A DNA stretch of 64,000 nucleotides. It comes from Lama guanicoe (taxonomy: Eukaryota). Below the pieces are notes generated by a model, which was given only the letters and a program-made list of their open reading frames with translations, did no database searches and was not told where the DNA came from. This document shows positions 1-64,000 of this stretch, in pieces (within the stretch, counting starts at the first letter, position 1; every line of letters starts with the position of its first letter). A program made the position numbers and the translations under genes. The stretch is taken from assembly GCA_013239625.1 (NCBI GenBank), contig MU057102.1, forward strand, positions 496,001 to 560,000, given 5' to 3'.

Positions 1-809
1 CAGAGAGGCTGAGCCACTGGCCCCAGGCTACCCAGCCAGTGGACAGGGGATCCAGGATTGGAGCCCCCTACCCTGTCCACATTCCTGAGTCCAAGACGGC
101 CTGGCCCTCGGGGTGGCCCACACCACCGGATGGACGGCACCTTCCTTTGAGGCCCGGGGCCTCTCCCCTGTGCTGGGGCACCGTGATGGGAACGTGGGTC
201 AGCCGAAGGCCCCTGGCACCTGGCTCCCAGCTCGGGTGCTACGGGTGGGCGCTCCGTGGAGCTGCTCCAGTGAAGAAGAGCCCTCTTGCCCTCAGGAGTG
301 GGCTTCTGGAGGCCTGTTCATGGCACGGGTGGAATTTGCACAGCTGGTTCCGACCAGCTCTGGGCGGAGGTAACTGGTGGAGGAGGGGTTCTCGGGCACA
401 CCTGCTGAGGATCCCACATCCGCCCACCAGCCCTACATGAGCCGTCTTGTGGGAGCCTCAGCCCTCTGGGCTCGGGGCGTGGAGTGGGGCCAAGTTGTTA
501 TTTCTGAGTTTTCCAGCACGCAAGGCTGCACGCGGCTCGCCTGTCTGGGGTAATTGATGCAGGCGGCGGTGGTGCTCAGGATGAAAGGTCAGGGCCGCCT
601 AGCGTGACTGGCTGTCCGCTGTGGATTCTCTCCTGCTTCAGCCCTTATGGGAAATTAACCCCTCTGTCCCTTCCCGGGTCTTTGGTGTTGTAGGGTCTCA
701 GGTTTCAGTGCTGTGGAATTTTTCGTCTGTACAAAGCTCAGGAGGCTAGGTAGGCATAAACATCCAATGAATCCAAATAACAAAAGTTGGGGGACCAGCC
801 ATGTCTTCA

Positions 810-1095
810 GTAAGTAGGTACAGAGCACCTACTGTGTGCCAGACACCGCTAGGCTCTGGGGACACAGCGATGAAGTGATCAGAAAAGGCCCTGTGCTCAC
901 AGGGCTGGTACCCTGGGGTGGAGGGCAGACGGTAAACAGATAAGCATGATAAATACATAGTTTGCTACATGACAGGGGCTTAGGAAGGGAACTCTGGAAA
1001 GAGTAGGATGGACAGGCGTGGGCAGGGCATGAGGACAGGTCAGGTGGGAGGCGGAGGGCCAGGCTGGTGGTCAGGAAAGAGGTCAGGTGGTGTGA
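810..1095 (-). mobile_element. L2 LINE 3' fragment
   Basis: gagcacctactgtgtgccagacac...ctggggacacagcgatgaa...ccctgtgctcacagggct is the reverse complement of the L2 3' terminus. Confidence 0.75.
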
Positions 1096-1139
1096 ACTGT
1101 TCCTTTTCCTTCTGAACATCTTAATTCTGGAAGCATCTG

Positions 1140-1245
1140 CACCACTTTGCACATGAGGGAAAAATATCCCAGAGAGGGCTCAGCAGGCCAGCTGAGCGGT
1201 GGCAGAGGCAGGATTCGAACCCAGATCTCTGGAACCCAGTCCAAC
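1140..1245 (-). mobile_element. MIR SINE fragment
   Basis: ccactttgcacatgaggg...gtggcagaggcaggattcgaacccagatct matches the MIR core and B-box in reverse. Confidence 0.75.
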
Positions 1246-1724
1246 TCCTCCTCTCTTACACCAGGGGATTGGGGTGGGGTGTTTCCTACAAGCATCTTGT
1301 CTTACTGGCTTATTCTCCCTCCTTGACCTGCCTCCCAAGGCTGGTACCCAGGATGGGAGAGAGTTTCATGCTGTAGTCTCTGCTTGGGGTTTAAGAGTTC
1401 GCTGGGAGTCTAAGTGTGTGTGCGGGAGCCTGGCAGTCTCCTGAAGGCAGCACAGAGCTCTTCCGCCCTCTCTCAGCCTTATTTGTGGGGATGAACTCCA
1501 GCCGGGAGAGATGGCTTTGTTTGCGCTGGCCCTGAAGCCAGCAGCTGAAAGTTGAGAAGGCTGGCGGGATGACGTGCTGCGTAGAAGACACTTCTAGCCC
1601 AGACCTGGAGGCAGGAACAACGAATGAGTGTTCAGAAAGGCGTCCAGGCGGTTTGGTGTGAAGGACGCAGGCAGGAAGGAGTCTGGCCCCGTGATACACG
1701 TGACAGCAGCAGCAATCGTAACCC

Positions 1725-1930
1725 CGTTTACTGAGCACCTACTAAGCGCCACACACTGGCTGGTCACTGTGCATGTGGGTTTTATTTTGCCCTCAGGTGA
1801 TCCTGCTGAGAGGTATTATCTACATCTTATAGACGGGGAAACTGAGGGTCGGGGAGGTGGGTCATTGAGGGTTATCCGACTAGGAGGTGGCTGAGCTGGG
1901 TTCTGTCCCCTGGTCACCTGGTTCCAAGGT
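1725..1930 (-). mobile_element. MIR SINE
   Basis: tttactgagcacctac tail; catcttatagacggggaaactgagg core. Confidence 0.8.
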
Positions 1931-2089
1931 GCAAGTGTCACATGGGGCTGTTTGGTGTACGGCCCTAATAGGATCAAGGCACTGTGCTGGGCGCCAGAGA
2001 CTAGTGGGGAGCCCCACCTGCCCTCGGGCCCGCAGACCTCACCCTGCAAGCTCTAGGGCCTGGCGCTGGTTCACCACAAGCACACACGG

Positions 2090-2240
2090 GGGAGTCAGAC
2101 AGCCTGGAACAGCCCCAGCCCTCCCGCTCACTGCTGTGAGCTTGGGCAGCGCGCTCTGCCTCTTTGATACCTGGTTTTGTTTGTAAAATGCTGATAGAAT
2201 CTACTCCTTGGGTGGTAAGAGGGGGTCAAGTGAGATAAAC
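2090..2240 (+). mobile_element. MIR SINE fragment
   Basis: ggagtcagacagcctgg...gctgtgagcttgggca...tgtaaaatg...gtgagataa. Confidence 0.7.
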
Positions 2241-2349
2241 CATTAATTCAGTAACTGCTGTGTAACTAGTATTTGCTCAGTGGGTGTGATTGTTAAGCCG
2301 GTCCCCACAGAGCCCTTCACCAGGCGCTGACCATTCTTTCTTCCCTCCA

Positions 2350-2735
2350 GGTTGCTGAGGTAGGATCACACAGTGTACAGCAGCCCCTTGCAGGATTACA
2401 ATATGACGGATTTTGACAAACTTAGTGGTCGTATCAACAGCGCTGCAGTCAAGATACAGAACTTTTCTCCTGCCTCCTCTAGTTCCCTCGTGGCCCTTTG
2501 CAGTCAGTCTCTGTCCCCTGCCGACAGCTGCAGGTTTGGTTTTGTCCTGTAGTTTTGCCTTTTCCGGATGCCCTGTGAGTGGTGTCACGTGGCAGGCGGC
2601 CTTCAAGTCTGGCGCCTCTCACTTAGGACGGCGTGTTTGTGATGCATCCGCCTCAGTTGTCTTCCCCTTTTATGTCTGAGCAGTGTTCTGTTGCCCCGAG
2701 AGACCACCCTTTGTGCTTTTCCTTCACCATTTGGG
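2350..2735 (-). mobile_element. Old L1 (L1MB/L1MC-type) 3' UTR fragment
   Basis: gattttgacaaac...agtcaagatacagaac...gccctttgcagtcagtc...gtagttttgccttttccggatg...ctcacttag resembles the L1M 3' UTR in reverse. Confidence 0.8.
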
Positions 2736-2929
2736 TTCTTCTTCTTCTTCTTTTTTAAGTGTGTCTTGTAATTTTTGATTGCTTGCTAGACATTGTAGAC
2801 TGGAGGCAAATGGTATCAGGCCTGGAAACGGGCCTGCCTCCTCCTTTATCAGGCTGCTGGCGTGGGGAGTCGAGTCCTAGTTAGGAGTTGAGCTGGGTTT
2901 GGGTTCTGTTGCTTGATGATCAAACTGAA

Positions 2930-3220
2930 CCTTCCGACTTGTCCTATCTGGCTTGTGTGGCATTTTCCAGCATTTAAAAGCATGAACTTTAACATAAAAA
3001 TCTGGAATTCTGGCTTCTCCTGCAAAATCAAGAGATTGGTAACTCAAGTGTTTGGTGACACTAGTCCTTTATTACCCTGTGTCAACATTCAGCTCGTGCA
3101 GAGTAGACGCTGCCCCACTGTGCTCTCCACTTTTCTGCAGCCCCCCCCACTGTGTGCTCCCCACTCTCCTCCTTTATGTTGTCTTCCTGGTTCCTGCAGA
3201 TGTTTGAGTTTGTGATGTCA
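2930..3220. mobile_element. MER102-like hAT-Charlie DNA transposon
   Basis: aaaaatctggaattctggcttctcctgcaaaatc...gctgcccc...gtgctctcca...tttatgttgtcttcctggttcctgcagatgtttgagtttgtga follows the recalled MER102 consensus. Confidence 0.7.
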
Positions 3221-3964
3221 GACACTGAATGATATTCAGTGTACTCGTTTCAAAAAGATAGGGAAATATATGCATCACTTAAAAATAGATCTCCACCCCA
3301 GTGGTTAGAATGAAAGCAGTAATCAAAGAGTTTTATGCTGGAGGTTAGAAAACGCAACTTCAGGGGGCCCTTGAGTGACAGCTTAAGGGAAGGCTCACCT
3401 TTCTCAGTTCCCGCTGGGCCAGCTCGGTGCCGAGCACAGGTGAGCACGCCCCCTCTGCTGCAGGTTTAGGGGTGGACGCTGGATCACCCCAGAAGAGAAC
3501 GCATCTTACTGATGTCTGGAAACAACGAACATGGAAAAGGGTAGGCTTTTCCCCTCCACTTGAGTCGTGTGTATTACCTGCTGGGAAGACTCACATTTGA
3601 CAGTTTGTTTAGAGGACACAGCTTTCTGAGCCTGCTGCCAGATGGCTGGAGAGAGAGCTGACGTACGCCAGACGGCCAGTCACAGGGGATTTAGAAAGGC
3701 AAACACATCCACACGTTCGGATGAGCCGCTGTTTCTGGAAGGAAGGGCAGAGCCCGGGGCTCTTTGATGATGTTGGCCAGAGCTGCCCCGCACACCACGG
3801 GGGTGGGGCCCCTCTGCCACTGTCACTTGCCTGTGGAAGGCTGGAAAAGGTCGGGGTGGGCCGGGGAGAGTGATGTGAGCTCCAGGCTACTGTGCTGCTC
3901 AGTCCCTCCCCACATTCCTTCCCAGAAAGAAAGAGCCTGGTACTTGGGCTCTCATGTGGTGGTT

Positions 3965-4610
3965 GGTGAACGAAACAAGGTCCCTGCTCTCACAGAGCTG
4001 ACGTGCCAGCGGAGGCGGCAGACAAGCCAGTGACCAGGTAATTTCAGAAGGATGTACATGTCAGAGAGACCAAGGAGCAGACTAGGCACTGAAGAGTGGC
4101 TGGCAGGGTCAGAGGTGGGGGCGTGTGAGCCCGGACCTACCGGGTCAGACGCGGCCGGGGAGAGGCACGTGATTTATCCCAAGGGCAGGAGGCCGCGGGG
4201 CAGTGGCGGGACTTACGTGCCAGTCATGCGGGCAGCTCTGTAGGCCTTTGCTCTCGGGTGAAAATGACAAAGCAGTCCGAGCCACCTGGCTCGTTCCCGG
4301 TGAGATCCCACCCAGAAACGAGCCGTTTCCCTGGAGCGTGTGATGGTGCCCCCGCCGTCAGACAGGCTATTGAGTGGTTGGCTGATCAGACCTGAGGCTG
4401 CTTGGCCAGAGGGGCTGAGATCTGATGGCCACACGAGTGACCTGACGCTTGTCTTCAGGGGCAGGTAGGATGTGGGCACCGAGGCTTGGGAGCAGGAGCA
4501 GAGGATGATGAGGACGAAGAAATGATGGACATTGAGCTGAAAATGCAGCAGGAAGTGGGGGAGCATGGAGCTGAGAGGGTCTGGGGAGCACATCGAGGCA
4601 GCCCTGGGAG
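3965..4610 (-). mobile_element. L2 LINE fragment (degenerate)
   Basis: gtgaacgaaacaaggtccctgctctcacagagctgac...cagacaag is an L2 3' region in reverse, followed by a purine-rich L2-like body. Confidence 0.6.
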
Positions 4611-4789
4611 GCGAGCCTGCAAGGCTGGGCCTTCTCTAACTGGACACGGCTGGGAGTGATTCTGGCCGCATCATTTATTTGCCTGAAGTATGGCTCTCTC
4701 ACTTACAGAATCAAGTTCCCGTTCCGCGGTGCAGTCCCCCCAGGCCCCGTGCCAGCACTCTCCCTTTCCCTGCTGCCTGGTCCCTGTAC

Positions 4790-5075
4790 CCCATCGCATC
4801 TTCCCCTGTCCTTGGCCCTGGAACCTGCTGTTCCCTCTGGACCAAATGTGCTCCCTCCCCACCTCTCCGCCTGGCTGCACCTGGCTCTGCGTGGGCCCAA
4901 CTCCTATCTCCTGCCGGCCCTGCGCCTCACGGAGTTGGAGCCTGTGATGTGCCCGGCTCCCCACAGCCTGTTGGCTTCCTCCTGGGAAGCCGGTGCCTGG
5001 TTCAGCTCAGCTTTGCCAGGGTCTGAGGAGTTGTGCCCACGGGGGCTGCTAGATAGATGCCATTGAATGACTGAC
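4790..5075 (+). mobile_element. L2 LINE 3' fragment
   Basis: ggaacctgctgttccctctggac...; ends in the tail ttgaatgactgac. Confidence 0.55.
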
Positions 5076-7964
5076 TTGGAAAGGAAGTTAGAAATGCAGA
5101 GAGAGGAGTGGGTAGGGATGTCTTGGGAGAGGCCGTGACACCTGACTCCCGCTTGCCCAGCCCCTGATAAGTTGGAGCCCCAGGCCCTTCCCAGTCTGCA
5201 CGTCCTCCACTGAGCTTTGCAAAGAGGTTTTTTTTTCTTGGGAAACTTGTCCTTTGGGTTCAGATGAGGAGGACCTGTTTTGACTTTAAAATGTGGTACT
5301 GAAAGGAAGACTGGAATGCCAGTGCCCTCCGCAGAGTGCCAAGGATTTGAGGGCACCAAGCAGTCCCCGCCTGCCTCATGCCTGCCTCCCACCCCCACCC
5401 TAACCTGAGGCCAAGGGCTCCATTGCTCCTGAAATCTGTCATGTCCTTGAGGACCCTCTGGCCGTTTTTTCCCCTCACAGTGATTGGGTAGATCTGGTTC
5501 CCATAAGTGTGCATGTGCTGGGTGTTGTAACACATAGGAAAATTCTTCATAAATTTTGCATCATGACACAATTAGTCATGACGTTGGATATTATTCATGT
5601 GTTCATACTGCCTAATTGCACACATGACTTTAGGTGGCTTCCTTAAAATATATATTTATACTTGAAAATAACAAATAGTTGAGGGAATTTTTATGAAGTG
5701 CACGTAATGGTAGGAAAAGAACAAAACCACATATAAAATGAGCATCCTAGCAGCCAAAGCAAAAATGGAAATGGGATTGGTTACCAAGTCCTGGGGACCA
5801 TAGACAAAGCAAACTGACTGTCCAGGAGAATCAGCTTTTTCTGATACTAGGACTGAGTGAAATGCAGCCCGTGGGCCTCCTGATGGGGCCCAGCGTGAAA
5901 CTGCCCAGTGAGGCACAGTTGGCCTAAGGGGTTAAGAGGGAGTCCTTGACTTGGAGGAAGTGGGTTCAGGCTCCCACACATGTGATTCTGAAACTGAAGG
6001 CAGGTGAGAAGGGCAGACCGTCAGGGTGGCTGGGAGGATCTGGGAAGGCTCCTGTGCAGGGGCGGTTGTGCCGCAGCCCATCAAAGAGGGGCAGGCATGG
6101 TAACAGCTCAGTCTTGGGTGGAGTAGCTGGATTCCTGCCTCGGAATCCCATCACTCACAAGAAGCCCACCGCCGGGGGCCCGGGGAATGAGCCGTGTCGC
6201 TCCCGGTGTCCGGTCCTGGTCTGCTAGTTCCTATTTAGTTCTCCCCCGAAGCCCCTTCTCCTCTCAGGATGGGATGATGTCCTTGAAGGCTGAAGAGACT
6301 GGAAAGCATCACTCAGCTTAAGTGCTTGTTGTTTGAAGGACGAGTGCCCGGGCACCAGGCTGGGTGGCTGGCTGGTGCCAGGAGATCCCGTCCTTGCCCC
6401 ACAAAACAAACCCGTCTTGAGTTCCACTTGCCTTTTGGGGGGAAGGGATTAGGTTCACCCCATCCCTGAATTCCATTTGCTCAAAGTGAGGGCATGGGTG
6501 GGGGCGCCAGGGTTTCAAAAGACACAGACTTGTCATATGTGAGGGTCAGGTGCAAGAGCTGCCACCTTCCTGCTGAACAGAGGCGTGGCCTTGTCCTTCC
6601 CTGGGCCTCGGCCTTTGTCCCCACTTGGTGACAGCGCAGTGCGATGGCTGAGCTTGAGACGTTTCTGCTGTGAAGCAGACGCGTACGCTGGCCTCAGTGC
6701 AGGTCCTTTTCCTGGTCAGATTTGTCACCTGAGCTGCATCTCTGTCTGGGTCCATGTAGAACTGCTGTCAGTCACCTGAGAGGCACTGAGGCTCAGAGGC
6801 CCTGCTGCCCTGAGCTGGGTGCCGACATGGACCTCCCAGCTGGGCCCCAGGACCCCTGGCTCCGGGACGCAGTGCATGAGCTTGACTGGTACGTCTGCTC
6901 TGCCTGTCATTGTGGGGCTGGGATCAGGGTGCAGACCGCAGGCTGGGCTGCAAGGCTCCCAGAACAGGCTGGTTCGGCATCAGAGGCTGCAGAGCCGGGT
7001 ACCCACAGTTGCCCCGTGCCTCCTCCCCAGGGCGTGAGACACACGGACTTCTGTGTCTTCTGCCAGACACAAGGCCCAGCCCCAAGGAGAGTCACGTGCT
7101 GAGGGGCCGGGATCGGGGCTCTCGTGGTGGACGTGTCTTCCCAAACATGGAAGTCATGGTTCTCAGCAAAGGGTCTCCACTTTCTGGACAGGGAAGGTCG
7201 GCTCCATGCAGCACGTGAGCTTGTGTCCTGTGGAGCTGAAAGCTGGATGGGAGCTCGGGGCTGTCCTCCAGGCCCCTCCACTTGGGTGTCACAAATGAAC
7301 TGAGGCTCACGGAGGCCTCCTGGGCGTGGGGCTCAGGAGGCCTCGAACGTGTGCGTCCTCTTCTGATCCTGGAAACCCCAGAGAGAGGAATTAGCCCCCC
7401 ATTCCACAGGGAGGAAACTGAGGCCTGGGAATCACCACACTCCCCACGCCGAGGCCTGACCCCAGCCACATTCACTTTTCCCCACCAGGCCCCTCTAGAC
7501 CCTCCTGGCCATGGCACCCGGGCAGACTGGTGATGACAGCGATGACAGACCAATGTCCTTGTCACTCTCTCGTCACCCTCCCAGCCTGGGACAGGAGGAG
7601 GCTGAAGTGTGGTCTCACTGGTCCTGGCCAGAGGCCAGCCGAGCTTCCGCGGGCCAGCGTCGGGCAGGAAGCGCCAGCCTGCGGAGGTGGAAGGGCAGGG
7701 CGGCGGGGCCGGAGGGGCTGGCGCGGGGCCAGCTCGCCGCTCGTGAAGGGCCCCATTGATGGGTGGGCAGTGGGCGTCAGGATGCAGCGGCCTTCCTGCT
7801 GTCCCCTGGACCCCCGTGGTCGAGGGGCCTCCAGGCCTCCGCCCTGCTCACAGCTGCTTGGCAAGCGCTCCCGGGGCTGCGTCACCCGACGTGGAGCCAG
7901 CAGTTCCCTGCTCCCGCTCTGATTGGGTTCACGGGAGAGCCAGCGGCCTGTGGGGCCGGGGGCT

Positions 7965-8297
7965 GCTCCGGTTTCCTGGGGCTGCATTAGCAGCACCACC
8001 ACTGTGGGTCAGGGTAACGGGGAGCCCATTCTCCACGGCCTGGGGGCTCTGGGAAGAACCCCTGCCTCCTCCGTCTGGCTTCCGTGGCCCTGGGCCGTCC
8101 TGGGCTTCCTCCCCGTGTCTGTGTCCAAATGTCCTCTCCCTTCTCTGATAAGATGCCAGTCACAGGATTTAGGGCCCACCCTAATCGTGGTCTTATCTTA
8201 ACTTGGTCACCTCTGCAAAGACCCCATTTGCAAACAAGCTCATGTTCTGAGGTCCCGGGTGGACATGAGCTTGGGGGGCGCTGTTCAGCCCCTCACT
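7965..8297 (-). mobile_element. MLT1 (ERVL-MaLR) solo LTR, MLT1B/C-like, internally deleted
   Basis: ggatttagggcccaccctaatc...tctgcaaagaccccatttgcaaacaag...ttctgaggtcccgggtggacatgagcttgggggg...gttcagccc. Confidence 0.85.
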
Positions 8298-8644
8298 CAC
8301 TCAGCTTCCAGGCGCAGCTGTGCTGTGGCTGCTCCCCCCACCCCCAGAGCACTTTCTACTCCTGAACCACCCGTGGGCGCTCGCCTCCTCCCTCGTGTTG
8401 ACCCTTCGAGGCTCCGTCTTCAAGTGGCTTCCTCCTCGAACCTGCTTTCTTTCCCAGGCGTGTGAGTGTTCCACCGTGTGAAGGCCGCTGGATCGCACTC
8501 CGGCCTCTCTGGGGCTGCTGACCACTCTGCTCTGTCGAAGGTGTGTGAGGGCTTCTTGTGTCTCCCTCTGGACCATGGGGTCCTGAGGGTGGGACGCCAC
8601 CGTGACATTCTCCGTATCTTCCTTCCCCTCTCCATCCTCGGTGG

Positions 8645-8850
8645 CCCAGCACCTGCTCTGTGCTGGGCATCGCAGCAGGCTTTTCACGCATGTTCCTTGT
8701 TGAATCCTCATGGCCACCCTAGGAGGCAGCTCTATTATCATTTCTCATCTTACAGATGAAGAAATTGAGGCTCTGAGAGGGTAAGTTACTCGCACAGAGG
8801 GATTGAAGCTACCTGGGTTTGACACTCAGATCTGTTCAAGTCCAGAGAGG
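8645..8850 (-). mobile_element. MIR SINE
   Basis: tgaatcctcatggccaccctaggagg...ctcatcttacagatgaagaaattgaggctctgagagggtaagttact. Confidence 0.85.
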
Positions 8851-9054
8851 GTGATCCCTGTGGGCTGTCCTAGGACTGGCCCCAGGCAGACAGCCTGGAG
8901 TTGGTTCATTCCTTCAAAAATAGTTTTTCAAGTTCCTTCCATGTGCTCTGCGTTAGGGACCTAACAGGCTGCCAGCAGCCTCTATCCTAACCTCATGGAC
9001 TTATAATCTGGGAAGACGGGAAGACAGACACCTTATCATTAACCACAATGTGAA

Positions 9055-9140
9055 GGGCCCTGGTTTTACCACTGACCTCTCCTGTGACCTTGGCCAGGGG
9101 GTGTCCCCTCTGGGGACCTCAGTTTCCTCACACGTAGACA
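9055..9140 (+). mobile_element. MIR SINE core
   Basis: ctgtgaccttggcca...cctcagtttcctca. Confidence 0.7.
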
Positions 9141-9873
9141 AATGACCCCGACAGGCTCTTGCAGCCTGAGAATGAGCCCTGCATGCCCAGCAGCCCTTTG
9201 CTCAGGGCAGGACCGGAGTCCTGCGTCCTGAGAGGCCCAGACAGACCACTGCTGGCCAGTGACAGCCGTCAGGTGGGGCGCATTCTCCCCCGTCCCTGGT
9301 GGACTTGGAAGGCCTCATGCCCAAAGGCCGAGGTGGAGCAGGAGTGGCTTTTGAATCCCTCCGGGCCTGCCTCCCGGCTCTGGGAAAGAATCTGGAGGCC
9401 TTCCCAAGCCCTGTGACTCAGAGCTCCCCAGCGAGGCCACCGGGACCCGCTCCAGTGAGACTCAGTGGGGACTTTGAGAGACCTCCCTGCAGAGCTTGCC
9501 AGCAGTGGGGCTCGGCTGCAAAACGGGCCGTCTGTCCTCTGGAGCTAACGCTCGGCTCACCTGCGGAGACCCACAGGGGTCTGGGAGGCGAGGAAGCGGG
9601 ATGAGTTTCAGGCAAAGCCCAATGTCAACAGGAAAGCCTGCCACTCACCGAGGACAGCTCCCGCCAGCCACACGGAGCCACGTGAGGAGTGGTTAGTGTC
9701 TGCACTGCTGCCCATGTGCGCAGCCAAGGGGCCATCTGGACACGGGGCCCCACCCTGAACATGGAATTTTAGCCTGCGGGAGAGCCCAGCTCACACCCAG
9801 TTTTCTTTTGTGAAAAGCTCCCACCCAAATTCTTGTGCCAAACTCATTTCAGGAGGGAAGCAGGAAGAGGAGG

Positions 9874-10357
9874 ATATACGATTCCTGCGGCCGCTATAAC
9901 AAGTGACCGTGCGTGTCGTAGCTGAAGACAACACAGATCTCTCACAGTCTGGAGGCCAGGAGTCTGCGGTGAGGCTTCAGAGCTGAGGCCAAGGTGGTGC
10001 AGGGCCTGTTTCTTCTGAAGGGCCCAGGGCAGAGCCCGTTGCCTGGCCTTGTCCAGCCTCGGGCAATGCCTGCATTCGTTGGCTCACGGCCCCTTCCTCA
10101 CATCTCTCCAACCCCTGGCGTCCACCCCAGATGTCTGGTTTCCTCCTTGGTATCAAATCTCCCACGGCCTTACTCTTGCAAGGACACCTGTGACTGCATT
10201 TAGAGCCCACCTGAATCATCCAGGAGAATCCCCCCATCTCAAGATCCCAAACCTAATCCTGCCTGCAAGACCCCTTTTGCCCCAGGAGGTGACACATTCC
10301 AGGTTTAGGGGATTAGGACGTGGTCATCTTTGGAATCCATTCGTTGGCCGACTGCAA
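9874..10357 (-). mobile_element. MLT1 (MLT1D/E-like) solo LTR
   Basis: gctataacaagtgacc...ctcacagtctggaggccagg...aaggacacctgtgactgcatttagagcccacctgaatcatccagg...ggggattaggacgtgg. Confidence 0.85.
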
Positions 10358-10829
10358 AGAGCCTCTTGGCTGATTCCAGGTCAGGGCAGCTGTGCCAAAA
10401 GCGTCACCTTCTCCCGGGAGGACAGGACTCCGACTCCACCACCGCTCACACCCCCGGCCCCTGGGGCATCCATGCTGGAAACAGCCAGCCCAGTGCCGTC
10501 TCACCAGTGAGCAAGCAGTGAGTCGTGTCCCAGCCAGACCTTGTGCTTGGGTCTCCGGCTCCTTCTACTTGGTTTAGTGCCCCCAGAGTTTAGAAACGAA
10601 ATGAGACTTTAGACATCAAATGTAGAATTTAGAAGTGAAGACCAGTGCCACCATGGGCAGCCCTCGGCTCCCCAAGGTGCTGTTCGCAGCCACGCCTGCC
10701 TGGGAACCCTGCCTGGCCCTGGGAAGCAGGTTTCATTTTGCTCAGATTATTGAGGAAACAGCTTCCAAGGGAAGGAACATTCTCCGGGCCTCCTGGGGAG
10801 CCCATGCCAGCTGGGTTTCTCCCGCCACA

Positions 10830-11395
10830 TTTAGGACTGAGAGGGGACAGCAGGCCAAAGGCCCAGGAGCATCCGTGTTTCGTGTGTTCCAGGGACAGTG
10901 GGCGGCTGGGGGCTGGATGCTGGGGGACAGGGTCGGAGAGGGGGTGATGAGGGGCTGGTCACATGGTGGGGGTGTCACTCACACGGAGGAGTCTGGTTTC
11001 ATCCCCCTTGATCTAGAAACTGCTAGGGGGGAGGGGAGGGCAGTGTGGGACTCATGTGACCCAAGTGCGGCCACACCCCCGGCTTCGGGCTTGAGAAGGT
11101 TCTTTGGCAGAGGTGGGGAAGGGTCTTGCCCCTCGAGCCCAGGGCTGGCGGCGTGAAGCTCGGTCAAGGTATCTGGGTGCTGGGGCTGGGGTCCTGGTGG
11201 GTGGCAGTGTCTGTCTTTGTGAAGCCGGGGAGTGGCAGGATCCTCCGGCGAGAGAGGTGGGGACCAAGGGCTCTTGACAGAAGCTGCTAGGGTGAGGCCC
11301 AGTCCAGCCAGTGGTGGGAGGAAAGGGCTTTGAGCTGGAGCAAGTCAGGGATGGATTTAAAAACCAAACGAGGTGTGGGAGGGAAAGGGCCACCC
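10830..11395 (-). mobile_element. L2 LINE body fragments
   Basis: gggacagcaggccaaaggcccagg...gtgtgttccaggga is typical reverse L2 body sequence. Confidence 0.5.
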
Positions 11396-11409
11396 TTCAA
11401 GAGCCTGGA

Positions 11410-11570
11410 GCGGCACTTCTCAGATTTTTCATTCGCCCACAGTCCCCTGGGATCTTGTTAAAATGCAGGTTCTGATTCAGTGGTTCTGGGTGAAGCCAGA
11501 GACTGTTTCTAATGAGCTCCCAGGTGGCTGGCAAAGCTGCTCTGTGGGGCTCTGGGATAGGCAAAGGGTC
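11410..11570. mobile_element. MER5-like hAT-Charlie MITE
   Basis: cacttctcaga...cccctgggatcttgttaaaatgcaggttctgattcagtggttctggg...tttctaatgagctcccaggtg. Confidence 0.85.
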
Positions 11571-11923
11571 AAGGGCCTCCATCCTTCATCTGGTGTATAC
11601 CTCCAGACCCTGCTGAGTGGACAGCAGGAGCCACACGTGACATGGGGACACTGAGGCTCCAAGAGGGCAAGTGAGTTGCCAGAGATCTCACAGGAAGGGA
11701 TGGGGTAGGGGCTGGAATGCGGGCTGGTTTCCAGTGTCCACCCTCCAGCAGGCCGTCCCGAGAGTGGGTGCCCACCCAAGTCACCAGCCAGTCCGGGGGA
11801 GATGGGCAGCTGGGAGGCCCAGCTAAGGCTTTTCCCAGGGGGAGAGCTGGGGGGAGGGGTTGAGGCTTCTTAACGAACAGCCACAGGCTGGCTCAGGAAA
11901 AGCAGGAAGACAACCGTGTTTAA

Positions 11924-12033
11924 TGAGCACCTACTGTGTGCCAGGCCCCTTGGGTATTACTTTGTTCATCCTTTTAACAGGAGCAGTATCTTTCTCTTGG
12001 CTCCTGCAGCGTTCAGCACACAGTAGGTGCTCA
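11924..12033. repeat. Perfect 18-bp inverted repeat formed by two opposed MIR/L2 tails
   Basis: tgagcacctactgtgtgc (11924-11941) and gcacacagtaggtgctca (12016-12033) are exact reverse complements. Confidence 0.9.
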
Positions 12034-12714
12034 GGAAAGGTCACGCTGACTTGGGGCATCTCTCAGCTGGGCCCAGGATGGCCAGAGGCACCTGCCGGAC
12101 GTGGCCAGAGCCCCAGAGACTCTCAGATGCTACACGTGCCTCTTGGCTTCTCTGAGGCTGTTTGCTCCGCAAGTACTGCCCCGGCACTCGCAGGCTCCCG
12201 CAGACAGAGGCTGTTTTCCCGATGAAATGTTGGTGTCTGCAGGATAGTGGGTCGGCCGGCTCTCTCACTAACCTGCCTCCACTTGGGCTCAAGGTGGGAG
12301 CAGAGGAGTTACGTGGAGCCTTGAGAAATTGGCTTCCCCACCTGTCCCTGGCCCGGGCCCAGGGGATTCGAGTGTGCACCTCGGTGATGTTGCATTGGCT
12401 CCCCAGGCTGGTACTTCCTCGAGGACCAGTTTCAGTCCCAAAAAGCGTCTGGAAGGACGTGGGGAGAGCCCACTGTGAAGGACTTAATCCTGACCCCTCC
12501 CACCAGGCCCAGCTGGACAGAGGCAGGTGGAAAAGTTGCACACTGTGGGCGGGGCCAGAACCTCCAACCAAACATGCCGTCGTGAACAAACCTCATTGCC
12601 TAGCCCTTAGCCTCCTGGTTGCCGGTGGCCATTGTAACCTCTGCCCTTGGCGGAGCGCGGGGGCAGGACCATCAGGGACGGGAGAGCTGGGGGAGTGGGG
12701 CCGGGAGGCAAGAT

Positions 12715-12822
12715 GAGAAGGGGCTCTGGGCGCTGATGTCCCTGGTTCAAGTCCCAGCATGGCCTGTCACTGTATGCGGCCCTTGGACCAGACTCAGCGG
12801 CTCCATCAGTAAGATGAGGAGA
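12715..12822 (+). mobile_element. MIR SINE 5' fragment
   Basis: gggctctgg...cctggttcaagtcccagc...ccttggac...catcagtaagatgagg. Confidence 0.6.
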
Positions 12823-14289
12823 GGGTCAGACTCGGGTGGCAGCCGGGCGCCGGGGGCAGGAGTGACGTGCTCCTGCGGAACGCGCCCCAGGCCGGGAAGT
12901 CCCGCGAGCTGCTGTCCCCCCAGTGCGCCGTCCTGACGGTGGTCCTCACACCAGGACAGGAGGCCGAGGGACTGAGGTGGGCGAGGCCGTGCAGGCAGGA
13001 GGGCAGCTTGTTCCACGCCCCCCAGCCCAGGACCCCACCAGGGCTCCCGTTTCCGACTTGTGCGGGGTTTGGAAGGAGCAGCCGGGCAGGACCCTGCGCC
13101 CACACCTGCTTCTGGCTGGCCTGTCAGCCTCCTCTGCCCATAACGGGGTGGAGCTAATTTAATGTCCGGGTCCCCCACCACCCTCTGCTTAGTCTTTAAT
13201 CTGACACGAAAGGAGGTCACCTGGCTGGCTGGCTGGCCTGCAGGGCCTGCTCGTTACCAGTTCAGTTGCTGAAGGTGGAAAGTGAGTTCCGACACTCATT
13301 GCCAGCTTTCCTGAGTTGCAGGGCCTCTAACAGCCAGGTGCTGCTCCAGCCCAGGCAGGAAGTCCTCCTCTGCGCTACTGGGGGCTGCAGGGACCCCCGG
13401 GGGCCTGGGTGGGAGGCACTTCCTGTCCTGTGCAGGGCCTGGCACATGGTAGGGGCTGATCCTGGTCCTGGCCCAGCCTCCTCTTTCAAGATGGGGACGC
13501 TGAGGCCCAGGGTCGCACATGCACCCCCGACCCTGGGACTGAGGCAGGGCCGCCAACCCGTGTGCCTGTGCTTGCCTGAGACCCGCCTCCAGGAGGATCC
13601 AATCTCTGCCTCTTAGCCCCCACCCTGCGGCCCTGGTTTCCCCACCAAAGACTCCAAGCCGGTTATTTCAAACCATCTGAAAGCAATAAGGAAGTAGCTT
13701 ACGGATGAAATACCTTTAACATGAAGTTGTATCTTGTGGTCAGTGTTTCTTTCTGTCTAAACATTTCTCCTTGCTGAGCTGGGCTGGGGAAGGGGGCCCA
13801 GGAAACTGTTTCTCTGGCCTGAAAAACTCTCAGAGAGAAGCCAGCTCTGCGCCTCGTTGGGTGGGAAGCGGCAGGGTTGGTCTTGGAGCTGACAAGTTCC
13901 CCATCTCTGCCCCTTCCGTCCGGCCTCCACACGGCCAAGGGGAGCTTCCTAAAACCAGAGCTGACTGGACACGTCCAGCGCCAAAGGCTTCTGGGCTCCC
14001 CACTGTTCTTGGATTGATGTCTAAGGCCCCCCTCATCTTATTCCTACTGACAACTTGCCCCAGACCCGCTCCCCACTTGAGCAGGGTGACGCATCTGGGG
14101 CACAGGATGTAAGGAGGTCCTCACTCAGGGATGGTGCCTGAGAGCGAGGCTCTTCTCAGAGTTTTCACCCTCACCTTCCTTGCCCCGGTCCCAGCCCTGT
14201 TCTTTCTCACCATCCTTCCCTCCCCACCCCTCCACGGCCCGTCCACTACGGCATCCTAGGGTTCCTTTCACGCCCAGCGCTTTTCTGTG

Positions 14290-14484
14290 CTGGCTCCTTC
14301 ACCTGGGATCCCTCCTCCCCTTTCCCTTAGCCAGTCATGACTCCTGTTCCTGATCCCCCAGACTCCACCTGGGGCCCAAAGCCCCCAGGGGGCCCTGCCA
14401 GGCCCTCATCACACCCTCTAATTCTTTGTTGTCTGTCAAACCTTTGAGACTGAATTCTGTGAAGGCCCTGGCCATTGTGTTTAT
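14290..14484 (+). mobile_element. L2 LINE 3' fragment running into the gap
   Basis: ttgttgtctgtc...agactgaattctgtgaaggccctggccattgtgtttat. Confidence 0.55.
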
Positions 14485-14635
14485 NNNNNNNNNNNNNNNN
14501 NNNNNNNNNNNNNNNNNNNNNNNNNNNNNNNNNNNNNNNNNNNNNNNNNNNNNNNNNNNNNNNNNNNNNNNNNNNNNNNNNNNNNNNNNNNNNNNNNNNN
14601 NNNNNNNNNNNNNNNNNNNNNNNNNNNNNNNNNNN
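14485..14635. other. Assembly gap (151 N)
   Basis: Run of N seen directly. Confidence 1.
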
Positions 14636-14814
14636 GTGGGTGAGTGATTGGACAGTCTCATGACTAGGCTTTTGTTTGTGAGTAATTTGAAGTCCTTCAT
14701 AGATTCAAATGACTCCTAGGCTTAGGCAGGTAGGGCGACCTGGACCTCATTGGTTCTTGTAGGAGGCCGCATGGCCCAGGGCCACAAACAAGGGATCAGA
14801 GCTGAGGAGATGTG

Positions 14815-15268
14815 TCTATGGCACTGGGAACACAGAGCACAGCTGGACACAGCGCCTGCCCTCTTGGAGCTCACTGTCCATTGTGGGAGGTTGGGCAGAG
14901 GCCCAATCGTGGTGGCCCACTGTGATTGGGTGGTAATGGTGGTTTAGATAAAGCATCCTGGGAGGGACCTATTCTTCAGGCCACGTGGAGAAAGTCTTCG
15001 TGGAAGAGGTGACATTTAAACAGGCTTTGTAGGATGAGTAGGCGTTGGCTGGTGAAGCTGGTGGGTGTCGGAATTCTTGGCAGAGAGAACAGTGTGTGTC
15101 AGAGTACCAGGTACTTCCTGGGGGCAGAGAGAAGTGCACTGTGGCTGGTGGTTAAGAGGAAATAAAGCTAAGATGATGAATTGAGACACAATCTGCCACC
15201 TTGAGGACTTTGAACGTGATCTTGGTGGCAGTGGGGAGCCATGGAAGGTTTTACACAGAGGGCAGCTA
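14815..15268 (-). mobile_element. L2 LINE fragment
   Basis: cctgccctcttggagctcactgtc...ggaagaggtgacattt...aggatgagtaggcgtt...ggcagtggggagccatggaaggtttt. Confidence 0.85.
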
Positions 15269-16994
15269 CATTCCTTCACCCAGCCTGGAGCTGGTAAGCT
15301 GTGCCAAGGTGAGATCCAAGTTTGTGCTTGAAATTCCAAAATCTCTGGAAATTCTTGTCCAGGACACCCTCACTCTTAGCTCTTATCTCCACGCTCTTTG
15401 AGTTTTAGCTCCTGGGTTCCAACCACAGGACAAGAGATGTCTTGTTTTTAGTGGTTTTTATACAGGTCTCTACTTAGTCTGGGAAAGGTGAAAAAAAAAG
15501 AAACCTGATTTTGTTCTGCACCCTACCTTAGGAGTGAAGGGAATTTTAAAGGAAGGGAAGATGCTTTGATAACCCAAACGTTTTGCAGAGAACCAAAACA
15601 CGTGAGAGAAATTCCTCCTCCAGGCTCCATCAGACCCCAGCCCTGCTGAGAGCTGCCCACCGGCGCCTGGCCACCCTGCTTCCCTCTTGCTGGAGCTCCT
15701 TTCTCCTCTTCCTGCACAGTTTATCAGCAACCCTCATCCTTAAATGCACGCAGCCCCTTTGGCTTTCTGAGTTGCCCTCACTCTGAGCTGTGTTCTCCCA
15801 TTTCCCCTGTGAGGAGGTTGAGGCTCAGCAGGTGGGAAGACCGCCCAGGTTCCCAGCTGAGTGGGCGTGGCCAGCGGCTCTTCTGCGGTGATAGGGGTGC
15901 CTGGTGTGGGCGCCTAGCAGAGGAGGCTGGGAGCCAGGCTGGGCCTGCGCTGGGACCTCAGCGGCTGGGTTTAGAGGCTGGCCTGGCTCATGTCTCAGCT
16001 CTGCCCCCTTCTGGCTGGGGTTGGTGGGCGCTCCTGCCTTTCTCGTGTCTTTCGAGGGATGGTAACTGCTAACCCACATCTACCCCACCGCCGGCTGTGC
16101 GCCTGGGTCCACTTTTTAACCCGGAGTCTCAGACAGGTGACAGTTACCTTGTTCTGTGCCCTGATTTGCGCTGTCATCCAAGGGTGTGTACAGTGGCCTC
16201 TGGAGCTAAGGGCCCTCTGCCCTGGCGGGGATGGACTCCCCTACCTGCCCGGGGAAGAAACTACAGAGCTGAAGGAGGCCCCGCCCACCTTTCTGGGAAC
16301 CCCTGCTCTGCCGGCGGAAGGGCGGCGACAGTGTGCCTGGCGGGTGCTTCCCTGATGCTTGTTGCTGCCCGTGCTGACATCTGGGTCAGGGGTCCTGGGG
16401 GGAGGTGTGACACGGGGGTCCTGGCCTCCCAGGGCGGTGGGGGAGACCCGAACCGCTTGTAGTCCCCCGTCGGGGTGGGGCGGGGAGAGGGGCTGCAGGG
16501 CCCTGGCCTGCGCCAAGAGGAGCCAGGCGAGCAGACAGGTGAAGGGCTCCTGCCTTGGGTCCAGGACCTCCTTCCAGATCTTTGTGGAAGCTCCCAGAGC
16601 AGCCTGAGTGAGCCGTGCCCCAGATGCTGTTCCGAAACCCCAGGTGTGAGGCAGGTTCCAGAGTTCCGAGGAACTTCCGGGTCAGAGCCGAGATGGCTGG
16701 GTCAGAAAAAGCACGGAGCTGGGAGCAGATGGCCCTGGATCTGGACCCGTTCCCTTCTGAGAAACAGGCATCATCACTGTTGCAGCCAGCATGCTTGTAG
16801 GGATTATTGAGATGTGTGCAAGGGCTGGGCATACACTAGGAATTTAATAAATGCTCGTGGCTAAAGAGAGAGGAAGGCTTAGTTAGACAAGTGCCCGTTC
16901 TAGACATCAGAGTCCTGATGAGCCTCCCTGCAAGCCTGAGGACTGTAGCACAGAGAGTTCGTAGAAGAATCTCAGAAGTTGGGGCCAGAGGATC

Positions 16995-17515
16995 TTCATT
17001 CTTTGATTCTCTCATTCATGCATTCACTCACTTACAAAGATTTATTAGATACCTGCTCTATGCTGGGCCTGGTGGGAAGGGCCAGCAAACAGCCCTGGTG
17101 GGGAGTGGTGTGTCCCTGCCTGTCTGGAATGGTGGGGAGAGACCCTGAGCAAACAGTTGCATAGGTCATTGGTGACAGTAGTGGTTGTGCTCGGAGGGAG
17201 GAGAGGATATGAGAGCGGGTGGGAACTGGACAGGGAGGGCTTTCCTGGGAAGGTGACCTTTGGACCTGTGATAGAAGTTCAAGCAGAGTCAGGAGGGGGG
17301 TGTTCTAGGCAGTAGGACCACAAGTGCAAAGGCCCTGTGGTGGGAGGAAACCTGGCTTGTTGAAGGAGCTAGCAGGAGGCCAGGTGGTTGACCAGGGGAG
17401 TGGCAGGCCTTCCACAGTAAGGGGCTTGGACTTTGAAGATGACGGGAAGTCTCTGAAGGGCTCCCCACTAAAGTGACGGTGGCTTTACACCCTGGCTGCA
17501 GTTGGGGAATGGTTG
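16995..17515 (-). mobile_element. L2 LINE with (TTCA)n tail
   Basis: ttcattc...tcattcatgcattcactcac...atttattagatacctgctctatgc; caagtgcaaaggccctgtggtgggagg. Confidence 0.85.
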
Positions 17516-17639
17516 CTAGGGTCTAAAGCCTGATGGAAGATCAGAATCTGAGTACTCTCAGCCCACGTGTGTAGTGAGGTCCACGCGCCTTAGCAGGGTT
17601 TGTGTGGTCACCTGTGAGCTGATCACCCAGGGCTCCTTC

Positions 17640-17876
17640 GAGTTTCTGGAGCAAGAGTGTTCCCTGTGTGTCTGCACTTGTGCATGCTGTTCCTCTGCTG
17701 GAAACACCCTTCCCTGATCTGTGGGCTCTCCGTGGGGTCGGGTGGGTTGGTCCCTGCAGATGTTGTGCAGCTGCCTTTGTACCCCACCTTGTAATTGGGT
17801 CCCTGCTAGGGTGTGAGCTCCCTGACTATAGCATGGAGCCTGGCACTGTGCCTATTGGTTGAATGAGTGAATGAAT
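17640..17876 (+). mobile_element. L2 LINE 3' fragment
   Basis: catgctgttcctctgctggaa...tgtgagctccctg...gcctggcac...ttgaatgagtgaatgaa. Confidence 0.75.
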
Positions 17877-18099
17877 TCATTCAAGCTGACCTGTCTAACC
17901 CGTGCTGAACAGAGCTCAGGGACTATGAGGCCACCTGGTCCAGGTCCCTCTGAACTGGTGTGGAAACTGAGGCCTAGGGTCACCCAGGGGGCTGAGGGGG
18001 AGCCAGATGGGAGGCTCTGGGGCTCCCCGTCCAGTGTTCTTTCTGTAACACTTTCCTGTCACCCCCTCCCCCCTCGCTTCTGTCCCCATCCCTCAGTTA

Positions 18100-18245
18100 G
18101 CAAATGAAATGTTCATGCCCTCACTTATTCTTTAAAAATTAATTTGGAAATATTTTATGCAGCGCCTCAATCGCAGTTGGAAACCATTTATTTAATCCCA
18201 GGCGGCAGGACACCAGACAGCGGAGGTGATTGGTTACAACGCCTG
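18100..18245. promoter_or_regulatory. Candidate conserved non-coding element
   Basis: Repeat-free AT-rich block (aaattaattt, ttttatg, atttatttaatccc, gattgg) next to a CpG-rich stretch; conservation not tested. Confidence 0.35.
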
Positions 18246-19000
18246 GGGCTGCGCAGCCTGTTCAGGAGCTGCTGCCCGGGGGCGGGCAAGGCTCCCGCGA
18301 GGGGATGGAGACATGGGGTCTGCCGCTCCTGTGAAGGCACGTGGCCCCTGCGGCCCCGCAGCCGGTCCCACAGCAGGAGCTGTTGCCTCCACGGTAAATA
18401 CGCGGGGACCTGCGAGGCCGGATGCGCTGCTGCAGGGCAGAGTCTGCCGGGGGCACCGAGACCCCCCTGCCCCACCCCGCGCCAGGATGCGCTCGTCCTT
18501 CTGTCCTGTCCAGAAATTCATGAAGATCCTGCCTGAGAGGGGCCTCCCGGCTCCCCTCTTCCCAGCAGGTTGGACTCTGTGACTTCTGCCTTGAGGCTGG
18601 GAGGCAGATCTACACTCCTGGGACCTCATAGTCTGTAAGAATCCGGGCCAGGACTCGAACTTGGGCCTGTGTGAGCTCCAGGCCTCCATAGCTCTGCCTC
18701 CTTGGGCCTGTGAACATGCCGCCCGATGTCGTGGAGGTCGGGGAGGCTGGGCTGGGGCGGTTTGCCTGGACTGCGTGGTTCTCAGGATGTGGAGCATCCT
18801 GTACTAAAGCTGGAGTGGTCCCAGGCGGCAGGGACAGGGGCAGGGGCAGGGCTCCTGCACCTCCTCGTGTCTGTGGGGGAAGCCCAGAGCTCAGCCTGCA
18901 CCTGCCCTGAGAGATGCCGGGTTCCTCCCTTCAGGAGCTTTCTCACACCGGGTTTCCTGAATCCGCTCAGTCTCCGCTGGACCCCTCACTTGCTGCTGGT

Positions 19001-19280
19001 CTGAAGGTGAATCTTTTTTTTTCTTCTTCATTGTCCCACTTTATTTCTCAGTTAAGCCCGACTCAACGGGATCATTTTGAGGACAAGAACTGTTCTACAT
19101 TTGAATTATCGGTGCAGAAAAATAATTTCTTTTTATTTTTTTATTGAGTTATAGTCAGTTTACAATGTTGTGTCAGCTTCTGGTGTACAGCACAGTGCTT
19201 CAGTCACACATGAACACACACATACTTGTGTTCAGATTCTTCTCTGCCGTGAGCTACACAAGATACTGAAGGTGAATCTT
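19001..19280 (-). mobile_element. 5'-truncated lineage-specific L1 with ~100-bp 3' transduction and 15-bp TSD
   Basis: Exact direct repeat ctgaaggtgaatctt at 19001-19015 and 19266-19280; L1 3' end at ~19126-19270 (ttattgagttatagtcagtttacaatgttgtgtca...); unique segment at ~19023-19125; second T-run at 19014-19022. Confidence 0.9.
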
Positions 19281-20123
19281 CTGATGAGACAGATGTGTTT
19301 GTTCCTCTGCAGCCTGGCACTCAGGCACGTGGTATCCCACGCCGTTCCCCTCCAGCACCAAGGGTGCAACTCCCCGGGACCTGGGCGCAGGTCCAACTCA
19401 GAGCCAGAAATGATGCCAGAAGCAAGGTGAGGGAGAGGTGGATGTGTCCCTCAGCAGGAAACATGGGGTCCCATGGGCATTCAGTGACACTTCCTGGTCC
19501 CATCATGAGCTTAGGACCAGCTGTGAAATAAAACACAGGAGGCAAACATCAGAGATCACGTGACTGCTTTATTATTGTCTTGGGAGACTGGGAGGATGCA
19601 GTTTTAGGGCTGTAGCCAAGAGGAAGTGCTCAGTCTCTCAGCCCTGTCACTGTTCAAGCACGGCCCTTCTCCCTCCTGCACTGCCAGAGCAGCTGGAACA
19701 AACCCAGCCTGCAGGCCACAGCCACAAGCAGCAAAGGAAGCATGAGGAGCAAGGAGGAAGTGGTCCCACCTCTCAGAAAGGAACGTTATGCAAAGCCTGG
19801 GAGGATGGTCTTGTAGACTACTGGGTCGCAGTCCCTGGCTCCTTGCCTGACCCAGCATCTCTGTGCAGGGAGTGCTTGCTGAATGGAGGCACTGTGAGTG
19901 TCCCTCCCCCTCTACCTGTCCCAGGCCCAGCTCCAAGGCCCTTCCTCCAGGAAGCCTTCCTGGTCCTGCAGAGAGTTCTGTGTTTGAGCATGGCTCACTA
20001 TGACTTTGAGAAAGCTGTCTCTGGGTTGAGAATGGGGGGGCCAAGTCGTCTGTGGCCAAAGCATTATGATCTGAAGCTTGTTGCTCCAGGGCGGTCTCTA
20101 GGGGGTGCCTCCTGTTCAGTTGT

Positions 20124-20328
20124 CCAGGCTGCTCCACCTGCAGACTGGGCTGTTTCAACAGGTCCCTGAACTCAGAAGGGCTCTGCACTTGGGGGGCCAC
20201 ACTTGGGATGGCCTTGCTTTTAGTTTACGCTGCTGTTTCTCATCTTAACTTTCTTAATTGTTTTTTTATCAGGAGGCCCTGCATTTTCATTGTGCACTTG
20301 GCCTCACGAGTTGTGCAGCTGGCCCTAG
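20124..20328 (+). mobile_element. MER45-like hAT-Tip100 element
   Basis: ctcagaagggctctgcacttgg...ttcttaattg...ggccctgcattttcattgtgcacttggcc...gcagctggccct. Confidence 0.75.
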
Positions 20329-20619
20329 ATGGCTCCGGTGGGGATGGATAACTGCCTTCATTTCTTGGCCTTCACTCATTGAACAAGAGTCGTTCGGTGC
20401 AGTGTGCGGTTGGGACACATGGAGGGGGCTGTCTTGCAGACCAGGATGTGACCTTGTGTCCTTGGAGATGCAGCTCTGAAGTGGAGGTGTGGGGTGCCCT
20501 GCAGGGAGCCCGCTCCAGCCGGCTTGGGGTTCCTGAGCTCAGGACTTGGAGTAGGTCTCGCGAGACTTTTCTCATTCTCCCTTCCCCAGGCTTCCCTCCC
20601 TGCAGGACTTCCAAAGCCA

Positions 20620-20835
20620 GGGTAATGAAGTGTCTCCTGTGAGGTTTCAGGCAAAGTAATCTGCCTTAAAGGATGGCCTGAGTGCAGTAATTGGCCGCTG
20701 AGGCGGGCAGTGATTGCAAGGTTAATTGTTACTAACCCTCGGAGGTGTGAGCAGGGGGTGGAGCTAATGTGATATCTTCAGTTGTAAATTTCAGTTGCCA
20801 AGGCAGAGAGACGATGCAGTTACCTTGAAGATGGA
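20620..20835. promoter_or_regulatory. Candidate conserved non-coding element
   Basis: Non-repetitive block with clustered TAAT cores (gtaatg, gtaatc, gtaattgg, ttaattg, ctaatg) and an NFI half-site ttgccaa. Confidence 0.35.
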
Positions 20836-21214
20836 GACACCAAGGCCTCCCCCTAGCAGAGGGGCTGGGGTTGTGGGTTCTCAGAACTGAGGGATGTGGG
20901 GTGGGTATGCGGATGAGGGGTGGAAAAGCAATGGTGGTGATGGGAGGGGAATGATGCTTGACCGTCCCTGTGTGCATGACCCTCTGCTGAGCCTTTTTCT
21001 GTCTGTGACTCTACTGTTAGGACAATGTGACACTGAACCTGAGAAAGCCAAGGGCGTGGCCCATGACTGCCCAGCTAAAACTGTAGCACCGGGCGTGAAC
21101 CTGGTCTGATCGTGCCATTTGCAGATGTGCCCAAGTGCTTGCAGGGACTCTGCGTGCCGGTCTAGAGTGCAGGTTTCAGGGGGATTCAGATGGTCCCAGC
21201 AGTCCTGAGTGATG

Positions 21215-21448
21215 GTGGGCAGTGTGACGCTGGAGAAGTCACCTGGGACTTTGCAAACAGAGGGTCTTGGTTTGCCTCCTGGCACGTCCACTCGCTGGGC
21301 TAAGTGCTACAAGGTGCAGCAGGTGACATGTCTGAGCCTCAGCCCCTGCATGTCTAGGGTAGACATAGCAGTCCCAATGCCTGGGACAGGGCAGGTGTAA
21401 TTCCGAGAGGCCTGCACAGCCCTGTGCCTGGCACCTGAAGGGTGTCCA
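21215..21448 (+). mobile_element. MIR SINE (degenerate, near full length)
   Basis: ggcagtgtg...tctgagcctcagcc...gtgcctggcac. Confidence 0.6.
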
Positions 21449-21494
21449 TGAGTCTGTTTTCCTTGCTCCTCTGCAGAGACTTGACTTACATAAG

Positions 21495-21695
21495 TGGCAG
21501 GTGGTCAGACACAGACTGAAGCTTCCAGCTCCAGCTGCAAAGCCCATTGTGGCCACTTCTACCTGGGTGACTCTGGGCAGGGTTCCTAGCCTGCCTGCCT
21601 CAGTTTTCCCATCTGGAAAACAGGGCTAATAATAATAGTACCTACGTGACTGGATTGTTTGGAGGGTTCAGTGAGCTAACGCACAGAATAGAGTA
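21495..21695 (+). mobile_element. MIR SINE
   Basis: gcctcagttttcccatctggaaaacagggctaataataatagtacctac. Confidence 0.85.
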
Positions 21696-23329
21696 AGTAT
21701 TCGAAGCAGAAGCGGCTCTCTGCTTAGAAAGCACCTTGCCTTGTCACCTGTGTCCCAGGGTGGAGAGGAGCGCAGGGGGATCCCAAGGCCCCAGGTTCAG
21801 TGGCTGGTCCAAGGCCTGCAGCTGGGAAGTGGCAGTGTCAGGAACCTCCTGGTGGCCCTGTGTGAAGTACGCTGGGAGGACTGGCTGAGCCTCCGGGACA
21901 GCCGCCCACAGGTGTTAATTTCCCCAGGGCTGCGAGTGAAGACAGCCGTGGAGGGTTGGGGTGGTGCGGTTGGGGTGCTGGGTCCTGACACCCCTGCACT
22001 GTGCTGTCCCTGCAAAGACAGCTGCTCCTGTGCAGTCACTACCTCGTCCACCATCAAGCAAGTGCGGTTGCTCCCACCCCACCCCCAGCTCTCGCTGCTG
22101 AGTCCCGAGTCATCAGACCCTTAGAGGGGACACTGGGCCCCTAGGAGGCTGGGCCTTGCTTATCCCATGGAACCTTCTAGAAGTGGAAGAAAACCAGGTG
22201 ACTTGCGAACACCCGCAGGCCTTTGCTGCTGCTTCTGTCTGGAAGGGAGAAGGTTAGGCTCGGTGAGGATTAGCGTGCCGTTCTGCTACAGCCGGGGTCT
22301 GCCCCAGCCGGCCGGGGGCCAGGACCGCTCTAGTAGACACACCTGCTCCCGTGGGGCAGGGGTGGGAGGAAGGGGGGGACGACTGAGGCAGGTGCCCCCC
22401 AACTCGCCTTGCACCAGGAGAAGGTGGAGCGGTTTGGGTGGTCCCCGCCACCCGATGGGCTGAGGGGGAAGTATGAACTGAGAGATAAAAATGTGCCCCT
22501 GACCAGCGAGCCCTTTCTGACGCGGGCAGGAGGTAAGGAGGGGGCACCGTGTTGCAGGGGAAGTTGGGAGAATGGGTTCAGGTTTGGAAATGGGACCGAC
22601 ATTGCAAAGCTGATAAAAGCCCTTCCCTGCAGCCCGACTCATTTATCCTACGAACAGTATTGAGAATTCTTTCCGTGAGATGCCCAGCTGAATCCAGGAG
22701 GGGCCCAGAATTCTGGGGGGTTGGCAGTGGGGTTGGAAACTGCCTTCCAGCTCTGGGGGCTACCCAGACCCCCCAACATGCTGACACTGGGAGGTGGACA
22801 ACGTGGCCACCCTCCTTCTCGAGGGGGCCTGCCCCTCTTTGTGTTACTGGTGGGAGAGCAGGCTGTGTGCTGTGGCTTTCCTCCAGGATTCGGGTGGATT
22901 CGGTGGGGATGGTATGGACTTACCCTGTGATAAGATGGTGCTCATGCCGTGTTGGGGCCTGGTTTCAGAGGGGAGCTTGGGGGCCGCAGAGGCCGGTCCC
23001 AGTGGGCGGAGACAGTGAAGTTTATTTCTGCTTGGTGTCGGTTTGAACCTGAACCCTTCACAGTTTGTGGCCTAGGAAAGGTGGAATTGAGCTGTGCTGG
23101 CAAGACCAATAGGAAGTCTAAAAAACATGGATTAAATGTGATTTCAGGACAGCAAAACCTAACTTGTCTTTATTTTGACTCATACATGTCATTGTTGGAA
23201 GGAATGGTGGGGCTTTGCCAGTAGCCCCATCAGTTTACAGCGGTCCCCAGGGTTGGGTGGTGACTTGGGGGGCTCTCTGACTGCCCCTCCAGTGCTCTGT
23301 CCAGGATGGTTTGATGGAAATCGGTGTGC

Positions 23330-23420
23330 ATGAGCTCTGGTGACGTACCTGGCTAGCCGTGTGACTTCAGGCAAGTCTCAAGACGTCTCTGAGTCCAGTT
23401 TCCCATCTTTGAGATGCAGT
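23330..23420 (+). mobile_element. MIR SINE core
   Basis: ctagccgtgtgacttcaggcaagtc...ctctgagtccagtttcccatct. Confidence 0.75.
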
Positions 23421-23449
23421 GACCGTGACACCCTCTATGTCTCTTTCTA

Positions 23450-23692
23450 CTTAAAACCTTCAAGGGATGTCTTATTGCCCTTGCAGCGACTCTGAGCACA
23501 CTGACGGTGCCTCAGTACTCAGCTGTCTCCCCCACCCCACACGTCAGTTCCTGGAGTGTCACTGTGCCCCATCCTCTCTTGTCTCTGGGTTTCTACTGCT
23601 GCTGGCTCCTCTGCCTGGAACACCTTTCTCCCCCTTATTCCTTCATCTTCTTCCTATCTTTTCTCTGGCTGATTCCTTCTTTTTCTTCAAGG
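23450..23692 (+). mobile_element. L2 LINE, left part (interrupted by L1)
   Basis: cttaaaaccttcaa...gctcctctgcctggaacacctttc...ggctgattccttc. Confidence 0.7.
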
Positions 23693-24490
23693 TCAGTCTA
23701 GCTAAAGGTTTATTATTTCTATTTATTTTCTCCAAGAACCATTGTTTTGGTTTCATTGATTTCTTTCTGTTGCTCTTCTGTCATCTATTCCACTTATTTC
23801 TGCCCTGGTTTTTATTATTTCCTTCCTTCTACTCACTTAGGGTTTAGTTTTCTCTTCTTTTTCTAGCTTCTTGAGGTGGAGCCTAGATGGTTGATTTTAG
23901 ATTTTTTTCCTTTCTAAGCATTTAAAGCTACAAATTTTCCTCCTCACACCACTCTAGCTGCGTCCCATGTGGTATGATGCATTGCGTTTCATTTTCATTC
24001 ACCTTTCTAATTTCCTGTGTGATTTCCATTTTGATCCCCAGGAAACGTGTAAATGTGCTGTTTATTTTTCAGTGTTTGAAGGTTTCTTAAATTTCCTTCT
24101 GTTGTGATCTCACTGTGGCCAGAGAACGTATTTGGTATGATTTTGACCCTTTTATACTTACTGGGCTTGCTTTAGAGCCTAGCATGTGATCTCCCCTGGA
24201 GCGTGTTCCCTGTGCCCTGGAAAAGCGTGTGCTTTCTGCTGCTGTCGGTTCTGGAAATGCCACTTAGGTCAAGTCAGTTGACAGTGCTGCTCAGGTCTTC
24301 TGTATCCGTACTGATCTTCTGTCTGGTTGGATTAACCATTACTGAAAGTGGATTGAAATCTCCAACTGTGATCATTGAGTCTTCTTTTTCTCCTTTTGAT
24401 TCTGTCAGTTTTGCTTTATGTGTATTAGGGCTGTGTTGTTAGGTGCATAGACATTTGCACTTGTTTTATCTTCCCAAAGGACAGACCCTT
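23692..24490 (-). mobile_element. Old L1 (L1M) internal ORF2 fragment, endonuclease region, decayed
   Basis: The minus strand translates to ANVYAPNN (~24435-24458) and MITVGDFN (~24352-24376), matching the L1 EN motifs NIYAPN and IVGDFN; T-rich plus strand. Confidence 0.9.
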
Positions 24491-24733
24491 CTTCTCCTTC
24501 AGCCTCACTTCAATGGCCCTTTTCCAGGCAGACCTTCCCAGATCTCAGATGGTACCAGTTTCCCCTGCCGTGAGTCCCCATCATAACATTCATCAAACTG
24601 TGCTATCACTGCTGGAAAGATCCGGGAGGCCGGGGAGCATGTCAGACCTGCTCAGCAATTCATGCTCAGCACCTAACATAGGCTCACACATGGCCGCGGG
24701 TGCTCTGTAAGTATTTGTTGATCAAATGAGTAA
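24490..24733 (+). mobile_element. L2 LINE, right part with 3' tail
   Basis: cagcacctaacatagg...gtgctctgtaagtatttgttgatcaaatgagtaa. Confidence 0.7.
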
Positions 24734-25177
24734 GATCATGTCTATGAGGAATGTTTTATTAATATTGGTTATTATTATTTTATTGTTTCTGTCACGCAGC
24801 ACTATCTTCACCCACAAACATGTGAAAAAAATTAGTGCTTTAGGACAGCTATGACCCAGCCCATCTTGGTGCCACATAAATGCTTCTTGAACAGAATTGA
24901 ATCAGGCTAAAGCCTTTGCCCCGAGGGAAGCTGTCAGGGCAGCTCCTCCAGGTCTCCTGTTTGAGATCACTCTGAGTCACCTGTCTGAGGTGGGGCACCT
25001 GCCCTTGTCTCCCCCACCCTCTCTTTCGATTTGACTTGTCACCAGCATGTCTGTTGATTCACCCATCTCTCTCTTTGCATGTGGTGTCCTTGGCAACCGT
25101 GGGTCCATTTATAGTGGACTTCCCATGTGCCCGCCTTATACTGGCTGTTGAGGATGCGATGGTGAATGAGAATAAAA

Positions 25178-25375
25178 TGCACCTCTATGTGCCAGGCTTT
25201 CTGCTGGGCCTTCTATGCACCTCTTTCAGCCTCACAAGAGTCCTTTGTAATGAGGATTCCTGCAGCCCTTTGCAGATGAGGAGCTCAAGGCCCAGGGAGG
25301 GTCAGCATTTTGCCCAAGGTCACACAGCACCTACGGGACGAACTGACAAACTTACCTGAGTGGTTCCAAATCCCG
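25178..25375 (-). mobile_element. MIR SINE
   Basis: tatgtgccaggc...tttgcagatgaggagctcaaggcccag...ttgcccaaggtcacacagc. Confidence 0.85.
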
Positions 25376-25494
25376 TGCTTATTTCCCCTCTTCCCATCTC
25401 CCCTGAGAGGTGAGCGTGCCACTCTGATTCTGTTGGTATGCGTGGATACCTTCCTCCCAGATCAAAGCCCCACATGTTTAAACCACAGCATCTA

Positions 25495-26030
25495 AAATGG
25501 AGATGAAAAATTATGTAGTAACTACGTTTTAAGGCAAATTAACCTTGATAAGATCTTTAATGTCATGTATTAGACTATTTTCCCTTAGTAATGCATTAAA
25601 CTGTCAAACCCGATATGATCATGCAATTAATGAGATTATACACGATGTAAATTTCAATTCATTATTACAGTGTCTGCGCTAATAGACTTGCGATGAATAC
25701 CCAGAAACCAGGCTAGTTCAGAGGGGCAACTTTTTGCAAATTGTGTGAAATGAACAGGCAGAGGCAACCAGTTTCGATGAACTGGAGTGAGGATGATTTC
25801 TGCAACTGTCTGATGTACCAAGATGAGCTGTAAAGGTGGGATTAATTGAGAGAGTCCTGCGTGTAAGGCCAAGGAGCTGACATGAGATAAGCTTGCTTCC
25901 CGGGTGGCCCTTTCGGAATTCCTGGGGAAATTACTTATCGTTAATGGCATCTTCAGGTACCTCATTCTTCCAGCGCTGCTGGCTTTCTCACGGGAGTGAC
26001 GAAATTGGAGTTCATTCAGAGAAAGCAAAT
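25495..26030. promoter_or_regulatory. Candidate highly conserved enhancer with homeodomain dimer sites
   Basis: Repeat-free AT-rich island with retained CpGs; TAATGCATTA at 25589-25598, TAATGAGATTA at 25628-25638, two TGTCA, AGATAA. Confidence 0.6.
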
Positions 26031-27577
26031 CGTATGAGGAAGTTCTTCTATGAACTTGAGGAATAACAGGGGGAACTTCTATTTCTTGAGTTCCGATGGT
26101 ACATCAGGCACTGGAATCAGGTGTTCGCGATGCGTTCGCGTGTTTAGCCCTCCCACTAGCCTGGGTCCTTTGTCCACCCCTACTTTGCAGGTGATGAAAC
26201 CAAGGTTTCCAGATGCTAAGTGACCTGGCCTTGCGGGAAGGTCCCCTGTGGCCCTAGCACGCGGGCCCTGATGGAGGCCTCTGAAGGGCAGCCTGGCTGG
26301 TCTTTGATCCTGGTGCCAGCTCAGCGCTGGGCTTCATGAAAGTGTGCTGAGCCGAGGTGGGCACCCAGGCTGTCAGCGAGGGGTGTTTCAAAGGAGCAGA
26401 CTGGCTTCTGGGTGGACCTGGCAGATTGCTGGTGGTGGGGAGCCCGAAGGCCAGACACCCACGGGCAGGCAGGTGGGCCTGTGCCCGGCGTGGCCAGCCC
26501 GGGAGGGCTGGGCTGTGGAGATGTTCACCACGGCCATGTGCACCCCTTGTCTCCTGCATTACTAGTAAAACCCTACTGGCCACAAGTGCTTTCTAAACTG
26601 GGTCTGAAAAATTCACTGCTTTTGATTACTCCCGTAATCACTAATCTCCCAGTTAGAGCTGGGCCCACTTTGGAATGTGTCCCAGGGGTCGACTTCCTTC
26701 ATCTGTGTTTGCTCCACACAACTTCTGTTCCGTGCACCCCTCTGAATACTGGGGCCCAGGTGGGCACGTCTTCCCTGGCTGTGTGGTCTGGGGGAGGGGG
26801 TTGGGGAGCACTGATGGGGGCTGGGCAGGGCCAGAAAGTGGGGCGGGAGTGCTCGGTTGGCCTAGGGCCACCTGTGGTCTGAGTCTGGGGTTTACAAATC
26901 GGGAAGCGCACACTGTCTCACTGCGTTCACATTTACATGCAGCCCGCCCCGTGGACCACGTGGCCAGCAGGGGCGGTGGGGGTCCAGGACCATGCCCTCG
27001 TGGCTCGCGTGCTACGCCCCCACCTGCCCTCAGTGACCCCAGCCTCTTGCCCATCGCCTGGTGGGAGCCACCGGCCCTCAGCTGCCCGGGTCACTCTCAC
27101 CCACAGTGTGACTGTGTGCACTGGACGGTGCATTTGCTGTTTCCTGACAAATCTTCAGAAAACAACCCAGCAGCGCCTGCTTAGAATGCAACCTGGTGAT
27201 AAGTGCGGCGTGCTGGGTTATTACTGTGTTGATCCTGCGGACAGCGGACTGCTGTCCCCTCCCCAGCGCCTGCCCCGCACACGCAGCGGGCTCGTCCCGC
27301 CCTCTGCCTCCCATCTGTCTCTGATCTGCCCCGCCGTGTTCTCCAGCTCTGCCTCTCTTTGGTGCTTCTCCGTCTCTGTCTCTCTCAGTCTCTCTGCTTC
27401 CCTTCCATATCTGGCTTTTCCGTTTCTTCTCCCTTTGTCTGTCTGTGTGTCTTGTTAAATGGGTTCTGGGGGACCACTCTTGCTGAGTGAGTGTCTGCGG
27501 GGCCACAGAGGAAGGGACGGCTCGGGGTCCTCTGAAATGTCACAGAGGCTCCTGTCCCTCGCCCGGCTTCTCGCCTG

Positions 27578-27650
27578 TCCAGCAGGTGTTTCCTGAGCCC
27601 CGTCTGTGCCGGGCGCTGGGGACACAGTGACTCTGGACGAGTCAGACGGA
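27578..27650 (-). mobile_element. L2 3' tail fragment (GC-shifted)
   Basis: gtgtttcctgagccccgtctgtgccgggcgctggggacacag. Confidence 0.6.
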
Positions 27651-27699
27651 GCTAGCTGCTGCTGCTTCTTGGTTCCCACAAGCCTTCAGTGTATCCATG

Positions 27700-27884
27700 T
27701 CTCACAATCCTGATCACTTTGAACTTGGGAAATACTGTGTGCCGCTCGGCCTCCCTCACCAGACTTTGGGAACCTGCAGAGCTCGGGGCCGAGTCTTTCT
27801 TATGCCCTCACCCCGAGCGCCGAGCACAGAGGGGCTGGCGCGGCGCAGGCTTTCCGGGCGCTCTGCTCTGCATGGGTGAGTGAG
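27700..27884 (+). mobile_element. L2 3' fragment (GC-shifted)
   Basis: cctccctcaccagact...ccccgagcgccgagcacag...gcatgggtgagtgag. Confidence 0.6.
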
Positions 27885-29599
27885 GCCACGCTGTCCAGCT
27901 GCTCACTTTCACGAGTGAGGGTGCAAGCAGGGCCTCACGGCAGGTTTGGGTGGGACCAGGGAGCACCCCGGCCCCTGAATCCCATTCTGGTGCCTTCCCT
28001 GCATCCTAGTGTCCCTTATGTTGTGAGCTGGGGCTGTGTGTTGTGGGGTGTCTTTGCTTGGGTTTAGTCTCTGGGGAGACATCCAGGGGGCTGGGCTCCC
28101 AGCAGGTGGGCGGGTCTGCAGGGTGAGCAGGAAGGTGACGGCGGCACATCCGTGTCAGGACCTGGCTTGGCACGGCGTGTGCATTAATGATGCTGGGACA
28201 GGTGAGCTCGCGTGATGCCACCTCCTGGCCGGACGCCTCGCGGACTCACACCCGCCCCGGTCTGAGGGCGGGGTAGGAAGTCTTAGGGATCTGTTCACGA
28301 GGGAGGGCCGGGACAAACATCCTCGCTGGCCAGGGAGTCTGTTTCAGAAATGGAACTTTGGTGACGTTGGGGCCTTTGTCATCCTGGGGTGAGCAGGGGA
28401 CTTGTAACCGCAGCCCCTCGGAGGCAGGCTCGGGGCAGGGAAGGAATCCCTGTGCGTGTCCTTTTCCAGATTAGCGAACTGAGGCCCCACCAGGCAAGGT
28501 CTCTTCCCCAGCAGTTGGGTCTGAAGCCACGCCACCCTGACTCTAGAGTTCATTACCCGACACGTGGTGGAGGGGCCGTTCCTGGGAACTGAAGCCCTTG
28601 TCTAGAGTCGGGTGGAGGGCGCAGAGACACCGTGAGAGGTGGGAGGGAGAGCCAGGGACCAGGGGTGCCACAGCCAGCGAGGTGGCCATCTGGTCACCTG
28701 AGCAGGGCAGTTCCCGCAGGTGTGATGGAGCAGGGCGGGAGGGGCCGGGGTGCCCCGCGGTCAAGACGGCGAGGTGGGAGGGCGCTGCACGGGCGCCGGA
28801 GCTCCCGGGGCTGACAGGGCGGGGCCTCCAAACCTCCGAGCCGGCTGTTAGGAGGGCCTGGTGTCTGGGCCCAGGGCTGGCCGCCGAGAGGCAGCTGCGT
28901 GGGGGTGCAGCCTGGTGTGTAGATGCCTGTGCTCAGGACCTGGAGGGTCTGGGTGTGGGGCAGCCTGGGAACCTCCATGCTGACAGCCTTTCAAGTGCGC
29001 ACGGGCCTCACCCAGATGCCAGCCCTCTCTGTCCACTTCTGGAGTCTCCAGCTTCGAATGTCTACCTCTCTGCTTTGGGTGAAAACATGGTTCTGTGCCA
29101 TGTGAGAAGCGTGAGCCCGAAGCCCCTCGTTCTGCTTTATTCTCTGCACGGCCTGCACTGCGGCTCTCGGTGGCCTTTGGAAGAGCCCCCATACCCTCAT
29201 GGCTCTCTGGGGGCAGAGGCACTACAGCTGCAGGGCTGGATGGGGCTGGGAACAGCCAGGGGACAGCCCGCCGCCTGGGGCAAGGGAGGCAGCCGAGGAC
29301 ACGCCCACCTCCAGATTGGAAGGCAGACCTTGAACGCATCAACCCACCGTAAACAAGACCAGTTTCTATTCATGTGACCTCCACAGAGGCATCGAGGGCA
29401 TCTTACAAGCGAGAGCAGGGAGGAACCATGCACCAGTTAAATAAGAAAACATGCCCAAGGTGGGCTGAAAGTCAAGGGAGGGGGTGGGGAGGGAGCGGGG
29501 AGGGAAGGGCCATGGGGAGACACCGCCGGGAACGCTGGGCGTCCCCGCAGCCCGTGCAGCCCAGAGCTCGGTGTGGAGGATCTGGACTCCAGAGTGCGT

Positions 29600-29890
29600 G
29601 AAAGCCACATTCGACCTCATTAATCGGCCAGAACACTGATTCACTCTTTTTACATGATGGGGAGTTTTATCGACGAGGATATTTGGTGCATCCGTATAAA
29701 ATACGATGTGGCTTTATTCAGTGTTTTGTTTACCCGAGTCTCATCTTTTGTTTCCAAACAGTATCAAGTGGTAGAAAAACACAGACATGCATAGGAAAAA
29801 CCCCACGTTTTACTGACAACCCTCAGTCTGTTCTGTTTATCTGTCCAGCTAGTGATGGCTTTACTGGTTTGCATAATGCTGAAACTGTGT
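29600..29890. promoter_or_regulatory. Candidate conserved non-coding element
   Basis: Repeat-free AT-rich block with forkhead-like tgtttac and tgtttat, cattaatc, and POU-like tttgcataat. Confidence 0.4.
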
Positions 29891-30127
29891 GAGGAAGCTG
29901 GCGCTCACTTGGAGGGACCCCGAGCTGGGTCCCAGGAACCACACTGAAGAGAGGCGCCTCTCCCCTCCTCCCTCTCCCCTCTCTGCCTCAGACAGACCTT
30001 TCCAGTTAACCCCTTCATGCACCTCTGGCTTTACGGTGTTCCTAGCCCTCCCCCGGCCTCAGGACTCATCCCTTTGGCTTAGGACAATCTTAAAACATCT
30101 TTGGACAAATAACTCTGCTACACGGTC

Positions 30128-30548
30128 TGTATCAGTCAGGGAAGGCTCACTGCTGTAACAAAAATCCCTCCAAATTAACAGCTTCATGCTCTAAGTGCTT
30201 GCTTTTTTGTTCATGTAGCAACAAAACTGCGTGGTCCTGGTGAACTGGGTCTCCTGCTGGGGGTGACCTGGGAACCCAGGCCCTTCACCCTGAGGCTCTG
30301 CTGTGTCCTCTGGCCTGGAGTCCTCCATTTCCCCTGTGTGGGTGGGAAAGAGGGGGCCCCAGGGCTGTGGGGGTTCTTAACAAGAGAGTGAAGATGGGTG
30401 GAGGCAGCTATGACACCCAGGGATGTGCCCTCCTAGGCCAGGGAGACTTCGGGCTCAGCTGACTTCAAGAGAGACAGGATGTGATCTTGTTGTGAGTCCA
30501 GGGGAGCAGGAAAGGGCCACTTGAGAACACCTAGCGTTTCTTTACTCC
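30128..30548 (-). mobile_element. Old MLT1 (MLT1J/K-like) LTR
   Basis: Begins tgtatcagtcaggg...ctgctgtaacaaa; gggaacccaggc; ends tgagtccaggggagcaggaaa...gaacacctagc. Confidence 0.7.
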
Positions 30549-30614
30549 CAGTCAGTTTTTTTTGCCAAGTGAGATCAGGAAGTCAAGAGGCCAAGGCCAG
30601 GCAGTGGAAGGTGA

Positions 30615-30991
30615 TGCTTCCTTCCCTGGGGTCCCTCCAAGCCCCACACACTTCTGACCTCCTTTCTTCTACCCTCCCCTGGGTCTCGTGGCCCCAGACA
30701 TCCTGGCTTTCCTTCTGTCCACTGGGCTGCCCAAGCTTGTTGCTGCCCCAGGGCCTTTGCACTGACTTCCTCTGCTTGGAACTGTGTTCACATGGCTGCC
30801 TCCTTCCTGCAAGTCTCTACGATCACTTGTTCAGAGAGTTTCTCATCAGACACCCCAGGGTAGGGCTGTCCCCTCACCCTCGGGGCCACGCACTCTGCAG
30901 GGCCCTCTCCTTCCCTGTGGCCTCTCACTGAAGCTCGTCATCATCTGACATGGTATCTATACTGCTCGTTTGCTTGGCTTGCTTTGGCCCC
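30615..30991 (+). mobile_element. L2 LINE, left part (interrupted by MLT1A)
   Basis: ccccagggcctttgcactgacttcctctgcttggaa...cacatggctgcctcctt...catcatctgacat. Confidence 0.8.
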
Positions 30992-31354
30992 TGTCTCAGT
31001 CTGCTCAGTCTGCTGTAACAGAGTGGCTGCAGCAGCAGGTACTTATTTCTCCTGGTTCTGGAGGCTGGAAGGCTGGGACCGTGTGTCGGCAGACTTGGGT
31101 CTAGGGGAGGACCCTCTTCCTGGCGTGGTACCAGCTGCCGTCCTGCTTGTGTCTGCGAGCCTTTCCTCATTGCATGGAGAGGGCTGTCTCTGTCTTCTTC
31201 TTCCTCGCAGGACACTGACCCCAGTGTGAGGGTCCCACCTTTGTCACCTCATCTAAACCTAGTCACCCAAAGGCCCCGCACCCGGTACATCACACTGGGG
31301 GTTAGGGCTTCAGCGGATACATTTTCAGGGGATGAAAACATTCAGTCCACAGCA
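30992..31354 (-). mobile_element. MLT1A-like solo LTR nested in L2
   Basis: TG...CA termini (tgtctcagtctgctc...cattcagtccacagca); flanks gcccc and gaccc (4/5 match, possible TSD); catcacactgggggttagggcttca. Confidence 0.9.
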
Positions 31355-31448
31355 GACCCCGTCTGTGCACGCTGCAGTGTAGACTTCTTGAGGGGAGGGA
31401 TGGTCCCTAGTGAATGTTCGCTGAATGAGCCAATACAACAGTGAATGA
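31355..31448 (+). mobile_element. L2 LINE, right part and tail
   Basis: tagacttcttgaggggaggga...gaatgttcgctgaatga. Confidence 0.65.
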
Positions 31449-31814
31449 TCCCGCGATTTCTGAAGGCGCCTCCAGTCCTATCCTCTGGCTGGTCCCAGGT
31501 TCAGCCACTGGCCAGCCACCTGCTTTGCCCCAACACGAGCCAGATATTTTATATCCATTATCTCATCTAATCTTTCCAACGAACTGAGAAGAGGGTGTTC
31601 TGAGCCCTGTTGTAGAGATGAGGGATCTGGGGGACGGCAGGACCTTGCGTCCCTCCCTTTGCTCCAGGGCCTGGCGGGAGCGCTGGCTGCTCTGCACGTG
31701 ACCTTGGGCGCACTTCTGTTCCCTTCTTGGACATCTCCAGCCTTGTGTCTCTGACCACCCGCCCCTGGGACTTGAGAGGATTCCAGGGAAAATCTGCCTT
31801 CAGGGCTCTGTCTT

Positions 31815-32290
31815 TGCTCTTTCTTTAAAAATCTAATTAAAAGCTGTAAAACTTGACCATATAGGCATGACTCTTGGCTCCTAATTCCAGGTGCAACAAT
31901 TTGGACGGTTGAAGGAGGGGAGAGAGCAGATAACAGACTCCTATGTCCTGAAAGTTTGTCTAAAATGTCTGCCGATGGTGAGGCCGATGGGCGGTGAGGT
32001 CCCTGGGCTGGTTGTCAGCGTGGCCTGGCGCCGGCCAGGCTCTGGGGGATGGGACAATTAGCTAATGAACTGGATTGAAGGAGGTGCTAATTCCACACTT
32101 GAAGTGTTAGTAATTGCTAACCGTCAGGACTTCTAATTGAGTGATAATTTTGTTCTTTCAAGGTGACAACCTTCCAGAGGCGAGGGTTTTTAAGAAGATA
32201 TGTGAGATAATACGAGCTCTGTTGGGGGGCAAACAAAGTAATAAAAATCCTTTCTTGGTTTGGAAGGAGAAGTTTAATTTTGGCATGATG
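31815..32290. promoter_or_regulatory. Candidate conserved enhancer with homotypic TAATT cluster
   Basis: TAATT at 31834, 31882, 32088, 32111, 32134, 32145 and 32275; palindrome attagctaat at 32057-32066. Confidence 0.5.
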
Positions 32291-32749
32291 CCTGCGTTCA
32301 GTTCCTTGGCTCCAGGCCGGGCGGGGGCGGGGGCTGGGGAGAGCCCCTGGCCGCCTCTACCTCCGGGGGTAGGGATGGGGCGTCTGCGTACCTGCCCTCT
32401 GCCAGCATCGGCTGGGATGTGACTGAGGGAGGAATGCGGTTCGTCTGGTTAGGGACAACGTCAGGTTGGGCCCCTTGGGATTCCGACTGCTTCCACACTA
32501 GATGCCTCCCCAAGACATCTGTGTGTCTCCTGCTCCCAAGGAGGGGAGCGAGCAGGCCTGGGCTTCCTGAGCAGGTCGGAAGGAAACGCTGTGCCCGGTC
32601 CCGCAGATGTGGAACCTGTTCTCTCAGGAGGGGTCCTGGAGACAAGTTTTCTTAACATCAGCACAATTGCAGATCCACCGGGAGTGTGTGGTGACAGCGT
32701 GGGTGAGAAGTCCCCTTGGTGTGGCCTGGTTAAGAACAGGGGTCACTGG

Positions 32750-33075
32750 TGGACGTTTCTGGAGCGTCTGCTGCGTTCCAGGCACCTGGTTTACTTTCTC
32801 TCTGATCCTTGCAATGTTAGTATATCCATGAACCCCATTTTACAGATGACACAGAGGCTCAGAGAGGTTACCTTTCCCAGGTCACAATTCTGAGAGCCTC
32901 GTGATACTGTCATTATGATTATCTTCTCACTATTCCCATTTCACGGCAGAGGAGATTGAGACCCAGAGAGGCCACAGTCTTGAGGGCTGGCCCTTCCGTT
33001 TTTATGGTTTTAATTACTCCCTTTTCACAGGAGAGGAGACGGAGGCACGGAGATGCGTGGATTTGCCAGGTCTGC
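32750..33075 (-). mobile_element. Three adjacent MIR core fragments
   Basis: cccattttacagatgacacagaggctcagagaggtt; cccatttcacggcagaggagattgagacccagagagg; cccttttcacaggagaggagacggaggcacggag. Confidence 0.8.
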
Positions 33076-33119
33076 CCCTCGTAAGCTCCTGAGGCTGCGT
33101 CCTTTCCTCTTTATGAGGT

Positions 33120-33650
33120 TGACTTTCAATTTAATTTTGAACTATTTGCTTTTATGTATTAAGACTTTAAACCAGCGCACACTGATCCATGCCCTCTAAG
33201 AGGCACCTAGATTTTTTTAAGCTACGGATGGAGATCTCAGTCTGACTGTCCGCTGAGTGGAGGGGTGAGCTTGAAAACTGTGACATTAATTTTTCTAAAA
33301 GGAAGTTTTGGGCTGTAATGAGGTTTTTTTCATGGCCCAGTATGAGGTCAATTTTTGTGACTGTCTGATGGGCAATAGAAAAGACGGCTTGTTTTCTCTC
33401 AGTTGGTCATTAACACTGTGTTTTCAATTATATCATTGAGGTCTTTGGGGTTCGTCTTCATTATTTCTTTTCTCCATCGGCCCGGAACTGAGAGCAGGGA
33501 GTTAAAGGCCCCACATGAATCCTACCATCTCCTTGCTCCTCTTTCTCCTGCACCCGTTGTGTTTCTGCTGAGTGCATGTTGATGCCGTGTGATTTGGTGA
33601 CAGAACATTCATAACCGTTGTTCCTTCCTCCTGCATCACAGCGTCTGCAT
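33120..33650 (-). mobile_element. Very old L1 (L1ME/L1M5-type) ORF2 fragment
   Basis: tggcccagtatgaggtcaatttttgtga...gaaaaga...actgagagcagggagttaaag...gatgccgtgtgatttggtg parallels the L1 piece at 24180-24460. Confidence 0.65.
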
Positions 33651-33699
33651 CGCGCAGCGCGTTTCCCAGGTGCCCACGGCCAGCCGGACGCTGGGCTGG

Positions 33700-33815
33700 G
33701 TGCTTGTTTCCTGGGTACAGAAGCAGTGCACTCACTGCAGAACAGCTAGAAAATGTAGAAAGTTCACGGAATAAAGTAACAGAGATGCCTCTCTGTCTTG
33801 GGACGGTGGTCACAA
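33700..33815 (-). mobile_element. L1ME-type 3' end fragment
   Basis: acagaagcagtgcactcactgcagaacagctagaaaatgtagaaag. Confidence 0.5.
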
Positions 33816-34171
33816 TCCTACAAGGCTGTAGGTGTCTGCCCTGGTCGTAAAGGAGGAGAACGCCTCTGGGACTCAGAGAGGTTAAGTGGTCCTTCCCACT
33901 CCGGGGCCGCAAGTGGCAGTGTGGGTGCCCCCGGGAGCTCGGGAGGGCCTTGGACTCGAGACTGCAGGTTTAAGCATCAGCGGTCTGGGACTGGTGAGGC
34001 CAGCTCTCTGAAAGTCCTAATCATGCAGTGAAGGTGACCTCGCTCACTATGCCAGGACCCGACACAAGTCAGCACAGGACAGAGGCTGCCCGCCGTAGCC
34101 TGTGGGCCAAGTCCATACCACGGTCTGCAGCCTGTCACCCACGGTGCTTCAGACATTTGAGAACGAGAGAC

Positions 34172-34566
34172 TTCATCAGTTTGCCAGGGCTGCCGGGACA
34201 AAGACCCCCAGACCAAGAGCTTAAACAGCGAAACTTATTCTGTCTCGGTTCTGAGGCTGGAGGTCCAAGACCAAGGTGTTGGCAGGGATGGTTCCCTCTG
34301 TTCCTGGCCGGAGACGCTGTCTTCTGTCTCTGTCTCCTCAGGACCCTTCCTCTGTGCTTGTCTCCCTGTCTTCACGCCACGTACGTTTTTCTGAGGACAT
34401 CAGTCAGATTGGATTCGGGCCGCCCTACTGGTACGACCTCATCTGATCTAATTACATCCGCAATAATCTTATTTCCAAATACGGTCACGTGCTGAGGTGC
34501 TGGGAGTTAGAACATCAACATGTGAACATTTCTGGGGGGTTAGGGGGCACGATTCAATTCATAATA
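34172..34566 (-). mobile_element. MLT1B-like solo LTR
   Basis: cagtttgccagggctgcc...gcttaaaca...aggacatcagtcagattggatt...atttccaaatacggtcac...ggcacgattcaa. Confidence 0.9.
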
Positions 34567-34744
34567 GTTACTAGCCTCTAAAAAGTGGGAGCTGCTGCTT
34601 CAGGGTCTGGATGTTAAGATTCTCTGAAAAACTGGAGGGTCCAGCCACTTTGGGGACCATCTCAGAGCTAGCTATCACTGGCCATGTGTCCCGGCAACCT
34701 CGCCTGTGGGGTTTTCCTGTCCTCCGTCCGTCACCGTGTGACCT

Positions 34745-34985
34745 GGGCAGCACTGGTTGCAGGCAGAGGGTCTGGTCGGACAGATCTTGATTTGAACCCC
34801 AGCTGCCCCACGTCACAGGCGGGTGACCTTAAGTGAGTCATAGAACCTTCCAGAGGCTCTGTGCTGCCTCCATGTAGTTCACAGTCCCCGCTCATGGGGC
34901 TGTGGTGGGAGCACCGGGCTGATGATGGGGAGCGAGGAGTCGTACGTGTATTCGGCCCTGGACGGGCCGTCCTGGTAATATTATG
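34745..34985 (+). mobile_element. MIR SINE (degenerate)
   Basis: gatttgaaccccagctgccccac...gtgaccttaagtgagtca...ctcatggggctgtgg. Confidence 0.6.
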
Positions 34986-35139
34986 TCCAGTCCCAGGTGG
35001 GGCCGGAGGATCGGGGTCAAGCTCAGACTCCAGACACCCCACCAAAGGGTCCCCGTTTGCAGACGCAGACATTGACGCTTCTCCACCAAGACGTTTTACC
35101 TCACAGTTTCCAGCACTCACGGACGGCAGGCTCTGAAAC

Positions 35140-35510
35140 GCTGGGTAATTTATTTTTAGGAGCAACCACTCAGGAGATGTGCTCAGGGAGGCTGCTGTTT
35201 GTTTAATTGGTTTTGTGTAAGCAGGGGCCGTGGCAGGATCTAAAAATATCCTGGCTGAGTTACTCATCCATGCTTGCGCTTTGAAAGGACCCCTCGAGTT
35301 TCTAAAGGCCCGCGCTGGAGATTGGGACGGCGGCAGAAGATGTGTTCCGGCTCTGACCTTTGCCGGCAGCTGCTCGAGTGTCACTCTTTAAGAATGAGCT
35401 TATTTCACCACTGAATGTGTTCCATTCGACGGCTGCTGACATTAATGTAGCTGGGATTAGAATCAGGTCAACAGGATTGAGAGTATACAGCACTTCAAGC
35501 TGCAGAATAC
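35140..35510. promoter_or_regulatory. Candidate conserved enhancer
   Basis: MEF2-like ttatttttag at 35150-35159 and ctaaaaatat at 35240-35249; tgtttgtttaattgg; ctttgaa; tgaccttt; cattaatg. Confidence 0.45.
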
Positions 35511-35699
35511 AGACGGGCCGCCAAGGGGCCAGCCTCAGCCGAGGGGCAGCTCCTCTGAGGTCAAGACGGCCAAGCCCCCGAGTGACTCCTGCTGCAGGAG
35601 GTGACGGAGGGACAGCGAGGAGGGCAACCTGGGGCAAAGAAGGTCTGCTGTTATAGCGACCCCTGGGAAAGGAGCCGGCGACGGTAATTGCGCAGAGCA

Positions 35700-36070
35700 G
35701 TAGTAATAGTAGCTATCGGTTTGAGAGCCTGCCCTGTAGCAGCCCGTGTGCTAAAACGATCATGGGCATTATTTTAATTAATCCTCACAGTATTTTATTG
35801 TTTTAACGTGTGCCCCATGAGGTGGACGATGAGCTATTTAATATTCCTGCCACCGATCAATGTTAAATACCATTGATCTGCCCACCATTTGCCCGACAGA
35901 ATCCACAGCGTGGTTTCTGCCTTAATGCAGTCTTCGTAGAATTATTATAGTATTGCTTTATTTCCATTTTACGGATGAGGAATTCGAGGCTCAGAGAGGC
36001 GAGGTGACATGGCCCACGTGTCACAGCAGGACAGTGGCAGAGAAGGGATCCAGCCCTGTGACATCAGCCC
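35700..36070 (-). mobile_element. MIR SINE in two pieces (tail ~35700-35790, core ~35940-36070)
   Basis: taatagtagcta...taatcctcaca; ccattttacggatgaggaattcgaggctcagagagg. Confidence 0.75.
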
Positions 36071-36529
36071 CTGCCCTTTTGGCTGGGTGGTCCTGTGTGG
36101 CCTCTCCCCTCCCGGGCAGCTCTCCCCCTAGTTCTGGACCAGGGCCCATGGGGTCCTGCGGAGCCATCATGTCTGCTTTTCCAGGACAGCACTGATGTGT
36201 GCTGCCCTTGGTTGCCCCTCCCTGGCCCCCTTCGGGCTTCCCCTCACTGTCCTGGCACCCTTCCCTGGACACCTGCAGAGGGTAAGCCCTGCTCTGAGGG
36301 CCCTGAGGGTGGTCTGAGCAGGTCTGGCTTCAGAGCCCCCCCCATCCTGAGTCGCAGATGCTGTGTTGATTTTGGGTCCTGCCTCTGACTCCCAAGTGGT
36401 AGATACAGGGTCCCGTGGGCCACGTGGACAGGAATCCACAGTGACTCCAGAGCTCTGTCCTGTTAAACTGCTGTGCATCTTTCTGCTTCTTCCCTTGCAG
36501 GAAGGCAGCACGTGGTTTAAGGGACTTTC

Positions 36530-36930
36530 TGGGACATTTGTGTTGGGTAAAAGTCCATGAGATAGAGATGGTGGAGCTGTGGTGGCAGAGCTGTCCCTAA
36601 GTGGCCACAGCTCGGGCCACGTGCAGGTCTTGTGGGCGTGATCCCCGGGCCCGTGGCACCTGGGAGTCTGCAGGTGCTGACCTCTCAGCCCGTGGCCCCC
36701 CAGCTCACTCCCGAGGGCACGGTATGTTCCTGGTGAGTCCATGCTGGTGTCTACCAATGGTCTCTCTCTTTGTGAGAGCCCGAAACTATCTTGTTTTACC
36801 TTGATTCCATCACTGCTGGGATTGACGCTAAGCTCACTAGGTTATTCTTTCTGGATTCAGACATTTCCTCTCTTTTTGAAAAAAGGGCGATATTTACCTC
36901 TCTCTGGGCCTCTGGCAGCCCCCTAGTCTC
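36530..36930 (-). mobile_element. L3/CR1 LINE reverse-transcriptase remnant
   Basis: The minus strand reads GLPEAQREVNIALFSKREEMSESRKNNLVSLASIP then HQHGLTRN, aligning with the recalled CR1 sequence VPEDWRKANVTPIFKKGKKEDPGNYRPVSLTSIP...SQHGFTK. Confidence 0.8.
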
Positions 36931-36969
36931 ACTGGGAGCAGGTGATTCAGCCCAGAGTCAACCAGACCC

Positions 36970-37115
36970 AATGGGAGTCCCAGATCAGCGGCCATTCGTC
37001 TGACTTTGGACTGCGAGCCTGAGGCTCAGGGTCCCCATCTGTGAAATGGGTACAGCGGCACCTACTACAGAGGGTGGGTGGTGAGGTTCAGTGAGTCCTG
37101 TGGGAGAGTGTCTGG
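36970..37115 (+). mobile_element. MIR SINE
   Basis: ctcagggtccccatctgtgaaatggg...cacctact...gtgaggttcagtgag. Confidence 0.75.
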
Positions 37116-37574
37116 GGGAGGGAGCGCTCCCCCCCATCTCCCTCTTCCTGATGTGGGCTCCTGGTGGCTCCTCTGTGTTCTCTCAGCCTGTCAGGAGAGT
37201 CCCGATTCCTGGAGCTGAGGGGTCTCGGCAGTCATGGCTTCCTCTTCCAGCTGGAAGACCCGGGTGCCGGGCTGATGGAGCTGCGCTGGCTCCCCCGTCC
37301 TTGTCCTGGTCCCTTCTTCTGCATCTTTCCACTCTTGGGGCTGTTACACATCCTCTGGTTTGGAGAAGAGAGCGCACCTTGGGTCCCTGGTTTCTGTTGC
37401 TCTGTCCCCTGTCCGTGTCCCAGCCCAGGGCTCCGTGCCATCCTCCATCCTCTCAGCTTCCTCGCAGCCACACAGCATTTTTGAAACCTCTCCCTTTCCT
37501 TCTCCTTTGCGTTTTCATCAAACTGTTCGAGGTGGCCCCACCCCTTCCCCATCGGCCCCCCTATGCCCATCAGC

Positions 37575-38130
37575 AGCGTTGTCATTTCAGTGAATAAAAT
37601 ACATGATTTGGGGGTAACGTCATTATGCCTAATTGTACCACGTAGGTGCCAAGCAGATTTAAAACTGATGATCTCTTACGAGCTCCCTTGTGGAGATACT
37701 GTCAACACAATGACTTTGGAAGTGAGCCTGTGTCTCCGGTGGCTGCTTCCCCCATTAACGTCACCCCTCGCAGGGAGCAGAGAGGTAAGACGGTGGGATC
37801 TGATTTGGTGTTAGTGCACTCGCTTGAACGTGAACGCCTACAGCTGGCGCTCAAATTAGCAGCTCCTCCTCGGGAGCACGGCCTGGCAGGGAGAGCGCGG
37901 GGACCACTGCTGCCTCACGCTCAGCTGTCTCGTGCAGGCTGGACCACGTCATCACAGCATCAGCCCCCACCTCTGTTATTATAATCCGGGGGAGTCAGGG
38001 ATTATGAGTAACATTATTTTAGAAAGAAAAACACAGAGAACCTACTGCCTGACTCTTAAACAAGAGATATCCCCCTGTGGGGGGCGGGGGGCCCTGCTGC
38101 TGGCAGCTGTAAGGCTTTTATTAACCTGAC
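37575..38130. promoter_or_regulatory. Candidate conserved non-coding element(s)
   Basis: Repeat-free block with taacgtca twice, ctaattg, tgccaa, tgtcaa, taatcc/ggatta and ttttatta. Confidence 0.4.
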
Positions 38131-39269
38131 CTTCACACCGTGGCTCAGGAGGGAGAGAAGGGACAGGATGCTGCAGGTTGAATGCTAATGCCTGGAGCCC
38201 TGGCTTTAATGCTGAGGCTGACACGGGCTCCAGGGCCCTCCAGGAGCCCCGCACTCCCCAGAGGCAGCCCCGAGGGGCAGGTGTGGAGCATGGCCAGCGG
38301 GGCTTGGCCCTACCGGAGGGGCACACACATCTTCCCTCGGTGCTGACCTGGTCTATGACACGAGCTGCCCATCGTCACCTGTCTGAGAGGTGGAGGGGGG
38401 TGGGGCTCAAAGGGCACCAGACTTGGAGTCGGGAAGCCTGGGTCTCGGTCCTCACCCTGGGACCCACTGGGCGATCTTGGCCCGGGGGACAGGACGTGGA
38501 AGGGCAGAGGGAACAGCCCACGCAAAGGCAGGGGGCTCTGAGAGAACCGGAGGGCAAGATGGAGCTTGAGGTGAGCAAACTCGTATCCTAGATACCAGAA
38601 CCTGCCGGCCTGATAGTGGTGCCCTCGGAACACCCTGCTCAGCCAGGTGTGGGAAGGAGTCCTGGCAATGCTAGCGGATGAGCACATGGCTTGCTAAGGA
38701 ATGGGCCCCTACGCCGGATCCCACTTCACCTCACTCCTCTTTCAGGTAGATCATTTTACCTGCCAAGTGGAAGATCAGGGACCTGGCCCCAGGCCCTGGG
38801 AGCGCCACCACTGGTGTGTTGTTTTTGCTTCACTTGACTTTTCATGATGGATGTGTTAGTAGTACTCACTGAGCTGGTTCTATGTGCTCCAGTCACTGGA
38901 CCGGCTCCTGGGCTTCTGGGCAAGCTTGTCTCTGTGGGGGGCTGAGGGCCGTGCCCCGAGGAGCTGCGGCTCCAGGTGGAGGCTGGCCATGGGGGCCCAC
39001 GTCGCCATGGCAGGGTGTGGGCAGTGCCGACTGCTGCCCTCCTCTGCTGACACCCCCTGCCCAGCCACGAAGTCTGAGCCCCTGGCCTGGCCGTTAAGGC
39101 TCTCTTGGCCGACTCTAGCCACACCGTCTGCCCCGGAAGCCCCCACACTAACCCCCAGCTCAGGGACCTTCCTGAAGTTCTCCTAACACACTGGGATCTC
39201 TCATGACTCCTGGGAAATATCCTTGTCCCCCTGGCCCAGCTCGCCAGCCTGCCTCTTCAACTGGCAGAC

Positions 39270-39493
39270 CCCATGGTCATACTCAGGTAGGCTCTGGGCT
39301 CAGATGGATCTGAACAAATGTTGACTCTGCCCATGAACAGAGATGTGACCTTGAGAAATACACCTAGTCCTTTGGGGCGTGAAATGAGAATAATGATAGT
39401 ATCTGCTCCTTCACAGGGTTGTTGTGAGAGGTAAACGGGACAAAGCATTTACAGCACTTCGTACAGTGCAGAAGGCTCAGTAATTGTTAGTGG
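39270..39493 (+). mobile_element. MIR SINE, near full length
   Basis: tgtgaccttgag...gtgaaatgagaataatgatagtatct...cacagggttgttgtgag...gctcagtaattgttag. Confidence 0.85.
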
Positions 39494-39866
39494 TCACCAT
39501 CATCCCCACCATCACAATCACCATCGTTATCAACATCACCACAATCATCACCACCATCCTCATCACATCTTAATCACCACCATCTTCACCATCTATATCA
39601 CCATCCTCAGCCTCATCACCATTAACATCACCATCACTATCACAGTCACCACCACCATCATCACCATCATCATCACCCCCGCCACTACTATCATTACCAT
39701 CCTCATCAGCATCTACATCAGCACCATCACCACCGCCATCACCATTATCACTGTCATCACCACCAGCACCATCACCACATCATAATTACCATCCTCATCG
39801 TCATCACTGTCACTGTCTTAATCACCCCCACCCCCCAAATCTTCATAATCACCACCACCACCACCT
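39494..39866 (+). repeat. Degenerate (CAC/CAT)n trinucleotide repeat, ~370 bp
   Basis: Continuous caccatcatcaccacc-type array directly after the MIR tail. Confidence 0.95.
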
Positions 39867-40404
39867 GCATAACTTGTGAAGCCTTACGCACAGGCTGTGG
39901 AGTGGAATCCGGGTGGAGCCCCGCCTTGTTAGCAGTAGGTGCCTCGTACACCCTGGCTAACCGTAGATCAGCTGGGTTTAATTGTGGGCGTCTTTCTTTC
40001 CACGTGGGAATATTCTGGGGTTTCTTTGGACAGGGAAATTCACCTGTCTTCATGGGGACATTTGGTTCTTGTTTCTCTCAGTGTGATAAAAGCAATGGGA
40101 CGGACTTTTCTATGGGCTGGATCCAGAGTCCCTGGAGATCATAACTTGTCAACATGGTGTGCTGTCAGGTGGCGGCCAGCTGCTGCCAGGCTGGGGAGGA
40201 CCTCTGGTGGTGTCTCTCACTGCAGGTGCTCCATTTCCGGGCTGTCTCTGTCTCCTGCTCAGGTCAACGCACAAGGATTTAGCAAAGGGTCAGGCCAAGA
40301 AGGAATTGCTGCAGCAACATTTTCTCGCCCTTTGAGAATGGATTTTGCTTAATTCCGTCTACAAAACAGAACGAAAGTCAGGGGTGGTGAACTTACCTTG
40401 GCTG

Positions 40405-40565
40405 GAGCACCTGCTACATGCCCGACCTTGATTTCTTGGGCCAGGCAGTGACCATTAGGGCCAGTGTTGTCAGCTCCATCTTACAGAAGAGAAACCTTAG
40501 GTCACCGGGCTCAGGAACCTTACCCCATGCCACGCAGTGGGTACGAGATGGAGCCTGGGTTCACA
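40405..40565 (-). mobile_element. MIR SINE
   Basis: gagcacctgct...ctccatcttacaga...cacgcagtggg...gagcctgggttca. Confidence 0.6.
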
Positions 40566-40839
40566 AGCGTTCTCACGAACGACACTTCTGTCTCCTGCTG
40601 CACTCAAGGTCCCGGGCAGAAGGGGTGGATGAACCCTGCTCCGGAGCCAGCCCGCCTGCATTCAGATTCCAGCTCTGCCGTGTCCGAGCTGCACGCCTCA
40701 TAGTCCTTCTGCGTCTCTGAAATCCCATCGGGGGAGTGGGCTGGGGCTTGCCCTGCCTGGCAGGTTGCCGAAGGGCTTTGACGAGTGATTCACTAACTCG
40801 GGGACGTCTGCTGCGACTCGTGCCACCACCACAGAGGTG

Positions 40840-41260
40840 AGAGAGCTGCGTGGAACCAAGGCAGGCAGAGTTTTTGAACCGTGATGAAAGCAGTGAGGGG
40901 CCACGGATGGGACCCTGGTCATATTGGCATTCTGGAAACATGGCCCTGGCTGCTGTGTGTTGGGGGGTGAGGAGGCCCAGGTGTCCCCTTGAGGACCGCA
41001 GAGAGCTGCAGTGGTCCAGAGGAGGATGGAGGCTCCCTCTGGAGTGACGTCCACAGAGCAGGAGGGAAGCGGAGGGTGTGGGGGAGATGAGAATGGATGG
41101 GAATTGGTGGTAACTTGGGCATGGGGCGGGGGGAGGGGGAGGACCCTAGGCTTTTGTTTGGGGCACCTGGATGGATGGTACTGCAGCCTGAGATGGGGGC
41201 CTGGACAGGGCTGGGCTTGGGACGTCTGATGCGGTCAGGAGTTCCATTTTGGATGTGGTG
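40840..41260 (-). mobile_element. L2 LINE body fragment
   Basis: gcagtgagggccacgg...ccctggctgctgtgtg...gggcacctggatggatggtac...ggagttccattttggatgtg. Confidence 0.7.
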
Positions 41261-42489
41261 GTCAGTGGCTTTCAAATGTTTTTAAGATCCAGAACCATTT
41301 CCTCAAAAAGGATCTCAAATGGAGCCTAAGAGGTAAAACAGGGACAGCTGGGATCCCTTTGTTTGACGCGGAGTGAGGGCTGTTGTCCCCACCCGCTGGC
41401 CCCGCGCATGGGCGTGGTGGAGCCCCAGGCCCCCAGGGTGGGGATTGGGACCCCAGGTGTGTGGGCAGTTGTGGCCCTGGGACCTGGGCCCTGACAGACC
41501 TGCTATTCGCTGTCACGCTTGCAGCAGCCAGGGCTCCGTTACTGATAATAAATGACGTGGACGGCTTTGCCGGTGCTCCGGGGAGGAGAAAACCAGTCAC
41601 CTTCTCAGCAGGTGTCACATACGTTCACAGCCTCCCCGTCTGCCTTACTTGGCAGGGACACGGATGCGGCTGCCAGGGTTGGCCTCTCCCCCGCCATCAG
41701 ACAAAGCATGCCCGGGGCTGTCAGTGTGGCTTGCCGTCGACAGGTACAGGAAGTGGGCTCTCTGTCCCTGGGTCTCGTTTGTCACCGTGACGTCCATCAG
41801 CACAGGCACGCAAGTCTCTGCCTGAGGCAAACGCAGAGGGTCTGGCTTGGGTGAGGCCCGTCTGAGCATCCCTGCTCCGTTGTCCTCAGCATCTCCTGTC
41901 CTGCTGTGGACGGGCGGGAAAGGCGGGCAGCCTCCCTTCAGTCTTGCTCTTCTTATCTTCCTGCCCTTCCCTCCTCCGCTTCCTTGTCTCTGAGACGTCG
42001 TCCATGCCCCTCACCCTGGCAGCTCCAGCCTTTGTCACCATCGGTGGGCTGTGTGCTCCCTCGTCTGGGCTGGTTGTTCACCTCCCCCAAGATGGTCTGT
42101 TCTGCGGGGACGGGGAGCTGTCTGGTCCACTGCTGTGTCCCCAGCACAGAGCCGGGAGCATGGCAGGTCCTCAGTCTTACTTCATTCGTTTGTTCACTTA
42201 TTCTCTGAAGCATTTATTGAAGTCACAGTTGGGGAGCCACTGGGTTGAGCCTGCCAATCCCTTTTTATAGTTTGGGAAGCTGTGGCCCAGGCCACTGGGA
42301 GATGAGGGGAGACCTTGGCTCAAGTCCATGAGCAGGTTAACGGCAGAGCTTGACCCAGCTGCAGGGACTTAAAGTCACAGAAGCAGTCTTCCAGGGAGGA
42401 TGTAATTTGTGCATCCAGGTTCCCAATCCAGCTGCCCCAGAGTAGGGGGTAATCCTTTCCAAGCTGCAGCGGATGTTAGAAGAGCCCCA

Positions 42490-42700
42490 AGATCTCCACG
42501 GAGTGTCAGCTCCCTGGAGGGTAACCATGACACTTCTACCTCAGGCTGCATTAATAGAAGTATAGGGGCTAAGGCAAGGGAGGTGATAGTCTATTGTACT
42601 TTGCAATGACCTGACTACACCGTGAATACTGTTCAGGTGAGAGGGGTGGTGACAGTTTTCTGGGTGTCCAGAACTCAGTGGCCGGAATGGAGAACCAGCA
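42490..42700 (+). mobile_element. L3/CR1 LINE ORF2 C-terminal remnant
   Basis: aggctgcattaatagaagtatag...caagggaggtgatagtc translates to GCINRSI...REVIV, a CR1/L3 hallmark. Confidence 0.85.
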
Positions 42701-42719
42701 AATTCGTAAACACAGCTGT

Positions 42720-42935
42720 GAGGCACAGACCACTGGGCTCTGATAGCCTGGGCTTGAGTTTCTTTTCTGCGACTTGCTAGCTGTGTGTCCTTGGGCAAGT
42801 TCCTTAACCTCTCTGAGCCACAAGTTCCTCTTCTGTAAAATAGGAAAGATTTTACCTATGCTGCAGAGTCGTTGGAGAATGAAAAAATAATGTCTTTGTG
42901 GAGGTGACTAACACAGTAACAGGGTTCAGGGCACA
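42720..42935 (+). mobile_element. MIR SINE
   Basis: acttgctagctgtgtgtccttgggcaagttccttaacctctctgagcc...ctgtaaaatagg. Confidence 0.9.
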
Positions 42936-43074
42936 ACAGAGCACAGTGGTTGCCAGGTGCAGTGTGTACCCCTGCCGCCCTTTTGGCCTTGGGGTTTGGT
43001 TGTTCAGGCCAAGCGTCTGCAAACCGCTGACAGACCCGGGTGCATGTGCGCTCGGGAGGCAGTGTTGGCTCTGA

Positions 43075-43410
43075 CACTCGCTAGGAAATTGCTTATTATG
43101 GGCCTGTGAAAGCGCGCATTGACTTCACGCAGCTTATTTTTAAATAAATTTGGGGGAGTGGGAAAACAAAAAGAGACAATTTAAAAAGAACACTCTCCAA
43201 GCATAATGAAGGCTTTGGCGGGGCCCCAAACCTGCCCCCGAATCCCAGCTCCAGAGCGCAAGCTGGTGACAGACGCCCCCGCCCGCCCGCCTTCCCACGC
43301 CGCCCGGGGCTGTGTGTCAGCTGCGTGTGCCGCTTTGCCTCTGAACAGCGGAGCGTCCTACGGCCCTAAATGCTCTGCTCTGGGCTGCGTGAAGATTTAC
43401 GGGGCACTGG
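43075..43410. promoter_or_regulatory. Candidate regulatory element (AT-rich core plus GC boxes)
   Basis: ttatttttaaataaa, cataatg, overlapping cccccgcccgcccgcc, tgacag/tgtcag, gatttacgg; many CpGs. Confidence 0.4.
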
Positions 43411-44314
43411 AGAGCAGCTAAAGTACTGAAGGACCCCTCTGTCTGCAAAGGGCCTGTGAGCCGTCACCGCCCACCCCGGATTACGTGTCCCCTGTTCACA
43501 AGGTGGGGGGGGCGTGTAGGGGACCTGGCCTCCTGGGGGAGATGTCAGACTCACCTTCAGGGCCGGGTCCTGACCCGGCCTGGGTGCAGCCCCTGAAAAG
43601 TCTCCCCCACTGAGGACCACCCCTTGGTTCTTGATGTCAGGCTAAATCGTATCCCCTAGATAGTTTGCAAGAGGTGACTCTTGGTCCCCGAAGCAGCTTT
43701 TAAGGATGAAATTGGCTAAGTGCAAGTGAATCTCCCTCTCTTGGCCCTGGTTTCCTCATCTATAAAATTGGGATAGTGATGACAATAATAAAAACCGAAA
43801 TGCTGGGATAATGCAGGGAAGCCTCAGCACAGCCAGCGTGAGCAGGCCACGCGGGGGGCGGGTGCCTGCTGGGTGCCCGGCCCAGACAGGCAGGCTGCGT
43901 CTTCCTTTCAGATCAACCCCTTTGATGCCCAGGAAGGGCCTGGGGGAGGCTGTGCCCAAAGGGCATACACCTCGCTCAAGGTCGCCAGCTTCTAATGTCT
44001 GAGCTGGAATGGGAGCCTCGACCTCCAGCCAGAGCTGCATTCATGGCACCAGAAGGGTCCAGAAACACTTAGGGCGGCTGCAGGGTCTTTCTTCTATTTT
44101 GATGTGTGAGCCTGGGCAGAGGGCAGGGGCGCTGGGCCCCCGAGGTGCCTGCTCTGAGTGTGCAGCTTGGCCCCAGCAAGGAGGAGGCAGGGGGCTGTCT
44201 GGGTTCAGAGGCCGGACTGGTCCGTCTGGGAGCTTCGTCATTGCTGTCCTCGATAATGGCTTGTTATGAGGCTGAGCTATTTAAAGTTAGGGTCCCTGGC
44301 AGCCTGGTGGACTC

Positions 44315-44540
44315 ATTTTTTATTGAAAAATTATGCATCAACACTATCGAAGCTTTACCTATAAGGAAACAAGGTCACCCAACACCACCAGGCGGCTGCA
44401 CTCCTCTTCGAGTGGCCCGTTCGGGGCTCGCAGGCACGGCCGATGTGGCCGGGCTGCGGCCGCATGCCCGGGCTGTCTCCTGCCCGTTCGTTGCTTACCC
44501 GACCCCCGTGCTGTCCCGCAGCCCCCGTGACTGTCCTTGT
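44315..44540 (-). mobile_element. Probable L1ME 3' end, strongly GC-shifted
   Basis: Starts tttttattgaaaaattatgcat...aaggtcacccaacaccacc; downstream anchors tgtctcctgc...ttgctta. Confidence 0.4.
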
Positions 44541-46899
44541 GCGCGTCCTCTGTGGTGTATCTCTGGGTAAGTCATCTGAGTTCTGTTTGCCCAGCGCCTT
44601 CTGGCTGAAGCCTGCGGCTGCTCGCTTTTGTCCTGCCTTATCCAGAGCCGAGCCCTGCCGTGGTGCACACGGCCTGTCACTTCCTCTGCTCATCACCAGG
44701 GTCTCTGTCCCTCCTTTCTCTGTCCGCCTGCCTGGCGCAGGCCACCCTGTCGCCCCTCCCTGGCGTCTCCACTCCAGGCACCTCCTTGGGGCTTTGTTCT
44801 GACTTGGGGGCCTCTGCTGGGTCTCGTGGCATCCTCCTCCAACTCTTTCTCCCAGCTCTGGGGACTCCTGGAGGCAAGAACAGGGCTTCCCTGCACCGAG
44901 CAGTGCCAGGTGTTTGCCGAACATTCTTGGTGCCTCCTGCTGAGAATCGGGCTTTTTGTCCCGAGGTCCATGGCATCCTCTGGACCCTTCTGCTGTGCCC
45001 ACCTGTGTACCGACTGCAGATTCTGAGGGCACAGGGCCTGCATTCCCACCACCACCAGATTCTGAGACCGGCAGGGCCCCGTCCTTCGAACCTGGAGCAT
45101 CTCTGAAGTTCCCTCCTCTATCCTCCTTGAGAACCTCATGACACGTCCCCGGTTTCCATGGCGATGCCAGTTTCCATTCTGACGGCTCTCAGGAGAGATT
45201 ATAAATTCATTATTTCACACTTAAGTCTTGAACTCCGCCTTCTTCAGCCTCCAGGTTTTGGTGTCTCGGTAGGGCTCTATTCATGTATTATCTGAGGGGA
45301 AAAAAACGGGTTGAGTCGGAGGCTGGGTTATTCCTTCTCCCTGGGGCCCTAGGATCTCTGTGTGCACAGAGGAGCCTGGACCCCGTGAAAGGCCGGTGTT
45401 GGCAATTTGAAATTCCCTGTGTGCGGCACGGGCTCGGGAGCTATGGGTTGTAATCACGTGCAGATGAGCTGAGCTGCCGTGAAGCCACCTGTACACAGGC
45501 CCTGGGAGTCTCGGAAGTGGGGGTGCCATCAGCTCGCAGTGGGTCCCCATCTCCGCTGGTCACTCAGTAGCTTGTTTTCCCCGAATTTCTCCCATTGCAG
45601 TGGAAACTGGCTGCAACAACAGGACGCCTCCCAGAGCCCTGGGTACTGGTTCCCAGTGATGTGGCCCGACCCACCCGTCTTCTGCTTCTTTCTCCATGCT
45701 TCCTGGCCAAGTTCACCTCAGACCCTGCATGGCCTAGCGCCTGCTGAGGCCAGGGCTGGCGCCTAGGTGGCCATTGAGGCCCAAGGTCCCTAATCACTGA
45801 GCAACCCGCGCTTTGCAGTTCACGTTCAGCAGCGGCCCCTGCAGTGCTGCGTCCCCTCCCTGACAGGGACACAGGCTCGGGTCTCTGCTGTCACCCTGAC
45901 TCTGCAGCGGCCTGTGCTCCTGCCCGCGTCTCTGACTGGAGGAAGGGCCTTGAGCCGGCACACCCCGACCCCAGCTCCCCTTATGGTGGGACGTCATCTT
46001 CGGGTTGGAGCTTTATTGCAGACATACCGAAAGATCCCAAATCCGGATTGGGATGGGAGGGACCCTCAGAGGGAAATGTCAGACCAAGTCCATCCGTCGC
46101 CAGGCTCCTGGCGTGGCAGTGAGGAACGACAGTGTGCGGAGTGGGTCCTGGCACACGGGAGGGAGAAGGGCCTGAGAGGCCGCCTGGTCCAGCTCCGGCT
46201 CTCGCGAACCCCCTGCACACCTTGTCCAGGCGTCTGCTTGCTTGTCCCCAGGGGGGAGGAGCTCACTCCTCTGCTCACGGGAAACTCGGCTTCAGGTGGT
46301 ACGTCTGTGTTTTTTCCTACCTCTGAGTCAAGCGTGGGGATGTGGAATCATCACATGGGGGTGCTGGGTGTTTGTATCAGTGTCTCATTCAGATGATAAA
46401 TGGAAAAGTTCCGGAAGCATGGAGGCCAGCTCCATGGGCTTCTGTCTTAGTTCATGAAAACTCCCATGTTTTCACTGGCGGGGCACTGCTGTGTGATTTT
46501 GGATGTGAGGGCTTGCCAGGGCCAGCCTTTGGGGATCGGGTCCAGTTCTGGTGAACAGTGGTGGTGAGCACGAGGGGACCCCAAGCTCCACCACCTTGGT
46601 TTGCACAGAGGAGCGTTTCAGTTCCGGCCAGGCTGCCCAGAACAGCCTGGGCCAGCCTAGTGGAAATGGCATAGCAGCCACAACAAAAACACTAACAAGG
46701 CAGCCCACAGCATCGCACATTTCAACCACACTGCCATTTAAACCACCCACCCACCCAAGAATCGTTAGAGGGAACTGAGGCTCTGGGACGGCCGCAACAC
46801 TGTGAGAGCCCACAGGGTGGGTGGGGGCAGCAAGACGTGTCCGATTTTGTGCGGGTGGACCTGGCCGGCCCGCTAGTCTCATTCAAGCCCCTTTCTCAT

Positions 46900-47022
46900 C
46901 AGTCGCTTGGTGTCTGTGTGCCAGTTACTTAACTTCTCTGAGCACCAGCTGCAACTGGGGATAATAGCACCTCATCACAGGGATGTTATGAAGATCAGTT
47001 TAGGCGAACGCTTTATAGCTTA
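46900..47022 (+). mobile_element. MIR SINE fragment
   Basis: agttacttaacttctctgagc...tggggataatagcacctcatcacagggatgttatgaagat. Confidence 0.8.
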
Positions 47023-47249
47023 GAGATCTCCGGGTAAATGTTTGTGATGTAAACACAAGAGCCAGGTGATTGTGAGAATTCAATGCGAGAAGATTCAAAG
47101 CAATCGGAGGCAGTCCTCTGCACATAGTAGGAGCGCAGTTGGATAGCTGAGTCTGCGTCTCTGGCCATCTCATGCCCATCTGCACACAGCTCTGTAACTG
47201 TGCGCAGCTGTACCAAACACGACCCCTTGGGGCATAGAGTTTCCCCCCA

Positions 47250-47445
47250 GGTTGTAAATACAAAGCATGCTCATTACAGAAAAACCTGCAAGTGTGAGGA
47301 AGAGAAAACAGTTCCCTGACAAGCACGCTTACCCTCGGACACCCTTCTGTCTGGTTCGCTTTCTGCGCGTGTCTGTGTGTCTGTGCCCACGTCTCTGTGG
47401 GTTCGTATGTAGGTATGTGGGCATGATGTTTTTGACAGTTACACG
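47250..47445 (-). mobile_element. L1ME-type 3' end fragment
   Basis: ttgtaaatacaaagcatgctcattacagaaaaa...gaagagaaaa. Confidence 0.45.
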
Positions 47446-47639
47446 GAGCGACATTCCCAGTTAGTTTATCAGGAGTTTGCGGCTCCTCCACTTGGTCCTG
47501 GCCCTGCACCAGGGCTGGCATCGGAACATGGGTACGGGCCATGGTTGTTGCCTTCAAAGAGTTCGCAGTGTCGTGGAGGAAACAGACACGCAGATTTTCA
47601 GTGTGCTTGTGAAAGCGCAGGGAGGACCTGCTGTGCGTA

Positions 47640-48300
47640 GAATTTCAAATAATTTTTATAATTTTGCGTCGTATTATCTCGGATCGCTGTTTGTCTCTGT
47701 TCCCGTGATTTGTTTGCTGATTGAGTTAAACGGTTAAGCTACAGTTTATTCACCCAGTAGCTGCTGCTTCTGCTTGCTGTTCAGAGTAAACAGTGCCGAG
47801 ATGACACACGGATACAGCTTTGAATGCTGACAAGCAGACGTGTTAGTCCAGCCCCAAAGCTGGAGACAGTGATGGGCTGGCAGATCAGACCTTCTGCCAA
47901 CGGTCTGAACCTCGTGGAAGGAAGGCACTCACAAAGCCACGTGGCCGTGGTCTCAGCTGGATCTCCACTGACATTTAGCACTTCAGTTTCCCATCTGACA
48001 GCCGAGACCGCATCTTGACGCACGTTGAAATCGTTCTGCCAAATTTGCCCCGTCATTAACTTTCAATCACTGTTAATTTTAGCCAGGGCTCTTAATTCAA
48101 GTTTTTGTCTTTGTCAAGTTGATGGAGATGGGTCTGCTTTTGGCCCTGGTGTGATGGTGGCAGGGCACTCCTTCACCCAGGACGGTAGAACGCCCTCCGA
48201 CACAGCTGGCGATGAAATGCCAAGCTGGCGATTTAACTAAATCAGCTCAGGAAGTTTACGTGTGGAGCCTGATTTGACAGGTCTGTTCTATAACAAGTCA
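47640..48300. promoter_or_regulatory. Candidate conserved non-coding element(s)
   Basis: Repeat-free AT-rich blocks with retained CpGs; tgtttg, gtaaaca, cattaa, ttaatt twice, tgacag; direct repeat agctggcgat at 48204 and 48223. Confidence 0.45.
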
Positions 48301-48500
48301 CCCCTGTGATGGCAGCATCCTGTCTCGTGGACATAAGGGACAATCCTGCCAGATGTTCCCATCCTCACCCTTAGGAGGAAGACACAGTGACTCCACCCTG
48401 GGGAGCGCTTGTAAATGAGATTTCAAAAATAGAACCCAACCCTTCCGCCATCTTCCCCTCTCCAAACAGGTTGCCAATATATGCATTTCCACGGTGAAGG

Positions 48501-48544
48501 ATACACACACACATACACACACACACATATGTGTATATATATAT
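48501..48544 (+). repeat. (CA)n/(TA)n compound microsatellite
   Basis: atacacacacacatacacacacacacatatgtgtatatatatat. Confidence 0.95.
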
Positions 48545-49484
48545 TTCCCTCTGCTTTTAGCTAAAATTCCTTAGACTGACCTGAAATTTTTAGAGAAGCA
48601 GGCTCATGTTTATTTATTACAGGTATATTTATATTAAATACAAGTGTGGGAAGCTGGTGGCTCTTCTTGGCCATGAAAATGAAACCAATTTGGTTGATGA
48701 AAATGACCTTGAAGGAAACTAACACCTCTGTTGGAATTGATTTGATTGCTTCTCTGCTGGCTGATGTTTATTATTGGGGGGTCCATTGAGGTAACTTAAA
48801 GCACCTATGGGGGGCGCCTTCCCTTCCCCACTCCTCAGAGAACTCCATGTGCCAGGCTTTGAACATGGTGTCCCTGGGTTACTCCCAGTCTCCACCACCC
48901 TCTCCAGGCCCACTCCCTACCCAAACGATCCCGGACAGCTAAGAATTAACCCGGGTCTGTCCCACCCAAGCTTAGGCCCATTCTGTGACCGTCTCATTGA
49001 GAGGAAAGGTCACGTTTCTTTTCTGGCCCTACTGTCCAGCATGGATGCAGATGGATGCTTGGCATTTATAATTGATCTTGGCTGAGACAGTCAGCAAAAG
49101 AGAGCCTCTTATCTGATCCCTCTCAATTTCCCAGTATCATACATAGACCGTCTTTGTCTGATCTGGTGTGATCAGTAGGTCGCTCACATTTAAAGCAGGA
49201 GTGTGCAGTCATTGTGGAAGTCTGTTGCCCTGGGTCCCTGTGCCTGGGAGGGTGGCTGAGGCTGCCAGGTTGGAGGGAGGCAGATTGGAGAATGGACCAG
49301 CTCTCCACGTGGACTTGCTTTGAAAATAAGGACTCTCTGAGAAATCACATGCAGTCTGTGAGTTGCCCCTAGTTTGTTGGTTTGCAGTGAGTTCGTGGGA
49401 GCTGGACAACTTGAGTCCTGGGCAGGGAAGAGGGAGGACAGGACGGCTGTTGAGTGCCTCTAGGGTGACTCTGGGAGCAGATGC

Positions 49485-49640
49485 AGCCTGTGTGGGCCCA
49501 TGAGGCAGAGCTGGGACCTATGGGAGACAAGTTCAGCTAAAGACGAGGGGGGCTTTGGGAGGTGGGGAGCTCCCCATCCTACGAGGTGTGCAAGCTAAAA
49601 GGCAGCTTGGCTGGGAAGCTGCAGCTATAGAGACATACAT
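49485..49640 (+). mobile_element. L3/CR1 3' fragment
   Basis: tgtgtgggccca...ggcagagctgggacctatggg...ggaggtggggagctccccatcct..gaggtgtgcaagc. Confidence 0.7.
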
Positions 49641-49689
49641 CCGCAGTGAGGCTTCATCCGCAGATGAGAGTTACAGGGTATTAGCCTCC

Positions 49690-49830
49690 CCACTAAACAG
49701 TCTTCTCACAGCAGGTATGCGGAAATTACCGGAGTCCCATTTTACAGATGGGATGCCGGAGGCTCGAGAGATGGGCAACTTGCGGAGACTCGTAGCTAGA
49801 GCGGGACAGAACTTGTAGACCCTGACGATT
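49690..49830 (-). mobile_element. MIR SINE core
   Basis: cccattttacagatgggatgccggaggctcgagag...aacttgc. Confidence 0.75.
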
Positions 49831-50859
49831 TGTGGACTCTTCTAAGCAGAGGCAGGGGACTCACTAGAAAGATGTCACTTTGTTTGCAGGATTTATACTA
49901 AGACCTCTGTGAATGTCCTACATTCATTTAGGCTGTGGCATGCTTAGAAAACATGGTGAAGACAGCTGGAGAAATTTGCTTTTTAGAAACCACCAAATGT
50001 TATTTTAAAAATGCTTTTCTTAAAATACTTAGTCTCAGACGTTCAAAGCACGACTGTGATGATTTGCCTCTTCCTGGGCCCGTTCCCCCTCCCCAGTCTG
50101 CTGGCAACCTTTCCCCCTCCAGCTGCCCAGAGCCCGGCTGGGGACAGGATTGGAGATGTGGGACGTTGCCAGTCCCAGGCCCCCGAAGGTTTCTCAGCAG
50201 CAGCTACTTCCAAAGTGTGAGCGTCCAGGACTGCCCAGGGAAGCAGTTTCTGGCGACGTCACCAGGAGAATCTCCTTCCAAGGGGCACAGTCTCCCAGAG
50301 GCCGCCCCGGCTATGAGTTCTCGGGTGCCAGATAAGGGCCGACGAGGCCAGGGTCACTGGTCTCAAAGATGTGCTCAACACCAGCCGGGGATTTGGGGCT
50401 TAACCTGAGCCTCCACGCAAGCCCGGCTCCATTTGAAGAGAGTCATTGCCCACGAATACGAATCTCGCCTGTGAGCTCCCCAGCTTTTTGGCTTCACAGA
50501 AAGAGCACTCACAGAGGGTGGGCTTTTGTTGTCAGTCTGGTTTTACAGAAGCTGAAGCTGCTGGGGCCCGTCAGCAGTCTCACTGGCGTTTCCTGTCCTG
50601 CTGGAGTCGCACTGGTGAGGTAGTGAGCTCCCCGGGGCTGTGGCGAGCGTGCTGAGTGGGGCAGGGATTCTGCGCTTGGAGAAGCTGGGTGTCTTCCAAA
50701 GTGTGGAACTTCTGCTGCCGAGGAGGGACGAGGACAGGTGTGCCGAGTGACCCTGGGGCCTGAAAGGGGATGGCAGGCCTCTTTCTCTTCCCCATCCTGA
50801 TTGTAGGGGAGCGGCTTGGCTTCTGGCGAGCACGCCCCTGACAGCTGAAGCGAGGGCAG

Positions 50860-51135
50860 GCCCAGGGTCCTGGCTTATCGTGGGTAAACCACACGCAGAA
50901 GGAGGGGACGCATCGTTTGCGTTGTTCGCGCTGCAGTTGCCGTCCGCTGACCTCCACGTCAGCCATGCTCACTTTTCTGTTTATGGAAGTGGTGTGAAAG
51001 TTTCCTGATGAAGAAACGGAAGTGGGGTGGTTTAAGACAACTTACTAAGGTGCCTCCGGGCGGGCGGTTCCGGTACTGCTGTTGCACGTGGCCCCTGAAT
51101 GGTCAGATGTGGGTTTCTTGAACCGCGCGCGTGGC
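50860..51135. promoter_or_regulatory. CpG-rich candidate enhancer with ETS/RUNX/CRE-like/E-box cluster
   Basis: AACCACA 50887, CCACGTCA 50954, GGAAGT 50985, GAAAGTTTCC 50996, CGGAAGTG 51017, TTCCGG 51068, CACGTG 51085. Confidence 0.5.
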
Positions 51136-52739
51136 TGCCTGATGCTGATGGGGATTCCTGGCCCTGTTTGGATGGGACAGGGTGGCCACCTTGACCTGAG
51201 GCCCAGCTGAGAGAGTGTTCGGCACAGGGACTCTGAGAGAGACACGGAGCCCGGGGCCGGGATGTGAGCCCCGAGGGAGTAGGCGATGCTCAAGGCCATC
51301 GGGCGTTAGGGGCAGCCTCTCCACGGAGGATGCCAAAGGCCTCCCCACAGCAGCTGCACCTAAAAGATCCCCTTTTAGCAGAAAGCCCACTTGCCCACAG
51401 CCATCTTCCTCGTCCTCCTCCCTGGTGAAGGCTGATTCCCCCATAAGCGTGGCATCCCTGGCGAAGGGTGGGTGAGTGAGAGGGGTCTGGATGCAAAAGG
51501 AAGCCAGCCTCCAGCTGCCCCCACCCTTTCTTAGGCAAAGCATGATTTAAACCATCTTTGAAAGCGTGCCCCAGTACAGGGGACACCCGTAGCTCTAAGC
51601 CTCCCGAGACGTCCTGATGGGCGGCACAGGGTCATCCCCCGCCCTCTTCTGCCGCGGCAGCACCAGCTCTGGCCTGCAGCCGCCTGCAGCTGGAGGACCT
51701 ACTGTGTGCCAAGCGCCGGGGCGGCAGGATGGGCAAGCCTTTGGTCCCAGTTTCCCAGGAGGGACGGCCGCCCCGGTGACCTGTCGGAGGAGGCAGGATG
51801 CCAAGCAGTCAGCAGTGACGACGAGGAACAGACCGCCTTCACGGCACCGGTCCCTCCCAATGCCAGAGCTGTGGGCACCAAGCCCACCGGGGGGTAGGAA
51901 GCAGGCTGGGGAATGAGGGTAGGATGCGAGGGAGAAAGTGACGCAGGTCACAAGACTCGGCATCACCGGGAAAGCCTGAGACAGGAGAGGCCCCGAGGCC
52001 TCGGAGGACCCTGAAGGGTGGGTGGCGTCACGTGGGTTGGAAGAAGCATTTTAGGGCAAGGAGTAGGGTGAGCCAGGCCCCAAAGCAGGGCAAAGCTGAT
52101 GCCTGGAGCTGAGTGCAGGAGTGATGGGGGTCTTGGTCCCGCAGACCTTGTCTGCCAGGGAGGGGTCCAGGCAGTGGGAGACTGGGGGGAGGAAGGGGTG
52201 CCCGCGCCTGGGAGTGGGGCCTCACCGTCCTCATTTGCGTTCATGTAGCATCACTGGTTGTGAAGTGAGTTCCCTAGTGACATCTCCAGGCTGCGCCCAC
52301 ATCTGTTGGCCCAGTGAGGCAGAGACCAGGCCCCTCGGATAGGGCCCCGAGACTGGTCAAGGCCACGAGAGGAGCTTGACACTGATCTCCTGCCCACCCT
52401 GCCGGGCAACTGGAAAGGGCTTATTGGTCCTGTAGACTGACTGGGTCTCAGACTGGTCTGTAGATCCTGAAATAGGGTGGAAAACTGTGCCCATGTGCCT
52501 GGGTGTTTATAGCTGTCCTGAGCTCTTTAACAGGGGTCCCCTCCAGAGGAGATGTCAGAGTCACTGTCCTTTAGGTGAGAGGGCAGGTGTCACTGACCGT
52601 TTGCACTTGGGACCCAGTGTGCAGTCACTGCGGGGGGTCAGACTGCAGGTCTGGAGAGTGGGCTGGGGTGCTGCCCAGGGGTCCAGGGAGGGAGGAGGGA
52701 GGGGGCTGGGCTCTGGTGGGCAGGTGGGAGTCTCCTGCA

Positions 52740-52975
52740 GACATAGGGCTCTGTGCCAGAGACATTTAAAGACCCACAGGAATGTTTTAATTTCCTTTAA
52801 ATTCAGAAGATGAGAAATAAATTTTTAAGTCAGGGAAATGTTTTGATATATAATATGAATATATTCTTCTTTATACCACTGCAGCTGTAAAATGGAATTG
52901 TTAATATGTTTTTATGGAGGAAGTGGCCCACGAGGGCCCAGTGCCTCAGGCCCCCCGAGGTCATTTTGGACCCCA
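52740..52975. mobile_element. hAT-Tip100-type DNA transposon (MER96B-like)
   Basis: aatgttttaatttcctttaaattcagaag...ttttatggaggaagtggcccacgagggcc..gtgcct.aggccc follows a recalled Tip100-class consensus. Confidence 0.6.
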
Positions 52976-53489
52976 GATGGCTAAGAGAAGTGGATTCCAG
53001 GAACAGGGACAGAATGGTCCCTCCCCCCGGCCTTCTCAGAAGATAAATTAGTCTTCACACAGCTCAGATGGTCCCTGGTGGCTTCCTCCCAAGCTGGTAT
53101 CTGATCCACCAGCCCCCTTCCTTCCTGGCAATTCTGAGGGACGGGCCTTGGTGGGCGACCGGCCTGCCTGGACTCTGTAAGGCCAAGCGACCTTGTTTAG
53201 GGGCTGCTGTGGCCGGAATCTGGGCCTTCCCTGTCGGATGCAGCCAAAGGCTCTCTCTTTCACCACCTGCTTTCCCTTTGCTCCCGGCTCCCCTGTTCTG
53301 ATGTGACAGCATTGCTTCCAAAGAGAAATTCCTGGAAGGAGTGAACACGTGCTTTTCTGACTGGGAACTGGTGGGGGGTGGGCACTGAAGCCTGGGGAGG
53401 CATTTTTGTTTCAAAAACAGGATCAGCAACGTCCCCCCACCTCCAGGAGCCACCCCAGGGCACGTTTTATGTCTTGAGAAGTGTGGCCC

Positions 53490-53875
53490 AGCAGCATCAC
53501 AGCTTATCCAATTACCTTTTATTACCATAAACAGGTCTGAAAAACACCAGCTCTTCCAGGTAGACACACAAGCATTGTTTTGAACAGCAAAGGCTAAAAG
53601 AAAAAAAAATCCCACAATTTCATTAAAATTTTTACTTACAGTGATTATTAAAAAGGAGTGAAGAGTGAAATTAAAATTCAGTCATGTCAGGTCATGAGAA
53701 ATGGAGAGTAAACAATATTTTTAAACGATAGCCGAGGTGGAGAAGTCTACCAGGACCCACCTATTAAAATTCACATTATCTCTTAAACAGATTTGATGTA
53801 AGAATGCCGTTTTCCATAGATCGGTAATGTTCCTACATTTATTTCCTGCCGACTGATTTTGATTTATAGGGGTCC
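53490..53875. promoter_or_regulatory. Candidate conserved non-coding element
   Basis: Strongly AT-rich island with no repeat match; ccaatta, ttttatta, cataaa, attaaaa repeated, gtaaaca, tgatttata. Confidence 0.45.
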
Positions 53876-54253
53876 TTTCAAACTTGGTTCTCAGCTCTCT
53901 TCTCTTCGGGACACTGGGCTTCATGCCTGTGAAGGGCGGCTGGCTGGTGGGGGCGCCGGGCTTTCTCGCACTAGCTCTCTGGTCAGGCACCACCCACAGT
54001 GGGTAACCTGTCATTAACCCAGGGGGACCCTGGGGAGGGGGTGAGTAGGGACCCCTGGGGGCTGAGCTGCTGTGTGGAGCCTCCCAATTCCTCCTCCTGG
54101 CTGAGGCCCCTCTGAAGGGGCGCCTGGGCGGTGGGACGAGTACCTAACTGTGGAGTCAGGCAGCCCCCGGTGGAGACCCCAGCCCTGCCTGTTCCCAGCT
54201 GTCACCTCCAACAAGCTGAGCCTCAGTGGCCTCATCTGGAAAATGCCTGTGCC

Positions 54254-54692
54254 TGTGTCAGTGTCCTAGGGCCACCGTACAGATGACTGCACACTGAGTG
54301 GTTAGACAACCGGAATGTATTCTCTCCCCGTGCCGGGGGCCAGACGTCCAAGATCGCAGGGTCGGCCGGGCTAGTTCCCTCTGAGGCTGAGGGGGAGGCT
54401 CTGTTCCAGGCCCCTCTCCAGCTCTAGGGGGGGTGTGCCAGCCATCTCTGGGGTTCCTTGGCTGGTAGACGTGTTACCCTGATCTCTGCCTCCACCTTCC
54501 CGTGGCCTTCTCCCTGAGTCAGCTCTCCTTTTCTTCATAAGGACACTTGTCACGGGGTTTCAGGCCCTCACGTAATCCAGGAAGATCTCATCTCGATCTT
54601 CAGTTACATCCTCAAAGGCCCTTTTCCCCAAAACGATCACATGCACAGGCTCCAGGTGGACATACTTTGGGGGCGGCATTCAGTCCATCACA
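54254..54692 (-). mobile_element. MLT1C-like solo LTR
   Basis: TG...CA termini (tgtgtcagtgtcctagggcc...cattcagtccatcaca); ataaggacacttgtca; taatccagga.gatctcatctc. Confidence 0.9.
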
Positions 54693-54945
54693 CCCAGGGT
54701 CTGTCGGGGCCCAGCGGGGGCCCCAGCCTTCACTGGAGGTGGGCAGAGGGCTCCAGAAGTCTTTCCAGACGGACACGCCTGCGGGGCGTCCCTAGGAGGA
54801 GCGGGGGTGTGCCTGCCCGGTGAGGGGAGGAGGACGGGAGAGGCCAGGGATGTTACAGGAACAGGAAGCTGAAGGCCGAGCCAGGAAGAGTGGGATAAAG
54901 GTGCAGGCCAGGTGTGAAGGGGTGGTGCTTGTTCAAGGTGGGCGG

Positions 54946-54999
54946 GTCCTCCCTGATTGGCAGGTCCTGCCTGATTGGCACGTCCTCTCTGCCTGGCCG
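54946..54999. repeat. 18-bp tandem repeat (two good units, one degenerate) carrying CCAAT boxes
   Basis: gtcctccctgattggcag / gtcctgcctgattggcac / gtcctctctgcctggccg. Confidence 0.8.
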
Positions 55000-55564
55000 G
55001 CACTAGTTCATTCGTCCTCTCATTCATTCCCCAACACCTGCCACGTGCTGACACAAAGGCGAGGCTGGAGACCGGGCTTTGGATGCTCCTGGAGTCAGTC
55101 TGTGCAATCGTTTTGAGGCCTTGGGAATAAATCAACCTTCATGTAGCTTTTTGTTTGGACGAGGGCTTTCAGAGGAGTGGCGAGACTGGAACTGTAAAAC
55201 ATCCAATGCAAAGCCCGTGGGGCGAGTGTCTACTGGGGACCTGGCTGGGTCATGGCGAGCTGGGGCGGGAGGGATGCTGCGGCCACCCTGGCGGCCCCCA
55301 GCCCAGCCTGGCTCCTGGCCCGACCCACCAAGGCCGGGGAGAGCCTGTCAGCACGGAGCATACAGCACTGAGCCAGGGAGAGCGTCGCCCTTGGGCAGCA
55401 CTGGGGGCCGTGAGCCCCGGACGTTCACTGCGAGGGGGCAGCTCTGCACCCATTGGATTGGGCACCTCCGAGGCCAAAGCTGGGGATGGGCGTTTGGTCA
55501 CAGAGGGATGCCCGGGGTGAAGGGCCTCCTTTTTCCCAGCCAGTCCCCTGGGGGCCTTGGGGCC

Positions 55565-55755
55565 ACATTGTGGAATCACAGTACTGGGCTTGGGGCAAGC
55601 AGACCCCTGCTCCGTGTGCCTCAACTTCCACACCTGCAAAATGGGGACAAAGTGGTTCCCAGCCACCAGGGCTATGAGGAGGATTAAATCAGATAACGTC
55701 TGTCAAGTGCTTAGCACAGGGCCCAGGACAGAGTAAATCAATATTATTTCAATGA
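55565..55755 (+). mobile_element. MIR SINE
   Basis: tgcctcaacttccacacctgcaaaatgggga...gaggattaaatcagataac...aagtgcttagcacag. Confidence 0.85.
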
Positions 55756-57049
55756 ACAGTGAGGATAAAGAGGAGATTTTCTCGGCTCGGGCACGCAGGG
55801 GATGCACACGGCTGCTGCCCATGTGCTGTGGACTCTGTGGGCCGGACGTTGGTCTCAAAGCCACACCTGCCTCCCCGGGAGGCTGGGCAGCTGCGTAAGG
55901 AAATGGGGTTAGGGGACTTTAGGGGCCACGCGTGCCTCTGCGTATGACGGCACTTCCGCTGCTCTGGGTGACGAGCGTCCCGCCAGCATGGACACCACAG
56001 GGGCCAGGAGAGCCCCCGAGGACCCTGCTTTGGGGGAGCCTGCATCTTACTGTCTCTCCCAGGGACAAGGGGTCGTGGCCACTAGTGGGCGGGGTCACGG
56101 GTTCAAGTCCACGGCTCCGGTGAGTTGTTCTTTTTCTTGCCTCCAATGCCTTTTTCTCTTACATCCCGGCCCGTGTGTGGCCCCCACGTCCTGGGGACGC
56201 CTAGGCAGGGCCTTCCCATCATGCGGAGGGAGCCCGCCGTTGCTGCTGTTCTGATGGGCGTGTGTGCTCAGATCCATGCTGCCCTGTCTGCCTTGTTTGG
56301 CCAACATCCTTTCTGTGCACCCATGTCATTCCTCCTGGAAGGGAGAGGAATGCGTGCCCTCCCACCCCAGACCCTTTTCACAAACCCTCCTCTGCCCTCC
56401 TCAACCCCCCACATGCCGTGCTGTCCTCAGACTGCCTCGTTGTGTCGGCAAAAGCTTCTGAAACGAGGGACTCTCTGAAGGGTCTTCTGCCTTCTGCATG
56501 TGCAGAGAGCTGTCTTTTCTTCCCAGAGCCTCCCCTGCTCCTGGAAGTGGTGGCCTGTCGCTCTCGCCTTTCCTAAGCGTGGGGGTTGGCGGGGGAGGCT
56601 GCACGGTCACCCCAGCGAGATGGAGCGAGGTGGGCTTGCTGGGCGGCTCCGACTTCCGCTCCTCTAGCTGGGCCACCGCCGGGGCCCTGGCAGCCAGGAC
56701 AGAATGGCCAGATGAGGTCACAGCTTTGTGGGAAGAAAGGGACCCTATTTGGGGCCGGTGACTCAGCCCGAGGCATGGCATCATCGAGGGCGGCTGGCCT
56801 CTGTCTCACCCTAGTTGTTGAGGAGGGAAGGGACGGTCATTTGTCCAGCCCTCCTTGGTTGAGACAGGCAGCGTGCCAGGCCCTCTGCTAATGTGATCAC
56901 ACTTCATCAGCTCAGCTGCTCGGAGACGTGTGGCCGTTGTCCTCCAGTGTTGCAGACGAGGAAGTGATGCTAGGGTGAGAGGGACATCACATAGCAATGA
57001 GGGTTCACGTGCAGGCTGGGCCGGCTCCACAGCGGTGCACCTTTCCCTG

Positions 57050-57300
57050 CAGTGGGCCTCACCCTAGTGCTGGGATTCAGGGCAGAGCAGGTGGTGAGGG
57101 GATGGGGCCCAGCCCCCAAAGACCATGCCTGCTGAGGGAAAAGTGGGTATCATCAAAAGCCAGCAACCTAGTCTGGAGACATCCTGGAGGGCCTCCTGGA
57201 GGAGGTGGCAGCTATGCTGGTCCTGTAGGTGGAGAGGTACAGGGGTCTGTGCCAGGGGAGGCAGAAGAATGGGCCCAGAGGTGGCCAGATGTGCCTATGG
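57050..57300 (-). mobile_element. L2 LINE fragment
   Basis: agtgctgggattcag...ggagggcctcctggaggaggtggca. Confidence 0.55.
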
Positions 57301-57515
57301 TGGTGAGTAGGTAGGTCTGACCGCTGACGGGTTGATTTACAAACTTCTCAGAGTATTTCAGTGTACACAGTAGCATCTCACCTACACCTCATCTACACAC
57401 GATGTTTCTCACACTAAACAAGCTCTGGCCAGACCAGGAGATTCAAAACAGTACTTCCTGGAGACAGCACATGCCGACTCCTGCCCAGCCCCAACCTGCA
57501 TCTGGCTCTTACTGC

Positions 57516-57658
57516 AACCCTATTTGTACCCGAACCTTAAACCCAACCCTACCCCCAAGCCTAATCTCCACCCTAACCCTCACACTAACTCTAATCCCAG
57601 ACCCTCCCCCTGGCCCTGCCCACGAGCCTCGCCCTACCCCTAGCCCAGAGCCTGAGCA
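57516..57658. repeat. Degenerate (CCCTAA)n-like hexamer repeat
   Basis: In-phase hexamers from 57528: acccga acctta aaccca acccta ccccca agccta atctcc acccta accctc acacta actcta atccca. Confidence 0.8.
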
Positions 57659-57659
57659 C

Positions 57660-57830
57660 CGCTGTGCTCACTGCGCCCCTCCAGACTCACTGCATCTTCG
57701 CTCCAGCTCTGGAAGCCGGCAGCATCGCTCCCGTGTCACAGGTGAGGAACTTGAGGCTCCAAGAGGTGAGGCCGGGAGAACACGGCTCAGACGCTGTGGA
57801 GACAGGGTTCAGACCTGACCCTTCGGGCTC
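57660..57830 (-). mobile_element. MIR SINE
   Basis: cccgtgtcacaggtgaggaacttgaggctcc...cagggttcagacct. Confidence 0.7.
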
Positions 57831-59100
57831 CGGGAACGTGGTCCTCCCCCTGTGAAGTCCTCCAGGCTCTGCGGAGTCGCCTGGAGCCAGGGGCTGGGGC
57901 ACTGCCTCAGGAGGGAGAGCTGGCAGCTGCGGGCACCCGGGGAGTCTGCCCTGTGGACGGAAGGCCAACAGCTTTGACAAGTACTTCCTTGGTCCACGTG
58001 GGCGTGAGAACCTCCAGGGAGGCTCCCGGGGCATGTGGGATTCCGCCAGCCTGGAGCATCAGGGAGGGCTTCACAGAGTGGTGGTGGTGGGGTGGCAGCA
58101 GTGAGTCAGCGCCGGCCGGTGGCCTGAGCCGGCAGCCCTGGGTGTCTGCAGCGCGTTGGTGGGATTGACCGAGCCGGACCTTGGAGAAGCAGCACCCGCC
58201 ACGTGGCCTTCTGAGCCTAACGGGCTCCCTCTCTCTCCCCTCCGTGGTCTTAGCAGGATCCCTCCCTCTGGTGAATAAACGCAGAGTCGGTTTCTCTTAA
58301 ATGGAGAGAAACCGACTTCCCTGTGAGGGATTCATCCCGGGTGGAGGCACCCAGCGCCGAGCCCAGGGGCCTTCCTGGGGGCCTGGGGCATCGGCCGGTC
58401 CATCTGGCTTGTGGGTCAGCAGGAAGTCCCCTCCTCTCTTGCTCAGGCTGGGGAGGGCTCCACAGGGTGCTCTTCTAGAAAGATCCACGGTCTTGGCCTC
58501 AAACCTCCAGCTCTGCTGTCTCTCGAGTGCGCCTTTGGGGTGGCCACTGTCCCCTCCCACCTCAGCTTCTAATCTGGGACATGAGAAGGACGGTGCTTCC
58601 CCGAGGGAGCTGCTTCAGGGCCCGGGCAGCCCGGCTGAGGTAGGAAGGGATTTCTCAGTGGCCTTCACTGGGGGAAAGGAAGTGGACATTCATTGAGCAC
58701 CAACTGAATGCTTTCCTCAGGGTCTAGTCTTTGCCCACCACGCATGCCAGCCCCACTGGCATGAAAATGAGCACCTGTCTCATGTTTTGAGGGTGGGAGG
58801 GAGGACCGTGGCCAGACATGAGGGCATCCTTCACTGGAGGTGACACACCCTGGAGTGGCCCCGGGGCCCACAGTGACACACATGTGCACACACGCCCCTG
58901 ATGCTGGAGGTGGAATGGCTGATAAAGCCGGTGGTTCAAAGAGTTGCAGGTAGTGAGAGGTGTCCAGGGAAGACCTCCCCCTCCCTCCTGCCACCCCGCT
59001 CCCTACAAAGGGCACCACACTAAAAAGGTTTTTATATTCCCCTCCACCGTGCCATCACACGTCTTCAAGCGGAAATGAATATAGATTGTTATCCCCCTCT

Positions 59101-59210
59101 TTTTGGGGGGGTGTTGTAACTGGTTTTACTTATTTATTTAGTAGGGGTCCTGGGGATCGAACCCAGGACCTGGTGCAAAGAGAGGCATGTGCTCTACCGC
59201 TGCCCCTTCT
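59101..59210 (-). mobile_element. tRNA-derived SINE of camelid type (Vic-1-like)
   Basis: Minus strand reads agcggtagagcacatgc...aggtcctgggttcgatccccagg (B-box GGTTCGATCC), then aaataaataagtaaaacc...cccccccaaaa. Confidence 0.8.
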
Positions 59211-59211
59211 C

Positions 59212-59291
59212 ATTTTTTTCATCGAAGCAAAATTCGAGTAGCATAAACCCCATCATTTAACCATTTTGAAGTGCTCAGTGCAGTGGCTTTG
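59212..59291 (-). mobile_element. Short L1MB-type 3' terminus
   Basis: tttttttcatcgaagcaaaattc...cataaa...ttaaccattttgaagtg...cagtggcttt. Confidence 0.7.
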
Positions 59292-60384
59292 CCTCTCCCA
59301 TTTTTAACTCAAAAGGGACACAGCGCTGTTCTTCCCTGGCTCCTCTCCCTGAGCAGCCATCTCAGCCCCCTGCCCCTTCTCTAGTACGCATCCCCCCACC
59401 TGGACGGCTGCGTGGTGTCCCCGTGGTGGCTACGCACCGGCGAGTGGCCGGCCTGCAGGTTATTTCTGGTCTTTAGCTGTTATTAACAGTATCTCGGGCA
59501 GTGACTTTGGACAGCCATCAGTCCACGTGCACAGGGACTTCCAGAGAAGTGCTCTCCAGGGTGGCCGGGCCACGGTGGATGGGCTGTGGTTCTGCAGGTG
59601 CTGTATCCTCGCCGCAGCACGCCCGAGGCTCCTTCGTGAGCGGTTCCGTTCCCGCCCCTCCTGCCTGCGGCTCTTCCCCTCCGTCGTGGTTCAGCCTTTA
59701 CCTCGCTGGACTCACAGCTTCCCGAGTGCAGATAACGAGGACCCCAGGGCCCACCCGGGCCTGACTGGTGGGAGGTCTCCAGCCTCAAGACTTAGGCCCC
59801 AGAACAGCTCTGCTGTTGGGTGAGGAGTCTGCCGAGCCCTGCGTCGCCCCCCGGCACAGACGAGCACGCTGGGGGATACGAGGCAGGTCTGAGGCTCAAG
59901 GCGGGGAGGTGCCCACGGGCCTCACATGCGGCCAGCCAGTCAGCTGCCCTCCCGCAGAGGCCCTGGCCGGGCTGAGGCCGCAGCCCCGGGTCCTCCAACG
60001 GGGCTTCGCGCGGGAGGGTCACCCTCACGTCCTTGCTTTCCTCACCACCAGCTGTAGGTCAGCCTCTTTGCCCAGAGCAAGGGACCCTCACTGAGGACCC
60101 ATGTCCCCTCTGCAGGGGACTGTGCACCTCGTGACATGTAACTGGGCTGCGTCCAGACCCCTCTGGGGCCCCTGGAGGGCGTCTCTTGAGAACAGGTGGT
60201 GTCTCTCGTGAAACTGCTCAAGTTCCCAGTTCACTGTGAGCATTTGGGTGACTTTTCAGGCAATGACATCATCTTGTGTCTTGATGATCAGCCCTCCTCC
60301 CGGGACAGCGCGGTACAGGTTTTAAAATCCTTTGATATCCGTCCTTTGATACACTGTCCCCTTTCAGTGAGGTGAGGGAAGGTG

Positions 60385-60490
60385 GAGCAGGGATTTTCCC
60401 TCCATTTTTTAGATGAGTAAACTGAGACTCAAAGGCACACAGGGTTTGCGCAGGCGCTGGGGCATAACCAGCAGTGGGGCAGATGTAACA
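60385..60490 (-). mobile_element. MIR SINE core
   Basis: tccattttttagatgagtaaactgagactcaaag. Confidence 0.75.
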
Positions 60491-61059
60491 AGCCAAGGCC
60501 TTCTATACCACAGGCAGCTCCCACTACACCAGCCCCCACTGGGGCCCAGCAAGACCCCCATGGCCTCTCTGAGATGCTCATCCTTTCTGGAACAGGATGT
60601 AAGATGCCTTGGCTGGATCAGGCCTCCACAGAGGCTCTCCCAGGAGGGTGCCTTTAGCTCCAAGCTTAGTAAAGGAAGCATCCTTGGTGTGTGGGTGTAT
60701 CAGCAGTCTCTCCATAAAATCTTATGTGGAGATCCCTGAGCGTGGGTTGCATGTAACCCTTTCTGCACATGAATGTGTGTTTACAGAGAATGGAACACAT
60801 ACCTACACCTTGGCAGTGCTCTTGTGAGCATCCCGGAAGCTTATGTGCAGAGGGAATGTCACTGTCAACAGGCCCTGGGGATGCTGGCTGGCTTTTTCTC
60901 TGTGGATCTTCATGCCTGGCAAGTTGAGAGATTAGACTGTTTGTTGAATGAATACTCGAAGTCACCATAAAAAAATCTTATTCTCTGCCTTCTTTTCTGA
61001 CCTCCCTTTTTTTCTTCCTAACATATGATTCCTGATGTGTTTTACTTGTTCTCTCATCC

Positions 61060-61205
61060 AAGGCCCACCATGGACAAGCTGTTATGATCTTGGGGCCATT
61101 GTGTTCTTTCTGTTTCTCGGTTTGTTCATCTGTCATGAGGCATTTGGTGCATGTAAGATGTGGAGTGAGTGCTGTATAAGCATTTGCTGTTATTACTGTC
61201 ATCAC
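61060..61205 (+). mobile_element. MIR SINE fragment
   Basis: agctgttatgatcttggg...ctcggtttgttcatctgt...gctgttattact. Confidence 0.6.
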
Positions 61206-61559
61206 TGGATGTTTCGGGGAAAGCCCCTGCCCTCCTTCCCACCCTCAGCATCTCTCCTATGAGGGGCACTATACCACTATGCAGACCCAGGAGGAGGGTT
61301 CTGCCAGGTGGCATGTCTACCACATGGCCCTGGGATGGATCCTTCCCCTTTCTGGCCTCAGTCCCAAGGTGGGCTCCTAAACCCATGAGTTCTGGTGTTC
61401 CAAGATGATAGAAAGTCATACACATTCCACAGTCAACTTTCACAGCTGGACAAGTGGACTGGTGAGGTGGGGGTGGGGAAAGGCCACACCAGGAGACGGT
61501 CTTGCCTTTTTGGAGCCTATTTTCAGTTAATTAATTCACTCAGTAGCAAGAGGCAGACG

Positions 61560-61790
61560 GTACAGAGGGGCAGAGGAGCGTTCTAAGTACAGATATCAGC
61601 ATATGCAAAGGCCCTGGGATGACTGAAAATCATGGCAGTGAGCACGTACCTGAGTATGGTGTGTGTCTGCTGCCAGGTCAGTAGGAACAGGTCAGCAGCA
61701 TGAGGATGGAGAGGACAGTGCCCTCTTGAGTGATACAGGGAGATGCAGCTTCTCATGTAGTTGAGCAAGTGGGGCCCCAGGACTTCTTAA
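61560..61790 (-). mobile_element. L2 LINE body fragment
   Basis: gttctaag...cagcatatgcaaaggccctggga. Confidence 0.55.
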
Positions 61791-61804
61791 GGGTGAGGAC
61801 CTGC

Positions 61805-61937
61805 CAGTGCAGCTTCTCCAAGGTTAAAACACAGATTCTCAGCAGGTCTGGGGTGGGGCCTCACCCAGGTTCTGAATTTCTAGGAGCTCCTGGGGAGCCT
61901 GTGTGGCCGGACCAGACCCCACTGGGAGCAGCAAGGC
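61805..61937. mobile_element. MER5-like hAT-Charlie MITE
   Basis: gttaaaacacagattct...caggtctggggtggggcc...atttctagg.gctcctgggg...cagaccccactgggagcagcaagg. Confidence 0.7.
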
Positions 61938-62111
61938 CCCAGACTAGACCACGCTGTAGCCGGCCCTGCCCTGCTTGGCCTGGAGGATATCAGTGATATA
62001 GGGGGGCCTTCTAGGTCCTCACAGGTCAACTCTGAATTTTCCCTTTTTCTGTTGGGAAGTTGATTTCAGAGTTCACAATTAGCCCAGAGTTCTTGCTGCC
62101 TTCCCCCACGA

Positions 62112-62142
62112 TTTTTTTTGTTTTTGTTTTTGTTTTTGTTTG
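62112..62142 (+). repeat. (TTTTTG)n microsatellite
   Basis: ttttttttgtttttgtttttgtttttgtttg. Confidence 0.9.
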
Positions 62143-62689
62143 GTGCTGCGGGCTTACTGACTGACAACGGAGTTGAGCCTGAATATGTGTTATTTTTTTC
62201 TGATTATTCTTGAGCTCTTGGAAGGCACACAAGTGTAAGGCTGCTTCAAAGTCCTTTCCCGCTGGCTGTTTTGAAGGTCAGGGCCCTAAACTGGAGGTGA
62301 TCTGGGTGTTTCTTGTCCCAAGAGGGGCACATTTTAGGTGGCAGCTCTGAGCTCCCCTAATGGCAAACTTGGTGAAACCCACGCAGGTGCCGGGGTTGAA
62401 CCGGCTCCCAGCTCAGCACCCGGCCCCTGCAGGAGCCCATGCCTCTGGTCGGCAACGCCGTGCTGACTCCGACCTGGCTGAATGCCGCCTGAGGGGAAGA
62501 GGCGCCTCTGACTTCCCATCAGTGGTGATGTTCTTGTAAATCTGACCCAGGATTATAGAAAAAGCTGACCTCAAAACATGCCAATGGCCGCTCGGGGGCA
62601 GGGCCTTAGCTCCCGCTTCTGTGCCCTGATTTCTGGTATAAGTTTGTGTGGATGGACATCACCCTCCCAGCAGCCCAGTGATGTCTACG

Positions 62690-62760
62690 TGAATCAGCCT
62701 CGTCTCACAGATGAGGAAACTGAGGCTCAGAGGGTTTAACTGGCCCGCCAGGGTCGTCCC
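62690..62760 (-). mobile_element. MIR SINE core
   Basis: cacagatgaggaaactgaggctcagagg. Confidence 0.8.
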
Positions 62761-63631
62761 ACTGCTCTGCACCCACCTTGTCTTGTTTTAATGTGTCTGA
62801 GAAGCTGTCAGCAGCACCAGTGGGACCTGACAGGGAAACGGAAACAGTGATCGCTGCCTGCAGGTGGGGCGCTCACTGCGCGCCGTTGGCCTCCGTCAGC
62901 CCTGGGTGCCGAGACTCGCCCCAAACCAGCCTCCCTTCAGAGTGACAGATCTGTTAATGACACATCGGGGTTCTCAGCTGGTGGGCGTGGCTTCCTCCAG
63001 CTACCAGGCTGTTACCATAAGCCCGTTCTAGGAGCTTTGAGACCCAGGCCTAGCACCTGTTGCAAAGAGAATCTAACAAGCTCATTGGAGAGAAGAGAGA
63101 AGAGCGTGTTGAATGACTCACCACTGGGTTTGGAAAGGAATGGTGGAGCGGAGGCAGGAGACAGGCTGCTGGTGATGGGGGTGGGGGCTCCGCTGCCCAC
63201 CCAAGGGTCTCTCCTTGAGCTGAGCGTGGACGCCAGGGTTTCCTTTTCTTGTTAAGGAGCGAGCCCTCGGCCAGCCTGTACTGAGGGAGCAGGCTGATGC
63301 GGTCCACCTGGCCCGTCCCTGGAATAACTCGAGGGGCAGTGGGTGTGATGGCTGGGCCCTGGACGGAGCTCTCTGGGGACTGGGGTCTGCCCCACTGAGC
63401 CCTTTCCCCATTTCTAGTGTGAGGCACTGGGTGAAACTGTCCCAGGTTCCCATGGGTTCAGGTTTTCCATCTGATGCCCACATGGGCCTCCTTCCTTGGC
63501 CTGCCTTCCTGGCTTCCCTGACCAGGGAGACGGAGTGGAACTGGGTGTTCAACAGACAGGCTCTCTCCCATGCATCGGGGGGGCCAGAGGGGCACTGAAA
63601 CTCAGGAACGTCAGAGGAGTGGACAGACGCC

Positions 63632-63801
63632 TGGGGACCAGCTACGATATTCACAGGGTCCAGTTCATAACAAAAATTGGGGCCCTTGTTCAGACTTTTT
63701 AATGAATTACGATGACAGCAGAGCATTAAACCCAGGGCAGGGGCCCCTGAGCACAGGGCCCAGGCGTCCGCGCGGGTTGATGCCGGCCACCAGCCCGGCT
63801 G
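63632..63801 (-). mobile_element. MER45A-like hAT-Tip100 element
   Basis: ggaccagctac...ggggcccttgttca...gacagcagagcattaaacc...ctgagcacagggccc is the reverse complement of the family seen at 20124-20328. Confidence 0.8.
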
Positions 63802-64000
63802 CCAGGTTGGGCTCTGGCTGGGTAAGGAGGTGGGGTCTCACGCCCACCGGATCCTGAGCTTCCTCCCCTGAGGGCTAGGGTGGGCATGGCCTGAGGGAGT
63901 CTCGGGCCTTAAGGGCAGGGCGTGTCTCACAGCCCTGGGGGGTGTCACTGGGGTCAGAGGCAAGCGGTCCAGGCGGAGGGGCTCTGGGGGGGCCGCAGGC

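Follow-up and report, generated by a model that had tools for sequence, protein, structure and literature searches.

The window, by which we mean the whole 64-kb stretch of DNA that was analysed, is mammalian-type non-coding DNA with a GC content of 56%. None of the 30 long open frames searched (out of 117 listed) has a Pfam match below E 0.01, a crude exon scan returned 13 candidates, all of them unconvincing, and no Rfam family reaches its gathering score. By Pfam on the long frames, the exon scan and Rfam, no gene is identified near the insert described below within the 64-kb window. An assembly gap of 151 N at 14486-14636 marks the assembly as a draft. At 39494-39777 there is a degenerate (CAC/CAT)n array, with 47 copies of a 6-nt unit, which yields a spurious His-rich frame. 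Four AT-rich islands with many TAAT/ATTA motifs (20680-20800, 25480-25700, 32050-32270 and 53560-53870) stand in the GC-rich background; our impression is that they resemble conserved non-coding enhancer elements.

Several other stretches of the window read as repeats. Two T-rich regions, 23680-24460 and 33150-33700, look like ancient, degraded L1 remnants in minus-strand orientation; one frame near each has no Pfam match. Sixteen fragments picked by hand (790-930, 8880-9040, 24590-24730, 42050-42200 and 12 more) form what appears to be one old repeat family, at least 11 of the 16 being recovered when left out of the profile built from the others. Presumably they are LINE-2 3' ends. The sole young-looking SINE noticed in the 64 kb is a short SINE-like element at 59120-59210 (plus strand) with a tRNA-like body and a TTTA-type tail, which resembles the camelid tRNA-derived SINE and so agrees with a presumed camelid origin of the window. 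No target-site duplication (TSD) of at least 7 bp was found for it, and ARAGORN was negative. A camel SINE appears by name, as vic-1, in PMC3531059.

The subject of this report is an insert of 250 bp (19016-19265), which is read on the minus strand and whose parts are listed in Table 1. Its GC content is 36%, compared with 62% and 56% in the two 500-bp flanks, and the composition changes sharply at both ends.

Table 1. Parts of the insert and its target site, in the order of the element (window coordinates)
Feature	Position	Strand	Basis
5' TSD copy (element orientation), 15 bp	19266..19280	-	exact repeat
3' end (3' UTR) of a 5'-truncated L1, 120 bp, 42.5% GC	19146..19265	-	match to pig L1 consensus
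First A-rich tail, 20 nt, 17/20 A, two AATAAA	19126..19145	-	sequence; inferred tail of the source element
Non-L1 segment, 95 nt, 38% GC, candidate transduced flank	19031..19125	-	single copy in window
Second AATAAA, candidate polyadenylation signal of a read-through transcript	19040..19045	-	sequence; use inferred
Terminal A-tail, short, G-interrupted, 11/15 A, continuous with the first two A's of the 3' TSD	19016..19030	-	
3' TSD copy, 15 bp	19001..19015	-	exact repeat
Inferred first-strand nick ATCTT/CT, between 19280 and 19281	19276..19282	+	

The two TSD copies, CTGAAGGTGAATCTT, are identical at 15 of 15 positions, and the repeat cannot be extended by a single base on either side. It begins directly after the A-tail and ends at the point where the L1 is truncated. 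We took a TSD of about 7-20 bp around the whole insert as the mark of an L1-mediated insertion by target-primed reverse transcription, and a perfect 15-bp repeat encloses this one; its length also falls inside the range of 12-18 bp quoted in PMC12809410. Such a repeat is hardly expected by chance. With up to two mismatches allowed, the 15-mer matches the window three times where chance predicts 0.15, and none of 100 shuffles reaches three. Perfect repeats of at least 15 bases at a spacing of 50-1000 bp number two in the window, namely the TSD pair and one in the low-complexity array at 39.5-39.8 kb. Among the 26 T-runs of six or more on both strands, the insert alone is flanked by a repeat of more than 9 bases (15; the next has 9). 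A sequence-only reading of this DNA had already claimed a perfect 15-bp TSD here, followed by about 125 bp of L1 3' end, a first A-rich tail and about 100 bp of non-L1 sequence; all four stand where it placed them, with the exact lengths given in Table 1.

Comparison with pig elements supports the assignment of the 120-bp part as an L1 3' terminus. Over 19149-19211 it is identical, counted by eye, at 49 of 63 ungapped positions to the pig L1 consensus terminus listed before L1B1 (PMC6501411, Additional file 1), and an L1-like stretch elsewhere in the same file matches at 52 of 70 positions with one gap, again by eye. On these counts by eye the binomial tails of the matches are below 1e-13, or 8e-11 when the 10-base search seed is excluded. 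All six pig termini seen, out of about 51 subfamily ends, finish with an A-rich tail that lies at most a few tens of bases from the same end point. Further 5', 19212-19265 aligns only loosely with pig L1, and no more L1 sequence was found 5' of 19265. The last 2-4 bases of the 5' TSD match the pig L1 passages too (by eye), an overlap that may be ordinary junction microhomology. The GC content of the L1 part is higher than the roughly 33% estimated by eye for the matching pig stretch. No other homologue of the L1 part was found in the window by local alignment (1254 tiles).

The pig L1A and L1B 3' termini share with the insert this identity and an end before an A-rich tail, while the insert is about 22% divergent from them and carries indels further 5'. 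Judged by the termini seen, they belong to a related lineage and are not the parent subfamily. For camelid L1 itself, motif searches of article full text gave chance matches only, and no camelid L1 sequence was found in the supplements, as far as available, of PMC4476161 (without file 1), PMC10487017, PMC12849490 and PMC6726744. Short L1 3'-end fragments are common in camel DNA according to a supplementary table of PMC6726744, where the matches listed include at least seven rows of L1-2_Vpa at 73-90% similarity and at least one row of L1-1_Vpa at 97%. The likeness of the insert to these camelid elements (Repbase names) lies in the short 3'-end fragments, as judged from the names and similarities in that table only.

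We next consider the two tails and the hexamers near them. The AATAAA motifs at 19145-19140 and 19045-19040 were both given correctly in the sequence-only reading, but it missed a third, at 19137-19132 (minus strand) within the first A-rich tail. The inferred transcript would therefore have passed two hexamers before ending, although the one at 19137-19132 may postdate the insertion. In dog L1s, two AATAAA motifs have been suggested to lower transduction rates (PMC13141329). The hexamer at 19045-19040 is followed after 17 nt by a pure A-run (19022-19014), the spacing reported earlier; taking the tail to include the G-interrupted stretch from 19030 shortens it to 9 nt. The pure run has 9 nt, of which two are TSD bases, and the terminal tail would fail a strict homopolymer test. 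An AATAAA followed within 5-30 nt by an A-run of at least seven occurs at this place alone in the window, and an AATAAA at the spacing of this signal arises in 2.4% of 20,000 shuffles.

What is the 95-nt segment between the tails? As one mark of a transduction we took at least 25 bp of non-L1 sequence lying between the L1 tail and the terminal A-tail, inside the TSD, and the whole 95 nt lie in that position. The segment has no second copy in the window: self-BLAST returns the TSD pair and two short chance matches, and local alignment finds no homologue among 1678 window tiles. It is absent from all six pig L1 termini seen, out of about 51 subfamily ends, a comparison confined to pig. When six of its 10-mers were compared with the pig repeat file (PMC6501411), five were absent and one occurred in an unrelated context. 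Searches of the window, GTDB, plasmids, phages and protein sets, a range that contains no mammalian genome, turned up neither a source locus nor a sibling copy. The segment begins with an A/T-rich stretch, as would be expected if it started at the source L1's own target site.

A number of other origins were tried and rejected. For a prokaryotic or phage origin, plasmids gave three and phages five short chance matches, with E 0.07 or worse; in GTDB, taken as a route through host contamination, a 24-mer of the segment and a gapped L1 motif each had no match. As a structured RNA the segment has no Rfam family at the gathering score and three weak matches (E 0.47-8.4). Its fold is not unusually stable (z = -1.21; 26 of 200 shuffles are equally stable), and no tRNA gene was found. 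For a coding origin, a 78-aa frame over the segment has three phmmer matches, all to tandem-repeat proteins with summed scores; two other translated frames have no homologue, and the best Atlas score is 0.81. Pfam gives nothing below E 0.01 for six frames over the insert, the one match being at E 0.074.

Part of the segment, 19046-19097 on the plus strand, scores 1.8-2.0 bits on a profile of the 16 hand-picked old repeat fragments of the window, an idea that arose post hoc. This score is reached by none of 1000 and none of 500 shuffles and by none of 68 GC-matched tiles. On leave-one-out, only 4 of the 16 profiles report 19046-19097, and 5 of the 16 training fragments are missed when left out. 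This stretch may be an old LINE-2-like relic, a resemblance that is weak and unstable. If it is, the segment would be old genomic flank, which fits a transduction and does not refute it. A standard pipeline could discard the segment as masked owing to such a resemblance. Two related ideas were dropped: the segment's likeness to the presumed empty site, at 25 of 1000 shuffles, is equalled in score by 48 of 1678 tiles, and the target site shows no profile match that would place it inside the same old repeat family.

The putative nick, ATCTT/CT, agrees with TTTTT/AA at 3 of 7 positions. In line with the earlier remark that TCTT/CT fits the consensus only loosely, the T-rich priming side is present and the /AA side is missing. 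Two bases beyond the end of the TSD (19276-19284), CTTCT/GA has 4 of 7 matches and a pyrimidine/purine step. It is tempting to speculate that the nick fell at CTTCT/GA and that the primer was trimmed by two bases before priming, which would account precisely for the sequence observed; ORF2p-associated processing of primers is described in vitro (PMC12871754). Variable and non-consensus nicking is also described (PMC12809410), and such nicking, or later mutation of the flank, explains the poor site as well.

The most economical reading of these observations, and probably the right one, is that the insert is a single 5'-truncated L1 made by target-primed reverse transcription and carrying a short 3' transduction. 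An L1 at another, AT-rich locus would have been transcribed past its own AATAAA and A-tail, the transcript ending about 100 nt downstream at the second AATAAA of Table 1. ORF2p would then have nicked the plus strand at or near 19280/19281, the T-rich 3' end priming reverse transcription on the new poly(A). Synthesis would have halted at about 250 nt, having copied 120 nt of the L1 3' UTR, and cleavage of the second strand 15 bp away, with fill-in, would have produced the TSD. Transduction by L1 read-through is a common hallmark of these elements (PMC13141329; PMC13103737). This is also the reading proposed from the letters alone, and it is partly supported: one L1 insertion, the TSD, the L1 terminus, the two A-tails and the spaced second AATAAA all agree with it, while the two hexamers that the inferred transcript passes, the degraded terminal tail and the 3/7 nick count against it. 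The insert cannot code for a protein and is in all likelihood neutral; since no gene is identified near it, no functional effect is indicated.

The date of this probable transduction is less favourable to the earlier account. Retained CpGs had been taken as a sign of youth, a claim that does not survive: the segment has 3 CpG in 95 nt, and 17% of 734 GC-matched 95-nt window tiles have at least as many. The chance that a perfect 15-bp pair survives is 0.55 at a divergence per copy of 2%, 0.21 at 5% and 0.04 at 10%, so that a divergence of a few percent is likely. The case for a recent, lineage-specific event is accordingly weak, with unremarkable CpG, a short and G-interrupted tail and a TSD that would outlast 5% divergence about one time in five. 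The raised GC content of the L1 part and the G-interrupted tail would both fit drift at a GC-rich locus. Of 696 repeats in the camelid casein cluster, 82.3% occur in every one of the four species and 5.7% are limited to a single species (PMC6726744), which makes a family-wide insertion the better prior for a camelid window.

The same anatomy could also arise when the source is not an active L1. If an mRNA or lncRNA terminating at the second AATAAA already contained a dead L1 fragment within its final 250 nt, a truncated retrocopy of this RNA, made in trans, would look the same as a transduction. We consider this unlikely. The L1 part looks worn (42.5% against about 33% GC) next to a perfect TSD, as would suit an L1 fragment that predates the insertion, and the trans-mobilisation of cellular RNAs is established (PMC4476161). 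However, the terminal tail is G-interrupted too, which points to A/T-to-G/C drift after insertion into a GC-rich locus, and short L1 ends are a normal product of 5' truncation. A different possibility is that the 95 nt were captured once, giving an L1 subfamily or a non-autonomous family a longer tail, and then spread in many like copies, so that they are no private barcode. Ten dog copies do share one transduction (PMC13103737), yet the segment is absent from all six pig termini seen, its 10-mers are missing from the pig file apart from the one in an unrelated context, and no second copy exists in the 64 kb; we regard such a family as quite improbable here. Slightly less probable still is a more specific version, in which the L1 end and the 95 nt together terminate a lineage-specific L1 sub-lineage not described before, or a short non-autonomous element, that exchanged its polyadenylation signal for one taken from a flank, possibly from a reversed old LINE-2 relic, and spread in many copies.

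Reverse transcription might instead have started at the 3' end of some unrelated mRNA and then crossed over to the A-tail of an L1 RNA, by template switching or RNA ligation. The A-rich junction would suit such a chimera, and chimeras made by L1 exist (PMC4476161), but the same source describes switching as largely limited to U6/U6atac on the 5' side. No Rfam family matches the insert, and an L1 part at the 5' end with foreign DNA 3' of it is the geometry of read-through. We hold this origin to be very improbable. Hardest of all to credit is an artefact of assembly or a pair of separate events, with a segment that is native or an insertion of its own and a repeat that is coincidence. The draft assembly with its 151-N gap and the non-consensus nick would allow it, whereas the exact repeat stands at both predicted boundaries, no inner TSD surrounds the L1 part alone, the composition shifts sharply at both ends and the gap is 4 kb away.

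The 3' transduction by L1 is reportedly treated in the classic papers of Moran (1999), Goodier (2000), Pickeral (2000) and Szak (2003). Of full-length human L1s about 15% carry a transduction, and of dimorphic dog L1s about 1.8% (PMC13141329); 322 such loci are recorded in a canine pangenome (PMC13103737). With hundreds of catalogued cases in human and dog, the statement in the sequence-only reading that the mechanism is known holds without change. Among the titles and abstract beginnings listed, we found no report or catalogue of camelid L1 transductions, most subscription journals lying outside this coverage. If the transduction is confirmed, the 95 nt would lead back to a single former source L1 of the lineage, and the filled or empty state of the site would provide a clean phylogenetic marker. 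The insert leaves the mechanism as it stands, and would gain greater weight only if the segment proved to mark a family of many copies.

How does the insert compare with other products of L1? It shares with processed pseudogenes and U6/L1-type chimeras a TSD and an A-tail, as a presumed product of L1 ORF2p. In contrast to them, it has no exon junctions and no snRNA 5' of the L1 part (no Rfam family reaches the gathering score, and the three weak matches have E 0.47-8.4), and its foreign part lies 3' of the L1 rather than 5'. With the 3' transductions of human, dog and mouse L1 it shares the entire arrangement of a truncated L1 end, a first A-tail, a non-L1 segment with an AATAAA, a second A-tail and one TSD around the whole; it differs from them in its poor nick site, its degraded tail and a source locus that we infer. 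In this comparison the insert is one further instance of a common and well-described by-product of L1.
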